Source: Alphaproteobacteria bacterium (GTDB lineage: Bacteria > Pseudomonadota > Alphaproteobacteria > MPNO01). Taken from it: a stretch of DNA of 64,000 bases. Shown one piece after another: positions 1 to 64,000 of the stretch. The notes beneath the pieces are model-generated. The model made no database searches. It was not told the DNA's origin and worked only from the letters and a program-made list of their open reading frames with translations. The stretch covers positions 1,536,001 to 1,600,000 of the forward strand of contig OZ219866.1 of assembly GCA_964291675.2 (NCBI GenBank). The letters run 5' to 3'. Position 1 is the stretch's first letter. Each line of letters opens with the position of its first letter. Made by a program: the position numbers and the translations under genes.

Positions 1-54
1 GGGCGGGGCGGGCCGCCCCCGGCTCCCGTGCTCCTCCACCGCCACCCCCACCCC

Positions 55-389
55 GTCATGGCCGGACTTGATCCGGCCACCCATGCGCGGACTTGATCCG
101 CGCAACCACTGGCGCCACCGGTACAACGCCCCGTCGGAAGGAGCGGCGGCGCCAGTGGATGCCCGGATCAAGTCCGGGCATGACGATGGGGGGAGGCATG
201 GTGATGGGGCGGGGAACGCCGGGCGCGACCCGCGTCGAAGGCTAAACCGGACAGCAGTGGACTCGATCCGGCCATCCATGGGCGGTGCATGGAGAACCGG
301 GTGCGGCCCGCCCCCATCGCCATCCCTCCAGACGGATCGCCGTGCGTGGCGAGGGCCGCATGGATGGCCGGATCAAGTCCGGCCATGAC
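55..389. repeat. Cluster of REP-like palindromic units (GTCATGGCCGGACTTGATCCGGCCA-type)
   Basis: 55-83 and 361-389 are reverse complements with 1 mismatch. Further related half-units at ~86-109, 155-184 and ~259-280. Confidence 0.85.
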
Positions 390-414
390 GTGTGAAGAGG
401 CACGGAGTCGAAAG

Positions 415-522
415 GCGACGATCTCGTCCATCGGGTCACCGCGTCCTGACAGATATGCGATGGCGGCGCGCAGCAGCGCTTCCGAACGCATTCTGCCGAC
501 GCATGGGCTCTTGAACGCCGGA
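415..522 (-). pseudogene. Possible C-terminal remnant of a DUF5615/PIN-like toxin
   Basis: Reads ..PCVGRMRSEALLRAAIAYLSGRGDPMDEIV directly downstream of the DUF433 gene, where its usual partner sits. No N-terminal PIN part is visible. Confidence 0.35.
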
Positions 523-524
523 AT

Positions 525-1115
525 TCAGGCGGCGGTTCGCCAGGGCCTGCCGGACGGGCGTCCGCGAAGCGGATGAGCCCTGGCATAGAGTTCGGCGGCT
601 GCGAAAGCCTCGCCTGGAACCTCCGGATAGTCGGCCGCAAGGTCGCCCAGCGTGTCGCCGTCCCGCAACCGTCCGAGGATCGCATAAACCGTCAACCGCG
701 TTCCCGCGATCACCGGCGTCCCGCCCAGGATGTCGGGATCGGACGCAATGTACCGGTCGCGCGCATCCCGGTATCGCTCCGCGGCGCGCAGCGCCTCCCC
801 CGAGAGCCGTCGCAGGTCGAGCGTCGCTCCGCGGGCGAATTCGACGGTCCCGAGGCGCTTGGGTTCCAGCCGCGCCAGGCGGATCCAGATGGCCCGCTTG
901 TGGCGCAATGGGAGGTCCGTGAGGCTCGCGGCTTCGAGCGAGTGAAAATAGGCGACGGCCCGGATCGGCAAGAATCGCGTCGCCCCGCCGCGAAAGCGGG
1001 GCGGGGCGGTCACGGCCCGCAAGATCCCCGCTTGCAGCGCTTTCTCTACCGTCGCCTTCGGCACCCGTGACAGGGCGGCGGTCTCCCGAACGGTCAAGTC
1101 GGCGGCGGGTTGCAT
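525..1115 (-). CDS. DUF433-domain protein (putative antitoxin) with N-terminal HTH-like region
   Basis: Motif SDPDILGGTPVIAGTRLTVYAILGRL..DYPEV; ATG at 1115. Confidence 0.8.
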   Translation of the reverse strand: MQPAADLTVRETAALSRVPKATVEKALQAGILRAVTAPPRFRGGATRFLPIRAVAYFHSLEAASLTDLPLRHKRAIWIRLARLEPKRLGTVEFARGATLDLRRLSGEALRAAERYRDARDRYIASDPDILGGTPVIAGTRLTVYAILGRLRDGDTLGDLAADYPEVPGEAFAAAELYARAHPLRGRPSGRPWRTAA

Positions 1116-1249
1116 TAATCGTTTCCCATCAGATACGAATATAATTCCGGCGACCGGGACGGCAAGGTCGTGCGGCGCGAGGTCGAACGGTCTTGCCTTG
1201 CCGCCTCGCCGCGGGGACAATCCGCGGAGGCTTGGGATGGGGCGGAGCG

Positions 1250-2065
1250 ATGGCCACGGTCCTGGAAGACAGACATATCAGCGACGAGGAGCGGGCGGCG
1301 TGGCGGCGCGACGGGGCGCTCCGCCTGCGCGGCGTGGTGGCGCCGGAGTGGCTCGAGCTGCTCGCCGAGGGGATGGCCGCCGCGATCGCCGAGCCGAGCG
1401 AGGTCGCCAAGGATTACGGCGAGGGCGAGAGCCGGTTCCACACCGACCACGGCATGTTCCTGCGCTTCGAGCAGTTCCGCCGCTTCATGCACGAATCGCC
1501 GATGGCAAGACTCGCCGCCGAGCTGATGGGGGCGAGCCGGATCAATCTCTATGACGAGCATCTGCTGATCAAGGAGCCCGGCACCGACACGCCCACCTGG
1601 TGGCATCACGACTTGCCCTATTTCCGCATCAAGGGCTCGCAGATCTGCAGCTTCTGGGTGCCGCTGGACCCGGTGACGGAGGAAACGGGCTCGCTCCGCT
1701 TCGCGGTCGGCTCGCACGCCTGGGGCAAGTTGTTCCGCCCGGTCAGGATCGGCCGCGGCGATTTCGTGCCCGAGACCGAGCAGTTCGACGACACGGTGCC
1801 CGACATCGACGGCGATCCCGAGCGCTACCCCACGGTCTGCTTCGACCTCGACCCGGGCGACGTGGCGGTGTTCCACGGCGCGACCCTGCACGCGGCCAAC
1901 GGCAACCCGTTGCCGACGCCGCGCCGCGCGGTCTCGCTCCGCTTCTGCGGCGACGACATCACCTGGAATCCGGGGCGCTACTCGCCGACCTTCTACGACG
2001 CGCCGCATCTCGTCGAAGGCGGGCCGATCGACGCCGAGATCTTTCCGAGACTCTGGACCCGTTGA
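1250..2065 (+). CDS. Phytanoyl-CoA dioxygenase (PhyH) family Fe/2OG oxygenase
   Basis: WHHD (HxD), WVPLD, GDVAVFH..TLH..N..RR motifs. Confidence 0.85.
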   Translation: MATVLEDRHISDEERAAWRRDGALRLRGVVAPEWLELLAEGMAAAIAEPSEVAKDYGEGESRFHTDHGMFLRFEQFRRFMHESPMARLAAELMGASRINLYDEHLLIKEPGTDTPTWWHHDLPYFRIKGSQICSFWVPLDPVTEETGSLRFAVGSHAWGKLFRPVRIGRGDFVPETEQFDDTVPDIDGDPERYPTVCFDLDPGDVAVFHGATLHAANGNPLPTPRRAVSLRFCGDDITWNPGRYSPTFYDAPHLVEGGPIDAEIFPRLWTR

Positions 2066-2078
2066 CCGGCCCGCGGAG

Positions 2079-2939
2079 TCACGGCCAGGCGACGACGGGC
2101 GGCAGCGACATCAGGATCGCCTCCACGTTGCCGCCGGTCTTCAGGCCGAACTCGGTGCCCCGGTCGTAGAGCAGGTTGAACTCGACATAGCGCCCGCGCC
2201 GGATGAGCTGATGGGCGCGCTGCGCCTCGGTCCAGGGCGCGGCCATGCGCTCGCGGACGATTTTGGGATAGCTCTCCAGAACCGCGCAGCCCACGTCCCG
2301 GGTGAAGGCGAAATCGGCCTCCCAGTCGCCGCTCGCCAGATTGTCGTAGAAAATGCCGCCGGCGCCGCGCGGCTCGTCCCGGTGGGGCAGGAAGAAATAC
2401 TCGTCGCAGGCCTGCCTGTAGGTTGCGTAGCGGCCGGGATCGTAGGGGTCGCAGGCGGCCTTGAGCGCGGCGTGGAAGGCGGCCGCCGCGTCCTCGTCCG
2501 GGTAGATCGGGGTCAGGTCGCCGCCGCCGCCGAACCAGGCCTTGGCGGTGACGATGAAGCGCGTGTTCATGTGCATCGCCGGCACCAAGGGCGAGCGCGG
2601 ATGGGCGACCAGCGAGATGCCGCTCGCCCAGAAGCTGGGATCGTCCTCCGCGCCCGGGATGCGATGCTGGAACTGGGCCGAGAAGCGGCCGTGGACGGTG
2701 GAGAAATTGACCCCCATTTTCTCGAACACGCGGCCCTTCATGATCGACATCTCGCCGCCGCCGCCATCCGAGCCGTCCTCGGTCGGCCGCCGCCAGGTGC
2801 TGCGTTCGAACCGCCCGGGCGGGCCGGGCCCGTGCGCGTGCTCGTCCTCCAGCGCTTCGAAGGCGGCGCGGAAACGGTCGCGCAGGGTGCGGAACCATGC
2901 CGCCGCGCGCTGCTGCCTGTCCGCGACCGTCATCGCCAC
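2079..2939 (-). CDS. hemF: Oxygen-dependent coproporphyrinogen III oxidase
   Basis: [43 protein letters not shown]. Confidence 0.97.
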
Positions 2940-3133
2940 CTGGGTCCTTGATTCGGAGACGGATTCGATTATACCCGTTGCCCTGCCCGTTGCGCGATCC
3001 GGGCGGCGGGCAGCGGTTCCGGAGGCGGCCGCGCGGCCGCATTCCCGGGCAGCGTTGCGGCGCGCGCCGGCGGCGGCTAGTTTTCGCCGCTGCGGACCGT
3101 AACGTATCTTCCTGCCTGCCGAGAGGTTGCTCC

Positions 3134-3685
3134 ATGGCGGATTCCGAGGACACCAGGGCCGGCGACGGCCACGGCGAGACGCGCCGCGATTTTCTCTATC
3201 TGGCGACCGGCGCGTTCGGCGCGGCGGGCAGCGCGGTCGCGCTGTGGCCGCTGATCCACCAGATGAGCCCGGCCAAGGACACGCTGGCGCTGGCGACCAC
3301 CGAGGTCGACCTGTCGCCGATCGAGGTGGGGCAGAGCATCACCGTGGTGTGGCGCGGCAAGCCGGTCTTCGTGCGCCGGCGCACCGAGGCCGAGATCGAG
3401 CAGGCCGAGACGGTGGCGCTCGACGACCTGCCCGATCCCCAGCCGGACGGTCAGCGGACCAAGAAGCCCGAATGGCTGATCGTGGTCGGCGTCTGCACCC
3501 ATCTCGGCTGCATCCCCAAGGGGCAGGCGACGGGCGACAGGAAGGGCGATTTCGGCGGCTGGTTCTGCCCCTGCCACGGCTCGCACTACGACACCTCGGG
3601 ACGCATCCGCAAGGGGCCCGCGCCGGAGAACCTGGCGGTGCCGTCCTACGAGTTCCTGTCCGACAGCCTCGTGCGCATCGGCTAG
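3134..3685 (+). CDS. petA: Ubiquinol-cytochrome c reductase Rieske Fe-S subunit
   Basis: Tat motif TRRDFL; CTHLGC and CPCHGS boxes. Confidence 0.97.
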
Positions 3686-3697
3686 GGGGGAAAGTCC

Positions 3698-4978
3698 ATG
3701 CCGCAGCCCTGGATGAAGAACCGCCTGGTCCAGTGGATCGACTACCGCCTGCCGATGTTCTCCTTCGCCGAGAAGGAGCTGATCGACTACCCGACGCCGC
3801 GCAATCTCAGCTACTGGTGGAATTTCGGCTCGCTCGCCGGGATCGTGCTGGTCATCATGATCGTGACCGGCATCGTGCTGGCGATGCACTACACGCCGCA
3901 TGTCGATCACGCCTTCGACAGCGTCGAGCGCATCATGCGCGACGTGAACTATGGCTGGTTGATCCGCTACATCCACACCAACGGCGGATCGGCCTTCTTC
4001 GCCATCGTCTACATCCACATCTTCCGCGGGCTGTACTACGGCTCCTACAAGTCGCCGCGCGAGATCCTGTGGATCCTGGGCGTGGTCATCCTGCTCTGCA
4101 TGATGGCCACCGCGTTCATGGGCTACGTGCTGCCCTGGGGCCAGATGAGCTTCTGGGGCGCGACGGTGATCACCAACTTCTTCTCGGCGATACCCATCGT
4201 CGGCGACACCATCGTGACCTGGCTGTGGGGCGGCTTCACGGTCGACAACCCGACGCTGAACCGGTTCTACAGCCTGCACTATCTGATGCCCTTCGTGATC
4301 GTCGGCGTGGTCGCCCTGCACCTGGTCGCGCTGCACCAGCACGGCTCGAACAACCCGCTCGGCATCGACGCCAAGGGGCCGCAGGACAAGATCCCGTTCC
4401 ACCCCTACTACACCGTCAAGGACATGTTCGGGCTGAGCGCGTTCCTGACGATCTTCGCGGGCTTCGTGTTCTTCGCGCCCAACTTCTTCGGCGAGCCCGA
4501 GAACTACATCCCGGCCGACCCGCTGCTGACGCCGCCGCATATCGTGCCCGAATGGTACTTCCTGCCGTTCTACGCGATCCTGCGCGCCATCACCTTCGAC
4601 ATCTGGTTCCTGTCGGCCAAGCTGCTCGGCGTGGTGGCGATGTTCGGCTCCGTCCTGGTGCTGTTCATCGTCCCCTGGCTCGACCGCTCGCCGGTGCGCA
4701 GCGCGCGCTACCGGCCGATCTACAAGCAGCTCTTCTGGGTGCTGGTGATCGACTGCCTGGTGCTGGGCTGGGTCGGCGGCAACCCGCCCGAGGGCATGTT
4801 CGTGATCATCGGCCAGATCGCGACGCTCTACTACTTCGCCCATTTCCTGATCCTGATGCCGCTGCTCTCGGTGATCGAGACGCCGCGCCCGCTGCCGACC
4901 AGCATCGCCGAGCCGGTGCTGGGGGGAAGCGCCGGGCCGCCGGCGGCGGCGCCGCAGCCGATGGAGAAGGCGCAATGA
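3698..4978 (+). CDS. petB: Cytochrome b
   Basis: [29 protein letters not shown] motif. Confidence 0.98.
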
Positions 4979-5739
4979 GGCGGACCGTCGGAGCCATCCT
5001 CGCCGCGCTCGCGCTGGCCGGCGCGAGCCCGGCCGCCACCGCCGCCGATGCCGTCGCCCCGCCGAGCATGAAGTGGACCTTTGACGGGCTGTTCGGGTCC
5101 TTCGACCGGGCGGCGCTGAGGCGCGGCTTCCAGGTCTACACCGAGGTCTGCGCGGTCTGCCATTCGCTGCGCCTCGTCCACTACCGCAATCTGACCGAGA
5201 TCGGCTTCTCCGAGGATCAGGTGAAGGCGATCGCCGCCGAGGTCGAGGTCGCCGACGGCCCCGACGCCGAGGGCGAGATGTTCGACCGCCCCGCCCGGCC
5301 GAGCGACCGCTTCGTCTCGCCGTTTCCCAACGACAACGCCGCGCGCGCGGCCAATAACGGCGCGCTCCCGCCCGATCTGTCGCTGGTGGCCAAGTCGCGC
5401 ATCGGCGGCGCCGACTACCTCTACGGGCTGATGGTCGGCTACCGGGAAGCGCCGGCGGAGATGGAGATGTCCGAGGGCATGGAATACAACGCCTATTTCC
5501 CGGGCCATCAGATCGCCATGCCGGCGCCGCTGAGCGAGGATTTGGTGGAATACGCCGACGGCACCGAGGCGACGGTGAACCAGATGGCGAAGGACGTGAC
5601 CAACTTCCTCGTCTGGACCGCCGAGCCCGAGCTCGAGGAGCGCAAGCGCATGGGCGTCAAGATCGTGCTCTTCCTGATCCTGCTCACCGGCATGCTGTAC
5701 GCGGTCAAGCGCGCGATCTGGTCCGACGTTCCGCATTGA
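4975..5739 (+). CDS. petC: Cytochrome c1
   Basis: Signal peptide, CAVCH heme motif, PPDLS, C-terminal TM helix; ATGA overlap with petB. Confidence 0.97.
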
Positions 5740-5781
5740 GCCCGCATTGTGGGGGCCGCCGCCCCAGGGGGGAGAGACGCC

Positions 5782-6669
5782 ATGGCGGAGCCCGGAACGC
5801 CACCGGTTATCGGCATCGTCGGCGGCAGCGGGCTCTACGATATCGACGGGCTGACCGACCGGCGCCGGGAGGCGGTGGACACGCCCTTCGGCGCGCCGTC
5901 CGACGAGATCCTGCTGGGCACGCTCGGCGGGCAGGCGCTCGCCTTCCTGCCGCGCCACGGGCGGGGCCACGCGACGCCGCCGGGCGAGATCAACTTCCGC
6001 GCCAATATCGATGCGCTCAAGCGCGTCGGCGCGACCGAGATCCTGTCGCTGAGCGCCGTCGGCAGTCTCGACGAGGCGCTGGCGCCGGGCACCTTCGTGC
6101 TGGTCGACCAGTTCATCGACCGTACCTTCCGGCGCATCAAGACCTTCTTCGGGACCGGGCTTGTGGCGCATGTGTCGATGGCCGACCCGGTCTGCCCCCG
6201 GCTCGGCGACGCGCTGGAAGAGGCCGCGTCCGGAATCGGCATCGAGACCGTGCGCGGCGGCACCTATGTGGCGATCGACGGCCCGCAATTCTCCAGCCGG
6301 GCCGAGTCCGAGCTCTACCGCTCCTGGGGCGCCGACGTCATCGGCATGACCAACATGCCGGAGGCCAAGCTCGCCCGCGAGGCCGAGATGTGCTACGCGA
6401 CCGTGGCGATGGTCACCGACTACGATTGCTGGCATCCGGGCCATGACGACGTGACGGTGGAGGCGGTGATCGAGGTGCTGCAGGCGAACGCGGCGCGCGC
6501 CCGGCGGCTCGTCGAAGCGGCGGTGCCGCTGCTGGCCGGGCGCGACGCGGCCTGCCCGGCAGGCTGCCATACGGTGCTCGACACCGCGCTGATCACCCCG
6601 CCGGGCGCGCGCGACCCCGGGCTCGCGGCGAGGCTCGACGCGGTGGCGGGGCGCGTGCTCCGGCAATGA
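5782..6669 (+). CDS. mtnP: S-methyl-5'-thioadenosine phosphorylase
   Basis: IGIVGGSG, PRHGRGH, GPQFSSRAES, IGMT, TDYDCWH. Confidence 0.95.
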   Translation: MAEPGTPPVIGIVGGSGLYDIDGLTDRRREAVDTPFGAPSDEILLGTLGGQALAFLPRHGRGHATPPGEINFRANIDALKRVGATEILSLSAVGSLDEALAPGTFVLVDQFIDRTFRRIKTFFGTGLVAHVSMADPVCPRLGDALEEAASGIGIETVRGGTYVAIDGPQFSSRAESELYRSWGADVIGMTNMPEAKLAREAEMCYATVAMVTDYDCWHPGHDDVTVEAVIEVLQANAARARRLVEAAVPLLAGRDAACPAGCHTVLDTALITPPGARDPGLAARLDAVAGRVLRQ

Positions 6670-7766
6670 AGGTCGACGGGGTCCCCCGGCGGTCGATCCA
6701 GCTCGCGGCCGACGGCAAGACCGTCGAGATCGTCGACCAGACCCTCCTGCCGCACCGCTTCGAGATCGCGCGGCTGTCCACGCTGGAGGACGCGGCGGCG
6801 GCGATAAGCGACATGAAGGTGCGCGGCGCGCCGCTGATCGGCGCCACCGCGGCCTACGGGCTCTGCCTCGCCGTCCGCCGCGACCCGTCCAGGGGCTCGG
6901 TCGAGGCCGCCTGTTCGACGCTTCTCGCGACCCGCCCGACGGCGGTCAATCTGCGCTGGGCGCTCGACGGCATGAAGTCCCGCATCCTCGCCGTCGACGC
7001 GGCGAAGCGGGCCGATGCGGCCTATGCGCGCGCGGCCGAGATCTGCGACGAGGACGTGGCGATCAACCGGGCGATCGGCGAGAACGGGGCGGAGCTGCTG
7101 CGCGACACCGCGGCGCGCCGCGCGGGACCGGTCAACGTGCTAACCCACTGCAACGCCGGCTGGCTCGCCACCGTCGACGGCGGCACCGCGCTCGCCCCGA
7201 TCTACCGCGCCCACGATGCCGGCGTCGAGCTCCATGTCTGGGTGGACGAGACCCGGCCGCGCAACCAGGGCGCCGGGCTGACCGCCTGGGAGCTCGCCGC
7301 CCACGGCGTGCCGCACACCGTGATCGTCGACAACGCGGGCGGCCATCTGATGCAGGACGGCAGGGTCGATCTCTGCATCACCGGCACCGACCGGACCTGC
7401 GCCAACGGCGACGTGTGCAACAAGATCGGCACCTATCTGAAGGCGCTCGCCGCCTCCGACAACGAAATCCCGTTCTACGTCGCCCTGCCCGGCCCGACCA
7501 TCGACTGGACGGCCGAGAGCGGCGCCGACCTGCCGATCGAGGAGCGCGCCGGGGCGGAGGTCGCGACCGCGACCGGCGAGACCGAGGCGGGCGAGATCCG
7601 CACCGTCCGCCTGACGCCGGCGGCAAGCCCGGTCTTCAACCCGGGCTTCGACGTGACCCCGGCACGGTTGGTGACCGCGCTGATCACCGAGCGCGGCGTC
7701 GCCGAGGCGTCGGCGCAAGGCCTGCTCGCGCTCTACCCGGAGCGGCGGCGGGCACAGGCGGGGTAG
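6666..7766 (+). CDS. mtnA: Methylthioribose-1-phosphate isomerase
   Basis: VRGAPLIG, TRPTAVNL, LTHCNAGWLAT, DETRPRNQG, NKIGTY, FDVTP. Confidence 0.96.
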   Translation: MKVDGVPRRSIQLAADGKTVEIVDQTLLPHRFEIARLSTLEDAAAAISDMKVRGAPLIGATAAYGLCLAVRRDPSRGSVEAACSTLLATRPTAVNLRWALDGMKSRILAVDAAKRADAAYARAAEICDEDVAINRAIGENGAELLRDTAARRAGPVNVLTHCNAGWLATVDGGTALAPIYRAHDAGVELHVWVDETRPRNQGAGLTAWELAAHGVPHTVIVDNAGGHLMQDGRVDLCITGTDRTCANGDVCNKIGTYLKALAASDNEIPFYVALPGPTIDWTAESGADLPIEERAGAEVATATGETEAGEIRTVRLTPAASPVFNPGFDVTPARLVTALITERGVAEASAQGLLALYPERRRAQAG

Positions 7767-7772
7767 GCGGAG

Positions 7773-9803
7773 ATGCACAGCCTCTATTCGGCGCGCGATG
7801 CCGCCCGCACGGTCTCGCGCTACGCGGCCGGGGGCGTCCCGGAGGACGTGGCGCTCCGGGTCTACACCACGAGGCTCTTGGGCGGCGATCCCGCGCTGGT
7901 GCTGCATGGCGGCGGCAACACCTCGGTCAAGACCGCGATGACCGATCTGCTCGGCGAGACGGCCGACGTGCTGTGCGTCAAGGGCTCGGGCTGGGACATG
8001 GCCGATATCGAGCCCGCGGGCCTGCCCGCGGTCCGGCTCGAGCCGCTGCGCCGCCTCGCCGCGCTGGACCGGCTCGGCGACGAGGAGATGGTGGATTTCC
8101 AGCGCGTCAACCTGCTCGACCCGCGCGCGCCCAACCCGTCGACGGAGACTTTGCTGCACGCCTTCCTGCCGCACAAATTCGTCGACCACACGCATGCCGA
8201 CGCGGTGCTCGCGCTCACCGATCAGCCCGACGGCGAGGCGATCTGCCGCGAGGTCTATGGCGGGACGATGGGGCTGGTGCCCTATGTCATGCCGGGCTTC
8301 GCGCTTGCCAGGGCCTGCGCCGCGGCCCACGCCGAGGACCCGTCGGTCGAGGGGCTGATCCTGCTCAAGCACGGCGTGTTCACCTTCGGCGCGACCGCCG
8401 AGGAGGCCTATGAGCGGATGATCGCCACGGCCGACAGGGCCGAAGCGCATGTCGCGCGGCGCCGCGCGAGCGTGCCGGTACCGCGCGTCGCAGCCACCGG
8501 GCCGGACGTGCCGGCCGCCGCGGTCGCGCCCATCCTGCGCGGGCTTGCGAGCGGCGCCGGCCGGCTCGTGCTCGACTTCCGCGGCGGCCCCGAGGTGCGC
8601 GCCTTGGTGGATCGCGAGGGGCTCGAACGCGCGACCTCGGGCCCGGTCACGCCCGACCACGCGATCCGCACCAAGCCGCTTCCGCTGATCCTGGCGCCGC
8701 CCCGGAAGGGCGCGCTGGACGCCTTCGCGCGCGACGCCAGGGCGGCGATGGACGGCTTCGTCGGCAATTACCAGGCCTATTTCGCGCGCAACAACGCCCG
8801 CCAGGCGGCGCCCAAGCGGGCGCTCGACCCCTACCCAAGGGTGATCCTGGTCCCCGGGCTCGGGCTGTTCGGCCTCGGCGCCTCGTCGCGCGCCGCCGCC
8901 ATCGCCGCCGACCTCGCCGAGACCACGGCGCGGGTGATCGCCCAAGCCGAGTCCATCGGCCGGTTCGAGAGCATCTCCGAGGCCGACGTCTTCGATATCG
9001 AGTACTGGTCGCTGGAGCAGGCGAAGCTCGGCAAGGCGGCGGAGAAGCCGCTCGCCCGCCATGTCGTCGCGGTGACCGGCGGCGCGTCGGGGATCGGCCG
9101 GGCGACGGCGGAAGCGTTCGCCGGCGCGGGGGCGGAGGTTGCGATCCTCGACCGCGACCGCGCGGCGGCGGAAGCGGCCGCGGCGGCGCTCGGCGCGCGC
9201 GCCGTCGCCTGCGACGTGACCGATGCCGCCTCGGTGACCGCGGCGTTCGATGCCGTGGCCGAATCCTTCGGCGGGCTCGACATCCTGGTCTCGAACGCAG
9301 GCGCCGCGTGGCAGGGCCGGATCGGCGAGGTCGACGAGGCGGCGATCCGCGAGAGCTTCGAGCTCAACTTCTACGGCCACCAGCGCGCCGCGCAGGCGGC
9401 GGTTCGCATCTTTCGGGCGCAGGGGCTGGGCGGCGTGCTGCTGTTCAACGCCTCCAAGCAGGCGGTCAACCCGGGCCCCGGTTTCGGACCCTACGGCCTC
9501 GCCAAGGCGGCGACGCTGTTCCTGATGCGGCAATACGCGCTCGACCACGGCGCCGAGGGCATTCGCGCCAACGCGGTCAACGCCGACCGCATCCGGAGCG
9601 GGCTGATGACCCGGGCGAGGATCGAGGAACGCGCCCGGGCGCGCGGCGTCTCGACCGAAGCGTACATGGCCGGCAACCTGCTCGGCCGCGAGGTGACGGC
9701 CGACGATGCCGCGCGCGCGTTCGTCGACCTCGCGCTGGCCGAAAAGACCACCGGGGCGGTGCTCACCGTCGACGGCGGCAACATCGCCGCCGCGCTCAGA
9801 TAG
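7773..9803 (+). CDS. Bifunctional class II aldolase / short-chain dehydrogenase
   Basis: GGNTSVK, NPSTETLLH, DHTH, KHG (aldolase); TGGASGIG, NAG, YGLAK (SDR). Confidence 0.9.
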   Translation: MHSLYSARDAARTVSRYAAGGVPEDVALRVYTTRLLGGDPALVLHGGGNTSVKTAMTDLLGETADVLCVKGSGWDMADIEPAGLPAVRLEPLRRLAALDRLGDEEMVDFQRVNLLDPRAPNPSTETLLHAFLPHKFVDHTHADAVLALTDQPDGEAICREVYGGTMGLVPYVMPGFALARACAAAHAEDPSVEGLILLKHGVFTFGATAEEAYERMIATADRAEAHVARRRASVPVPRVAATGPDVPAAAVAPILRGLASGAGRLVLDFRGGPEVRALVDREGLERATSGPVTPDHAIRTKPLPLILAPPRKGALDAFARDARAAMDGFVGNYQAYFARNNARQAAPKRALDPYPRVILVPGLGLFGLGASSRAAAIAADLAETTARVIAQAESIGRFESISEADVFDIEYWSLEQAKLGKAAEKPLARHVVAVTGGASGIGRATAEAFAGAGAEVAILDRDRAAAEAAAAALGARAVACDVTDAASVTAAFDAVAESFGGLDILVSNAGAAWQGRIGEVDEAAIRESFELNFYGHQRAAQAAVRIFRAQGLGGVLLFNASKQAVNPGPGFGPYGLAKAATLFLMRQYALDHGAEGIRANAVNADRIRSGLMTRARIEERARARGVSTEAYMAGNLLGREVTADDAARAFVDLALAEKTTGAVLTVDGGNIAAALR

Positions 9804-9962
9804 CGCGCGCCGAGAAGGGAGGCTGGTATAGGGCGGCTGATGGGTTTTCCGGGCCAAGCAGCCTCGTCCCATTGCCCGCTTCGTGTCCTGCTGTCATCAT
9901 CGTCGAGAGGCGCCGCCGCGGATCAGGTCTATAGGCGCCCAGGCTCGCACGAGCGAAGGTCG

Positions 9963-10637
9963 ATGAGCGAGCAACAGTTGGTGGTAATCTTGGCCTCGTC
10001 CTCGGTCGCGGCCGCCGCTCTTGCCTTTCTTCTCAAGCTGGCGCGTGACTTCGTCGCCGACAAGAGTCGCCAGTCCGCCAGCCTGCGGATCGTGACCGTC
10101 TATGTCCGGCTCGCCGTCAAGGAGTGGGACCACGAGGACATGGACCCTGCTCGCGGGACGGAGCGCAGGGTTGTCAACCTATCGACGATCATCGAGAAGA
10201 TCCGGGAGCCCCGGCGCGAGGGCAGCGAACTGGACCCGTTTACACCCTATATCGCCTTCTCCGCGCATGACGACCTCAGCGTCTCGGAGGTGCGCGATTT
10301 CCTCGGATTCCTGGACAGCACGACTATCGAAAGTGTGGTGGACTTCATCCAAGCCGAAGCGCTGGTCCATGCGCTCGCCCAAGACCTGAGGAGCGAGTTC
10401 GTGCGGCGACAGTTTAGCCAAGAGAGAAAAATCGCCTTGGTGGAACTGATCAGCGACCGGACCGTCTACGCCTACGACGCTGGCCGGAAAGTCCTCCAGA
10501 CTCTCCGGCCCTACGAGACATGTCCTCGACTGCTGTGGTGCCTGCCCTTCGGCTTCCGCATCTGGCGACTGGGCCGCGCGGTCTGCCAAATGGTCCTCAA
10601 AACATCGGCAGGGTGCCGGGTCCGCAGGTGCTCATGA
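9963..10637 (+). CDS. Hypothetical protein with N-terminal TM segment
   Basis: Hydrophobic N-terminus; visibly less GC-biased than its neighbours. Confidence 0.55.
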   Translation: MSEQQLVVILASSSVAAAALAFLLKLARDFVADKSRQSASLRIVTVYVRLAVKEWDHEDMDPARGTERRVVNLSTIIEKIREPRREGSELDPFTPYIAFSAHDDLSVSEVRDFLGFLDSTTIESVVDFIQAEALVHALAQDLRSEFVRRQFSQERKIALVELISDRTVYAYDAGRKVLQTLRPYETCPRLLWCLPFGFRIWRLGRAVCQMVLKTSAGCRVRRCS

Positions 10638-10788
10638 CTGGCTCTCGACGTTGGCGCAAGCTTCATTGTCAATGTGGCCTCCACCGCCAAGACGGTCAAG
10701 CACCATCTCGCGGGCTGCGTCTCCCGCCGCGCCAGGAAGAGCAGAAAGGCGACGACAAGACCGAACCGGAAACGGTTTGACTTTCAAT

Positions 10789-10828
10789 TCCAGAAGAGCG
10801 CTGGGCGTGGACCCGGCGCTTTCTCTGG
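10789..10828. terminator. Hairpin between convergent genes
   Basis: CAGAAGAGCGCTGGG-CGTGGA-CCCGGCGCTTTCTCTG imperfect stem just past the 10840 stop. Confidence 0.5.
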
Positions 10829-10839
10829 GCGAACTGCCG

Positions 10840-11514
10840 CTACCCCACATGCTCGGCGAACAGCGCGAGGGCGCGGTCGTGGCAGCGCTGCTCGGCGCCC
10901 CGGTTGTAGACGTCGCGGTCGTCGCAGCAGAAGCCATGCGCGGAATCGTCGTAGACGAAGCTGGGGACGTCGGGGTGGGCGTCGCGGATCGCCTGGACGT
11001 CGCCCATCGGGATCGCGTGGTCCTTGTCGCCGAAATGCAGCTGCATCGGCATGCGCGGCGTGTCGTTCGCCGCCCGCGCGGCGACGCCGCCGCCATAGCA
11101 GCTCACCGAGCAGGCGAGGCTGTCGAGATTGCAGCCGCTGATCCAGGCGACATAGCCGCCGAAGCAATAGCCGATCAGCCCCACCTTGCCCGCATCCGAG
11201 ACCGCCTTCGCCGCCGCGTCCACGTCGGCCAGGATCCAATCGTCGGAGAGCCCGCCGCGCAACCCCCGGCCCTTGGCGAAGGACTCCTCGTCATAGCCGA
11301 GCTCGACGCCCTTCTCCGAGCGGTCGAACAGGGCGGGCGCGATCGCCGCATAGCCCTTCCCGGCGAACATGTCGACGAGGTGCCGGACATGGCTGTTGAC
11401 GCCGAAAATCTCCTGGATCACCACGACGCCGCCCTTGGCGGCTCCCGACGGGTCGGTCCTGTAGGCGTCCAGCGCGTGGCCGTCGCCGGCGGTAAGCGTA
11501 ACGGTCTGTCCCAT
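10840..11514 (-). CDS. Dienelactone hydrolase family protein
   Basis: QEIFGVN, GYCFGG nucleophile, HGF. Confidence 0.93.
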   Translation of the reverse strand: MGQTVTLTAGDGHALDAYRTDPSGAAKGGVVVIQEIFGVNSHVRHLVDMFAGKGYAAIAPALFDRSEKGVELGYDEESFAKGRGLRGGLSDDWILADVDAAAKAVSDAGKVGLIGYCFGGYVAWISGCNLDSLACSVSCYGGGVAARAANDTPRMPMQLHFGDKDHAIPMGDVQAIRDAHPDVPSFVYDDSAHGFCCDDRDVYNRGAEQRCHDRALALFAEHVG

Positions 11515-11582
11515 GTCCCCGATCTCCCCTGGATGGAATGGATGGCGGCCCGGAACGGGCCCGAGATGGCCGAATTCTAGCG

Positions 11583-12680
11583 TCAAACGTTGAACCGAAA
11601 AAGGATCACATCCCCGTCGCGGACGATGTAGTCGCGCCCTTCGCGGCGCATCTTCGCGGCTTCCCTGGCGGCGACCTCTCCGCCGCATGCCACGAAGTCG
11701 TCGAACGCGACGGTCTCGGCGGCGATGAAGCCGCGCGCGAAATCCGAGTGGATCCTGCCCGCCGCGTCCTGGGCGCGGGTGCCGCGCTCGACCGTCCAGG
11801 CGCGGGTCTCGACCGGGCCCGTGGTGAAAAACGTGATCAGCCCGAGCAGGTCGTACCCGGCGCGCACGACACGGCCGAGCCCGGCCTCTTCCAGCCCCAG
11901 CGTCTCGAGAAATCCGCGCCGCTCGTCGTCGTCTTCGAGCTGGGCGATCTCGGCCTCGATGGCGGCCGAGACGACCACCGACGGCGCCCCCCTCTCCGCC
12001 GCCCAGCGGGCGATTTCCGCCGCGTGCGCATCGCCTTCGGCCGCGGCGTCCTCGTCGACGTTGCAGACATAGAGCACCGGCTTGGCGGTAAGCAGCTGCA
12101 ATTGGCGGAACGGGGTTTCCTCGTCCGCGCCGATCTCCATGTCGAGCGCCGGCCGGCCGTCCTCCAGCAGGGCGATCGCGCGGATCGCCACGTCGCGCAG
12201 CGCCGTCGCCTCCCTGTCGCCGCCCCGCGCCTTCTTGGCCAGCGGATCGAGGCGCCGCGTCAGGCTGTCGAGGTCGGCCAGCAACAGCTCGGTCTCGACG
12301 ATTTCCGCATCCGCGAGCGGATCGACCGAGCCCGCCCGGTCGACATCCCGGCCCTCGAAACAGCGGAGCACGTGGGCGATGGCGTCGACCTCGCGGATAT
12401 GGGCGAGAAACTGGTTGCCGAGCCCCTCCCCCCGGCTCGCCCCGCGGACCAGGCCGGCGATGTCGACGAAGTCGAGCTGGGCAGGGGTGATCTTCGGAGA
12501 CTTGGCCAGCGCGGCGATCCGGGCGAGGCGGTCGTCCGGCACCGCGATGCGGCCGAGATTGGGCTCGACGGTGGAGAACGCGTAGTTCGCCGACACCGCG
12601 GCGCGCGACTGGACGAGGGCGTTGAACAGGCACGATTTCCCGACATTGGGAAGCCCGACGATGCCGCAGCGGAAGCCCAT
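11583..12680 (-). CDS. ychF: Redox-regulated ATPase YchF
   Basis: GIVGLPNVGKS, DIAGLVRGAS.GEGLGNQFL, C-terminal DGDVILFRFNV. Confidence 0.97.
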   Translation of the reverse strand: MGFRCGIVGLPNVGKSCLFNALVQSRAAVSANYAFSTVEPNLGRIAVPDDRLARIAALAKSPKITPAQLDFVDIAGLVRGASRGEGLGNQFLAHIREVDAIAHVLRCFEGRDVDRAGSVDPLADAEIVETELLLADLDSLTRRLDPLAKKARGGDREATALRDVAIRAIALLEDGRPALDMEIGADEETPFRQLQLLTAKPVLYVCNVDEDAAAEGDAHAAEIARWAAERGAPSVVVSAAIEAEIAQLEDDDERRGFLETLGLEEAGLGRVVRAGYDLLGLITFFTTGPVETRAWTVERGTRAQDAAGRIHSDFARGFIAAETVAFDDFVACGGEVAAREAAKMRREGRDYIVRDGDVILFRFNV

Positions 12681-13297
12681 CAGCGCTCGGCCCCGGCATC
12701 TCCCGCCGCCGCCTTCCTGGCCGGCCTGGGCCGGGGGCAGAGCAGCGCCACCCTGGTCATGAAGCCGGGATCGTCGCCGGCGACGGCGAGCGGCAGCGCC
12801 TCGGCGATGGCCTCGGCGAGCTTGGCGAATAGCGGGCGTTCCTCGGCGGCGAAATCGCCCAGCACGTGGCGCTGCACGCGGTGCTTGTCGCCGGGATGGC
12901 CGATGCCGACGCGGATCCGCCGGTAATCCGGCCCGATCTGGGTATGCAGGCTCCGGAGCCCGTTATGCCCGGCATGGCCGCCGCCCTGTCTGATCAGCAC
13001 CTTGCCCGGGGCGAGGTCGAGCTCGTCATGGACGACCAGGGCGTCGCGGGCGCGCAGCTTGTAGAAGTTGAGCGCCGCGCGCACCGCCCGGCCCGACTCG
13101 TTCATGTAGGTCTCGGGCTTGAGCAGCAGCACCCGCGCGCCGCCGATCTCGCCGCTCTGTGCCCGGCCCTGGAAGCGGCGCCTCGGTGCCGAGAAGCCGT
13201 AGCGCGCGGCGATGGTGTCGGCCACGACATAGCCGATATTGTGCCGCTGGCGCGCGTATTTGGGCCCGGGATTGCCGAGCCCGACGACGATCAACAT
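12680..13297 (-). CDS. pth: Peptidyl-tRNA hydrolase
   Basis: GLGNPG, RHNIG, KPETYMNESG, GHNGLRS. Confidence 0.97.
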   Translation of the reverse strand: MLIVVGLGNPGPKYARQRHNIGYVVADTIAARYGFSAPRRRFQGRAQSGEIGGARVLLLKPETYMNESGRAVRAALNFYKLRARDALVVHDELDLAPGKVLIRQGGGHAGHNGLRSLHTQIGPDYRRIRVGIGHPGDKHRVQRHVLGDFAAEERPLFAKLAEAIAEALPLAVAGDDPGFMTRVALLCPRPRPARKAAAGDAGAER

Positions 13298-13321
13298 GGG
13301 TTGCCGGGTCGCGGGGGACCG

Positions 13322-14017
13322 CTACTCCCCGTCGCCGGACGAGGCGCCGTCGCCGGAATCCTCGGCTGCGGCCTCGCCTTCGGTCTCGGCCCCCTCTTCG
13401 CCCTCGCCCTCTTCGCCCTCGACCTCTTCCTCTTCCTCGTCGGCGGCCATCACGGTCGGCGCCGCGATGGTGGCGACGGTAAAGTCCCGGTCGGTGATCG
13501 TGAAGGCCACCCCCTCGGGCAGCGAAATCGCGCTGGCGTGGATCGCATCGCCGATGTCGAGCCCGGTGACATCGATCTCGAACTCGTTGGGGATGTTATC
13601 GGCGGTGCACTGCACCTCGACCTCGTGGCGCACCACGTTGAGCACCCCGCCGCGCTTGAGCCCGGGCGATTCGTCTTCGTTGAGGAACCGCACCGGGACC
13701 GCGACGTCGAGCTTGCGGCTGGCGGAGAAGCGCAGGAAATCGACGTGCAGCGGGGCGTCGCTGACCGGGTGGAACTGCACCTCGCGCGGCAGCACGCGGT
13801 GCTTCTCGCCGTCTACCTCGATGTCGACCAGGCGGATGAAGAAACCCGGCTGGCCGAGCTCGCGGTCGACGACCGGCCGCTCCAGGCTGATCATCACCGG
13901 CTCTAGCTTGTTGCCGTAGATCATGCCCGGAACCCGCCCGTTCCGCCGCGCGGCGCGCGCCGCGCCTTTCCCGGTATCCTCCCGGGGCGCCGCTGCAATG
14001 GTGCTCACCTCGGCCAT
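13322..14017 (-). CDS. rplY: 50S ribosomal protein L25/Ctc
   Basis: GRVPGMIYG, QFHPV..PLHVDF, acidic tail; pth-prs context. Confidence 0.95.
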   Translation of the reverse strand: MAEVSTIAAAPREDTGKGAARAARRNGRVPGMIYGNKLEPVMISLERPVVDRELGQPGFFIRLVDIEVDGEKHRVLPREVQFHPVSDAPLHVDFLRFSASRKLDVAVPVRFLNEDESPGLKRGGVLNVVRHEVEVQCTADNIPNEFEIDVTGLDIGDAIHASAISLPEGVAFTITDRDFTVATIAAPTVMAADEEEEEVEGEEGEGEEGAETEGEAAAEDSGDGASSGDGE

Positions 14018-14130
14018 GACCAGATGCCTCTCGTCTCGGGGCCCGCGCGCCCTGCCCGCAAGTGCCGGCGGCGCCCGCCTCGGGTCCCGGTTGTCCCTTG
14101 GAGCGCGGCCTTTTATCGCCTCGCCGGGGA

Positions 14131-15063
14131 TTAGTCAAACAGGCTCGAAACCGACCTTTCCTCGGCGATCCTGAGGATCGCCTCGCCCATCAGCGGAGCG
14201 ATCGAGATCTGCCCGACGGTGTCCGAGACCCTGACGGCCTCGGTGGTGAGGATGCTGTCGGTGGTGATCAGCCGCGACAGCGACGACGTCGATGCCCGCG
14301 CCACCGCGCCGCCCGACAGCACGCCGTGGGTGACGTAGGCGGCGACCGAATCCGCGCCGTGCTCGACCAGGGCCTCGGCCGCGTTGCACAGCGTGCCCGC
14401 GGAATCGACGATATCGTCGATCAGCACGCAGGTCCGCCCTTCCACGTCGCCGATCACGTTCATCACCTCGGACACCCCCGCCCGCTCGCGGCGCTTGTCG
14501 ATGATCGCAAGATCGGTGTCGAGCCGCCGCGCGACCGCGCGGGCGCGGATCACGCCGCCCATGTCGGGCGAGATGATGGTGAGCTTGTCGCGGTCGATGT
14601 TCTCCTCGATGTCGCGGACGAAGACCGGCGAGGCGAACAGATTGTCCAGCGGGATGTCGAAGAATCCCTGGATCTGGCCGGCGTGGAGGTCGAGGGTGAG
14701 CACCCGGTCGGCGCCGGCGCTGGTGATGAGATTGGCGACCAGCTTGGCCGAGATCGGCGTTCGCGGCCCCGATTTCCGGTCCTGCCGGGCATAGCCGAAA
14801 TAGGGGACGACCGCGGTGACGCGGCGCGCCGAGCCGCGCTTCAGCGCGTCCAGCATCACCAGCAGCTCCATCAGATTGTCGTTCGCCGGGTAGGACGTCG
14901 ACTGGACCACGAACACGTCCTCGCCGCGGACGTTCTCGTGGATCTCGACGAAGCACTCCATGTCGGAGAAGCGCCGGATGCTGGCATTGGTCAAGGGGAG
15001 CTGCAGACAGGCCGAGATGGCTTCGGCCAGCGGACGGTTGCTGTTGCCGGCGAGGATCTTCAT
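14131..15063 (-). CDS. prs: Ribose-phosphate pyrophosphokinase
   Basis: [30 protein letters not shown]. Confidence 0.98.
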
Positions 15064-15087
15064 CGCGTCACTCGGGAAGTTGCCGGC

Positions 15088-15705
15088 CTATGGGCGCTTG
15101 AGCGCAGGGTCGTGCAGCGTCGTGTCCTGTCCGGGCGGCGGGTTTGCCACCGCCTCCTCCAGCGACTGGGCCTCGCGCCACTCGTCGGGCGGGCGGATAT
15201 GGCCGGGATTGCCGATCTGGTCGAGCCCCCAGTAGATCTCCAGCCTGTGGTTGTCGGGGTCGCGGAACTCGACCGCGATCTGGCAGCCGGCGCGGCGGCG
15301 GCCGTGGAAGTCGATCCGGACGCCGTGCCGCTCCAGGTGGTCGCGCGCCCTGAGCACCTCGTCCAGCGTCGCCACCTCGAAGGCCATGTGGTCGAGCTCC
15401 GAGTTGTCCGCGTCTTGCTCGCGCCCGCCGACCAGCGCCACCCCGTGGTGGTCGGCGTTGCAGCGCATGAACACCATGCCGCCGGGCATCATGCTCTCGG
15501 GATAGACGTCCGACACCCTGAAGCCGAGCACGTCGGTGTAGAAGGCCGTGGACCGCGCGATATCGCGCACCTTGAGCACGACATGGCCGATCTTGCGGAC
15601 CGCGAAGGGGAGCCCAGCCGGCGTCTCCCGCCGGGCGAGCGCCTGTACGTCCTCGCGCCCGAGCCCCTCCACGTCGACGATCCCGCGCCCGCGTTCGAGT
15701 GCCAT
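15088..15705 (-). CDS. VOC/glyoxalase (extradiol dioxygenase-like) protein
   Basis: KIGHVVL, FYTDVLG, DHMAFEV, DPDNHRLE. Confidence 0.85.
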   Translation of the reverse strand: MALERGRGIVDVEGLGREDVQALARRETPAGLPFAVRKIGHVVLKVRDIARSTAFYTDVLGFRVSDVYPESMMPGGMVFMRCNADHHGVALVGGREQDADNSELDHMAFEVATLDEVLRARDHLERHGVRIDFHGRRRAGCQIAVEFRDPDNHRLEIYWGLDQIGNPGHIRPPDEWREAQSLEEAVANPPPGQDTTLHDPALKRP

Positions 15706-15807
15706 CACGCCCCTCCCGGCGATGGATTTGGCGCCAATATACAGCCCGCCCGAACCGCGGCAAGCGGCCTCCGCCGTGTCGGCGATTCCAAACGACGCCG
15801 ACACGTT

Positions 15808-16130
15808 CTACGCCGCCATGGTGGGATCGAGGATCGCTTTGCCGAGGACCGAATCCGACTCTTCCAGACGGCGGTGCTGCGCCGCCGCGGCCGCGAGCGC
15901 GTCGTCGACATTGCGCCGCGTCAGCCCGGCGCCAGGATAGCGCGCACCCGTTCGCGCAGATCCTCCCCGCGGTTGTTGCCGTCGCGCCGCACCGGCAGGT
16001 CGAAGCTGCGGTCGATGGGGACCGCCTCGACCGCCAGCACAACCTCGTCCCGCCCCGGGCTGGGCGCGGGCACCTCGGCGCGGCTGAGCACATCCGGCTC
16101 GCCGAACCTCTCCATGACTGCCGCGCGCAT
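15808..16130 (-). pseudogene. Internally deleted zinc-ADH/quinone oxidoreductase remnant
   Basis: N-terminus MRAAVMERFGEPDVL..EVPAP and, in another frame, a C-terminus-like QHRRLEE..LGKAILDP; most of the middle is absent. Confidence 0.55.
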
Positions 16131-16180
16131 GGCCGGGGATGCCATTCGTTACGCCGCCAAGCCCGATGGGATCCGCGTCT

Positions 16181-16993
16181 TCACTCGGGCCTCTGAACCG
16201 GACCGCCATCGCTGCGGTGACGGCGCAACCCCGCACCGTAGGCACACAGCAGGTTCTCGTAATCCGTCGCCGACGGCAGGACCCTTGCGCCTTCCATGAG
16301 AGGAAACGTCATGACGGTGTCCTTCTCACGGTCCAGGTGCCCGAGCCCCAGCACGTGTCCCAGCTCATGAGCCATGACACTCAACGCATCCATTTCTCTC
16401 CTGCCCGGCAGAGCTTCGCCATAATTCACGCGTGGTCTCTTGTGCATGTATACCTCGATGTCGGCGTCGGTGATCGGGCTGCGGGTATCGTGGCTGCCTG
16501 GCGGCGAGGCAGTCGGCGGCCCGGAACGCCAGGAGATCGTGGTGACCGCCATCCGCCTTGCCGGCGCGCCCTCCGACAGGACGATGGCATTCACGCCGTC
16601 GTCCGCGGCCTCCAACCTGCTTTGGGAAGACCGCCATTCGAACAATTGCAGGGAAACCACGCCGAAGTCCGGTCTGCCTGTGCCGAACGGGTCTCCCTCG
16701 TACTCGGCCATGAGATACGCCGCCCAGCCGCGATTCCACCGCTGCATCGCTTCGACTGCGACGTCGATTATGGCGGGTGGCAGATCGGACGACAGGTGCA
16801 TGACGACCGGGAAGCTCTCGACCGGTTGCGTCACCGCGTTGCCGGACTCCACGCGGAAGGTGCAAAGCCGGTCTGCCTCGCCCAAGGGGGTGCCGTGCCG
16901 CACCTCCGCTCCCGGATCGCCGGCGAGAGCAACCGGAAGAACCACCGAAAGACAGCACAACCAGGAAAGACCGAGGATCCGAATCGTCGATAC
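16181..16993 (-). CDS. Secreted matrixin-like (metzincin) metalloprotease; start uncertain
   Basis: HELGHVLGLGH plus downstream Met-turn (TVMT); signal-peptide-like N-terminus. Confidence 0.75.
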   Translation of the reverse strand, partial: VSTIRILGLSWLCCLSVVLPVALAGDPGAEVRHGTPLGEADRLCTFRVESGNAVTQPVESFPVVMHLSSDLPPAIIDVAVEAMQRWNRGWAAYLMAEYEGDPFGTGRPDFGVVSLQLFEWRSSQSRLEAADDGVNAIVLSEGAPARRMAVTTISWRSGPPTASPPGSHDTRSPITDADIEVYMHKRPRVNYGEALPGRREMDALSVMAHELGHVLGLGHLDREKDTVMTFPLMEGARVLPSATDYENLLCAYGAGLRRHRSDGGPVQRPE

Positions 16994-17043
16994 ACCCGCG
17001 CCGGTGGCCGGGATTGCCTTGTCGAGGGGACGAATGGGCGAGT

Positions 17044-17331
17044 CTACCGCAACAGCTCCTGAACCACCGAAGGCCTCTTGGCGATCAGCGCGAGCAGCAC
17101 CTGCGCCGGTCCGGTCGGCCGCCGCCGCCCATGCTCCCAGTTGAGCAGCGTCCCCCTCGCCACCCCGATGCTGCGGGCGAACTCGCCTTGCGACAGGCCG
17201 GTCTGCCGGCGGATCTGTGCCACGTCGATATCCGGCAACTCGATTTCGTGCACCGTGGCGCCGCCGGTCTTGCCGTGGGCGAAGGCGAGCGCCTCCTCCA
17301 GGCCCTTCTTCACGCTCCCGTATGCGGTCAT
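17044..17331 (-). CDS. Xre-HTH antitoxin (HigA-2-like)
   Basis: IRRQTGLSQGEFA..IGV...TLLNWEHGRR; overlaps the toxin stop. Confidence 0.85.
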   Translation of the reverse strand: MTAYGSVKKGLEEALAFAHGKTGGATVHEIELPDIDVAQIRRQTGLSQGEFARSIGVARGTLLNWEHGRRRPTGPAQVLLALIAKRPSVVQELLR

Positions 17332-17669
17332 GGCTCGGCTCCATATGTCGCGAGGATGCGCTTGCTCAGCGCCACGGCAGCCGCCTGTTCGCTCCGTGAC
17401 AGGTTCGCCCTCTCATTCTTGGCGAAGACCGTCACCAGAAAGATCGGCATGTGCGATCCGCCGAATACGTAAATCACCCGGAACCCGCCGCTCTTCCCAC
17501 CGTCCTGGCGCGATATTCGGACCTTTCTCAGACCGCCGCCCAGCGACACGCCTATCTGCGGATTCGCCGCGATGAAGGCGATCGCCGCTTCCCGCTCGCG
17601 GTCCGACATCGTCGCTTTGGCGCGGCGCTGAAACTCCGGCAGCTCTACTACTGTCTGCAGCCGCGTCAT
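17328..17669 (-). CDS. RelE/HigB-2-like toxin
   Basis: GGLRKVR, GKSGGFRVIY, FAKNER; toxin-first order. Confidence 0.85.
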   Translation of the reverse strand: MTRLQTVVELPEFQRRAKATMSDREREAAIAFIAANPQIGVSLGGGLRKVRISRQDGGKSGGFRVIYVFGGSHMPIFLVTVFAKNERANLSRSEQAAAVALSKRILATYGAEP

Positions 17670-17685
17670 TCACCGGCTACATATA

Positions 17686-17726
17686 CGCCGATGGCGCATA
17701 TGTCAATGGCATATGCGCCATCGGCG
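17686..17726 (-). promoter_or_regulatory. TA operator: perfect 17-bp inverted repeat over a TTGACA -35
   Basis: CGCCGATGGCGCATATG-N7-CATATGCGCCATCGGCG; TTGACA on the minus strand at 17706-17701. Confidence 0.75.
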
Positions 17727-17781
17727 GGCTTCCCCGATCCGCTCTGGTCGACATCGCCGACGGGTCGAGCTCCGGCAAGCG

Positions 17782-18966
17782 CTATCCCAGCGCCGCTTCC
17801 CAGCCCGTCCCTTCGAGGATGTCGCGCAGCCGGGCGAGGAAGCCGGCGGAGTAGGCGCCGTCTATCGCGCGGTGGTCGAAGGATTGCGCGAGCACGCCGA
17901 GCGGGCGGATGGCGATCGCCTCGCCGCCTTCGGTCGCCACTACGGCGGGCTTACGCCGCACCCCGTCGGTCGACAGGATCGCGACCTGCGGCTGGTTGAT
18001 GATCGGCGCGGTGATCAGCGTGCCGAAGGTGCCGGAGTTGGAGATCGTGTAGGTGCCGCCGGCGAGGTCGTCGGGTCCGATCTTGCCGTCGCGGGCGGCG
18101 GCGGCGGCGGCGCGGATGGCGCGCGCGAGCCCCGGCACGTCCATCGCTTGCGCGTCGCGGATCACCGGCGCCATCAGCCCGCCCGGGCCGAGATCGACCG
18201 CGATGCCGAGATGGACCCGGCGGTGGATGCGCAAATTCCCGCCCTCGATGCTGGCGTTGACGTGCGGGAAGTCGGGGATCGCCCGGCACGCGGCGAAGGC
18301 GACGAAGGGGAGGTAGCTGAGCGAGAAACCCTCCTTCGCCCGCCACGCCTCGCCGTGCCGGTCGCGCGCCCGCTCGACGGCGCAAAAATCGACCTCGACG
18401 GCCTGCAGCACGTGGGGGCTGGTCGCCTTGGACCGCACCATGTGCTCGCCGATCTGCCTGCGCATCCGGCTGAGCGGGACGAGGTCGGGGGCGGCCGGCG
18501 CGCTGTCGACCAGCGCCTCGACGTCCTGGCGGGTGATCCGCCCGTCCCTTCCGGTGCCCGCGATTTCCGCAACGTCCAGCCCGTGCTCGGCGATCAGCCG
18601 GCGCACCGCGGGAGAGAGCGGATTGCCCCTGGCATCGCGCCGCGGCACCGCGCCGAGCGAGATCGCGCCCCGCGCCTGCGACGGCTCGCCTGCCGGCGCG
18701 GCGGGCGCCGGGGCGTCGGGAGCCGCGTCGGCCGCGGCGCCGGCGATCACCGCGAGCCTGGCGCCGACCGGGACCGTGCTCCCGGCCGCGACCAGGATCT
18801 CGGACAGCACGCCGTCGGCGGGCGCCGGCACCTCGGTGTCGACCTTGTCGGTCGAGACCTCGAACAGAGTCTCGTTCGCCCTGACCGGATCGCCCGCCGC
18901 CTTGTGCCAGGCGACCACCGTCCCCTCGGTCACGGTCTCGCCGAGCTGGGGCATGACGACGTCCAT
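17782..18966 (-). CDS. Dihydrolipoamide acyltransferase E2
   Basis: Lipoyl TDKV, E3-binding SPAVRRL, DHRAIDG. Confidence 0.93.
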   Translation of the reverse strand: MDVVMPQLGETVTEGTVVAWHKAAGDPVRANETLFEVSTDKVDTEVPAPADGVLSEILVAAGSTVPVGARLAVIAGAAADAAPDAPAPAAPAGEPSQARGAISLGAVPRRDARGNPLSPAVRRLIAEHGLDVAEIAGTGRDGRITRQDVEALVDSAPAAPDLVPLSRMRRQIGEHMVRSKATSPHVLQAVEVDFCAVERARDRHGEAWRAKEGFSLSYLPFVAFAACRAIPDFPHVNASIEGGNLRIHRRVHLGIAVDLGPGGLMAPVIRDAQAMDVPGLARAIRAAAAAARDGKIGPDDLAGGTYTISNSGTFGTLITAPIINQPQVAILSTDGVRRKPAVVATEGGEAIAIRPLGVLAQSFDHRAIDGAYSAGFLARLRDILEGTGWEAALG

Positions 18967-18973
18967 CGCGGGC

Positions 18974-19948
18974 TCAGCCCATGCTGGCGCGGATCGTGTC
19001 CGCGATCCGCTCGACCGAGGGCAGCGCCAGGTCTTCCAGGTTGTCGGCCGACGGCAGCGGGATGTGCGGCGTGGTGATGCGGACGATCGGGCCGTCGAGG
19101 TCGTAGAAGCACTCCTCGCCGGCGATCGAGGCGATCTCCGCCCCCCAGCCGCAGAGCCTCGGGTTCTCCTCCACGGTGAACAGCCGGCCGGTCTCCGAGA
19201 CCGCGGAGAGGATGGTCCGCGTGTCGAGCGGCACCAGCGAGCGCACGTCGATCACCGTGCAGGAGATGCCGTCCCCGGCGAGGCGCTCGGCCGCCTCGAC
19301 GGCGCGCGGCACCATCGCGGCGAGCGCGACGATGGTGGCATCGCCCCCCTCGCGCAGCACGCTTGCGGTGCCGAGCGCATCCACGTGCTCGCCGTCCGGC
19401 ACCGGACCCCTGATGCCGTAGAGCGATTTCTGCTCGAAGAAGATCACCGGGTCGGGATCGCGGATCGAGGCCGCCAGCAATCCCACGATGTCGGCCGGGT
19501 TGGAGGGCGCGACCACCTTGAGGCCGGGGATCATCATCGCCCAGTTCTCGATCGCCTGGGAGTGCTGGGCGCCGAACCGGGCGCCGCCGCCATTGGCGCT
19601 GCGGATCACCAGCGGGAAGGAGACCTGGCCGTTGGTCATGTAGCGCGACTTGGCGATCTCGTTGGCGACCAGATCCCAGCAGACGGCGAAGAAGTCGGAG
19701 AACATCAGCTCGGCGATCGGCCTCAGCCCGGTCATCGCAGCACCCATCGCGGCGCCGACGATCGCCTGCTCGGAGATCGGCGTGTCGCGCACCCGGTCCG
19801 GGCCGAACTCCTCGAACAGCCCGACCGTGGTCTTGAACACGCCGCCCGCCGCGCCGATGTCCTCGCCGAGGAACACCACCGAGGGGTCGCGCCGCATCTC
19901 CTGGGCGATCGCCGCGGCGACCGCCTCGCGGCAGGTCAGTTCCGCCAT
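18974..19948 (-). CDS. 2-oxoacid/acetoin dehydrogenase E1 beta
   Basis: GEDI, DTPISE, GAQHSQ, DPDPVIFFE. Confidence 0.93.
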   Translation of the reverse strand: MAELTCREAVAAAIAQEMRRDPSVVFLGEDIGAAGGVFKTTVGLFEEFGPDRVRDTPISEQAIVGAAMGAAMTGLRPIAELMFSDFFAVCWDLVANEIAKSRYMTNGQVSFPLVIRSANGGGARFGAQHSQAIENWAMMIPGLKVVAPSNPADIVGLLAASIRDPDPVIFFEQKSLYGIRGPVPDGEHVDALGTASVLREGGDATIVALAAMVPRAVEAAERLAGDGISCTVIDVRSLVPLDTRTILSAVSETGRLFTVEENPRLCGWGAEIASIAGEECFYDLDGPIVRITTPHIPLPSADNLEDLALPSVERIADTIRASMG

Positions 19949-20958
19949 GCCGCGCCTCCATCGGCGTAGACCTCGGTCTCCAGGATGTCGGGCGGCGGCG
20001 GCGGCGAGGCCTTGGCCGCATCCGTCGCCGCGTCGACCGCCGCCAGCACCTCGGCCTCGATCCCGTCCACCGCGGATTCCGCGAAGCCGAAATCGAGCAG
20101 CCGCCGGCGATAGGCCGGGACCGGGTCGCGGGCGAGCCACTCCTCGACCTCCTCGTCCGGCCGGTAGGCGCCCGGGTCGGCGCGCGAATGCCCGCACTGG
20201 CGATAGGTCTTGGCCTCGATCAGCGAAGGACCGCCGCCCGACCGCGCCTTGTCGTAGGCGGTCCGGGCGACGCGGAACACCGCATCGGCGTCGTTGCCGT
20301 CGACGATGATCGACTCCATGCCGTAGGCCGGCGCGCGGTCGGCCGCGGGATGCTCGACCGCGGTCACGTCGCCGATCGGCGTGTACTCCATGTACAGGTT
20401 GTTCTCGCAGACGAAGATCACCGGCAGCTTCCACACCTGGGCCATGTTGAGGGCCTCGTGGAAGGCGCCGATATTGGTGGTCCCGTCGCCGAAGAAGCAG
20501 ACCGAGACCTGGTCCGTGCCGCGATACTGCGCCGACCAGGCGGCGCCCATGGCGATCGGCAGATGGGCGCCGATGATGGCATAGGACCCCATCGCGCCGT
20601 GCTCGACGCTGGTCAGGTGCATCGAGCCGCCCTTGCCGGCGAGCAGCCCGCACTGGCGGCCCATCAGCTCGCCGAGGACCCCCGACATGGAGGCGCCGCG
20701 GGCCAGCGTATGGGCGTGGCCGCGATAGGTGCAGAAGGTGTAGTCGCCCTCCTCCATCGCCACCGCGAAGCCGGCCGCCACCGCCTCCTGGCCGAGCGAC
20801 AGATGCACCGTCCCCTTGACCAGGTTCTGCAGGAACAGATCGTGCGCGCGCTGCTCGACATGGCGGATCTCGAGCTGGGAGCGCCACAGCGCGAGCCGTG
20901 CCGCCTCGCCGATATCGTCATTGGCGAGATCGGGCCCGGCCGTCTCTTCGTTTGCCAA
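19936..20958 (-). CDS. 2-oxoacid/acetoin dehydrogenase E1 alpha
   Basis: GQEA, GKGGSMH, TPP motif GDG..ENN, GHSRAD. Confidence 0.93.
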   Translation of the reverse strand: MANEETAGPDLANDDIGEAARLALWRSQLEIRHVEQRAHDLFLQNLVKGTVHLSLGQEAVAAGFAVAMEEGDYTFCTYRGHAHTLARGASMSGVLGELMGRQCGLLAGKGGSMHLTSVEHGAMGSYAIIGAHLPIAMGAAWSAQYRGTDQVSVCFFGDGTTNIGAFHEALNMAQVWKLPVIFVCENNLYMEYTPIGDVTAVEHPAADRAPAYGMESIIVDGNDADAVFRVARTAYDKARSGGGPSLIEAKTYRQCGHSRADPGAYRPDEEVEEWLARDPVPAYRRRLLDFGFAESAVDGIEAEVLAAVDAATDAAKASPPPPPDILETEVYADGGAAWRN

Positions 20959-20977
20959 GTTCGCCTCCCCCTCGGTT

Positions 20978-22261
20978 TCAGTATTTGGCGGAGATCGGCA
21001 GGTCCTCGGCCGGATAGAGGCTGATCACCCTCGGCCCCTCGTCGGTGACCACCACCTCCTCCTCGATGCGGGCGGCGGAATAGCCGTCCTTCGCCGGGCA
21101 GTAGGTCTCCAGCGCGAACACCATGCCCTCCTTGATCTCCTTCGGGTCCTCCATCGAGATCAGCCGGCTGATGATCGGCCGCTCGTGGATCGAGACGCCG
21201 AGCCCGTGGCCGAACTGGAGACCGAACGCCTCCATCTCGCTGGCGAACCCGAATTCTTCCGCCTCCGGCCAGACCGCGGCGATCTCGTCGGTCGAGACGC
21301 CGGGGCGCACCAGCTCGATCGCCGCGTCCAGCCATTCGCGGCACTGCTTGTAGGCGTCCTCCTGCACCGCGCTCGCGCGCCCCACGTTGAACGTCCGGTA
21401 GTAGCAGGTGCGGTATCCCATATAGCCGTGCAGGATGTCGAAGAAGGCCTGGTCGCCGGGGCGCACCATGCGGTCGGTGAAGTTGTGCGGGTGCGGGCTG
21501 CAGCGCTCGCCCGAGATCGCGTTGATGGCTTCGACGTCGTCCGAGCCCATCTCGTAGAGTAGCTTGTTGGCGCGGGCCACGATGTCGTTCTCGCGCACCC
21601 CCGGCTTCAGCTCCTCGCCGATCATGTGATAGACCGCATCGACCATGCCGGCGGCCTGGTTGAGCAGCACGATCTCGTCGATGTTCTTGACCTCGCGCGC
21701 GTCCAACATCACCTGCTGGCCGTCGCGCACCTCGATATTGCGCTTTTGCAGCTCGAACAGCATCGGCGGCTCGCAGATGTCGACGCCGATCGGCATGTCG
21801 CCGACGCCGGCCTCGTCGAGCATCGACTTGATCTGCTCGGCCGCCCTGGTCATCAGCCCGGCATCGGGCGGCACGGTGCCGCGCAGCCCCAGCATGCCGG
21901 CGTGGACGTGCTCGCCCTTGAGCCAGGGCGCGTGGAGCCGGTGGTGCGAGGCGGCCGAGCCGAAATCCCAGACATGCGGCTCCTCGCCCCGCATCAGGAG
22001 GGCGTAGCGCGACATCTTGTCGCGCGACCACTCGCCGATGGCGGTGCCGGTGAGGTAGCGGATGTTGTTGTTGTCGAAGCAGAGCAGCGCGCCGAGCCCG
22101 GAGCTCTCCAGCGCCTGCTTGGCGCGCGCCAGGCGGTAGTCGCGCAGCCGGTCGAAATTGACCCGCTCCTCGGTGTCGACGCCGCCATGGCCGGGCGCCG
22201 GGATCGCCCCGCCCCAGCTGTAATGCGGCTCCAGATGGGCCGGATCGATGTCGGCTGCCAT
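20978..22261 (-). CDS. M24 (pita-bread/creatinase) family hydrolase
   Basis: NIRYLTG, REVKNIDEI, GHGLG..HERP, LET, RIEE. Confidence 0.85.
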   Translation of the reverse strand: MAADIDPAHLEPHYSWGGAIPAPGHGGVDTEERVNFDRLRDYRLARAKQALESSGLGALLCFDNNNIRYLTGTAIGEWSRDKMSRYALLMRGEEPHVWDFGSAASHHRLHAPWLKGEHVHAGMLGLRGTVPPDAGLMTRAAEQIKSMLDEAGVGDMPIGVDICEPPMLFELQKRNIEVRDGQQVMLDAREVKNIDEIVLLNQAAGMVDAVYHMIGEELKPGVRENDIVARANKLLYEMGSDDVEAINAISGERCSPHPHNFTDRMVRPGDQAFFDILHGYMGYRTCYYRTFNVGRASAVQEDAYKQCREWLDAAIELVRPGVSTDEIAAVWPEAEEFGFASEMEAFGLQFGHGLGVSIHERPIISRLISMEDPKEIKEGMVFALETYCPAKDGYSAARIEEEVVVTDEGPRVISLYPAEDLPISAKY

Positions 22262-22348
22262 GGCTCTCCTCCAATCTCCCGGACGCGTTTCAGCGCCGAT
22301 ATCGGTTCAAGATTTCACATCGCCGCCGCCGCTTCAATCCGCCCGCCG

Positions 22349-23230
22349 CTATTCCAGCCCGCCGGCCCGCGCCTGCTCGCGCGCGACCACCGCCCAGTCG
22401 CGCTCGCCGTCGCCATGCGCGATGGCGCCGAGCAGCCGGTCGCGCCAGACATTGGCGGACGGCAGCGGCACGCGCGCGGCCTCCGCCGCGGCGAGCGCGA
22501 GATTGGCGTCCTTGAGGCCGAGCGCGGCGGTCATGCCCACCCGGTCCCAGTCCTGCTTGGCGATGATGTCGCCATAGACCTTGTAGGCGGTGCAGGCGAA
22601 CACCCCGTCGGTCAGCACGTCGTACAGGGTCTCCGGCCGGACGCCGTAGCGCCGCACCAGGGAGAACGCCTCGCCCATCGTCTCGATCGCGCAGCCGAGC
22701 ACGAAGTTGTTGGCGAGCTTGACCGAGGCGGCCGCCTCGGGCGCCGCGCCGGCCTCGAAGCAGCGCCGCCCCATGGCCGCGAACAGCGGCGCGCAGGCGG
22801 CCAGCGAGTCCGGCGGGCCGGCGGCGACGATCCCGAGCTCGCCCGCCGCCGCCGCGTCGGGACGGCCGAGCACCGGGGCGGCGACATAGACCTGGCCCGC
22901 CTCTTCGTGGATCGCGGCGGCGCGCCGGCTCATGGCGACGCCGTGGGTGCCCATGCCGGCATGGATCGCGCCCCGGGGCAGGTGGGCGGCGATCCCGTCC
23001 GCCCCCTCGACGACCCGGGCGAGGTCGTCGTCGCCGCCCAGCATGGTGATCGCCACCTCGCGGTCGGAGACCGCGTCCGCGATGCTGCGCACGACCTTCG
23101 CGCCCGCGGGGGCGAGCGCTGCCGCCTTGGCGTGGGTCCGGTTGTAGCCCTTGAGGTCGTGCCCGGCCTCAAGGAGGCGCCTTGCCATGTTCTGCCCCAT
23201 GCGGCCGAGGCCGATGAATCCGACTTTCAT
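22349..23230 (-). CDS. 3-hydroxyisobutyrate-dehydrogenase-family NAD(P) oxidoreductase
   Basis: GFIGLGRMG, APVLG, KLANN. Confidence 0.88.
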   Translation of the reverse strand: MKVGFIGLGRMGQNMARRLLEAGHDLKGYNRTHAKAAALAPAGAKVVRSIADAVSDREVAITMLGGDDDLARVVEGADGIAAHLPRGAIHAGMGTHGVAMSRRAAAIHEEAGQVYVAAPVLGRPDAAAAGELGIVAAGPPDSLAACAPLFAAMGRRCFEAGAAPEAAASVKLANNFVLGCAIETMGEAFSLVRRYGVRPETLYDVLTDGVFACTAYKVYGDIIAKQDWDRVGMTAALGLKDANLALAAAEAARVPLPSANVWRDRLLGAIAHGDGERDWAVVAREQARAGGLE

Positions 23231-24435
23231 GCTTCCTCCTTCCAGGCGGCCCGCCGGCCGCGCAGCACCGCCACCCCCGACACCAGGGCGCAGGCGGCGA
23301 AGACGATGAACCCGTGGCCGAACGAGCCGGTGAGCGCGGCGATCCCGCCGAAGATCGGCGGCGCGGTGACGACGCCGAAAAACGTGATGAACAGCGCCCC
23401 GCCGGTGGCCCGGCTCGCCTGGTCGCCCGGGGCGATGCGCGCGACCTCCGACAGGAACACCCCGTTCCAGCCCACCCCGGTCGCACCCAGCACGATCGAG
23501 ACCGCGACGATCGCCCAGTACGGCCAGCCGGCGTCGAACCACGCCGCCGCGAAGCCGGCGATCCCCATGGCGATGCCGAGCGCGCCCAGCACCGGCTGCG
23601 GCCTTCCGATCCAGTCGGCGAGCCCGCCCCAGGCGATGCGCCCGACGATCCCGGCGAGCTGGGCGATGGCCAGCGTGAGCCCCGCCGCGACGAACCCCAT
23701 GCCCACGCCCTGGACCAGGTAGGTGACGAGAAAGACGCTGAAGCATTGCTGGACGGCGGCGAAGAAGAACGAGGCGAAGCAGAGCCGCCTGAGCACCGGG
23801 TTTGCCAGCACGAGGCGCAGCGGGCCCATGACGTTGCCGCCGAGCCCCTGGCGGTCCGGCCTGAGCTCGATGTCGAAATGCCGCCGCGTCGGGTGGATGG
23901 CAAGCATGCAGAGCGCGCACATCGCCGCGACCGCCCAGGACGCGCCGCGCCAGCCGAGCTCGACGGCGAATAGCGGCACCAGGGCGCCGGCCAGCATCCC
24001 GCCGAGCGGCACGCCGGTCTGCTTGATCGAGAACACCAGCGAGGAGAGCCGCGGCGGGGTGTGGCGGGCGAGGATGTGGGAGCTCGCGGGCGTCGCCGGG
24101 CCGAGCCCGATCCCGAGCATGAACCCGGCGAGCGCGAGCACCGGCCACCAGGCGGTGACGGTCAGCGCGAGCGCGGCGATGGAGATCGCGAGCCCCGCCT
24201 GGCTCATGCGGATCGGGCCGAAGCGCGGCACCGCCCCGCCGCTCAGCAGCGAGGCGGTCATCGCGCCCGAATAGACCAGCGATGCGAAGATGCCGATATT
24301 CGCCGCATCCAGCCCGATATCGCCTTCCGCCTCGGGCGCGAAGACGGGCACCGTCAGCGTCGCCATGGTGACCATCGCCTGCACCGCGAGCGTCGCGGCG
24401 AGCGCGCGCACGACCTGAGCGGCGGGCTGGCTCAT
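23227..24435 (-). CDS. MFS transporter
   Basis: About 12 hydrophobic segments; IKQTGVPLGG; GGLADWIGR. Confidence 0.88.
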   Translation of the reverse strand: MSQPAAQVVRALAATLAVQAMVTMATLTVPVFAPEAEGDIGLDAANIGIFASLVYSGAMTASLLSGGAVPRFGPIRMSQAGLAISIAALALTVTAWWPVLALAGFMLGIGLGPATPASSHILARHTPPRLSSLVFSIKQTGVPLGGMLAGALVPLFAVELGWRGASWAVAAMCALCMLAIHPTRRHFDIELRPDRQGLGGNVMGPLRLVLANPVLRRLCFASFFFAAVQQCFSVFLVTYLVQGVGMGFVAAGLTLAIAQLAGIVGRIAWGGLADWIGRPQPVLGALGIAMGIAGFAAAWFDAGWPYWAIVAVSIVLGATGVGWNGVFLSEVARIAPGDQASRATGGALFITFFGVVTAPPIFGGIAALTGSFGHGFIVFAACALVSGVAVLRGRRAAWKEEA

Positions 24436-24515
24436 GGCGCGAGCTTATCCCGGATGCCCCGCCAATTCATGCCGCGGCGTCGGGAGAAAGCCCGTGCCGC
24501 CGGCGAGCGCGATGC

Positions 24516-24603
24516 TGTCACCCCGGCCTTGTTCCCGGGTCCAGGGACATTGGGGGAAGGCGGTGCGTGCCACCCTGGACCCCGGAACGAGTCGGGAGCG
24601 ACA
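24516..24603. repeat. Degenerate REP-like inverted pair
   Basis: TGTCACCCCGGCCTTGTTCCCGGGTCCAGGG ... CCCTGGACCCCGGAACGAGTCGGGAGCGACA; resembles the units at 55-389. Confidence 0.55.
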
Positions 24604-24656
24604 AGCGGGACGGGGACGGTCCCGCTCATGGGCGCGGAGCCCGCTCCGGGGGCGCC

Positions 24657-25568
24657 TCACCGCGCGTCGCCGAGGGCGACGGCGGCGAGGCCGGCGACGA
24701 TCAGGGCGAGGCCGGCGAGGTTGGTGACGGTGAGCGCCTCGCCGAGGATCGCGGCCGAGCCGAGCATCCCCGCCACCGGCGTCGCGAGAAACAGGAGCGA
24801 GGCGGTGATCGCCGGCAGCGAGCGGGCGATGGCGACGGCGCCGAGGATGGTGAGCGCGGTCGCCAGCGGGCCGGAATAGAGCAGCAGCCAGAACAGGGTC
24901 TCGGACCAGCGCACGGTCTCGCCCGCCTCGACGACGAGGGCGAGCGGCGCCGCCACCAGCGTGGCCGCGAGCAGCTGCCAGGGGGCGAGCTGGAACGGGC
25001 TGAGCCGCCAGACATGGCGCCGCATATGCAGGATGGGGATCGCCCACACCACCGACGCAGCGACCAGCAGCAGATTGCCGTAGACCACATCGCCGTCCGA
25101 CCAGTCGAAGCCGACCGGGTTGAACATCGTGCCGAGCCCGCCGAGGCCGAGCGCGAGCCCCGCCGCCTTGAGCCGGGTCAGGCGCTCGCCGAACAGCAGG
25201 ATCGCCGCCGGCGTCACCCAGAGCGGGGTGACGAAGGAGAGCAGGGACGCCCTTCCGGCCTCGGCGAATTCGAGCCCCATCACCGTCATCGCCGGGTAGA
25301 TGCCCATCATCAGCACCCCGATGGAGACCACCGCCGGCATGTCGTGCCGCCCCGGCAGGCGCAGCCGGCCCAGCACGGCGAGCGCCGCGAACAGGCAGAG
25401 CGCGGTCGAGCCCATGCGGACGCAGCTCAGCCAGACCGGCGGGATCGAGCCCAGCGCGATCTTCAGCACCGGCCAGTTGACCCCCCAGACCGGCAGGCAG
25501 AACGCCAGCAGCGCATAGGCGGCCGCGGTGCCGAGCGGCGGGTGCGGGTGGGGTGCCGGCGCGCTCAA
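24657..25568 (-). CDS. DMT/EamA family transporter
   Basis: WGVNWP, two EamA-like halves, LFGERL and ILGEAL. Confidence 0.88.
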   Translation of the reverse strand: MSAPAPHPHPPLGTAAAYALLAFCLPVWGVNWPVLKIALGSIPPVWLSCVRMGSTALCLFAALAVLGRLRLPGRHDMPAVVSIGVLMMGIYPAMTVMGLEFAEAGRASLLSFVTPLWVTPAAILLFGERLTRLKAAGLALGLGGLGTMFNPVGFDWSDGDVVYGNLLLVAASVVWAIPILHMRRHVWRLSPFQLAPWQLLAATLVAAPLALVVEAGETVRWSETLFWLLLYSGPLATALTILGAVAIARSLPAITASLLFLATPVAGMLGSAAILGEALTVTNLAGLALIVAGLAAVALGDAR

Positions 25569-25590
25569 GCCGGGTCCGGGCGGCGCGCGG

Positions 25591-26073
25591 TCAATAGGGC
25601 GTGCCGTCGCGCCGCGAAAAACGCCGTGCCGGGGCGGCGACCGTCTTGTCGAGGATCAGATCGTCCTCGGTGTAGTGCACCCGGTCGGCGGTCGCGCGGG
25701 TGCCGATCTCGAGAAACTCCACCTCGGCGTCGGTGCGGTTCTCCAGCCGGTGCCCGTCGCCGCTGCCGGCGGGAAAGCCCGCCACATGGCCGGGGCCGAG
25801 AAGCTGCTCGCCGGAATCGCAGACCAGCGTCGGCTCGCCGGAGACGACGAAGACGAACTCGTCCTCGCCAGTATGCCAGTGGCGCAGCGCCGAGATCGCC
25901 CCGGGCGCGAGCCGGGTGAGGTTGATCCCGATCTGGGTCAGCCCCAGCGCATCGCCCAGGACCTTGCGGAACTTGCCGGCGAGCGCCGTGTCCCAGGGCG
26001 GCGGGTAGGGCTGGCGTTCCTCCCCCGGCACGGTCGCGGGGTCGAGGGCGGGGGCGCGAAGCTCGTCTGCCAT
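25591..26073 (-). CDS. Cupin domain protein
   Basis: SALRHWHTGEDEFVFV, GHRLEN. Confidence 0.88.
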   Translation of the reverse strand: MADELRAPALDPATVPGEERQPYPPPWDTALAGKFRKVLGDALGLTQIGINLTRLAPGAISALRHWHTGEDEFVFVVSGEPTLVCDSGEQLLGPGHVAGFPAGSGDGHRLENRTDAEVEFLEIGTRATADRVHYTEDDLILDKTVAAPARRFSRRDGTPY

Positions 26074-26095
26074 GCGTGTCCTCCAGGGTTGGGAG

Positions 26096-26204
26096 CGTCC
26101 CTCGATACGGCGCTTCGCGCCTACTCGGGATGAGGATGTTCTTTTGGGCCATAGCAGTTTTCCCTCATCCTGAGTAGCCCCCGAAGGGGGCGTATCGAAG
26201 GACG
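26096..26204. repeat. Second REP-like family, inverted pair (CCTCATCCTGAG...CGTATCGAAGGACG)
   Basis: 26096-26135 and 26163-26204 are near reverse complements, each with an internal hairpin. Confidence 0.75.
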
Positions 26205-26219
26205 GGCCGCTCCCCCGGT

Positions 26220-28274
26220 TCAACCGGCCCCCGCCGCCCTGACGATGACGTTGCCGAGACGGTCGACGGTGCCGGCGAGGCCGGGGTCGATGAAGGCGGT
26301 GGCGTCGTCCTGTTCGAGGATCGCCGGGCCCGCCACCGTCATGCCGGCGGGCAGCGCGAGGCGGTCGTAGACCGCGGTCTCGTGCCACGCCCCCTCCCAC
26401 CGGACGCGCCGCGATCCCCTGAGCGCGGCCTCCGGCGTGGCGTCGGGCGGCGGCGCGAGGGCGGCGAGGTCGAACTTGCGGCGCACCCCGATCGCCGCCG
26501 TTCTGAGCGACAGCAGGCGCACGCCGATCCCCTCCAGCAGGCGCCCGTAGGTCTTGCGGTAGGCGGTCTCGAAGGCGGTGCGGATCATCGCGAGCGACAC
26601 GTCGGTCGCGCCGCCCGCGAGGCGCGCGGGCAGCGGAACCGGGACCGTGTGGGTCTGGCCGATATAGGACATGTCGAGCTCGAAGGCGGTCTCCAGGCGC
26701 TCCAGCCCCGCCCCCGAGCGGCGCAGCAGCGCGAGCCCGCGCTCGGCGGTCTCGGCCATCTCGGCATCGAGCGCGGCCACGTCGAGCGCGTCGAGCGGGC
26801 GGTTGATGGTGTGCACGAAGTCGTGGCGCATGTCGGCGATGACGCAGCCGAGCGCGCTGGTCACGCCGGGGAAGCGCGGGATCAGCGCGGCGCCGAGCCC
26901 GACATCGCGGATCAGCGCGCCGACATGGAGCGCGCCGCCGCCGCCGAACGGCATGGCGGCGAACATCTTGGGGTCGTAGCCGCGCTCGATGGAGACCAGC
27001 CTTATCGCCCCGGCCATGCTGGAATTCGCCACCTTGACGATCGCCTCGGCGGCCGCCGCCACATCGAGCCCGAGCGGCGCGGCGACATGCTCGCGGATGG
27101 CCGCCCGGGCGGCGTCCACGTCGAGCCGGCCGAGCCCCTCGCCGATCGGGCGGTCGGGGTCGATGCGCCCGAGCGCGAGGTTGGCGTCGGTCACCGTCGG
27201 GCGGTCGTTACCGCGGCCGTAGCAGGCGGGGCCCGGATCGGCGCCCGCCGATTGCGGGCCGACGGCGAGGAAGCCGCCGCGGTCGACCGCGGCGATCGAG
27301 CCGCCGCCGGCGCCGATGGTGGTGATCTCGATCATCGGCGTGCGCACGACGAGGCCGAAATCGATCGCCGCCTGGGCGCAATAGGCGCTCCTGCCGTCGG
27401 CGATCAGGGCGACGTCGAAGCTGGTGCCGCCCATGTCGCAGGTGATCACGTTGGCGAAGCCCGCCGCCTCGGCGATCCTGGCGCCGGCGATCACCCCCGC
27501 CGCCGGCCCCGACAGGGTCGTGCGCACCGGGAGGGTGCGCGCGGTGTCGACCGACATCACCCCGCCATTGGACTGGACGATCAGCAGCTCGGCATCGATG
27601 CCGCGCTCCGCGAACCCGGCCTCGACGCCCTCCAGATAGGCGCCGAAGACGGGCTGCAGGCAGACATTGAGCGCGGTGGTCGAGGCGCGCTCGAACTCGC
27701 GGATCTCGGGCAGGATCAGCGAGGACGCGTTGACATGGTCGTTGGGCCAGACCGCGCGCACCGCCTCCAGCGCGGCGCGCTCGTTGGCGTCGTTGGCATA
27801 GGCGTTGATGAAGACGATGCCGACCGCCTCGCAGCCGCGCTCCAGCAGGGTCTGCGCGGCGCGCCTCGCCTCGCCGGAATCGACCGGCTTGCGGACCGTG
27901 CCGTCGGCAAGCGTCCGCTCGTCGACCTCGACGGCGAGGTCGCGCGTCACCACCGGCCGGTAGCTGCCCCACAGCCCCCAGGTGTTGGGCCGGTCGCGCC
28001 GGCGCATCTCCAGCACGTCGCGGAAGCCGCGCGTGGCGATCAGCCCGGTGCGCGCGGCCTTGCGTTCCAGCAGCGCGTTGGTGCCGACGGTGGTGCCGTG
28101 GACCACGGAGCCGATCTCCGCCGGATCGTCCACCGACGCCTCGATGCCGCCCAAAAAGCCCTTGGCGATGTCGTCCCGGACCGACGGCACCTTGCCGATG
28201 CCGTACCGCCCGCTGCGCTCGTCGAGCCAGAACACGTCGGTAAAGGTGCCGCCGACATCGACGCCGACCAGCAT
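26220..28274 (-). CDS. Hydantoinase/oxoprolinase subunit A
   Basis: VDVGGTFTD, HGTTVGTNA, SGPAAG, DMGGTSFD, GAGGGS. Confidence 0.93.
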   Translation of the reverse strand: MLVGVDVGGTFTDVFWLDERSGRYGIGKVPSVRDDIAKGFLGGIEASVDDPAEIGSVVHGTTVGTNALLERKAARTGLIATRGFRDVLEMRRRDRPNTWGLWGSYRPVVTRDLAVEVDERTLADGTVRKPVDSGEARRAAQTLLERGCEAVGIVFINAYANDANERAALEAVRAVWPNDHVNASSLILPEIREFERASTTALNVCLQPVFGAYLEGVEAGFAERGIDAELLIVQSNGGVMSVDTARTLPVRTTLSGPAAGVIAGARIAEAAGFANVITCDMGGTSFDVALIADGRSAYCAQAAIDFGLVVRTPMIEITTIGAGGGSIAAVDRGGFLAVGPQSAGADPGPACYGRGNDRPTVTDANLALGRIDPDRPIGEGLGRLDVDAARAAIREHVAAPLGLDVAAAAEAIVKVANSSMAGAIRLVSIERGYDPKMFAAMPFGGGGALHVGALIRDVGLGAALIPRFPGVTSALGCVIADMRHDFVHTINRPLDALDVAALDAEMAETAERGLALLRRSGAGLERLETAFELDMSYIGQTHTVPVPLPARLAGGATDVSLAMIRTAFETAYRKTYGRLLEGIGVRLLSLRTAAIGVRRKFDLAALAPPPDATPEAALRGSRRVRWEGAWHETAVYDRLALPAGMTVAGPAILEQDDATAFIDPGLAGTVDRLGNVIVRAAGAG

Positions 28275-28288
28275 GCCGGAGCCGCCGG

Positions 28289-28573
28289 TCACGCCGCGAA
28301 ACGCTCGACCGCGATCTCGTCGGCGCGATGCCGGACCTGCCACAGGTCGTGGGCCATCTGCATGCCGAGCCAGGTCTCCGGCGTCGAGCCGAAGGCTTTG
28401 GACAGGCGTATCGCCATCTCGACCGAGATGCCCGTGCGACCGTTCACCAGCTCCGACAGCGCCTGCCGGGTGACGCCCAGCCCCCGTGCCGCCCGCGTCA
28501 CGGTGAGGCCGAGGGGTTCGAGGCACTGCCGTTTCACGATGCCGCCCGGATGCGGCGGGTTGTGCATGCCCAT
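28289..28573 (-). CDS. higA: HigA-family antitoxin
   Basis: HNPPHPG, MAIRLSKAFG, WLGMQ. Confidence 0.9.
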   Translation of the reverse strand: MGMHNPPHPGGIVKRQCLEPLGLTVTRAARGLGVTRQALSELVNGRTGISVEMAIRLSKAFGSTPETWLGMQMAHDLWQVRHRADEIAVERFAA

Positions 28574-28585
28574 GTTCCCGTCTCC

Positions 28586-28864
28586 TCAGTGATAGTCCAC
28601 GTAGTCTACGTCGACCGCCTCGCCATCCTCGAACCGGAAGGTGATGCGCCAGTTGGCGGATACCGAAACCGCCCAATGCCCTTTCAGCGATCCCTTCAAC
28701 TCGTGCAGGCGGAAGCCCGGCAGATCCATTCCCTCCGGCCCGCGGCTGAGATCGAGCGCCGCCAGGATGTCCCGAAGCCTCTCCACATGCGCTGGCGCCA
28801 CGCGCCGCGCTGTCCTGCCTTCGTAGAGCGCCTTCAGGCCGCGATGCCGGAACGAAGCAATCAC
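28586..28864 (-). CDS. higB: HigB (plasmid maintenance killer) toxin
   Basis: SFRHRGLK, LHELKG, SVSANWRITFRF, DYH. Confidence 0.9.
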   Translation of the reverse strand: MIASFRHRGLKALYEGRTARRVAPAHVERLRDILAALDLSRGPEGMDLPGFRLHELKGSLKGHWAVSVSANWRITFRFEDGEAVDVDYVDYH

Positions 28865-29058
28865 TATCAAACTCTATCTCGTCGCCTGTCAGATGACAAG
28901 TGACAACACGTTTGTCCACGCGCCCAAATTCGCATCGGGCGGGACCGGTTGACAGCAACGTCAAGGACGGCGCCATTCTCGCCGGCTTCATCCTGGGGTG
29001 GAAATATCATGGCAGACAAGAATGCCGCCGGCCCGCTCGGCCGCTTCGTCCGTGCCTT

Positions 29059-30783
29059 CTACGACGCCCGCCGCTCGGACGGCCGCGCCACAATGCCATC
29101 GGCAGATATAGTCACACCGTAGTCTCGTTCTGCGGCCGCGCGGCTCACCAGGCCGAGGGCGAGGTCGCGCGCGATGGCCTCGACCGGGCGGTCTTCCGCC
29201 GGGCCGTAGCCGCCGCCGCCCGGGCTCTCGACGCGCACGCGCTGGCCCCTGCGCAGCGTGACGCCCGACAGCTTGCCGGTGTTCACCGGCGAGCGCTCGC
29301 CGTCCGCCTGCTCGTAGACGATCCGGTTGGGCGCGCCGGCGCCGCCGCCGAGGATGCCGAAGGCGGGGAAGCGGGCGCGCTCGCCGAACACCACGAGATC
29401 GGCCGCATCGGCCAGCAGCTCGAACTCGTAGACCGCGCCCAGCCCGCCGCGGTGGCGGCCCGGCCCGCCTGAGTCGGGCCGCAGCCCCCAGCGGGTCACG
29501 CAGGCGGGGTAGGCGGCCTCCAGGATCTCCGCCGGCGGGATGTTGGCCATGCCGATCGGCGCATTGCCGTGGCTCAGCCCGTCGCCCTCGGGGTTGCCGC
29601 CGAGCCCGCCGCCGAAGAAGGTGAACAGGATGAAGCGTGCGCCGTCGTCGCGCCTCCCCGACATCAGCAGCGCGTTCACGGTGGCGAAGCAGGCCGCGTT
29701 GACCCGCTCGGGGGCGGCCAGGGAGAGCGCGCCGAAGATCACGTCGATGGTGCGCATGATGTTCTCGGTATAGCCCGAGACCGGGGACGGCGGCTCGGCG
29801 GCGAGGATCGAGCCCTCGGGGATGACGAACGCGATGGGCTCGAGACAGCCGCCGCTCGCCGGCACCTCGTGGAAGACGTGCTTCAGCGCGACGAAGGAGG
29901 CGGCGATCGTGGTCGCCCGCGAGACGTTGAGCGGCCCGGCGCAGGCAGGCGCCGAGCGCGAGAAGTCGAGCGTCAACGTCTCGCCCGCGACGGTGAGGTC
30001 GAGCGCCACCCTGAGCGGCGCGTCGGAACGCCCGTCATTGTCGATATGGTCCTCGAAGGAATAGGTGCCGTCGGGCAGCTCCGAAATCAGCGCCCGCATC
30101 TGCCGGCTGGCGCGACGCGACATCTCAGCCATCGCCGCCGCGACCGTGCCGTCGCCGAAATCGTCGAGCAGGTCGTTGAGCCTGGCGGTGCCGAGGTCGA
30201 GCGCGCCGAGCTGGGCGTTGAGGTCGCCGTAATTGCTTGCCGGCAGGCGGCCATTGGCCAGCAGGATGTCGACGATGTCCCGGTTGACCACGCCGCGCTC
30301 GGCGAACTTGACCGGCGGGATTCGTACCCCCTCCTGCATGATGTCGACCGCCGTCGGGTTGTAGTTCCCGGCGACGTTGCCGCCCACGTCGAGCCAGTGG
30401 CCGACCGAGGCGAGGTAGCAGAACAGCCTGCCCGCGCGGAAGATCGGCTTGACGATCTTGATGTCGTTGAGATGGGTCGCCCCGACATAGGGGTCGTTGA
30501 GCAGATAGAGGTCGCCGTCCGCGGGCCCGCCATCGGCCTCGGCGCGGGCGATCGCCGCCTTGGTGGCATGGCTCATCGCGCCGATGAAGACCGGCAGGCC
30601 CTGCTTGCCCATCGCCACCGTCTCGCCGTTCGCGTCGTAGACGCCGTGGCTGCCGTCCCTGGCTTCGGCGATCACCGGGCTGAAGGCGGCGCGGAACAGG
30701 GTCGCATCCATCTCGTCGACCAGCTGCTCCAGCCGGCCGCGGATCACGGCGAGGGTGACGGGGTCGAGCTCGGCGGCGGACAT
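29059..30783 (-). CDS. Hydantoinase B/oxoprolinase subunit
   Basis: SPVIAEARD, NDPY..THLND, HWLDVGG, DSGGPG, PGGGGYG. Confidence 0.93.
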   Translation of the reverse strand: MSAAELDPVTLAVIRGRLEQLVDEMDATLFRAAFSPVIAEARDGSHGVYDANGETVAMGKQGLPVFIGAMSHATKAAIARAEADGGPADGDLYLLNDPYVGATHLNDIKIVKPIFRAGRLFCYLASVGHWLDVGGNVAGNYNPTAVDIMQEGVRIPPVKFAERGVVNRDIVDILLANGRLPASNYGDLNAQLGALDLGTARLNDLLDDFGDGTVAAAMAEMSRRASRQMRALISELPDGTYSFEDHIDNDGRSDAPLRVALDLTVAGETLTLDFSRSAPACAGPLNVSRATTIAASFVALKHVFHEVPASGGCLEPIAFVIPEGSILAAEPPSPVSGYTENIMRTIDVIFGALSLAAPERVNAACFATVNALLMSGRRDDGARFILFTFFGGGLGGNPEGDGLSHGNAPIGMANIPPAEILEAAYPACVTRWGLRPDSGGPGRHRGGLGAVYEFELLADAADLVVFGERARFPAFGILGGGAGAPNRIVYEQADGERSPVNTGKLSGVTLRRGQRVRVESPGGGGYGPAEDRPVEAIARDLALGLVSRAAAERDYGVTISADGIVARPSERRAS

Positions 30784-30874
30784 GCGATGGCGGGACGCGG
30801 GCGTTGCAACCGGGATCGATGATGGCATAGTGCCGCCGGGGTGTCATGCCCGCCCGGGGCCAGGAGGAAGCGCC

Positions 30875-31450
30875 ATGGAGATCCGCAAGCTCGTCACCGT
30901 CGTCGAGGAGACCAGGCGCGAGCTCGACCGCGCGGTCGAGCCGGCCGCCCGCCAGGCCGCGGCGATCGCGGTGATCGCCAACCCCTATGCCGGGGTCTAT
31001 GACGAGGCGCTGGAGGAGCTGCAGCAGGCCGGGGCCGAGCTCGGCGCGCTGCTCGTGCAACGCGCGATCGACGCGCTTGGCATCGACGGCGAGGCGGTCG
31101 CGAGCTACGGCAAGGCGGCGATCGTCGGCGTCGCCGGGGAGCGCGAGCACGCGGCCGCGGTGATGCATCCCCGCATGGGCAAGCCGGTGCGCGAGATCGT
31201 CGGCCCGGCGCGCTCCATCATGCCGTCGACCAAGAAGCTCGGCGGGCCGGGTACGGTCATCGACTGCCCGCTGCACCACAAGGACGAGATGTGGACGTTT
31301 AGCCATTTCGACGCGATGCAGGTCTCGGTCACCGACGCGCCGCGCGCCGACGAGATCGTGGTCGTCGTCGCGGTCGCCGATTCGGGCCGCCCGTTCCACC
31401 GGGTCGGCGAGGACCTCGCGGTCGCGGATCTGATGTCCAAGAACGAGTAG
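30875..31450 (+). CDS. Amino-acid-synthesis family (DUF1185) protein
   Basis: AVIANPYAG, YGKAAIVG..GEREH, SHFD, DAPRADE. Confidence 0.85.
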   Translation: MEIRKLVTVVEETRRELDRAVEPAARQAAAIAVIANPYAGVYDEALEELQQAGAELGALLVQRAIDALGIDGEAVASYGKAAIVGVAGEREHAAAVMHPRMGKPVREIVGPARSIMPSTKKLGGPGTVIDCPLHHKDEMWTFSHFDAMQVSVTDAPRADEIVVVVAVADSGRPFHRVGEDLAVADLMSKNE

Positions 31451-32641
31451 ATGTCCCTGATCGCGCCCTTCCGGGCGATCCTGCCGGCGCCGCAGCATGC
31501 CGGGGCCGTCGCCGCGCCGCCCTATGACGTGCTGTCGAGGGCCGAGGCGCGCGCCCGCGCGGCCGGCAACCGGCTGAGCTTTCTGCACGTGTCGCGCCCG
31601 GAGATCGGCCTCGCCTGCGGGGTCGCGGCGGACGATTCCGCAGTCTACGCCAGGGCGGCCGAGACCATGGCGCGGCTGCTTGCCGAGGGAACGCTCGGCC
31701 GCGCCGAACGGGCCAGGCTCTATGTCTACCGCGTCGAGATCGACGGCCACCGGCAGACCGGCATCGCCGGCGCGGCGCCGGTCGCGGCGCTCGCCGATGG
31801 CCGTATCCGCCGCCACGAGCTCACCCGGCCCGCCAAGGTCGCCGACCGCGCGCGCCAGATCGAGGCGGTCGGCGCCCATACCGGCCCGGTCATGCTCGCC
31901 CACCGCGACGACCCGGCGCTGGCCGAGGCGGTGGCGGCGGTGGCGGCGGGACCCCCGGCGCTGGAGGCCGGGATCGACGGGGTCGCCCATTCGGTGTGGG
32001 CAGCCGACGGCGCGGCGGGCGCGGCGCTGCTCCGCGCGGCGGAGCGGCTGGAGACGCTCTACATCGCCGACGGCCACCACCGCTCGGAGGCCGCGTCCCG
32101 GGTCGGGGCGCGCTTTCTCGCGATCGGCTTTCCCGCCGGCGAGATGCGCATCCTCGACTACAACCGGGTGGTCCGCGACCTCGCCGGGCGCTCGCCGGAC
32201 GAGTTCCTGGCGGCGCTCCGGGACGGCTTCGCCGTCGCCCCGTCCGACCGGCCGGTCCGCCCCGAACGCCCGGGCCGGTTCGGGCTCTACTTGGCGGGGC
32301 GGTGGTACGGCCTCGCCCTCGAAACGGCGCAGGCGGCGGACGGCGACCCGGCGGCGGCGCTCGATGCCGAGATCCTGTCGCGCGCCGTGCTCGCTCCCCT
32401 GCTCGGCATCGACGATCCGCGCAGCGACCCGAGGATCGACTTCGTCGGCGGCGGCCGCGGCCTCGACGGGCTCGCCGCCCGGGTCGATTCGGGCGAGATG
32501 GCGGCCGCCTTCGCGCTCCGCCCGGTCTCCCTCGACCGGCTCTTCGCGGTCGCCGACGCCGGGCGGGCGATGCCGCCCAAATCGACCTGGTTCGAGCCCA
32601 AGCTCGCCGACGGGCTGCTGTCGCTGCCGCTGGAAGGCTGA
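31451..32641 (+). CDS. DUF1015 family protein
   Basis: PPYDV, HELT, YIADGHHR, MPPKSTWFEPK. Confidence 0.9.
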   Translation: MSLIAPFRAILPAPQHAGAVAAPPYDVLSRAEARARAAGNRLSFLHVSRPEIGLACGVAADDSAVYARAAETMARLLAEGTLGRAERARLYVYRVEIDGHRQTGIAGAAPVAALADGRIRRHELTRPAKVADRARQIEAVGAHTGPVMLAHRDDPALAEAVAAVAAGPPALEAGIDGVAHSVWAADGAAGAALLRAAERLETLYIADGHHRSEAASRVGARFLAIGFPAGEMRILDYNRVVRDLAGRSPDEFLAALRDGFAVAPSDRPVRPERPGRFGLYLAGRWYGLALETAQAADGDPAAALDAEILSRAVLAPLLGIDDPRSDPRIDFVGGGRGLDGLAARVDSGEMAAAFALRPVSLDRLFAVADAGRAMPPKSTWFEPKLADGLLSLPLEG

Positions 32642-32642
32642 G

Positions 32643-32849
32643 ATGGCGGTGCCCGACGAGACCTACGATCCGATCGAAGGGTGCTGCAACGCCTGCCGCC
32701 ACTACGACCCGACCGCCTTCGGCGGGGCCAATTACGGCCATTGCCGGCGCTACCCGCCGGTCGCCGTCGAGACAAGCGGCGGGCTGAAGCGCGGGGTCTG
32801 GCCGGTGGTGGGCTATGACGACAGCTGCGGCGAGTACCGCCCGGCCTGA
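32643..32849 (+). CDS. Small Cys-rich (metal-binding) protein
   Basis: CxxC..CRRYPP..WPVV..CGEY; starts 1 nt after the DUF1015 stop. Confidence 0.65.
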   Translation: MAVPDETYDPIEGCCNACRHYDPTAFGGANYGHCRRYPPVAVETSGGLKRGVWPVVGYDDSCGEYRPA

Positions 32850-33087
32850 CCGCCTAATGTTTCACTTTAATGAAGCAACGTGCCGGGCGTTGAATGGGAG
32901 CCAAGAAACGGCGGAATCCGGGCCCTTATGGCCTTTCAGTCACAGGGTGCAGGAAATTCGATAGCTCGATATCAACACTATCTCATCGAGTCGACCCGGC
33001 CATGGACGGCGTATTCCCGGAATTTCACCCCCGAATTCGACAATATCTAGCGCACCGTGATGATTTTCTCCCGTCGCGGTCGATTGG

Positions 33088-33392
33088 GTATTCGTTCGGG
33101 CGAGCCGTGCTGGACCGGACGCTGGGAGGAGGTCCACGCGCCGAATCGCGCAGAAGTCTGGCGTTTGGACGCTCGGAACACGCATCAGGTGGGCCATCTC
33201 CACGGCTCGACCGAACGATTACGATTCCGGCGATCGTCTGCGCGCCGCGATCGCACCGTATTCGTTCGGGCGGGCCGTGCTGTTCCAGCTGCCTAGAAGA
33301 GGTCGATGCGCCGAAATACGCAGAAATCCGCCGTCCTGGCGCACGGAACACGCAGATTGCCGACCGGCTCCACGGCCCGCTCGAACGAATAC
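33088..33392 (+). repeat. Tandem pair of 135-nt structured non-coding units (period 170 bp)
   Basis: 33088-33222 and 33258-33392 align without gaps (99/135 identical by hand count); each is closed by a 22-bp inverted repeat. Confidence 0.85.
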
Positions 33393-33574
33393 ATCGCGCC
33401 CCGGAGGGTCGGCGCCGAACCTCCTTTCCCGGGCCTCTCGCGGCGCCTCCATCCGTGACCGTACCCAAGGGCGTTTGGTCGTGACCGGAGGCCGCCGCGC
33501 GTCCGACCGATCACGGTGTCCTCCGGTCGACTTCAAGCCACGCTAGGCGTCATGCGGGACCGCAGCCCGCGGCG

Positions 33575-33775
33575 GTCGACAATGTTCTAGACGCCGGCGA
33601 TTTCCTCCGCCAGCACCTTCGAGGCGGTGCGCTCGGACTCCGAGCCGACCACGCTCCAGAACTCCACCGTACCCTGCTTCACCGTCACGCGGGTGGTGCC
33701 GTAGCCCGCCTAGGGCTGTTCCGACAAGGCCCTGTCGATCTCCCGGCGGATCGACTCGTCGTCTGCGTCGCTGTC
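33575..33775 (-). pseudogene. BON-domain remnant
   Basis: DESIRREIDRAL..RVTVKQGTV....V.SESERTA..VLAEEIAGV with two in-frame TAG stops. Confidence 0.6.
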
Positions 33776-33862
33776 AATCGCCGCAGTGCCCGCCGAAGCG
33801 ATGTGTCGGATGATGTTGGCACGGCTGATCGGCCCTACCACATCGCCGTCGTCGACGATCGG

Positions 33863-33965
33863 CACGCCGTTCCGGCGACCGTGGTCGAGCGGCTAGCCGT
33901 GGATGGTTGCAGCCAGGGACGCGGGCTCGGCGGCACCCTGCTGATAGACGCGATCCGCCACATGG
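33863..33965 (+). pseudogene. GNAT acetyltransferase (toxin-like) fragment
   Basis: VPATVVERLAVD..QGRGLGGTLLIDA (acetyl-CoA binding motif A). Confidence 0.55.
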
Positions 33966-34209
33966 TACGGTGGGGCAGACGATCGCCACGATCATGGAAC
34001 TTTGAACCCGCGCAGCCCGGAGGAGGCGGGGCGATGATCAGACGGCGCGTTCATCCGGGGCTGCCGGCATGCCCTCCGTCGGAACGTCGGCGACCCCTCA
34101 TGTCCCGACCGCGAATCATCGGCAAGTCGCTGCTGACCCGGCAAATTGCATCGAAATAACCGGCATTTCACGCTCTCTTACCCTTGATTTCGCGGGGTCC
34201 GTCACCATA

Positions 34210-34226
34210 ATTAGAATGGTTCTAAT
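34210..34226. promoter_or_regulatory. Iron control element (Irr box) upstream of dps
   Basis: ATTAGAA-TGG-TTCTAAT palindrome resembling the TTTAGAA-N3-TTCTAAA ICE consensus. Confidence 0.7.
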
Positions 34227-34228
34227 AA

Positions 34229-34738
34229 ATGGGCAAACCTGTCATGTTCCAGAATTTGCATCCCACGAAGATCGACATTCCCGACAACGTGCGCGCAGCG
34301 ATGATCGACGTCCTCAATGCCCGGCTGGCCGACGCCGTCGATCTCTCGAGCCAGATGAAGCAGGCCCATTGGAACGTTAGGGGGCCCGCGTTCATCGCGC
34401 TGCATGAGCTGTTCGATACCGTCCATAACGCGGTGCAGGTCCATGCTGACGATTTGGCGGAGCGCATCGCGGCGCTCGGCGGCACGGCGCGCGGCACCTC
34501 CGCTGTAGCCGCGTCCGCTTCGACCCTGCCCGAGTATCCGACGGAGATCTACGCCGGCAGCCACCATGTGGACGCGGTGAGCGCCGCCCTTGCGGCGTTC
34601 GGCAAGGAGATTCGCGCGGCGATCGCACGGGCCGGCGAGGTGGGCGATGCGGATACCGAAGACCTGTTCGTCGGCGTTTCGCGCGACATCGACAAGAATC
34701 TGTGGCTGGTGGAAGCCCACGCCCAGGCGGAAAGCTGA
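34229..34738 (+). CDS. dps: DNA starvation/stationary-phase protection protein (start 34229 or 34244)
   Basis: KQAHWNVRG..FIALHELFD, DDLAERI, DK.LW. Confidence 0.93.
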   Translation: MGKPVMFQNLHPTKIDIPDNVRAAMIDVLNARLADAVDLSSQMKQAHWNVRGPAFIALHELFDTVHNAVQVHADDLAERIAALGGTARGTSAVAASASTLPEYPTEIYAGSHHVDAVSAALAAFGKEIRAAIARAGEVGDADTEDLFVGVSRDIDKNLWLVEAHAQAES

Positions 34739-34879
34739 TCTTCCTCGTCGGAGACCCATCCTGCGCACGTCGCCGGACGTTTACGCAGAACCCCCGACAC
34801 GAGCAATGTCAGAGCCGACAGTGAGGCGATAATTGCCTGCCCGCGCTCATCAACACGCATCGCCTTGCGGTGCTTCCAG

Positions 34880-35265
34880 CCGATACCCGACATGAAGCCG
34901 GACATGACCACGTGAGGCGTGTAGGCCACGAAACGTCCGATCCTCGATACGCCCGGTAGCACCCGCAAGAGGCCCGCCAGCACGACGACCGTCAGGGCTT
35001 TGGAGAGGCTGTCCGCATGGCTGGTCAGGACGACCGCCATAGCGACGCTCATCGGCGCCGTCGGGCCGGATATCTGCGAGCGCGTGCCGCCGAACACGGA
35101 TGCGAAGAAACCGACCGCGATGGCGCGATAGAGCCCGGCTGCCGCACCCATCCCCGAGGCGATGCCGAAACCGACGGAAACGGGCAGCGCCACCACCATT
35201 GAGGTGATGCCGCCGAAGACATTGCCGCGCAGAGTGTCGAGGTCGTAGTTCAGGCGGAACGATAC
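34880..35265 (-). pseudogene. SulP/SLC26 transporter N-terminal fragment
   Basis: GGITSMVVALP..FGIASG, FGGTRSQISGPTAPM, SGFMSGIG, then similarity is lost. Confidence 0.8.
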
Positions 35266-35636
35266 ATCCCTCTCGCGCGCCGCCCGTTATCTCGGGCACT
35301 GGCATCATCCACGGTAGAGGACGCGTTCGCCAAGCGGCTGCACGGGCCGGCAGTATTGCGGACGAATCGCGGCGAAGGCTGTGATCTGCGGGGCCGACAC
35401 CGAGAGCGGCGCTGCAGCGAGGCCAGCTCGTGTACTCCCGGACCCGGCAGCGCTCCATGCATCTCTGAAACGCTCGCCCCGCCACGCGGCTTCGTTGCGA
35501 GCGGACGCGGGCATTGGACCGCGGATCCTGTGGTCGATCCGCACCGTGTCCCTGTGCGCCTCCGCGCCGTCCAGGAGCGCGGGAAGCGCGGGTGGGTGCA
35601 TCGTTCACGACACTCGCCGCTTCTCCCCCACGGCGC

Positions 35637-36680
35637 TCACAGGCTCCGGGTGGGCCCCCTGTCGCGGGACCGGGACTGCGTGCGGTACGCCGACGAGAAC
35701 CGCTCCAGCCGGGAGACCGCTGTCCGCAGGCGCTCGCGCCCGTCTTCGATGCGGTCGATATGCGCGCCGTGGGCCGCGCGGTCGTCGAGGATCGCGCGGC
35801 CCTCCCGCAGCAGGATTTCGTTGCGCTCCAGCCAGATCGGCCAGGAGCGCTGCTCCTGCCGCGGGACGTCGTGGTTGCGCGCGCGATGGGAGATGGTGCG
35901 ATAGCGCAGCCAGTGGCGCTCCACGTCGCGCAGGAAGTCGCGCACCCGGTCGCGCGCCGCGGCGTGCGCCCGGTACTGCCCGACGATCTCCCCGAGACGC
36001 GCGCGCGTCTCGGCGGCATGCGCCTCGCTCCCTGTGAAGGCGGCGAAGCGCTCGACCAGCGCACCGGCGCCGTCGAGCTCGAAGCGATGCTCGTCCTGCC
36101 TCCCGGCCCGGAGGAGGTGTGCGCGCCAGTCGCGCCGGAGCTGGCGATAGGCCGCGTACGAAAGGTCCGGCCCGGGTGCCTCGCTCCGGGCGGGCGTCTC
36201 GGCCGGCGGCGGGACGGGGGCGGCGTCCCTGCCGGCATTCTGGTGTGTCCGCGCAGCGGGCTGGTCGGGACGGGCGGTCTCCGAGGCGGATGCGGTCTGC
36301 CGTGCGGGCTCGGGAGCCGGTTCCCCGTCCCGGCGCGCCCGCTCGCTCTCCTCCTCCGCGTTCTGACGCGCGTGCGCGGCCCTGGCGGTGGCGGAGCGCA
36401 GGTAGCTGCCGGCGCGGGCATGCACGTCGTGCAGCTCCCGCAGCTCGCCGTCGCCGATGCCGGCGCGCTCCGCGAGAAGCCGGTCGAACACCCGGGGCCG
36501 GGCCCTGAAGGACGCGGCCTGCCTCATCAGCGCGCCGTGGCGGTCGAGGGTCTCGCGGAAGGCGGGACTGAGCGCGACGGTCTCGCCCTCGTCCCGGACG
36601 CGCGCGCGCAGCTCGTCGCAGGCCGCCATGACCTCGCTGCGCTCGGCCGCGAAGGCGTCCACGGCCGCGCCATGGCGCCA
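35637..36680 (-). pseudogene. Possible relaxase/mobilisation protein C-terminal remnant
   Basis: Helical R/A/E-rich ORF ending SRSRDRGPTRSL, a tail typical of Mob/TraA proteins; no HUH motif seen. Confidence 0.35.
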
Positions 36681-36840
36681 CGCGATGCTTGACGGGTGGT
36701 CATGCGATTCCGACCATGCTGGCGTCACCTGCGGCGCGCAGATAGAAATCGAGATGCCGCGCTCGTCAGGATCGCTTCCGCGCTGACAGCGCTCCTGCTG
36801 CTCGGATTGGCCGCCGGCCTCTCTGTTGGAGTCATTGCCA

Positions 36841-37314
36841 TTGAGCAATCACGGCTTCGAACCTGACTTGAGCCTTGCCAAGGCGGAGATTGCGAGGCTT
36901 CAGCTTGAGGATGCCATAGAGCTCTTTCTCTCACGCAAGTGGATTTCGGCAACCACGCTCGCGGGCGCCGCTGATGGGATTTTCGCGGGACTCCTGAAAC
37001 TGCAAGGTACGCCTTCTGTCGCCGAAGATACCTGGAAGGACATAGAGGAAGTTCGGACGGCGACCGGTCTGCCCTACGCAGGGACACGAACGAAGCGGGA
37101 TGCGTTTCGCGAGTGGAACGAGAGACGGAATGCACTCAAGCATCATGATGAAACCGATCAAGACCCGCTCATCTTCAACCCGTTCGACGACGCGTTCGAC
37201 ATGATAAGCCGAGCCAACGCGAACGGAGATCTTCTAGGAGTCGTTGCAAGCAACCGGCAGGATTACGAGAACTGGCTCATTGAGAACGTTTTCTTGATGA
37301 AAGAGCAACCGTGA
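36841..37314 (+). CDS. Hypothetical protein with HEPN-like RxxxxH motif
   Basis: QLEDAIELF..ATTLAGAA helix and RNALKH; lower GC; TTG start. Confidence 0.6.
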   Translation: MSNHGFEPDLSLAKAEIARLQLEDAIELFLSRKWISATTLAGAADGIFAGLLKLQGTPSVAEDTWKDIEEVRTATGLPYAGTRTKRDAFREWNERRNALKHHDETDQDPLIFNPFDDAFDMISRANANGDLLGVVASNRQDYENWLIENVFLMKEQP

Positions 37315-37459
37315 GAGACTTCGGGCGAAGGGCCGTGCTGGATGTTGCGAGGAGCGGCCCGGTCCGGCCGCTCACCGAAACCTGCCCCGTCCGCGGTTGG
37401 TCGACATGATCAAGATCGCGCAAGAGCAGTTACGGTGGCGGCCCAAGGGAGGAACGTCC

Positions 37460-37975
37460 ATGCCCCGTCCGATCCTGCCGACCATTGCCTTGGGCCTAGC
37501 GCTCGCGGTGCCGGCCAGCGCGGCCGAGAAGGTCACCCGGCTCGACCGGTTCTACCTGTGGAACTACTGTCGGCCGCTCAATTTGACGGTTGAAGTGCTG
37601 AGTGATGACGCCAGAAAGGTCGGCCTTCGCGAGTCGGACATCGAAACGGCGGTGCGAAGTCGCCTGCGGGGTGCTCGCATTTATGATGAAAAGCGCATTC
37701 CCACTCTCTATGTGAATGTCAACGTGGTCGGCCTAGCCTTTGCAATTCGAGTGGAATTCCAGAGACCTGTTAGGGTGTTGAATGCTCCCTATTGGATCGA
37801 AGCGGTAGAAATGGATCCGGCCCTCGTTAATCTTGCGTCCACCTGGGACACCGGCAGCGTGGGCACCCATGGCCGCCACGACGCTTACATTCTGTCGTCA
37901 GTGTCCCGGCATGTGGACAAGTTCATCGACGAGTACCTGCGGGTGAACGCCGACGCCTGCGGAAAGTCAAAGTGA
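37460..37975 (+). CDS. Secreted hypothetical protein (paralog of 48357-48920)
   Basis: RBS GGAGG; signal peptide; LWNYCRP, ETAVRSRLRGARIY, FIDEYLRVN. Confidence 0.8.
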   Translation: MPRPILPTIALGLALAVPASAAEKVTRLDRFYLWNYCRPLNLTVEVLSDDARKVGLRESDIETAVRSRLRGARIYDEKRIPTLYVNVNVVGLAFAIRVEFQRPVRVLNAPYWIEAVEMDPALVNLASTWDTGSVGTHGRHDAYILSSVSRHVDKFIDEYLRVNADACGKSK

Positions 37976-38296
37976 TACACTACCCGGACTTTTCTCGGCC
38001 TCGATCAGACGTTCGACAAGCCCGAAGGTCGACTTGTAGTCAGCGATCTCCCACGCCTTCGTCTCGAAATGCGCGGGCAAGGTCTTGGGGAAGATATTCT
38101 TCCAGACCGCGTAGTATTTCCGGCACTGGTGTTCCGTGCCGAAGATCTGTCCGTGCGGGCCACAGAGCAGCGCATGGGTGATCTGCTTTCGTCGGCCGTT
38201 GACCTCCTTGGCCTGCTCGATTTGGTGGCTGTTGAGCCGCACCAGGATCACCGACCGCAACGCGCGCCGCCGGCGCCGGCGATTCCGCCAGAACAT
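37967..38296 (-). CDS. Hypothetical protein
   Basis: Protein-like composition (ITHALLCGPHGQIFGTE..CRKYY); start uncertain. Confidence 0.55.
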   Translation of the reverse strand: MFWRNRRRRRRALRSVILVRLNSHQIEQAKEVNGRRKQITHALLCGPHGQIFGTEHQCRKYYAVWKNIFPKTLPAHFETKAWEIADYKSTFGLVERLIEAEKSPGSVSL

Positions 38297-38306
38297 GCCC
38301 GATCTC

Positions 38307-38870
38307 TCAATTCAGCAGCGACGGATGCGCCCATGCCTTCCAGGACACGGGTAGAGACTGGGGGCCGAGCTTGCCGGCGTCGTTACGGACGGTGGTTCTG
38401 TAGATCGCCTCGTCCTTTCCGCTGCTCATCGGATAGAGAGCGGATATCCTGACGCGTGCGAGCGGCACGGGCTGCTTGAACAGGGCGATGAATGTCTCGG
38501 CCATGTACCGCTCGATTTTTTGCTGAAGCTTTCGCTTCGAGGCTGTCAGAATTCCGCCCGCTCGGAATTCGATGTCGACCAGCTTCGCGGACCGGGCGAA
38601 GGCGTCCCCTTCGGTCATTCGCCCGGCCTTGATGTCCGGGAGGTATTTCACGAAGAGATTCTCGCCGGTCGGATCCGTCATGGAATCGCGGACGGTCGCT
38701 GCGTCCAGGACTTGGCGCATGACCGAGGACCCGCAGATGACGGCGGCGATCCTGGCACTGTCGATCCCGGTCGCCTTCGACACGTCTACGCGGTCGATGC
38801 AGGCCGCCTGGGCGAGCGCGGGGATGCACAGCAGCGCGGCTGTGGCGAGATATACGTGAATTGTTCGCAT
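38307..38870 (-). CDS. Secreted hypothetical protein
   Basis: Signal peptide ..PALAQA; upstream AAAGGA. Confidence 0.6.
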   Translation of the reverse strand: MRTIHVYLATAALLCIPALAQAACIDRVDVSKATGIDSARIAAVICGSSVMRQVLDAATVRDSMTDPTGENLFVKYLPDIKAGRMTEGDAFARSAKLVDIEFRAGGILTASKRKLQQKIERYMAETFIALFKQPVPLARVRISALYPMSSGKDEAIYRTTVRNDAGKLGPQSLPVSWKAWAHPSLLN

Positions 38871-39313
38871 TGTCGGGTGTCCGATCCTTTGCTAGATGGA
38901 GACCGCCGAGTCATCGGCATAGTGTACTGATGGCAGCCTCCATCGGTGCGCCAGAGGCGGGGCAACCCGGCACGGTTGCCCTGGCTCGCTTCCAGTCCGA
39001 AGCGTAAGCTCGTCAGGGACCGCCGCGTCACCAAGGTGGCCAGCGTCCCATATTCCGGACTCGGCGGGTGCCGGGCCGGCGTCAACACTTCTCGGAGAGA
39101 AAGTCCCGACTGTTCGCCAGGCCGGGGAGCTACCCCGTGCCGGGTCAAGGGCTGTTCTATTCAGATGCCGTAATGGGGCTTGGCGCTCTGCGGCATCGTC
39201 GGAGCTTGTGGCGATATCGGTGATTCGGGTGTCGTTGCCCTTACACGCTAGGCGTGTTCACGGGGTCTTGCCGCAAGGCGCGCCCCAATCCCTAGGAAGG
39301 AAAGGGCAACGAC

Positions 39314-40354
39314 ATGGAAGTCTATATCGGGCTGGATGTATCGCTGGCAAGCACGGCGATCTGCGTTCTCGGCGAGAAGGGGAAGCTGGTGACGGAGGCG
39401 CGGGTTGCCAGCGCTCCGGAGTCTCTGGTGTCGTTCATGCGCGAGCTGCCATACAGAATCGCGGCGATCGGCCTCGAGGCCGGTCCTCTGTCGCAATGGC
39501 TGTACAAGGGGCTGACCGAGGCCGGCTTCGAGGCCGTGCTGATGGAGACCCGGCAGGTGAAGGCGGCGCTGAAGGCGATGCCGATCAAGACCGACCGCCG
39601 GGACGCGGAGGGCATCGCGCGGCTGTTGCAGATGGGCTGGTTCCGGCCGGTGCACTGCAAGACGGTGTCGTCGCAGGAGATGCGGGCGCTGCTGAGCTCG
39701 CGCAAGTCGGTCTTGGACGTGCTCATCAAGATCGAGCTTTCGCTGCGCGGCGTGCTACGCAACTTCGGGCTCAAGCTGGGTGCAGTCTCGAAGGGCCGCT
39801 ACGAAGCCCGGGTGCGGGAGCTGATCGCCGGCAACTCGATGCTGGAGGCTGCCGCCGAACCGATCCTACGTGCGCGGGCGGCCCTGCGCCGCGAGCTGGC
39901 CGGGCTGGAGAAGCAGGTCCGCAAGCTGGCAAGTCAGGATCCGGTGTCCCGCCTCTTGATGACCATGCCTGGCGTCGGCCCGGTCGTGGCGCTGACGTTC
40001 GTGTCCGCGGTCGACGATCCCGAGCGGTTCCGGAGATCGAAGGATGTCGGCCCCTGGGTGGGGCTGACGCCGGGCCGGAACCAGTCCGGCGAACGCGATG
40101 TCGTCGGCGCGATCACCAAGGCCGGCGACGCCGGCCTGCGCACGGCGCTCTACCAGGCGGCGACGGTGATGCTGCACCGCGGGGGCCCGAACTGGCTGAA
40201 GGCCTGGGCGCTGCGCCTCGCGGTGCTGCGCGGCAGGAAGCGCGCAACCGTCGCGCTGGCCCGGCGGATCGGGGTGGTGCTTCACCGGATGTGGCGGGAC
40301 GGCACCGAGTTCCGCTTCACGCGCGAAGCGGCGATGGCGCTTCGCACGGCATAG
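39314..40354 (+). CDS. IS110-family recombinase
   Basis: IGLDVS, LEAG, KTDRRDA (DEDD), PGVGP, GLTP..QSG. Confidence 0.95.
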   Translation: MEVYIGLDVSLASTAICVLGEKGKLVTEARVASAPESLVSFMRELPYRIAAIGLEAGPLSQWLYKGLTEAGFEAVLMETRQVKAALKAMPIKTDRRDAEGIARLLQMGWFRPVHCKTVSSQEMRALLSSRKSVLDVLIKIELSLRGVLRNFGLKLGAVSKGRYEARVRELIAGNSMLEAAAEPILRARAALRRELAGLEKQVRKLASQDPVSRLLMTMPGVGPVVALTFVSAVDDPERFRRSKDVGPWVGLTPGRNQSGERDVVGAITKAGDAGLRTALYQAATVMLHRGGPNWLKAWALRLAVLRGRKRATVALARRIGVVLHRMWRDGTEFRFTREAAMALRTA

Positions 40355-40419
40355 GCGCGGCCGTGCCGTAGTGGCCGTCAACAGGAAGAGGAAGAGAGGA
40401 CCCCGCCTGAAGGTGGCGA

Positions 40420-40610
40420 TCCAACGGTGTCCCCTCGCCGGGACGCGGTTCCCGATGATGCACGTGTTGCCCGCTGTCCGCCGAACCCAATCATTGTGTT
40501 CGAGCACGCTATTCAGATCGGCACTCGGGAATCGCCCTGGACCAGGCATGATGTTGGCGGCCGACGCGCCGACCACGGACGGAAGCAAGAGCCTGGCGAC
40601 GGACACTTCC
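40420..40610 (+). ncRNA. Putative bridge/seek RNA
   Basis: Two hairpin-split loops whose strands match the target and donor junction sequences (see findings); boundaries approximate. Confidence 0.7.
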
Positions 40611-40879
40611 GGGATCGCGAGCCCTTCTCAAGACGGGAAGCTTTTCCAATCGACCGTCCCTGATCCAGAGCCGCACGACCTCCGGGAGGTCGTGAACCAC
40701 GCCTGGGGCGATACAATCCGACCCAGGCGCCGCAGCTCGTGAACGAAAAACCGAACCGAGACGGTCTGCTGTTGAAAATCGTGCTTGACGGGAAACGCCC
40801 CATTACGGAAGCGGGCGACCCGACAGAGCGGGAGCCCTAGAAGCGTTGACCGGGGAGAAGCCTAGCGCAGTGCCGGCAA

Positions 40880-41158
40880 AAGTGCGCATTTATTGTTGTC
40901 GCCCTCGCCGCCCCCGGTTCGGGATCTCCCGGGTCTCAACGCTGCCGCATTTCCCGCAGTATCGGCCCTCGGACCAATGGATCGCCTCGAACCAGCGATC
41001 CGGCGACTCCTCGTCGGGGAACATGTCCGTGAGTTCTACGATCGAGATACCCTTGCGGTGCGCTTTTCCGGGTGCTTTCTTCGCCATGTCGGGTGTGCTT
41101 TTTGCCCCCTATTATCGTATCGGAGAACACCCGCGCTTTCAAGTTAGATATATAATTT
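40880..41158 (-). pseudogene. IS1595-family left end and N-terminal transposase fragment
   Basis: MAKKAPGKAHRKG..MFPDE..CGKCGS, homologous to the 44511 ORF; AATTATATA end motif near 41150. Confidence 0.8.
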
Positions 41159-41420
41159 ATTTCTTTTTGGGCTCGGGCTTCTTATTAGGCTCGACCTGCT
41201 TGTCTGCGGCCTCCTTGCTATTCTTGGCGTCAGCGGTCGCAGGATTGCCATCGGTTGTGGGAATGGTGGAAGTGGCGGGACTCCACGTCTTGGCGATGAC
41301 AGCTTTGCGTAAAGAGTCGTCGTGCCAATCGACGCTCCCTACACCCATTGCAAAAGCGATAATTGGAAGGATGACCATCACTAAGGCTTTTCCAATGGTG
41401 GCAACCCAATCGGGCATCAC
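41157..41420 (-). CDS. Small membrane protein
   Basis: Hydrophobic N-terminus, K/E/P-rich tail; overlaps the upstream stop. Confidence 0.45.
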   Translation of the reverse strand: MMPDWVATIGKALVMVILPIIAFAMGVGSVDWHDDSLRKAVIAKTWSPATSTIPTTDGNPATADAKNSKEAADKQVEPNKKPEPKKK

Positions 41421-41920
41421 TTGATCTCCTTCCGCATTGCTTCAATGATTTTGACCGCCGATTCGTCACCCTTTCGTCCGGCGTACCAGTAGGTGACGAT
41501 CGCTGCCGCGACAGGCAGAATAGTCAGGAAGATGTCCTTGCCAGTGGCAATATCTCCGATTGCTAGCAAGTATCCGACCACGGCGGCGCCTACGAGGAAC
41601 AGGAACCCGGCGGCGATGTAGGTCACGGCGATCCGAACCGCGCTGCGCCGGTTCTCCCGCTTCGCATTCTCAACAGCTTCGGCGTCACTCTCGTTGCTGC
41701 TATCCGCATTGGTCGCGGCGGTCGCGGTTGCCGTTGCGGCAACCGGCATTGTTTCTGACTCCGATGATTCGGCAAGCTTGGCGGGCGAAGAATCTTCCGT
41801 AGGCTTGGGCTCTTTTGCCGAGGAGGTGTCCTCACTAGGTTTCCCGTCGTTGGGGTCAGCCTTGGATTCCTGTGACGTCTCAGTTGAGACGCTCTTGTTT
41901 TCGTCCTTGTCCTCAGCCAT
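41417..41920 (-). CDS. Membrane protein with acidic low-complexity N-terminus and 2 TM helices
   Basis: RBS GGAGG; TM segments IAVTYIAAGFLFLV and FLTILPVAAAIVTYW. Confidence 0.7.
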   Translation of the reverse strand: MAEDKDENKSVSTETSQESKADPNDGKPSEDTSSAKEPKPTEDSSPAKLAESSESETMPVAATATATAATNADSSNESDAEAVENAKRENRRSAVRIAVTYIAAGFLFLVGAAVVGYLLAIGDIATGKDIFLTILPVAAAIVTYWYAGRKGDESAVKIIEAMRKEIK

Positions 41921-42074
41921 TCAGCACCTCCTAGCCTACACGGGCACGATTCCAAGGGCAGTCGCCGACAGTCGCCCTTTCCAATTCAAGCTGTTCGACA
42001 TTTACGAATCTGTCAAGTGTTTTACACACTCTTGACGTATTGAAGGTCGTTCCACATGATTTCTTTATGAAACA

Positions 42075-44103
42075 GTGCTGAGGGAATCGGCGCCCTAGGC
42101 AGTCCACCCGGCAATGGGCGGACCTACCGGGAGGTGTCAGAAGCCGGCCACACTAAACCGGGAAGGCGGCCCTCGCCGGAGGCTTAGAGTGCCAGGCTAA
42201 CTGGTGGAAGGGTAGCGGGTGAAAGTCCCGCGAAACGAAAGGAGTAGCCAACCACGTTTCTCCGCGAGCCGTGCATCGTCGGCCGTGAGGCCGGGGGTGA
42301 AGCGTCGGTAGCGGTGCATGCGGGCAGGGATATTGAGCGCCGAAAACGAGATGGTCCGAAGTGCCGAGACGTTTAAGCTCGTCGAAGGCAACATCGTCCA
42401 CACCGCAATATGGCGAGGTGTGGGGGAGCTTCGCGGCGTCGGGGACCCCATGCACGCATGTAAGCCCACCACCGGGACCTGGGAGGTCTTCACACTGCCC
42501 CGATGGTCGTATCGGGGCCGCGAAGGGAAGGAGGTATCCGAAGCCTGAGATGAACGGAGTGAAGAAGTCGGACGGGGCCATAGTACCGTCGAAGCGGGCG
42601 AACAACGGGGCGCGAGCCTCTGCGGAGTCCGTGGAGGAAAGGGCCTCGACCAAGGGGAATCCGCGAAGCGAAAGCACGCGCCGGACGCAGAGCCGGGAAA
42701 GCGTGACCCAGGCCGCCGAGCGGATACGTCAAGCTGCAACGAGGAAACCGCAGGAGAAACTGACGGCGCTCCTGCATCATGTCACGCCGGACGCGCTGCG
42801 CTGGGCCTTCCACGCGCTGAAGCGGGACGCCGCGGCGGGGGTGGACGGCATGACATGGGCCGAGTACGCGAACGGGCTGGAAGAGCGGCTGCTCGACCTG
42901 CACCGGCGCGTACAGTCCGGGGCGTATCGGGCGCCGCCGGTCCGGCGGGTAGAGATACCCAAGCCGGATGGCGGGACACGACCGCTCGGCGTCGCCGCGC
43001 TGGAGGACAAGATCGTCCAGAAGGCGGTGACGGAGATCATCCTGACGCCGATCTACGAGCCGGTCTTCCTCGGCTTCAGCTACGGGTTCCGACCGGGGCG
43101 CGGGGCGCATGACGCACTCGACGCGCTTGCTGTCGCCATCAATCGGCGGAAGGTCAACTGGGTGGTCGACTGCGACATCCAAAGGTTTTTCGATTCTGTT
43201 TCGCGGGACTGGCTCGTCCGGTTCCTTGAGCACCGGATCGGGGATCGGCGGGTGATCCGGCTGATCGCCAAGTGGCTGAAAGCCGGCGTCATGGTCGATG
43301 GCCGGTGGGAGGACACGCAGCAGGGCACGCCGCAAGGGGCGATCGTCTCAGCCACGCTGGCGAACGTGTATCTGCACTATGTCCTCGACCTCTGGTTCCA
43401 TCGCAAGTGGCGGCCCGAAAGGGCAGATGGCGATGCCATCATCGTACGCTACGCCGATGATGTGGTCGTCGGCTTCCAGCGCAAGAGGGACGCGGAACGC
43501 TTCCTGCATGCGCTTGGGGAACGGCTCGGCCAGTTCGATCTGGCCCTGCATCCGGCCAAGACCCGGCTCATCGAGTTCGGCAGGTTCGCGGAAGTGGACC
43601 GCCGGGCACGGGGGCTGGGCCGCCCGGAGACGTTCGACTTCCTGGGCTTCACGCACTATTGCAGGACGACCAGGAGCGGGCAGTTCGGGCTCGGACGCAA
43701 GCCCGTTGCAAAGCGGATGAGCCGCACCCTGAAGCGCATCGCGGAGGTTCTGCGGCGGCGCAGGCACCACGACCTCCACGAGGTCGCCCGGTGGCTGGGG
43801 CGGGTAGTCAACGGATGGCTGAACTACTACGCCGTCCCGACGAGTGCCCGCTTCCTGCGAAGCTTCACCTACATCCTGAAACGGATATGGCTGAAGGCGC
43901 TGCGCCGACGGTCGCAACGGGATCGCTTCAGCTGGCAACGGCTGCAAGCCCTGGTTGACCGATACTGGCCCAAGCCATGGATCCGACACCCGTGGCCGGG
44001 GCAGCGGTTCGACGTCAAATACCCGAGGTAGGAGCCGGATGGCTTAACGGCCACGTCCGGATCTGTGCGGGGGGCGCCGGGAAACCGGCGTCCCTACCGC
44101 GAC
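42075..44103 (+). mobile_element. Group II intron (IIB, class E-like); 5' end uncertain (42075-42190)
   Basis: Domain V/VI GAGCCGGATG..GTCCGGATCTG..CCCTACCGCGAC ending in AC at 44103; GGTGAAAGTCC in domain I. Confidence 0.88.
42550..44031 (+). CDS. ltrA: Group II intron reverse transcriptase/maturase without endonuclease domain
   Basis: PKPDG.TRPLG, SYGFRPGR, GTPQG, RYADD, FDFLGF, GWLNYY, HPWP. Confidence 0.95.
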   Translation: MNGVKKSDGAIVPSKRANNGARASAESVEERASTKGNPRSESTRRTQSRESVTQAAERIRQAATRKPQEKLTALLHHVTPDALRWAFHALKRDAAAGVDGMTWAEYANGLEERLLDLHRRVQSGAYRAPPVRRVEIPKPDGGTRPLGVAALEDKIVQKAVTEIILTPIYEPVFLGFSYGFRPGRGAHDALDALAVAINRRKVNWVVDCDIQRFFDSVSRDWLVRFLEHRIGDRRVIRLIAKWLKAGVMVDGRWEDTQQGTPQGAIVSATLANVYLHYVLDLWFHRKWRPERADGDAIIVRYADDVVVGFQRKRDAERFLHALGERLGQFDLALHPAKTRLIEFGRFAEVDRRARGLGRPETFDFLGFTHYCRTTRSGQFGLGRKPVAKRMSRTLKRIAEVLRRRRHHDLHEVARWLGRVVNGWLNYYAVPTSARFLRSFTYILKRIWLKALRRRSQRDRFSWQRLQALVDRYWPKPWIRHPWPGQRFDVKYPR

Positions 44104-44423
44104 CGCGCGGAACACGTCGTCGGCGAATTCTCTGTTGCGCTCCAACCCGCCCTGGACGCGTCAGGTGGCGTAGTGCCAGTCATGCACCACACTGGCTTCG
44201 AGATGTGGACCGACACAGCCGACATACCAGCTCGCGACGCGCGGCACCGAAGCCAGATCGGTGCGGAAGCCGGCGGGAAGGCGTAGCGGAAGCGGGTATC
44301 GTTGCCCGCCGGCGCGGCTTTCGAGCGCGGCGATGGCTTCGTACGGCGCGGCGACGACGTAGAGCGCATCCCGGCCAGTGCGCCAATTCACCGCAGCGAT
44401 GCCGCGGCTCAAATGCAGCATGT
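44104..44423 (-). pseudogene. DUF1353-family gene, middle part
   Basis: AGFRTDLASVPR..EASVVHDWHY, in-frame TGA, then REFADDVFRA up to the intron 3' end. Confidence 0.75.
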
Positions 44424-44510
44424 TTTCGCATGGGAATTATATACCTGAGTGCCTTGAAACGGGAAGGCCGAATCACCATATAGTGCCTAAGGAATTGAGG
44501 GAGTTACCCG

Positions 44511-45467
44511 TTGGCACAGAAGGCACCCGGCAAGCATCACCGCGAAGGCATGACGCTGATGCAGGCGTGCGAGATGTTCCCGGACGACGCGATGGCCGAG
44601 GCATGGTTCGCGGCCAGGCGCTGGCCTGACGGAGCGCATTGCCCGTACTGCGGATCGGTCAACATCCTGTCCGGTGCGGTGCACAAGACGATGCCCTACC
44701 GCTGCCGCGAGAAGGAATGCCGCAAGCGATTCTCCGTCCGCACCGGAACCGCGATGGAAGAGTCGAAGCTGGGCTATCGCGTATGGGCGATGGCCCTTTA
44801 CCTGTTCTCGTCCAACCTCAAGGGTGTGAGCAGCATGAATCTCCACCGCGATCTTGGCATTACGCAGAAATCGGCGTGGTTCCTCGCCCACCGCATCCGC
44901 GAGGCATGGGGCGATTTCGGCGGCATGTTTGACGGCCCGGTTGAGGCCGATGAGTGCTACATCGGCGGCAAGCGGTAGAACATGAGCAACGCCAAGCGGA
45001 AGGAACTGGCGGGCACGGGCCGCGGCGCTGTCGGCAAAACCGCCGTGGTCGGCGTGAAGGATCGCGCGACCAATCGGGTTTCCGCCCGGACGGTCGAGCA
45101 TACCACCTCTCCCTATCTGGCGGGCTTCGTCGCCGAGAAGACGAAGATGGGCGCGACCGCCTACACCGACGATGCCACCGTCTACAACGCGCTCGGCCCG
45201 TGGTTCCGGCATGAGACCGTCAACCACAGCGCCCATGAGTACGTCCGAGGGCAGGCGCATACCAATGGCATCGAGTCGTTCTGGTCCATGCTCAAGCGCG
45301 GGATCGTCGGCACGTTCCACCATCTGAGCCCGCAGCATCTAGACCGCTACGTCGGCGAATTCTCCGGTCGCCACAACGTGCGGGATCGGAACACCATTGA
45401 TCAGATGTCATCGCTGGCGCGCGGTATGGTCGGCAAGCGGCTGATGTATCGCGATCTGATCGCGTAG
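44511..45467 (+). pseudogene. IS1595 transposase with in-frame TAG at 44976-44978
   Basis: CPYCGS zinc ribbon, VEADECYIGG, YTDD, HTNGIESFWS. Confidence 0.9.
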
Positions 45468-45806
45468 CAATGCCTCCAGCGAAGATCATAGCGCTGGTTG
45501 TCTGTGCTGGATTGATTGTGGCGTTCGGCATCCGAGGGATCGCCGAGGGAGAATTTTGGACGGCCCTGCTGGCTGGCGGGTTCGCGGCTTGGTTGCTCTA
45601 CAATCTGTTCATGCCTAAGTAAAAAGACGCCCCGCTGGTTTGACGGCCAGCGCGGGACGGGTGAAGCGAAGACAGAAGCCCTCTCGGCGGAAGAACAATG
45701 CCGAAGGGGCTTCGTTATGTCCACCGAGAATCAAGTCAAAGTGGAAGTCGTCAACCAGACGAGCCGTGCTCTAGACTGTGTGGCGGTCCGTCGGCGTGGC
45801 GGCATT

Positions 45807-46052
45807 TCAGCGATGATCGTCGAGGCGGACGATGTTCACACCGTCGACGTGCACCGACTCCCCATCGTTCAGTATGATGCGAGCGTCGAGCGTCCCGCCC
45901 GTCAATCGGAACTTGCGGCCGAACACGGGCGCGAACTCGACTGATCCCCCGTCCGCGTATTCGATCCGCACGGAGAGCGGGGCGAGCGATTGATTGTCGA
46001 CCTCGACAACATCGCCCGCGCTGAGTGTCCATCCCAGATTCTTGTCGCTCAC
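45807..46052 (-). CDS. Hypothetical protein (cargo)
   Basis: RBS AAGGAGG upstream; beta-rich composition. Confidence 0.5.
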   Translation of the reverse strand: MSDKNLGWTLSAGDVVEVDNQSLAPLSVRIEYADGGSVEFAPVFGRKFRLTGGTLDARIILNDGESVHVDGVNIVRLDDHR

Positions 46053-46116
46053 GGCAAGTCCTCCTTGTCGTGGGTGTTGAGAGCCCCGCCAGTGGCCGCT
46101 GGCGGGGCTCCGTATT

Positions 46117-47670
46117 CTACTGGCGCGCCGCCCCGAACGCCGCCGTCAGGTCGGAGCGTTCAAGCGTGCCTGCCGCGCCCTCATGGGAGCGCCCAGTGAA
46201 GATGCCGGTGAGCGTACCGGCATCCCCTCCGGTCTGCCGGAACGTGTTGCCGCGCACCGCGATGGTGTAGCCGAGATCCCCGTCCAGCCATCGCGTGCCG
46301 GTGCCTGCGGCACCCGGCGCGGACCGCGCGACCCAGCTCTCCAGACTGGTGAAGTCGGCGGTGCCGGTCATCGTCGCGAGGTTGACCCCGATCGCCGCGT
46401 CCCCGGCGACCGCCTCGTCCGATGGGGTGAGCCCAAGCAATGCCCCGGTCCACGTTGCCGAGCCCGACAGTTGCCGGTTGTTGGCGAGCGTCGTGCTGGG
46501 CCGGATGCCGTAGGCCCATGGCTCGGCATAGCCGTTGCGCAGCGCGATGCCGAAGTTGGCGTGCGGGCCGTTGCCGTCGATGCGCCACGTCCGCGCATCC
46601 CACGGCCCGAAATCCTCGGGGCCATCACCTATGTCGAGACGGCTGTAGAGCGCGCGCAACGCCTCGCGATCCACTGGGAAGAGAACCGAGAGCGGCTTCG
46701 GCACGCCGTTCTGCTCGGCTTGGTGCATCGCTCCAGTGTGTTCCATGATTGTCGCGAATTGCGCCGAGACATGAGCGTCGACCCCGAGCGCGTGCAGGAG
46801 CTCATGGGCGAGCAAAGTGATGGCCTCGTGATCGCGCGGATACGAATTCGCGCCCATGTTGAACTGGATGTAGGCGTAGTGCCCCAGCGGCTAGCCCCAT
46901 GTCACGGCTGCTGATCCAGGCGGTCGCCGATAGTCGCTAGCCGGCACGAATTCCACGTCGATGGCATTGTCCCGCGCGTCGTTCGGCCCCTGGAAGCTGC
47001 CGCGGTCGCTAACCCTGTCCCGCAGGCTGGCACCCGGTGCTGGCGCGAGCACCTGAATCTTCGACCCTTCCGGCAGCGCGGCGTTCACCAACTGCACCGC
47101 ACGGATGGTTCGGTCGAGGTCGTTCGCACTTGCGGGGCCGACGACGCGCAATTGGGGTGGCCCATCGTACCGCTGCACCGTGCCCGCGATCGCTTCCGCG
47201 AGATAGGCGGAAACCACGTTGCTCCCCACGCCGTCCGGTATGCGGCCATGCCGAACCTCGACATCGCCCCGTTCTCCGACCACGGGAAGCGCGTCGGCGA
47301 GGTCGTGTTCGATCCGGGCGATGCTGTTTCCAACTGTGAAGGTGTCGAAGTAGCTCGCACCCTGGTCGACGCCGACCATCAGCCGGTTCGCGTCCTGGTA
47401 CACCGGCATCTGGCGGGCGTCGCCGGCCGCGAGGGGCGGCAATCCGTCGATGCTGTAAACGCCGTTCGGCTCGTAGGGGAACGCCAGACGCTCGACCGGG
47501 CGCGGCTCCGGTGGCGGCGGGTCAGGATCGGCCGGCCCGGTGGGCGGTGGATCTTCGGGCGGTGGCCGCATCGTGGTCACGGCGTCGCCTCCACCGCCTC
47601 CGCCACAACCAACGAGCATCAGGAAAGGGAACAGAACCACTACGCCAAGCACGCTTGCGAGCTTGCGCAT
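46117..47670 (-). pseudogene. Surface lipoprotein with HExxH motif and TbpB-like beta-barrel tail; in-frame TAG at 46891-46893
   Basis: Lipobox LVGC-GGGGGG, Pro-rich linker, HELLH, GSATWTG..AAFGA C-terminus; the two listed ORFs are in one frame. Confidence 0.7.
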
Positions 47671-47916
47671 GGTGAGTCTCGGGTGCCCCGGCCCCGGAAT
47701 TGGTGCCGGGCCGTTTGCACTATCGCGCAGAGATTGCGGAAGCCCCGCGTATTCGCCCCGGCCGGGTAGCTACTCCCTGCCGTCGAACGGGCTCTTGTAT
47801 TGAGCGGGCGACCCGACATCGGGTCTCCGCGCGATAGTGCAGGGGGAAGCGTAGGCGCTGGATTGTTGGAAATCCAGAACTTTGGTCACTATAATATGGA
47901 GAGACGGACGGAGGGC

Positions 47917-48138
47917 ATGGCTGCAATGGCGAGCAAGATCGTCACCTGCAAACTTCAACTCGACGAGGATGCGACACGGATAGCGGAAGCCGCGGCGGCA
48001 ATGCTGAAATCACAAGGGCGACCGTCCGACATCGACGCGATCGTTTCCAACGCTGTTCGCATCGCCTACGGCACCCGCGTCTCCGAGCTCGTCAAGGATG
48101 CCGGAGGAATGACGGTCAGCGATCTTGTCGGCCCCTGA
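47917..48138 (+). CDS. Small hypothetical protein (possibly RHH-like)
   Basis: TATAAT at ~47890 and GGAGG RBS precede it. Confidence 0.55.
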   Translation: MAAMASKIVTCKLQLDEDATRIAEAAAAMLKSQGRPSDIDAIVSNAVRIAYGTRVSELVKDAGGMTVSDLVGP

Positions 48139-48162
48139 ACGCGGAGAAAGACGGAGGGCGCG

Positions 48163-48336
48163 ATGTCAGAGACCAAGGGCGCGAAGCGGCGGAAGCCGCC
48201 GAGCAAGCATCAGCCGACGAAGGCCGAGATGGAAGAGGTCATCGTGATCGACGCGAGCCTCGACCAGCTCGCGAGCGCGGTGCTGGTGAGTGGGGCGAAG
48301 CGTCGGGAGCCCGAGAAGTCCGCCACCTCAAAGTGA
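48163..48336 (+). CDS. Small basic protein (57 aa)
   Basis: GGAGG RBS; decayed homolog at 49794-49987. Confidence 0.6.
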   Translation: MSETKGAKRRKPPSKHQPTKAEMEEVIVIDASLDQLASAVLVSGAKRREPEKSATSK

Positions 48337-48356
48337 TCCTCGATCGCGGGATCTTG

Positions 48357-48920
48357 ATGCCCCGTCTGATCCCGCCAGTCGTTGCCCTGGCCCTCGTGCT
48401 CGCGGCACCAGCCAGCGCGGTGGAGAAGGCCACGGAGCGTGACCGTTCCCGCTTATGGAACGACTGTAGGCCAGTGGATGTGATAGTCGTTGGTTTGTCG
48501 GATGACGCTGGAAAGATCGGACTCCGCAGGAAGACCCTTGAGACGGCGGTGCGGAGTCGTCTGCGGGGTGCCCGCATTTATGACGGCATTCCGCCTGCTA
48601 GAGAGCCACGCTGGATCGGATGGAAGGTCGACCACGTCCGCTATGGCGAGCCATTCCTCTATCTGGATGTCAATGTTGTCGGCGTCGCTTTCGGCGTTGA
48701 AGTAGGATTTCGTAGATCCGTGATGATGCTGTTGCCGGTGCCGGATGGCATGGACCCGCTTGTTGGTCCGGCGACCACATGGGCGAGCGGCAGTACAGGC
48801 ACACACGGCGGCAATTCGTCCTATGTCCTGTCAGCCGTCACCGAACTTGTGGACGAATTTATCGACGAGTACCTCCGGGTGAACTGGGACGCCTGCGAGA
48901 AACTGCCCCCGGCCCAATAA
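48357..48920 (+). CDS. Secreted hypothetical protein (paralog of 37460-37975)
   Basis: Signal peptide; LWNDCRP, ETAVRSRLRGARIY, FIDEYLRVN. Confidence 0.8.
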   Translation: MPRLIPPVVALALVLAAPASAVEKATERDRSRLWNDCRPVDVIVVGLSDDAGKIGLRRKTLETAVRSRLRGARIYDGIPPAREPRWIGWKVDHVRYGEPFLYLDVNVVGVAFGVEVGFRRSVMMLLPVPDGMDPLVGPATTWASGSTGTHGGNSSYVLSAVTELVDEFIDEYLRVNWDACEKLPPAQ

Positions 48921-48938
48921 CTTCGAAGGAGAGGACGA

Positions 48939-49184
48939 ATGGCGGAACTGTGGCTGGTCACATGCCTTGAGAGCATGGAAGAAAAGTGGACCGAAGAAGT
49001 CCGTCTCTCGAACCAAGACATGCGAACGCTTTTGCAGATGCTCCTTTGCCGAACCCTTGAGCCCCATGAAATAATCGCTGCTGTGACAGGACGGCGCGAC
49101 CATCTGCTTGAAATCCGTCAAGAGGGCAACGGCATGTACACGGCAGCCAGCACCGTGTTGCACTACACGGCTCGGAAGGTATAG
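48939..49184 (+). CDS. Hypothetical protein (cargo)
   Basis: RBS GGAGAGG; ends 7 nt before the right IR. Confidence 0.55.
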   Translation: MAELWLVTCLESMEEKWTEEVRLSNQDMRTLLQMLLCRTLEPHEIIAAVTGRRDHLLEIRQEGNGMYTAASTVLHYTARKV

Positions 49185-49213
49185 CCTCAAGGGCACTCAG
49201 GTATATAAGCCCC

Positions 49214-49268
49214 TTTCGTATCGAAGGTCGACCACGCGGATCGGCTCCGCCGGATACGCGCATGTCAT
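49214..49268 (-). pseudogene. DUF1353-family gene, N-terminus
   Basis: MTCAYPAEPIRVVDLRYE joins in frame to NMLHLSRG.. at 44423 once the transposon and one TSD copy are removed. Confidence 0.8.
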
Positions 49269-49307
49269 CGTCGGTCCCGTCCCGGGCGCGCCCGGTCCGG
49301 CGGCGGG

Positions 49308-49562
49308 CTAGGGGCGCGCCTCGCCCACCGTGAACGCGTCATCCGCCATCTCGGGGTCCATCGAGGCCGCGTGCTCTTTCCTGTAGGCCGGCCACTTGTG
49401 ATTCCAAATGTCGGTGCCCGAGACGCCGAAATCCTCGTCCGTGATGTGGCCGCTCTTGCGCAGCTCGCAGTACAGACTGGGGCCCATCTTGACGCCGACA
49501 CGGGTCGGCGCCTGTCTCGCGATATCCGGGTCGATCTGCTGGAGTTGTTGTTGGACGTTCAT
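49308..49562 (-). CDS. Hypothetical protein
   Basis: 84-aa ORF with protein-like composition. Confidence 0.5.
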   Translation of the reverse strand: MNVQQQLQQIDPDIARQAPTRVGVKMGPSLYCELRKSGHITDEDFGVSGTDIWNHKWPAYRKEHAASMDPEMADDAFTVGEARP

Positions 49563-49572
49563 GGCTTCGGAT

Positions 49573-50170
49573 GGGGATTATATGCCTGAGTGCCCCGCGC
49601 GTCATTTGTACGCCATCCAGATGACGGCACCGACGACGACGGCAATGACGATCAGGACGGTCGTGAGGACGGCTTTCCAGAAGAACGCGATCAGAAACCC
49701 GGCGATCTTGCGGATGCTCGGGTCGCGGATGTAGGGCCGTAGGAGTTCCTCGACGACAATCGCTAGCGTTGACTGGCGGGAGCGTCTCCCCATTCAGCGC
49801 GGGCCAGACGGGGACTGGGGCGCTTCCTCACCTTTGATGGGCTCCCGGCGTTTCGCTCCGACCGCCTGCACCGAGCCCGCGAGCTGGTCGAGCGTCGCGT
49901 CGATCACGAGGTACTCTTCCATCTCGACCTTCGTCGCCTGATGCTAGTTCGGCGGCTTCCGTCGCGTCGCGCCCTTGTCTCTGACATCGCGCCCTCCGTT
50001 TGTCGCTTCATATTATAGTGACCGCACCGCTGGCCTTGCAGCAGTCCAGCGGCTACGTCTTCCCCAGCAAACGCGCAAGTTGCGATCCCGCTCTGCCGGG
50101 TCGCCATCTGGATACAACAGCCCTTGACCCGGCGGGGATCGCTCCCGCGCGCGGCGAATATGCGGGGAAC
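49573..50170 (-). mobile_element. Truncated arm of a second IS1595 cargo element
   Basis: IR GGGGATTATATGCCTGAGTGCC (49573-49594); small TM ORF 49602-49793; decayed copy of the 48163 gene and of the 47745-47915 leader. Confidence 0.7.
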
Positions 50171-50297
50171 GCACACGCCACTTAAGACGTTTGCAACGGC
50201 CCGGCTCTATCGCCGGGGCCGGGTGACACAGCGGGAGAGGGGCATGCGCAGAGTGTGCGGGGTGCTTACTGCGTTCGTGGTCAGTGGTAGTTTGATC

Positions 50298-51080
50298 TCA
50301 TTCGCTGCCGTCATGCCGAGGCACCAGACCACGCCAGGCAGCAAACTCGCGGCCCGACCTGAAGGCGTCGGGATCGCCCATCGCAGCAACGGCGGCCGTC
50401 GCGGTCAGCACGCCCACGCCCGGAATCTCTGCGATCCGCCGGCTGGCAGCATTGCCGCGGTGCCACAGAGAGATCCGCCGCTCGATCTCGCCGATCTCCT
50501 CGTCGGGGTTGCCGACCCGCGCCCACTGTTCGCGTAGCGTGTCGATCACCATTGCCGGCAGACGCTCCGAGATCCTCTCGAGCGCCTCGGCCATGTCTCG
50601 GCGCATCCCCGCCCGGCCCTGCGGCATCACCTCGCCGTATTCGGTCAGAAGACCGCGCAGCCCGTTGATCTGCGCGGTGCGGAACTTCACAAGCTGCTGG
50701 CGCATCCGGTGCAGCGCCAGGATCGCCTGCTGCTCCTCGCTCTTCACGGCAACAGTCTTGATGCCCGACATCTGCGCCGCCGTCCAGATCGCCTGCGCGT
50801 CGTGCGCGTCTTTCTTGTTGCCGGCCACAAAGGGCCGAACCGCTTTCGCCGGCAACAGCCAGGGGTCGTGACCGAGCTCCCGAAGCCGGCGCGCCCAGTG
50901 TTGCGAGCCGCTGCACGCCTCCATCGCGACCACGCACGGCACACGGTTGGCGAAGTGCTCCAGAAACTTGGACCGCGTCAGCTTCAGGTCCACAACCTCG
51001 CCGGTCTCCATATCGACCCAGTGCAACTGGAACACACGCTTCGCCGTATTCACCCCGACGACGGTTCTGTTAGTCTTCAT
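50298..51080 (-). pseudogene. Truncated IS110-family recombinase
   Basis: VGVNTAK (catalytic D replaced by N), MEAC, KKDAHDA, IPGVG, GLVP then stop. Confidence 0.85.
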
Positions 51081-51208
51081 CTCGGACTCTCCGGTTTGCC
51101 TGCGAAGAGCTTGCTCTTCCCACTTGGCACTCTGATGCCCTCGGCCCGAGAGGGTCCACCTCAATTCTCCCGCCTTCCAACATCAGGGGTGGGAGGCGTC
51201 CACCCCAT

Positions 51209-51269
51209 TTCCTTCGTCAGACGGCGGAATACACCTTAACGAACTGTCCGATTTTCCGGGGCCACCTCA
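51209..51269 (-). mobile_element. Isolated IS3-family left end
   Basis: TGAGGTGGCCCCGGAAAATCGGACAG.. nearly identical to 61118-61178. Confidence 0.75.
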
Positions 51270-51320
51270 GGCGTCTGGGGAGCATGGCTCGACCGGTCGG
51301 CCAGTATAGGAGGAAAACCG

Positions 51321-51509
51321 ATGAAGAGACTGGTAGCAGCCTCCGCCGTGGTATCGCTCGCCTTGTTGACCGTTTGCGGCGGAGGCGGAGGGAGCGACAC
51401 GCCGGCCATGGTGGAGCCCCCGCCTGCCAGCCAGGTTCGCGTGATCGACGCGGACACGGTCGACGTCGATGGTCCGGGAAGCGGTTCCCGATCGAAATGG
51501 AAGAGTTAG
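51321..51509 (+). pseudogene. Lipoprotein/thermonuclease N-terminal fragment
   Basis: Signal peptide + CGGGGG, then VRVIDADTVDVDG (SNase-like start). Confidence 0.55.
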
Positions 51510-52078
51510 CAGGCCGTATCGCCCGTTGCCGCTCCAGTATTGGGCGATGATTCCGGTGACTCGTCCGCTGAAGTCGTCTCAGTGACGGGCTCCGAGGCGA
51601 CTTCCTCGGTCTCTGTATTGGTCGGCGTTTGGGAGGTTGACGCCTCGTCGGCGCCCGCTTCGGTCGCCACATGGAACCAGCGTCCGTCTTTCTGTTCGTA
51701 CTTGCCTTGTTTCCCCCCGTTCCGCAATTCGGTTCGGATCGAGGGAAGCTTGATCAGACGCTCCATGTCGTCGTTCGCGCGGGTCAGAATTTCCTGCGGC
51801 GTCTGCCCCGGATGGTCGCGCAATGCCCGCTCGACGAAGCGAGGCACCGAACCCTTTGGAGCCCTCTTGCGCCCGCTGGATCTGCGCTTCCCTGCGGACG
51901 CCGATTTCGCGGATGTTCCGTGGGCTGCCTTCGGGTCGCCGCGCTTCTGCGTTGGCGCACCAAGAAGGTTCAGCAATTCCGACCTGGCGTCGGCTTTACC
52001 GCGCGCATAGGCGTCGGCCTCGATCTCGGCAATGATGGTCGACAGTCTGTCAGCGGTGCTCGCCGGAGCTCTCGCCAT
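51506..52078 (-). CDS. Hypothetical protein, possible winged-helix DNA-binding
   Basis: N-terminal helix, basic linker RAPKGSV, wHTH-like block, acidic tail. Confidence 0.55.
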   Translation of the reverse strand: MARAPASTADRLSTIIAEIEADAYARGKADARSELLNLLGAPTQKRGDPKAAHGTSAKSASAGKRRSSGRKRAPKGSVPRFVERALRDHPGQTPQEILTRANDDMERLIKLPSIRTELRNGGKQGKYEQKDGRWFHVATEAGADEASTSQTPTNTETEEVASEPVTETTSADESPESSPNTGAATGDTAC

Positions 52079-52209
52079 GGCTTGTTTCTCCATTCGGTAA
52101 GGCAGAAATGTCCGCTAATGGACCTGCGGCACGCCGTAGCATATTCGCGGATGCCTCGGACGCAAGTTGCCGGTGAAATCGTATTGGCGAAACAGGTTTC
52201 GAGCACTAG

Positions 52210-53824
52210 CCGCATCTATTCGTGACAGGTCGATTAAATCGGTTGGTTTTCGGGCGCACAGGCGCCGCGGTTCGGCACCGTAATGGTGCCGGTTTATGAG
52301 GTTGTCGGTGTCGGGGTTGAGGATTGAACGGGCTCGGGTTCGCGGGGCACGCCGCCCCGGCGGTCAGGGTCCCGAGGTCGCGAACCGGCCCGCCAGCATG
52401 CGGAACAGGGCGGCGTCGGGGCAGGCCGAGGCGAGGTGGATGCGGACGCGGGCGGCCTTCTCCACCACCCGGGCGCCGATCTTGAGCAGGCGTTGGCGGA
52501 TGGTGGCGAACTCGGCCCAGGCGAGGTCCATCCTGCGCGGCACGGCATCGCGCAGCGCGAGCATCAGCCAGTAGGCGGCGGTGTGCAGCACCAGCCGGAA
52601 CTGGTTGGCGAGCGGGCTCTGGCAGGAGGTGCGGTCGGAGGCGAGCTGGGCCTTGTGCTGCTTGATCAGGTTCTCCGCCTGGCCGCGGGCGCAGTAGATC
52701 CCCTCGTAGAGATGGCGGGGCTCGCCGGTGAGCGAGGTGACGATATAGCGCGCGTCGAAGCCGCGGGTCGTCGCCTCGAGCCGGGCGACGACGCGGCGCT
52801 GGCGGTCCCACGAGCCGGCGGCGTAATCGAAGTCGGCGAAGTCGCGCACCTTGTCGGCGCCGGTCTCGGCGTGGCGGAGCTCGACGTCGTCGGCGGTCTC
52901 GTCGGCGAGGGCGTGCAGCACCGCGTTCCCCGCCAGGCCGAAGATGTAGTCGACGCCGTTGTCCTCGCACCACGCCATCGCCTCGGTCCGGCCGTAGTGG
53001 CTGTCGCCCCGAAAGGTGAGCCGGGTGCGCGGCCAGTGGCGGCGGATCCGCCGCGTCAGGTGCTTCAGCATGGTGCGGACCTCGATCCCCGAGGGCGTCT
53101 TGCCCGGGCGCAGGAGGACCGCCACCGGCTTGCCGCTCTCGACATGGTAGACGTGCACCGGCAGGAAGCAGCGCATGTCGTAGAAGCCGTGGAACAGCGA
53201 CAGTTGCTGATGGCCGTGCACCGCGTCGCAGGTCTCGTCGATGTCGAGCGTGATCGCCGTCGGCGGGGTCGGGAAGGAGCGGCAGAAGATGTCGACCAGC
53301 GCGGCCGTCAGGCGGCCCACCTCGCTGAGCGAGGGCGCGTTCTCCAGACGGCTCATGGTCGGTTGGGAGCAGAGATCGCGGCCGCTCTCCGGCGCCCGGC
53401 CGACCGCCAGCTTGAACAGCGGATCGGCCCTCAGGTCGTCGCAATCGTCGGCGTCCTCGTAGCCGCAGGCGATCGCGAACATCCGGAAGCGCAGCATCGC
53501 CGGCAGCGTGTGCACCGTCCGCGCCGGGTCGCGCCAGTCCCGGATGCAGCCGGCCAGCGTCTCGGCCAGCCCGAGCCGACGCTCCGCCGCGCGCAGCAGC
53601 ACAAGCCCGCCGTCCGACGAGATCGACCCGCCGGCAAAATCGGCGGTCACTTTCTTGCGTTGTACGGCTGGCAGATCGAATGGGAGAAGGCTATCTTCGG
53701 TCATGGCGGGCGTGGCGCTTTCGTGGCTTCGGCAGAAATCCGCAGGCAAACGAATTTCTACCCGAATCCAACGGGTTACGTCACGCTCGCCACCATCTCA
53801 CCTGGCCATCATGAATAAAGCGGG
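52210..53824 (-). mobile_element. IS1380-family element
   Basis: Imperfect IRs CCGCATCTATTCGTGA / CCCGCTTTATTCATGA; CTAG duplicated at 52206-52209 and 53825-53828. Confidence 0.85.
52364..53704 (-). CDS. IS1380 transposase
   Basis: SSDGG, GYEDADD, SQPTMSRLEN, LDID, RGDS, YCARGQAENLIK. Confidence 0.93.
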   Translation of the reverse strand: MTEDSLLPFDLPAVQRKKVTADFAGGSISSDGGLVLLRAAERRLGLAETLAGCIRDWRDPARTVHTLPAMLRFRMFAIACGYEDADDCDDLRADPLFKLAVGRAPESGRDLCSQPTMSRLENAPSLSEVGRLTAALVDIFCRSFPTPPTAITLDIDETCDAVHGHQQLSLFHGFYDMRCFLPVHVYHVESGKPVAVLLRPGKTPSGIEVRTMLKHLTRRIRRHWPRTRLTFRGDSHYGRTEAMAWCEDNGVDYIFGLAGNAVLHALADETADDVELRHAETGADKVRDFADFDYAAGSWDRQRRVVARLEATTRGFDARYIVTSLTGEPRHLYEGIYCARGQAENLIKQHKAQLASDRTSCQSPLANQFRLVLHTAAYWLMLALRDAVPRRMDLAWAEFATIRQRLLKIGARVVEKAARVRIHLASACPDAALFRMLAGRFATSGP

Positions 53825-54130
53825 CTAGCGATTGTCCGCTGGCTACACCGAGCGGTTTCCCTACCGCGCGCTCGATCGTAGGCGTAAGCTCAGCGGTACT
53901 CACGAACGATGCGGTAGCGCAAGTGTTCCGGGCAGAGCCGGGAATTTACCCGGAGCGAATCCCTCCGGGGCCGGTCGCGTGCGTTCGCAGCCGTTTCACC
54001 TCGGCTCACTTGGATTGGAACAATTAGATTCGATCGTCCGGCCATTGCTTCGCCAGGATTGTCCTTCTACACAATGACCCATGCCCGAGCGTATCTACAC
54101 CTCGGCCCCGAGCGGCAAGCTCGAAGCATT

Positions 54131-55393
54131 TGATTCTCCCCCATTGGATTGGTCCACCCCTAGGTTTGGGAATGAGGAGGACCGATCATGGCAAGGAAGC
54201 GCTACAAGCCTGAGGAGATCGTGAGCCTGCTGCGGCAGGCCGAGGTTCTGCACGGCCAGGGCCTGTCGATAGCGGACGCGATCCGGCAGCTCGGGATCAG
54301 CGAGGTCACGTTTTACCGGTGGCGCAAGGAGTATGGCGGGATGAGCGGCGACCAGTTGCGTCGTCTCAAGGAGCTCGAGAAGGAGAACGATCGGCTGCGC
54401 CGGGCGGTCTCGGATCTGACGCTGGACAAGCAGATCCTCAAGGAGGCCGCGCGGGGAAAATTCTGAGCCCCTCGCGCCGCCGCCCGTGTATCGACCATGT
54501 TCGTGACCGTCTCGGGGTCTCTCAGCGTCGGGCCTGTCGGGTGCTGGGACAGCACCGCTCGACCCGGCGTCGCATCCCGCGCGGCCGTGACGACGAGGAC
54601 CGCCTGGTCACGGACATGATCGCACTGGCCCGCCAGTACGGCCGTTACGGCTATCGGCGGATCGCCGCCCTGCTGCGCGACGCCGGCTGGCAGGTCAACG
54701 ACAAGCGGGTCGAGCGCCTGTGGCGGCGCGAGGGGCTAAAGGTGCCGGGAAAACAGCCGAAACGGGGCCGGCTCTGGCTGAACGACGGCTCTTGGATCCG
54801 CCTGCGCGCCGAGCGGGCGAGCCATGTCTGGTCCTACGACTTCGTACATCACCGGACCGATGGCGGTCGCGCCTTCCGCATGCTCAACGTGCTGGACGAG
54901 TTCACCCGGGAGAGTCTGGCCATCCGGATCCGGCGCAAGCTCTCCTCCACCGACGTCGTCGACGTCCTGACCGACCTGTTCCTCCTGCGCGGCGTTCCAG
55001 CCTACATCCGCTCCGACAACGAACCGGAGTTCGTCGCCGAGGCGGTCAGGCGGTGGATCGCCGCGGTGGGCGCCCGCACCGCCGTCATCGAGCCGGGATC
55101 GCCTTGGGAGAACGTTTACATCGAGAGCTTCAACGCCAGGCTCCGCGACGAGCTCCTTAACGGGGAGATCTTCTACACCCTGAAGGAAGCCCAGGTTCTC
55201 ATCGAATCATGGCGGCACCATTACAACGCCGTGTGTCCGCATAGCAGCCTGGGATACCGGCCGCCGGACCCGGAAACGATCGTCTTGCCAAGCTGGCCGC
55301 CCGGCTCCGCTACGCTCCGCCGGGCGGCCAGCTTGGCGGAGAAATCGTCAATGCACTAACATTCGAAAAGGACCAGTCGGTGGGGGCCGGTCA
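54131..55393 (+). mobile_element. IS3-family element (orfA 54188-54466; orfB to 55359 by -1 frameshift)
   Basis: TG..CA ends; HTH orfA; G/A run at the orfA end; YGYRR, WSYDF, SDNEPEF (usual G replaced by E), ESFN. No TSD seen. Confidence 0.9.
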
Positions 55394-55724
55394 TCCTGCC
55401 CGTCCGGGTGCTCACCTGTTTCCTCGCAACCCTGAACATACGGCACCCCCTCGACAATCAGCTCGCCGCTGGCCTCGCCAAAGCGGTACCCGGTGCGCTC
55501 GTCGATTGCAGCTAGCGTACGGTCAAGGGCGAGGTGAAGACGGCGAAGGCGCCGCTCAACGCAAACAAGGCTCCCCCGAACGGTCTGTCATTTCTCGACC
55601 AGCCTGCCGATTTCGAGACGCTTTTCGTCGTCCGTCATGCTGTCTCTCCCGCTTGGTTACTCTAATGTAATGGCGGGATTGCAGCATTCAAGCGGGATTT
55701 GTTACTCTACTAGCTACGCTCCGT

Positions 55725-56633
55725 TCATTTGGGCGCCTTCCCGAAGGTGAGGCCGCTGGCATATTGGACCGTGAATTCCGCGTAACCGTTACTGGTGCGT
55801 TTGAGATGGTCCCGGACGAGGCGATGCAGCTCGGGCAGCCGGAAAAACGGCACCATCGGCATCGTGTGGTGTTCGATGTGATAAGGCATGTTCCAGGTAA
55901 CGAAGCGGACGATACGATTTGTGAACACGGTGCGGGAATTCTCGAACATGTCTCCGACAGCGGGGCAGAGACCGTGTTCGGCCAGGTGATACAGCCGGAG
56001 AACCGGGAATCCGATGACCAGCGGTGCCAGCCACACCCAGACGAGCACGGGCGAGATCCAGATGGAAAAAACCAGCAAACCGGCATAAAGCACGATCGAG
56101 ATTCGCGCTTCGGCTCGTACCCCTTCCCGTGCATTTTCCGGCACGAAGTCGTCGAAGACTTCGCCACGCGCATTCGAAATCAGCAGAAGCACCTTGTTCT
56201 TCCAGTAGATGGGCGCCAGCGCGTAAACCGCATATTGACCCAGGGTCTCCGGCTTCGGTTTGCCCACCAATTCAGGATCCCGTTCCGGATCGTTGGTGAA
56301 CCGGTGATGTTCCAGGTGAAAACAGCGGAACCAAAGGAAGGGCTGAACAATCAGGAATCCGGCGACCCAGCCGGCGCATTCGTTGATCCAATCGGTCCTG
56401 AACGGGGACTTGTGCGTGCACTCATGCTCGAGATTGAAAAGGAAGGCCAACAGGATCCCGAGCGGCACCATCAAAAACGGCCAGCCGGCCACCTGCAAGC
56501 CGATCGGCACGGCAAACAGGAAAACCAGAAACGTGTAGATGGCGAGGTGCCGCAGGGCCGGCCCGTCCTTCTGTTCGGAAAGCGCCTTTCGCTCGGCCCT
56601 GGAGAGAGATCTCACGAATTGTGCGTGGTCCAT
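55725..56633 (-). CDS. Membrane fatty-acid-desaturase-family di-iron enzyme
   Basis: His boxes HECTH, HLEHH, HIEHH. Confidence 0.88.
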   Translation of the reverse strand: MDHAQFVRSLSRAERKALSEQKDGPALRHLAIYTFLVFLFAVPIGLQVAGWPFLMVPLGILLAFLFNLEHECTHKSPFRTDWINECAGWVAGFLIVQPFLWFRCFHLEHHRFTNDPERDPELVGKPKPETLGQYAVYALAPIYWKNKVLLLISNARGEVFDDFVPENAREGVRAEARISIVLYAGLLVFSIWISPVLVWVWLAPLVIGFPVLRLYHLAEHGLCPAVGDMFENSRTVFTNRIVRFVTWNMPYHIEHHTMPMVPFFRLPELHRLVRDHLKRTSNGYAEFTVQYASGLTFGKAPK

Positions 56634-56645
56634 CTCCCGCAGTCC

Positions 56646-57812
56646 CTACATCGTCCGCGGCAACCAGAGCGCGATGGCGGAAAACAGGATTACGAGAGTG
56701 AGCCTCACAAAGTCGGCAAGCAGGAATGAAACGATCCCCCGGAATATCGTGCCGAGCGGGATATCGCGCCGGACGCCATGCGTGACGAAGACGTTGATGC
56801 CGATGGGCGGCGTGATGATGCTGATCTCGATCACCATGATCATCACGACGCCCCACCAGATGGGGTCGTAGCCCAGGCCGTCGGTCACCAGGGGAAAGAC
56901 GAAGGGTAGCATTATGATCATCGCGGCGACCAAATCGAATATCGCTCCGAGGCCAGTATAGATGGCGGCCAGCACGAATATGATCGCAAGCGCGGGCAGG
57001 CCGAGACCGACGACCCAGTCCACCAGCGCGGCGGGCAACCTGGTGATGGCGATGAAGTTGGAGAATATGTGAGCCCCGATCAGGATCGTGTAGAGCAGGC
57101 CCACATTGCTCGCCGTCTCGCCGATCGTCCGGAAGAACGAATCGCGGTTCAACTTGCCGCGGGCGACGGCAAACGCGAAGGCGATCAGCGTGCCCGCCGC
57201 GGCCGCCTCGATGACGGTGAATACGCCGCCATAGAGCCCGGCCGTCATGATCAGGATGATGGAAACGATACCCCAGCTGCTTGCCGCGGTCCTTGCGATC
57301 TGTTTCCAGCTCTGCCTCGGCCCGTCCGGCGCCAGCGACGGGTTGCGCCTTACGACGATCTGAATGGCGGCGATCGAGCCCGCGCCCAGGCTCTCCGCAT
57401 ATCCCCGCCGTTCCATTTCCGGGAGCGGGATGCGCGCCATTGTCGCGGTCGTCGCGATCGACGATCCGCAGGCGGCGCCGAAACCGCCACAGCCGGCGAC
57501 GGTCGCCATTGCCAGCCCGCCACGGCGATGCCCGAACAGGGAGTTCGCAAGGTGGTAGAGGTCGCTCGCCAGCCCCGACACGCCGGCGAAAGAGCCCATG
57601 AGGAGGAACATCGGGATGATGATCAGGTGAGGGCTGGAAATCGCGGTCGCGGTTTCCGATCCAAACATCGAAACCGCGGCGAGAGGGTTTCCCGTCATGA
57701 TCGAGAAACCCGCCACCCCGGCGATCGCCATGGCCATGCCGACGGGAACGTGAACCGCGATCAGCGACAGCATCCCGAGGAACGACAAGAGCCCGATCGT
57801 GATTGGGTCCAC
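56646..57812 (-). CDS. TRAP large permease DctM, probably internally deleted
   Basis: IPMFLLMG, GSSIAT, ITPPIG; the usual GGTLGILIPPS segment is absent after GSIAA. Confidence 0.8.
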   Translation of the reverse strand: MDPITIGLLSFLGMLSLIAVHVPVGMAMAIAGVAGFSIMTGNPLAAVSMFGSETATAISSPHLIIIPMFLLMGSFAGVSGLASDLYHLANSLFGHRRGGLAMATVAGCGGFGAACGSSIATTATMARIPLPEMERRGYAESLGAGSIAAIQIVVRRNPSLAPDGPRQSWKQIARTAASSWGIVSIILIMTAGLYGGVFTVIEAAAAGTLIAFAFAVARGKLNRDSFFRTIGETASNVGLLYTILIGAHIFSNFIAITRLPAALVDWVVGLGLPALAIIFVLAAIYTGLGAIFDLVAAMIIMLPFVFPLVTDGLGYDPIWWGVVMIMVIEISIITPPIGINVFVTHGVRRDIPLGTIFRGIVSFLLADFVRLTLVILFSAIALWLPRTM

Positions 57813-58348
57813 TATCGTCGATTATCCTCGCCTATATCCTGGAACCCCGCTTCCGAGCTTGCCAGAGGGCGGTCGTGCCTGAAATTCCCGAAGACGCCGA
57901 AGACCACGAATGCATGGACCGGCAGACACAACGCCAGCAGCAAGGTCGAAGGGATCCAGCTCGGCCAGATCGGAATATGCAGGAGCCAGGAGAATTGTTG
58001 ATGCTCGACCAGCGTCCAGGTGTAGCGCCCGACCTCCCAGACGATCCCGGCCATGACGAGCAGGGCGGCGAGCTGGCCGAAGAGCTCCACCAGCTGACCG
58101 GCCCGATTTCTCAGCGCCCGCCCCGGGAAACGGATCGATATGTTTTGCATTCCGGCGAGCGTCAGCGGAAAGCAGGACGCCACGATGACCGGCGTCAGAA
58201 CTTCCAGAAGATCGCTCAGGCCGTAAATCGGCGTATTCAGGGCGGTGCGCGTCAGCGCGTCGGCCAGAATGGCGCCGGAAATCAACAGCAGGCAGATCAA
58301 CCCGAGGACCGCCGAATATTTTCCGGCGGTCCCGATCAATCGGATCAT
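57812..58348 (-). CDS. TRAP small permease DctQ
   Basis: Four TM segments, adjacent to dctM. Confidence 0.8.
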   Translation of the reverse strand: MIRLIGTAGKYSAVLGLICLLLISGAILADALTRTALNTPIYGLSDLLEVLTPVIVASCFPLTLAGMQNISIRFPGRALRNRAGQLVELFGQLAALLVMAGIVWEVGRYTWTLVEHQQFSWLLHIPIWPSWIPSTLLLALCLPVHAFVVFGVFGNFRHDRPLASSEAGFQDIGEDNRR

Positions 58349-58789
58349 CGACCGGCCCCCACGCGCTTTCCCTGAATGCCCGGGCGCCGGTCAGCGTAGC
58401 CCAAACCCTATTTCGAGTCTCGCGCCTCCTCGATCGCGGCTAACACCTCCCGGGATCGTGTCCCGAGCCGTGGTGTAAGAGCCTGGCGGCGATTGCGGTA
58501 ACCGGCGGGCAGAGCCGGTTCGCTCAGGCTGCCGCGGCGGGCAGGTTGACGGTGAGATTGTCGCTCACGGGAGCGATCGATTCCAGCGTCATGTATCTCC
58601 TTGCAACGGCCCATTCGTCGTTCTGCTCGAGCAGGATCGCGCCGACCAGGCGTGTGATGGCGTCCTCGTTGGGGAAGATGCCGACGACGTTGGTGCGGCG
58701 CTTGATCTCGGCATGGAGCCGCTCGATCGGGTTGGTAACCGGTATGAAGATGTCGGTGTCGCGTCCCCGGCCTGATTCTTGGGTGTCTG

Positions 58790-58960
58790 GCCTATGGTGC
58801 GACCATCCGGGACAGAGGCACCGGGAGCACGAAGGTGCGGGCAGGCCGATCTATTCGATGAGCTGCGAGCTCGTGTTAGTAGCTGGCCGCCTCTGCGACT
58901 CGCCCGGTTGCGCCGAGAGCGCGGATCCGTAGGTGTCGTGTTGCCCGCTGCTCCCGTCAC
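58790..58960 (+). ncRNA. Putative bridge RNA
   Basis: Two consecutive hairpin-split internal loops (58844-58888, 58895-58939) matching target and donor; boundaries approximate. Confidence 0.65.
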
Positions 58961-58982
58961 TTTGACAGAGGAGGGAGCGCGC

Positions 58983-60221
58983 ATGCGACGTGTCATCGGC
59001 ATCGACCTGCACCGGACCTTCGGGGAGGTGGTGATCTGGGAGGGCGGGGGCTTGCGGCACGCGGGCCGGATCGACATGACCCGTTCCGGGTTGGAGGGCT
59101 TCGGCAAGAGCCTGCGAGCGACGGATGAGGTGGTGATCGAGGCGACGGGGAACTGCGTTGCGGTCTCCCGCGTCTTGTCGCCTTTCGTGAAGCGGGTGGC
59201 GATCGCCAATCCGCTGCAGGTCAAGGCAATTGCGCACGCCCATGTGAAGACCGACAAGGTCGACGCGGGGACGCTGGCGAGCCTGTACGCGGCGGGCTAT
59301 CTGCCGGAGATCTGGACACCGGACGCGGAGACCGAGCGGCTGCGCCGACTGGTGGCGCGGCGCTACCAGGTGGTGCGGCACAGGACGCGGCTCAAGAACG
59401 AGGTGCATGCGATCCTGCATGCCCACCTGATCCCCAAATGCCCGCACGCGGACCTGTTCAACCGACGCGGCCGGGCGTGGTTGTCGCGCCAGCCCGTTCC
59501 CGACGACGAGCGCGCCGCGATCGAGCGGCACATCCGCGAGCTTGATCGCCTGGCCGAGGATCTCGACCTGCTCGACCGCGAGATCGCGGAGGGTGCGCTG
59601 GACGATCCGGCGGTCAAGCGGCTGATGACGATCACCGGCGTCAATCTCATCGTCGCGGCGGGGCTGATGGCGGCGATCGGCGACATCGCCCGCTTCTCCA
59701 GCCCGCAGAAGCTGGTGAGCTACTTCGGCCTCAACCCGCGTGTGCGTCAGTCCGGTCTCGGCGCCGCTCATCACGGGCGGATCAGCAAGATCGGCCGCAG
59801 CCATGCCCGGGCGATGCTGGTCGAGGCCGCCTGGGCGGCGGCCAAGACACCGGGGCCCCTGCACGCCTTCTTCGTCCGCATCCGCGCCCGGCGCGGCCAC
59901 CAGGTCGCCGCCGTGGCCGTCGCGCGCAAGCTGGCCGTGCTGTGCTGGCACATGCTCAGCAAGGAAGAAGACTATCACTGGGCACGCCCGGCGCTGGTTG
60001 CCAACAAGCTGCGCGCCATGGAACTGCGGGCTGGACGGCCTCAGCAGAAGGGCAACTGCCGCGGGCCCGCCTACGCCTACAACGTCAAGGCCCTGCGCGA
60101 ACAGGAGATGCAACTCGCCCGGCAGGCCGAACTGAGCTACGAACGCTTCGTCGCCGCGTGGCGCCCGCGACCGCCAAGGGAGCGGGCGCGCGGACGCCTC
60201 AACCCGGCAAGGCCCGAATGA
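58983..60221 (+). CDS. IS110-family recombinase
   Basis: IGIDLH, IEATG, KTDKVDA, GLNP..QSG; RBS GAGGAGG. Confidence 0.95.
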   Translation: MRRVIGIDLHRTFGEVVIWEGGGLRHAGRIDMTRSGLEGFGKSLRATDEVVIEATGNCVAVSRVLSPFVKRVAIANPLQVKAIAHAHVKTDKVDAGTLASLYAAGYLPEIWTPDAETERLRRLVARRYQVVRHRTRLKNEVHAILHAHLIPKCPHADLFNRRGRAWLSRQPVPDDERAAIERHIRELDRLAEDLDLLDREIAEGALDDPAVKRLMTITGVNLIVAAGLMAAIGDIARFSSPQKLVSYFGLNPRVRQSGLGAAHHGRISKIGRSHARAMLVEAAWAAAKTPGPLHAFFVRIRARRGHQVAAVAVARKLAVLCWHMLSKEEDYHWARPALVANKLRAMELRAGRPQQKGNCRGPAYAYNVKALREQEMQLARQAELSYERFVAAWRPRPPRERARGRLNPARPE

Positions 60222-60544
60222 GGCAGCTCGGCGGCGCTTGCAGCCGTGGCGCCGCTCTTCGCCGCGAGGTCGTCCGCGCACCCGGTATCCTGCCACGCCA
60301 TCGAAGAAAACGCTTGTCCATCTCATCCGTCGAGTGGAGCTTCTGGCGGTGCTCCTTGGGGAAGGTCATGTAGGCCAGGACGTCGTCTTCGGCCTCGTCC
60401 ATCAGCGCGGCGAGCTTCAGCGCCTTGGGCCTGAGCTGATCGGCAACCAGGCGCCACTGGGCCCTGGCGCCGTCGGCGTCGTCCTGAGCGAAGGCGGTGG
60501 CGACGAAGGCGGAGACGACACGCCGGCCCTGCTTGCCGGCAAGG

Positions 60545-60930
60545 GTATTGGTCTTGCGGGCGGCCAACAGCGATGCCGCAACGACCGTCTTGCCGAACGC
60601 GGTTGTGGCCGCAAGCACGCTTGTGTCATGCGCGAGCAGGGCATCGACGGCCTCCGCCTGCTCGGGCGTCAATTCCCCGAGGAATGTCGTTTCGACCGGA
60701 TGGCCCGCGAAACGCTCGTCCTGCGGGTCGAGCCCGACGCCGAACTCTTCGAGCAGATGCTCCAACGCCGAGAGGCAGCCGCGCGGGATCGCGATATGAT
60801 GCGACAGCAACTCGGCGCAGGCGACGACGCAGGGCGTGCCGTGAGTCGAACGCCGCATCGCCCGCGCGGTGTAGAATGCCGGGTTCTGGAACGCCGCGAG
60901 CCGCACCAGTCGGTTGACCAGCGCGGGCGG
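60545..60930 (-). pseudogene. SF2 (DEAD/Res-like) helicase fragment
   Basis: AAFQNP.FY, PRGC, ELTPEQ Q-motif, Walker A TTAFGKT. Confidence 0.7.
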
Positions 60931-60944
60931 AACCGCTGATCACC

Positions 60945-61178
60945 GGAGAAGACCTCCGCCAATCCCTCCATCGCCTGACGCTTCCAGACGCCAACCTGGT
61001 TCAGATGCACCTGGTGCCGCGCGGCAATCTCCTGGAGCGTCCGATCGCCCCGAAGCGCCTCAAGCGCGATCTTCGCCTTCAGCTCCCCCGAAAACCTGCG
61101 TCGGTTGCTCATCTGTATTCCTCCGTGAGATGGCGGAATACACCTTAACGAACTGTCCGATTTTCCGGGGCCACCTCA
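60945..61178 (-). mobile_element. IS3-family left end and orfA fragment
   Basis: RRRFSGELKAKIALEAL..QV..WK; TGAGGTGG terminus at 61178. Confidence 0.85.
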
Positions 61179-61182
61179 GGAC

Positions 61183-61794
61183 TCAATTCGGGGAGGGCTC
61201 CGGTTTGAACAAGAAATGTGCCGTTGAGGGAGCTTCAAACACTGTGACTCGGTCTCGACAGTGGATTTCATCCGTTCTGTCGGTCGCTTGATCATCCAGT
61301 AGTTTCGACAGGTGTACGCCAACGAAGACGATGCGCGACAGCTTCTCGCCTAGTTCCTTGTCACGTGCTGCATTCTCAAATCCCTCATGCGAGAACCATC
61401 GATCAAGGGTGGCCCTAATGGCGGTTCGCGCATCGTCAAGGCTGAAGACAGATGGGTTGAGGAACATCTTTCCGATGAAATGGCGGCGTACCTCATTGCG
61501 TTTTTCATGCGTGGGGACCCCATTGAAATTCAACGAAGTCAGGGAAATCTCTATTTCATTGTCGTCCCAAATGTAGCGAACACTCAATTCCACTTCTTGG
61601 GCATCCGCGGCCCTTTCCGCGGCACCCTTCAAACGGATCATTCCCATGTCCCACAGTGTGAACGGACGATCCATGAGCCATTGGACTGTCGCTCCCGGCT
61701 CAGCATGAACGGGTACCGTGTACAGAGTCACAACCATGCCGAGGACGCCTACAAGACGGGAAACGGCACGAATGACGGCAGGGGTGGCAGTCAT
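61183..61794 (-). CDS. Secreted hypothetical protein
   Basis: Signal peptide ..VPVHA-EP; low GC. Confidence 0.6.
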   Translation of the reverse strand: MTATPAVIRAVSRLVGVLGMVVTLYTVPVHAEPGATVQWLMDRPFTLWDMGMIRLKGAAERAADAQEVELSVRYIWDDNEIEISLTSLNFNGVPTHEKRNEVRRHFIGKMFLNPSVFSLDDARTAIRATLDRWFSHEGFENAARDKELGEKLSRIVFVGVHLSKLLDDQATDRTDEIHCRDRVTVFEAPSTAHFLFKPEPSPN

Positions 61795-61913
61795 GCCACC
61801 GAGTCCCGGTACCACAGTCGCTTGCCGACCATGCCAGAGATGGTCGCCGCCGCCTGGTCCAGCGTGTCCGCGCAGCGGCAGTTGTGGCGGCCGGAGAATT
61901 CGTTGACCCGCCG

Positions 61914-62174
61914 TCACTCCTGCCCCTCCCGCAGGCGCCTCTCCTCTAGGAGGTCGTCGATTGCCGTCGCCGCCTCCATCCGGGTCCGCACGGGCGGAAC
62001 GGTCCTATCGGTCTCGTCGGCAAGGTGACCGAGAAACAGGAGTTGCCGCTTCGTCGGCGGTTCGTGGATGAGCGCGTCGCGATTGCGGCGGCGCTCGAAC
62101 CAGCAGCCGAGCAGGAACGCGAAGCAGGTCCAGGCCGCCGCCGCGGCGAGCAGAATCAGCAGATCAGCATCCAT
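61914..62174 (-). CDS. Small membrane-anchored hypothetical protein
   Basis: RBS AAGGAA; TM segment then PPTKRQL..L..LA..EA..AID. Confidence 0.55.
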   Translation of the reverse strand: MDADLLILLAAAAAWTCFAFLLGCWFERRRNRDALIHEPPTKRQLLFLGHLADETDRTVPPVRTRMEAATAIDDLLEERRLREGQE

Positions 62175-63239
62175 CGTCGTTCCTTCGATCCCGATGGCCT
62201 CCAGAGAATACCGATTCCTTCAATGCATTTGCGGTCGAGGACCGTTGGGACGGCGTGTCGTCTCTCCGTTCGCCTCGATGGGGGTCCAGGTCTCATGCCG
62301 CGGCGATCGTTCGAGGTGCGCGCGCCGAATGGAGGTTGGCGCCGTCGATGAAGAGCGCAATGCGCTCGCCGGGATGACTATCCATTGTTCTTCAATATCC
62401 CTGGCCGCCCCGGTGGGCGGAAAATCGAATGGCACACCGATAATGCTCTGCCGGGCAATCCCCCGGGCGACGGCTCGACCGAAATGGAGAAACGTCGTGT
62501 CGACCGTGAGGCGGCCGACCGGGCCATTGCAGCGCCTGCGCCCGTGCACTGTCAACCGCGCCGTGCCGGCGCGCAAGACCTCCGCCTGACAGGCCACCGA
62601 AGGAGCTGAATCGCCGCCCTCCGCCGCTTGACCCCCACGCCGCCGGCTCGCTGAATAGCATGTAACGGCCGGCCTGCCGCCCCCTCATCGCCTGCCGTCA
62701 CGCGGACCCGTGCTGCTTCGCCGCCGGCCGGCGGTTCGCCGGCAGGAGGTGGAGTCCCGGCCGGAAGCCGGGCGGCGGATGGCATCTCGGAGGGGGTGCC
62801 GCCGCCGTTCCCCGACACCGGCAAATGGAGGCGGCACGATGAGCGCGGCAATGGCGATACCCGGCAATACGGCGGATACATTCCTGGTGCATTTCTTCGG
62901 CACCGGCCTGGCCGACGAGCGGTACGTGGAGGAGAAGTTTCATGCGCGCGCGGACGGCGATATCGTTCCCGTCCCCGTTGCTCCCACCGGCGCGAAGGGG
63001 CGCCGCGAGGCCAAGCACGCGGTCGTCTCTCGCGCGGGCAGGCCGAGGCGATGCGTCCCGGCCGCACGGAGATCATCGTCTGCACGGGGCTCAGCACCCG
63101 CGGCGGCAGGCAGGCACCCGCGAGGTCTGGGACGCCGACGACGCGATCGCCGCCGTCGCTGGGTCCTTCCGCATTCTGGCCCAGGGTGTCGCGCAGGACG
63201 GGTTCCAGATCGCCGACGAGCGCGAGAGCCGGCTGTGGG

Positions 63240-63580
63240 GCTTCGTCAAGCTGCGGCAGTATCCGGGGGCGAACCGGCCGCGGCTGGCAATCGACACGGC
63301 GTCGGCGGTCTGGCGTCCCGGCCCGGTGGAGGGTTCGGAACTGCTGGCGCTCTACCGCGACCCGGCGCCCGGCGAGGGCCACGCCGGGTTGGCCCGGATG
63401 GCGCCGGGTTGCGGCTGGGGCCGGGATCTCCGCCCGGGCGGCGAGGAGGTGTTCGTCGTCGAGGGCGTGCTGGAGGACGAGCATGGCCAGCACGGGATGG
63501 GCAGTTGGCTCCGCCACTGGCGGGGCGGCGCGCATCGCTGGCATTCGCCCGAGGGATGCCTTCTCTATGTGAAGCAGTGA
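63240..63580 (+). pseudogene. ChrR-like cupin C-terminal fragment fused to unrelated sequence
   Basis: FVKLRQ, GGEEVFVVEG..DEHG, GSWLR, SPEGCLLYVK. Confidence 0.65.
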
Positions 63581-64000
63581 CATCTTGGCCGATACGACGA
63601 AGGATGCCGGGCGCCTACGTCGAGCCGGAAGACGATCTCGGGACGGGGCCGGGTAGGAACCGGATCGATGGGCGCCACGGGGATCGGCCTGAACCGGGAA
63701 ACAATCGCCGCGCGCGATCCTGAGCGGTCTTGACGGTGGTCCGGCGACACGTGCTGCGCTTCCACAACTCGGCGCCGATCGAGGCGAGTCTGCATCGCTA
63801 TGGGCCGCTCAAAGGGGTAGGCGGTGGATCGCCTGGACCGGATCGCACAGACGCTCGACCGCCGGAACGAGAAGCAGGACGTTCTCGACGACCGTTCCGC
63901 GGACGGCGACCGGCGCGCGTCGACCGACCGGGTGCCGAAGGCCACACGGCAGCGCTCCATGCGTCTCTGACCCATCTTCAACAGTAGATCCCGGATTTGA

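Follow-up and report, generated by a model that had tools for sequence, protein, structure and literature searches.

Two repeat copies in a decayed intergenic region

The window, as we refer to the 64,000-nt stretch of DNA analysed here, contains a 740-bp intergenic stretch in which two copies of a short repeat are placed side by side. Upstream lie a DUF1015 gene (31451-32641) and, immediately after it, a small Cys-rich open reading frame (ORF) of about 68 amino acids (32643-32849, plus strand) without a Pfam match; downstream, a minus-strand CBS/BON-like pseudogene ends near 33592. The G+C content drops from about 0.77 to 0.65 around the pair. The copies form a direct repeat, D1 (33088-33222 and 33258-33392; 135 nt each, ungapped, 170 nt from start to start), in which 99 of 135 positions are identical (36 mismatches, 73% identity). 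Our direct-repeat search and mismatch count agree with a preliminary description of this DNA, which had reported an ungapped 135-nt pair 170 bp apart with 99/135 identities. The 22-bp stem that it saw closing each copy is also present, with arms that are 91% (copy A) and 95% (copy B) complementary, and two further details can be read directly in the sequence: an A-T to G-C swap between the copies (33103:33207 versus 33273:33377) and a palindrome in the linker (GCGATCG..CGATCGC). The arm motif has four matches in the window, compared with 0.31 expected. No Pfam match was found for the ORFs that overlap the 135-nt units. The features are as follows, named according to the reading that we favour.

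32853-32995, plus strand: conserved block of about 140 nt, separate from the candidate MITEs, which recurs beside family members
33082-33087, no strand: putative left remnant of the copy A target duplication, GATTGG, 2 nt apparently lost
33088-33222, plus strand: copy A, candidate non-coding MITE with IS66-type ends, 135 nt, family D1, aligned with 14 other members
33088-33109, plus strand: copy A, putative left terminal inverted repeat (inverted pair I3, 91% complementary with 33201-33222)
33201-33222, minus strand: copy A, putative right terminal inverted repeat (inverted-pair search and arm pattern)
33223-33230, no strand: right copy of the putative 8-bp target duplication of copy A, GATTCCGG
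33223-33257, no strand: linker between the copies, host DNA, 35 nt, with the GCGATCG/CGATCGC palindrome and both inner duplication copies
33250-33257, no strand: left copy of the copy B target duplication, ATCGCACC, a 7/8 match to 33393-33400
33258-33392, plus strand: copy B, candidate MITE, 135 nt, 73% identical to copy A (direct repeat and family alignment)
33258-33279, plus strand: copy B, putative left terminal inverted repeat (inverted pair I1, 95% complementary with 33371-33392)
33371-33392, minus strand: copy B, putative right terminal inverted repeat (inverted-pair search and arm pattern)
33393-33400, no strand: right copy of the copy B target duplication, ATCGCGCC

To the right of the pair, 33592-36421 (minus strand) consists of decayed genes, including the CBS/BON-like frame with in-frame stops and fragments of a sulfate permease. 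Farther along, a 1,478-nt stretch (39160-40632) has a counterpart of 86.7% identity in a different genome of the genus (L028, 1639-3112) and includes a 387-aa ORF without a Pfam match (39208-40371); it is possibly a further mobile element. A group II intron (Rfam RF02005, 170 bits) occupies 42222-44031 and contains a reverse transcriptase/maturase ORF (42361-44031). The candidate MITE pair marks the decayed, mobile-DNA-rich edge of this region of pseudogenes and a group II intron.

The same ends bound IS66-type elements

The arm sequence GTAnnCRTTC…RGCCGTG is shared by the 135-nt units and by much longer elements, and the left terminal inverted repeat of copy A fits the pattern that bounds IS66-type elements. 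We searched family genomes with the arm pattern alone and used inverted pairs, not counts; with one mismatch allowed the pattern matched in 17 of 20 family genomes, and a reversed-pattern control matched at similar rates. In family genomes these arms form inverted pairs separated by 1.4-3.9 kb, and this arm type bounds elements of 3.4-5.9 kb in related and unrelated genomes. In all three of the long elements that were tested (L059, 3,541 bp; L061, 3,394 bp; L062, 3,883 bp), an IS66 DDE transposase (PF03050, E ≤1e-52) is followed by a DruA-like PF14236 protein. These partner transposases, with the DruA-like gene next to them, are 600-830 aa in length. Their PF03050 E-values are 9.5e-52 to 6.7e-53, they score 265 and 263 bits against the NCBIfam model NF033517 ‘IS66 family transposase’ (cutoff 180), and they are about 28-29% identical to annotated plasmid IS66 transposases over 62-64% of their length. 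No ORFs of the classical tnpA/tnpB type were found in the partner elements, in which the DruA-like PF14236 gene is present instead. On the basis of a DDE transposase, an 8-bp duplication and GTAA-type termini, all read from sequence, we consider that the partner elements are a divergent or variant branch of the IS66 family.

Both ends of each long element are identical over 23-26 nt, and the differences between the ends of one long element and those of another fall at the positions that ‘co-vary’ in the 135-nt units. An 8-bp target duplication without mismatch is present around the full-length L061 (CGTGACGG), its 1,441-bp derivative L060, which has the same ends (CCGTAGGG), and a 135-nt element in the window’s own genus (L065, GCGAGACG). 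In genome G061, a 5.9-kb IS66-type element (L149 383-6288, duplication TGGCGGAC) directly adjoins a tandem MITE pair, and its arms match those of the adjoining MITEs at 21-22 of 22 positions. Beyond about 26 nt, the MITE interior shows no more than weak similarity to the ends of the full-length elements sampled. This counts against the MITE reading and gives no sign that the unit is a simple internal-deletion derivative of any element recovered.

Two candidates were set aside. A 4.5-kb segment between 1-mismatch arms (L063) encodes pentapeptide-repeat and DUF3800 proteins, has no transposase or duplication and was not counted, and a 475-aa ORF in L060, without a Pfam or NCBIfam match, was taken as non-coding or spurious.

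The PF14236 domain, a former DUF, is associated with Druantia defence. In four elements (L059, L061, L062 and L149) it has a gene of its own, which follows that of the IS66-type transposase, and a DruA-like domain is also fused to the N terminus of a Tn5/IS4-like transposase (L149:966-3605, minus strand). Our literature search for DUF4338/DruA with IS66 found no paper that joins the two. At another locus (L018, G010:C1:3665056 onward), 9 nt separate a degenerate family member of about 124 nt from the end of the full-length IS66-type element that comes after it; the short unit has the same 8-9-mer on its two sides, which is another side-by-side arrangement.

Distribution, target duplications and arrays

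At the level of BLAST, the window genome has this locus alone, plus a shortened 102-nt relative on the other contig. A BLAST search of one unit against 61 relatives returned one real, partial family match (G006); those in G015 and G030 look like coding sequence and were rejected as family members, and that in G056 is 19 nt long. A covariance model (R1; three sequences with an RNAalifold structure, and a strand preference that is partly by construction) detected two full-length copies in each of three further genomes of the genus (G004, G005 and G006), and any match at E ≤0.01 in 7 of 20 family genomes; copy A, which is one of the R1 seeds, scores 140.9 bits by construction. Copies per genome in the window’s genus number 1-3. 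Among them the outer arm sequence varies widely and complementarity is kept, as in G005, where GTATCCGTTCCGTTTGGCCGTG has a perfect complement; viewed by itself, this pattern resembles RNA covariation. No flanking duplications were found at the same-genus copies G006_C15, G004_C3 and G004_C2.

A scan of the genomes of 185,579 species with the pattern of arms plus spacing returned 58 loci, and 58 matches were left after those too near a locus end were dropped and duplicates were removed. Two arms (at least 17/22 complementary) are present in 45 of these, at a length of 134-144 nt, and the other 13 are armless chance matches, mostly to one conserved Streptomyces stretch. The two-armed elements include 22 with flanking duplications of 8/8, one with 7/8 and two with 6/8; the 13 armless controls include none at 7/8 or better. 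The preliminary description had named dispersed copies with target-site duplications in advance as an observation that would speak against a new RNA, and such copies are found in other genomes. By record title, the hosts include Alphaproteobacteria, Paracoccaceae, Gammaproteobacteria, Terriglobia, Vicinamibacteria, Binatia and ‘Candidatus Versatilivorator’ metagenome-assembled genomes. There are two interior types among the scan elements, each at 134-144 nt, and the window’s type occurs with perfect duplications in L086, L096, L102 and L108. G061 contains at least 19 full-length copies at 92-100% identity among the 40 of 82 candidates that were scored. The plasmid collection contained no match to the 135-nt units.

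Tandem MITE pairs were seen again in L084, L107 and G061. In L107 an identical 8-mer stands before, between and after the two copies, which suggests that a duplicated target was struck again; such re-use of a duplicated target suggests a simple reason for the tandem arrays. The arrays in L107, L084 and L149 (90-6288) have the order duplication-MITE-duplication-MITE-duplication(-IS), with 8-mers that are the same or overlap. In one genome, a number of the duplications are similar to GTCCGCCA/TGGCGGAC; this points to a possible target preference, with the preferred site recreated by the duplication.

Traces of insertion around the window copies

The flanks of copy B (ATCGCACC/ATCGCGCC) are identical at 7 of 8 positions, and those of copy A (GATTGG/GATTCCGG) at 6 of 8 with a 2-nt gap. 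An RNA-library contig from a relative, in a metatranscriptome run, omits 33066-33221, with 15 other letters between, and resumes at 33222. Read with its 15 intervening letters, it appears to be the uninterrupted target (empty site) of copy A; it is a single contig of low depth (4.4) with 31 letters on its short side, and the relative comes from another sample.

The interior of copy A is 66% identical to that of copy B and 71% identical to that of a copy in another genome. The ‘constant blocks’ and ‘variable segments’ of the preliminary description are thus the uneven divergence of two family members. Decay of the arms and duplications of A and B since insertion is small. Given that the interior of A is no closer to B than to a copy in another genome, and that the arms and duplications have decayed so little, we infer that A and B arose by two independent, old insertions of diverged family members rather than by duplication at this site. 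In the window genome, transposases reach at most 27% identity to the partner type, and a search for long elements bounded by these arms found none; with no cognate transposase in the host genome, the copies are probably fossils that are immobile now.

Identity of the units

We consider that the window units are a tandem pair of IS66-type MITEs, at a probability of roughly 0.92. Each unit is 135 nt long, has no coding capacity and ends in 22-nt terminal inverted repeats, and the family as a whole has target duplications, ends shared with a transposase-bearing element and amplified, dispersed copies. The MITE pair that the preliminary description listed as one of its alternatives is therefore the option upheld, by the shared IS66-type ends and the 8-bp duplications. 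The low copy number in the window’s genus, the divergence of the copies and their imperfect duplications count against this reading. The interior type is recognizable across phyla at a near-fixed 134-144 nt, which hints at some constraint beyond transposition.

Under the proposed mechanism, which follows from the family, a transposase supplied in trans by a full-length element is predicted to bind both ends of a unit; it would then cut the element out or copy it, and insertion would duplicate 8 bp of the target. Further hits on that duplicated target, or on sequence beside a resident copy, would make copies accumulate side by side. The ‘stem’ would be the two putative transposase-binding ends, and the ‘compensatory’ changes would arise as the two ends of each element match the transposase of their own lineage.

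A conserved block next to the MITEs

The conserved block of about 140 nt at 32853-32995 has the sequence CCTAATGTTTCAC…TGCAGGAAAT…CGATATCAACACTATCTCA. It is intergenic and starts right after the stop codons of unrelated genes, with copies elsewhere at G004:C5:133487-133622, G002:C60:25537-25678 (minus strand) and G009:C3:47102-47213. Six of its seven copies are followed, 25-100 nt farther on, by a MITE or IS end of this family, in either orientation. Rfam gave no match for 32853-32995. Metatranscriptome contigs cover the block more deeply (20-52) than the MITEs (1.5-9); the public runs, in which X2 had a small share, consist of contigs that give no information on transcript ends, strand or level, and their uncovered parts carry no meaning. 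Candidate roles for the block are those of a small RNA, a promoter cassette and an insertion hot spot.

Alternatives to a transposon origin

The headline of the preliminary description was a new structured non-coding RNA or DNA-site array with compensatory changes. We regard a structured RNA as very unlikely; it would be guide-like or aptamer-like, perhaps a former MITE that now serves as an RNA gene, and the 22-bp stem would close a functional fold with variable segments. Whole units fold better than shuffles on both strands (z -4.5 to -5.5), as such an RNA would, but the 91-nt interiors alone are like shuffles in both copies and on both strands (z -0.79, -0.31, -1.12 and -0.15), so the arms account for all of the fold signal. 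The strands fold equally well: copy A gives -68.7 (+) and -64.2 (-) and copy B gives -68.7 (+) and -69.8 (-), so that by energy neither strand is favoured, contrary to the earlier remark that G-U pairs favour the plus strand. Pairing counts and RNAalifold were based on a 15-member alignment of diverse copies, and the counted structure comprised the arms, the inner helix of the preliminary description and two hairpins. In this structure, pairing is kept in 92.5% and 98.7% of cells for the arms, as against 66%, 58% and 74% for the inner helices; RNAalifold retained the arms alone, and no covariation-supported helix beyond the transposon ends was found in this alignment. The inner-helix swap from C-G to G-C reported between the copies (33135:33191 versus 33305:33361) is readable in the window but does not generalize to the family, in which the pair (columns 64/124) is GC in 4 members, CG in 1 and unpaired in 10.

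Double changes occur in 9/17 pairs of the outer arm segment (helix 1), and the few in the interior hairpins are a point in favour of an RNA. Because the same ends co-vary on transposons of 3.4-5.9 kb, however, arm covariation is not evidence of RNA pairing, and the ‘compensatory’ changes of the headline are those of terminal inverted repeats. The recurrence across phyla of the interior motifs GGAGG, CGCCGAA and CAGAAATCCG also favours an RNA. Against it, copies occur in either orientation relative to adjoining sequence, including the conserved block and flanking genes, and neighbouring genes differ between loci. The existence of low-depth metatranscriptome contigs over the region would fit an RNA gene, but their depth over the units is well below that over the upstream block, and DNA carry-over is possible. 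Rfam searches of the whole window at gathering thresholds and of 32850-33600 at E ≤10 returned no family match, only chance miRNA or snoRNA hairpins below threshold, in line with the earlier remark that no recognized riboswitch or tRNA is matched.

An invertible DNA switch, in which the 91-bp segment flips between the 22-bp inverted repeats, is in our judgement highly improbable. It would explain why, from locus to locus, the unit faces either way relative to the conserved block, and why 33085 and 33216 are linked on opposite strands in an RNA-library contig from a relative, the short side of which has 68 letters. That joint is compatible with an inverted copy in a relative, and the flanking 8-bp duplications make insertion in either orientation the simpler account. 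No recombinase gene was found among the neighbours tested, a segment of 91 bp is very short for recombinase synapsis, and no opposite-strand joint was found in X1, the run that holds the window itself. An X1 contig of depth 2 does ‘go back 160’ between copies A and B, a joint that is probably repeat confusion.

To an integron attC-type or similar folded-strand recombination site, which the preliminary description had offered as an alternative, we assign next to no probability. The units resemble attC sites in their imperfect hairpin, length and few unpaired bases. The core motifs of attC have the order AAC…GTT (R''-L''…L'-R'), whereas the paired motifs here read GTT…AAC on either strand; the 35-nt linker has no cassette ORF, none of the neighbours tested proved to be an integrase gene, and the family is scattered as single copies with 8-bp duplications. 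A short protein-coding repeat on the minus strand of both copies (VE..(L/M)RVP....T.DFC..RR.DL.), suggested by peptides that look similar by eye over about 26 codons, was rejected on the flat distribution of A/B mismatches over codon phases (10/13/13, no periodicity); the similarity follows from nucleotide identity, the frame meets a stop codon in G006_C15, and other members carry a 1-nt indel and 6-10-nt insertions.

Possible non-random insertion and wider meaning

A broader reading joins several of these observations, and we hold it to be unlikely, though worth stating. The IS66-type, DruA-associated branch and its MITEs of about 135 nt would insert non-randomly, homing to a freshly duplicated target or to the flank of resident copies, so that arrays of the order duplication-MITE-duplication-MITE-duplication-IS are built, and in the window’s genus repeatedly 25-100 nt past the block at 32853-32995, which would be a small transcribed element or a safe-harbour site; the MITE interior would be a functional module. 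If so, the fixed length and the interior motifs shared across phyla would not be neutral filler but the mark of, for example, subterminal binding sites for the DruA-like protein, or of a hairpin RNA or terminator that was exapted. The block, the interior motifs, the near-constant length, the weak similarity of the interior to the long elements’ ends and the inverted joint leave the classification as MITEs unchanged, with a small residual chance of an added function.

A MITE family of a DruA-carrying, divergent IS66 branch that extends across several phyla is apparently undescribed: a literature search for IS66-derived MITEs found no description of this family, with ISfinder outside the comparison. 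The case is also a caution, as transposon terminal inverted repeats that co-vary between lineages, together with strong fold z-scores, mimic structured RNA. Two observations discriminate quickly: the same ‘stem’ bounding kilobase-long elements, and 8-mers flanking dispersed copies.

Comparison with known systems

Integron attC sites are imperfect palindromes of similar length that are sometimes arrayed; the window units differ from them in core order, in the lack of cassettes and integrase, and in the dispersal of the family with 8-bp duplications. REP/BIME and rhizobial RIME-type repeats are intergenic, palindromic and sometimes tandem in alphaproteobacterial genomes. To our knowledge they have no defined transposon ends with target duplications, whereas the ends of the window units are those of a transposase-bearing element.

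The classical IS66 organization is tnpA-tnpB-tnpC. The partner elements differ from it in carrying one long transposase and a DruA-like PF14236 gene, and the window units differ in carrying no gene. Published accounts describe inverted repeats of 22/20 and 35/26 with 8-bp direct repeats for the IS66-family elements ISPpa5a and ISPpa7 (PMC3281130), GTGAC/GTAAC termini with an 8-bp direct repeat for ISDge4, and single-ORF, ISBst12-type groups within the IS66 family (PMC12898284). The three elements and the present family are alike in termini that start with GTAA or GTA, in inverted repeats of about 20-35 bp and in the 8-bp duplication.

The closest likeness is to bacterial MITEs. The copies in the window genome differ from these in being few, old and without a partner transposase, and the family is set apart by its IS66-type ends and 8-bp duplications. 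Bacterial MITEs, of which MITEAba12 and MITEPsy1/2 are examples, are about 100-300 bp long, non-coding and bounded by the terminal inverted repeats of an autonomous IS. They have target duplications, can reach many near-identical copies in bursts within some genomes and may form hairpins that mimic an RNA gene, and in all of these respects the present family is like them.
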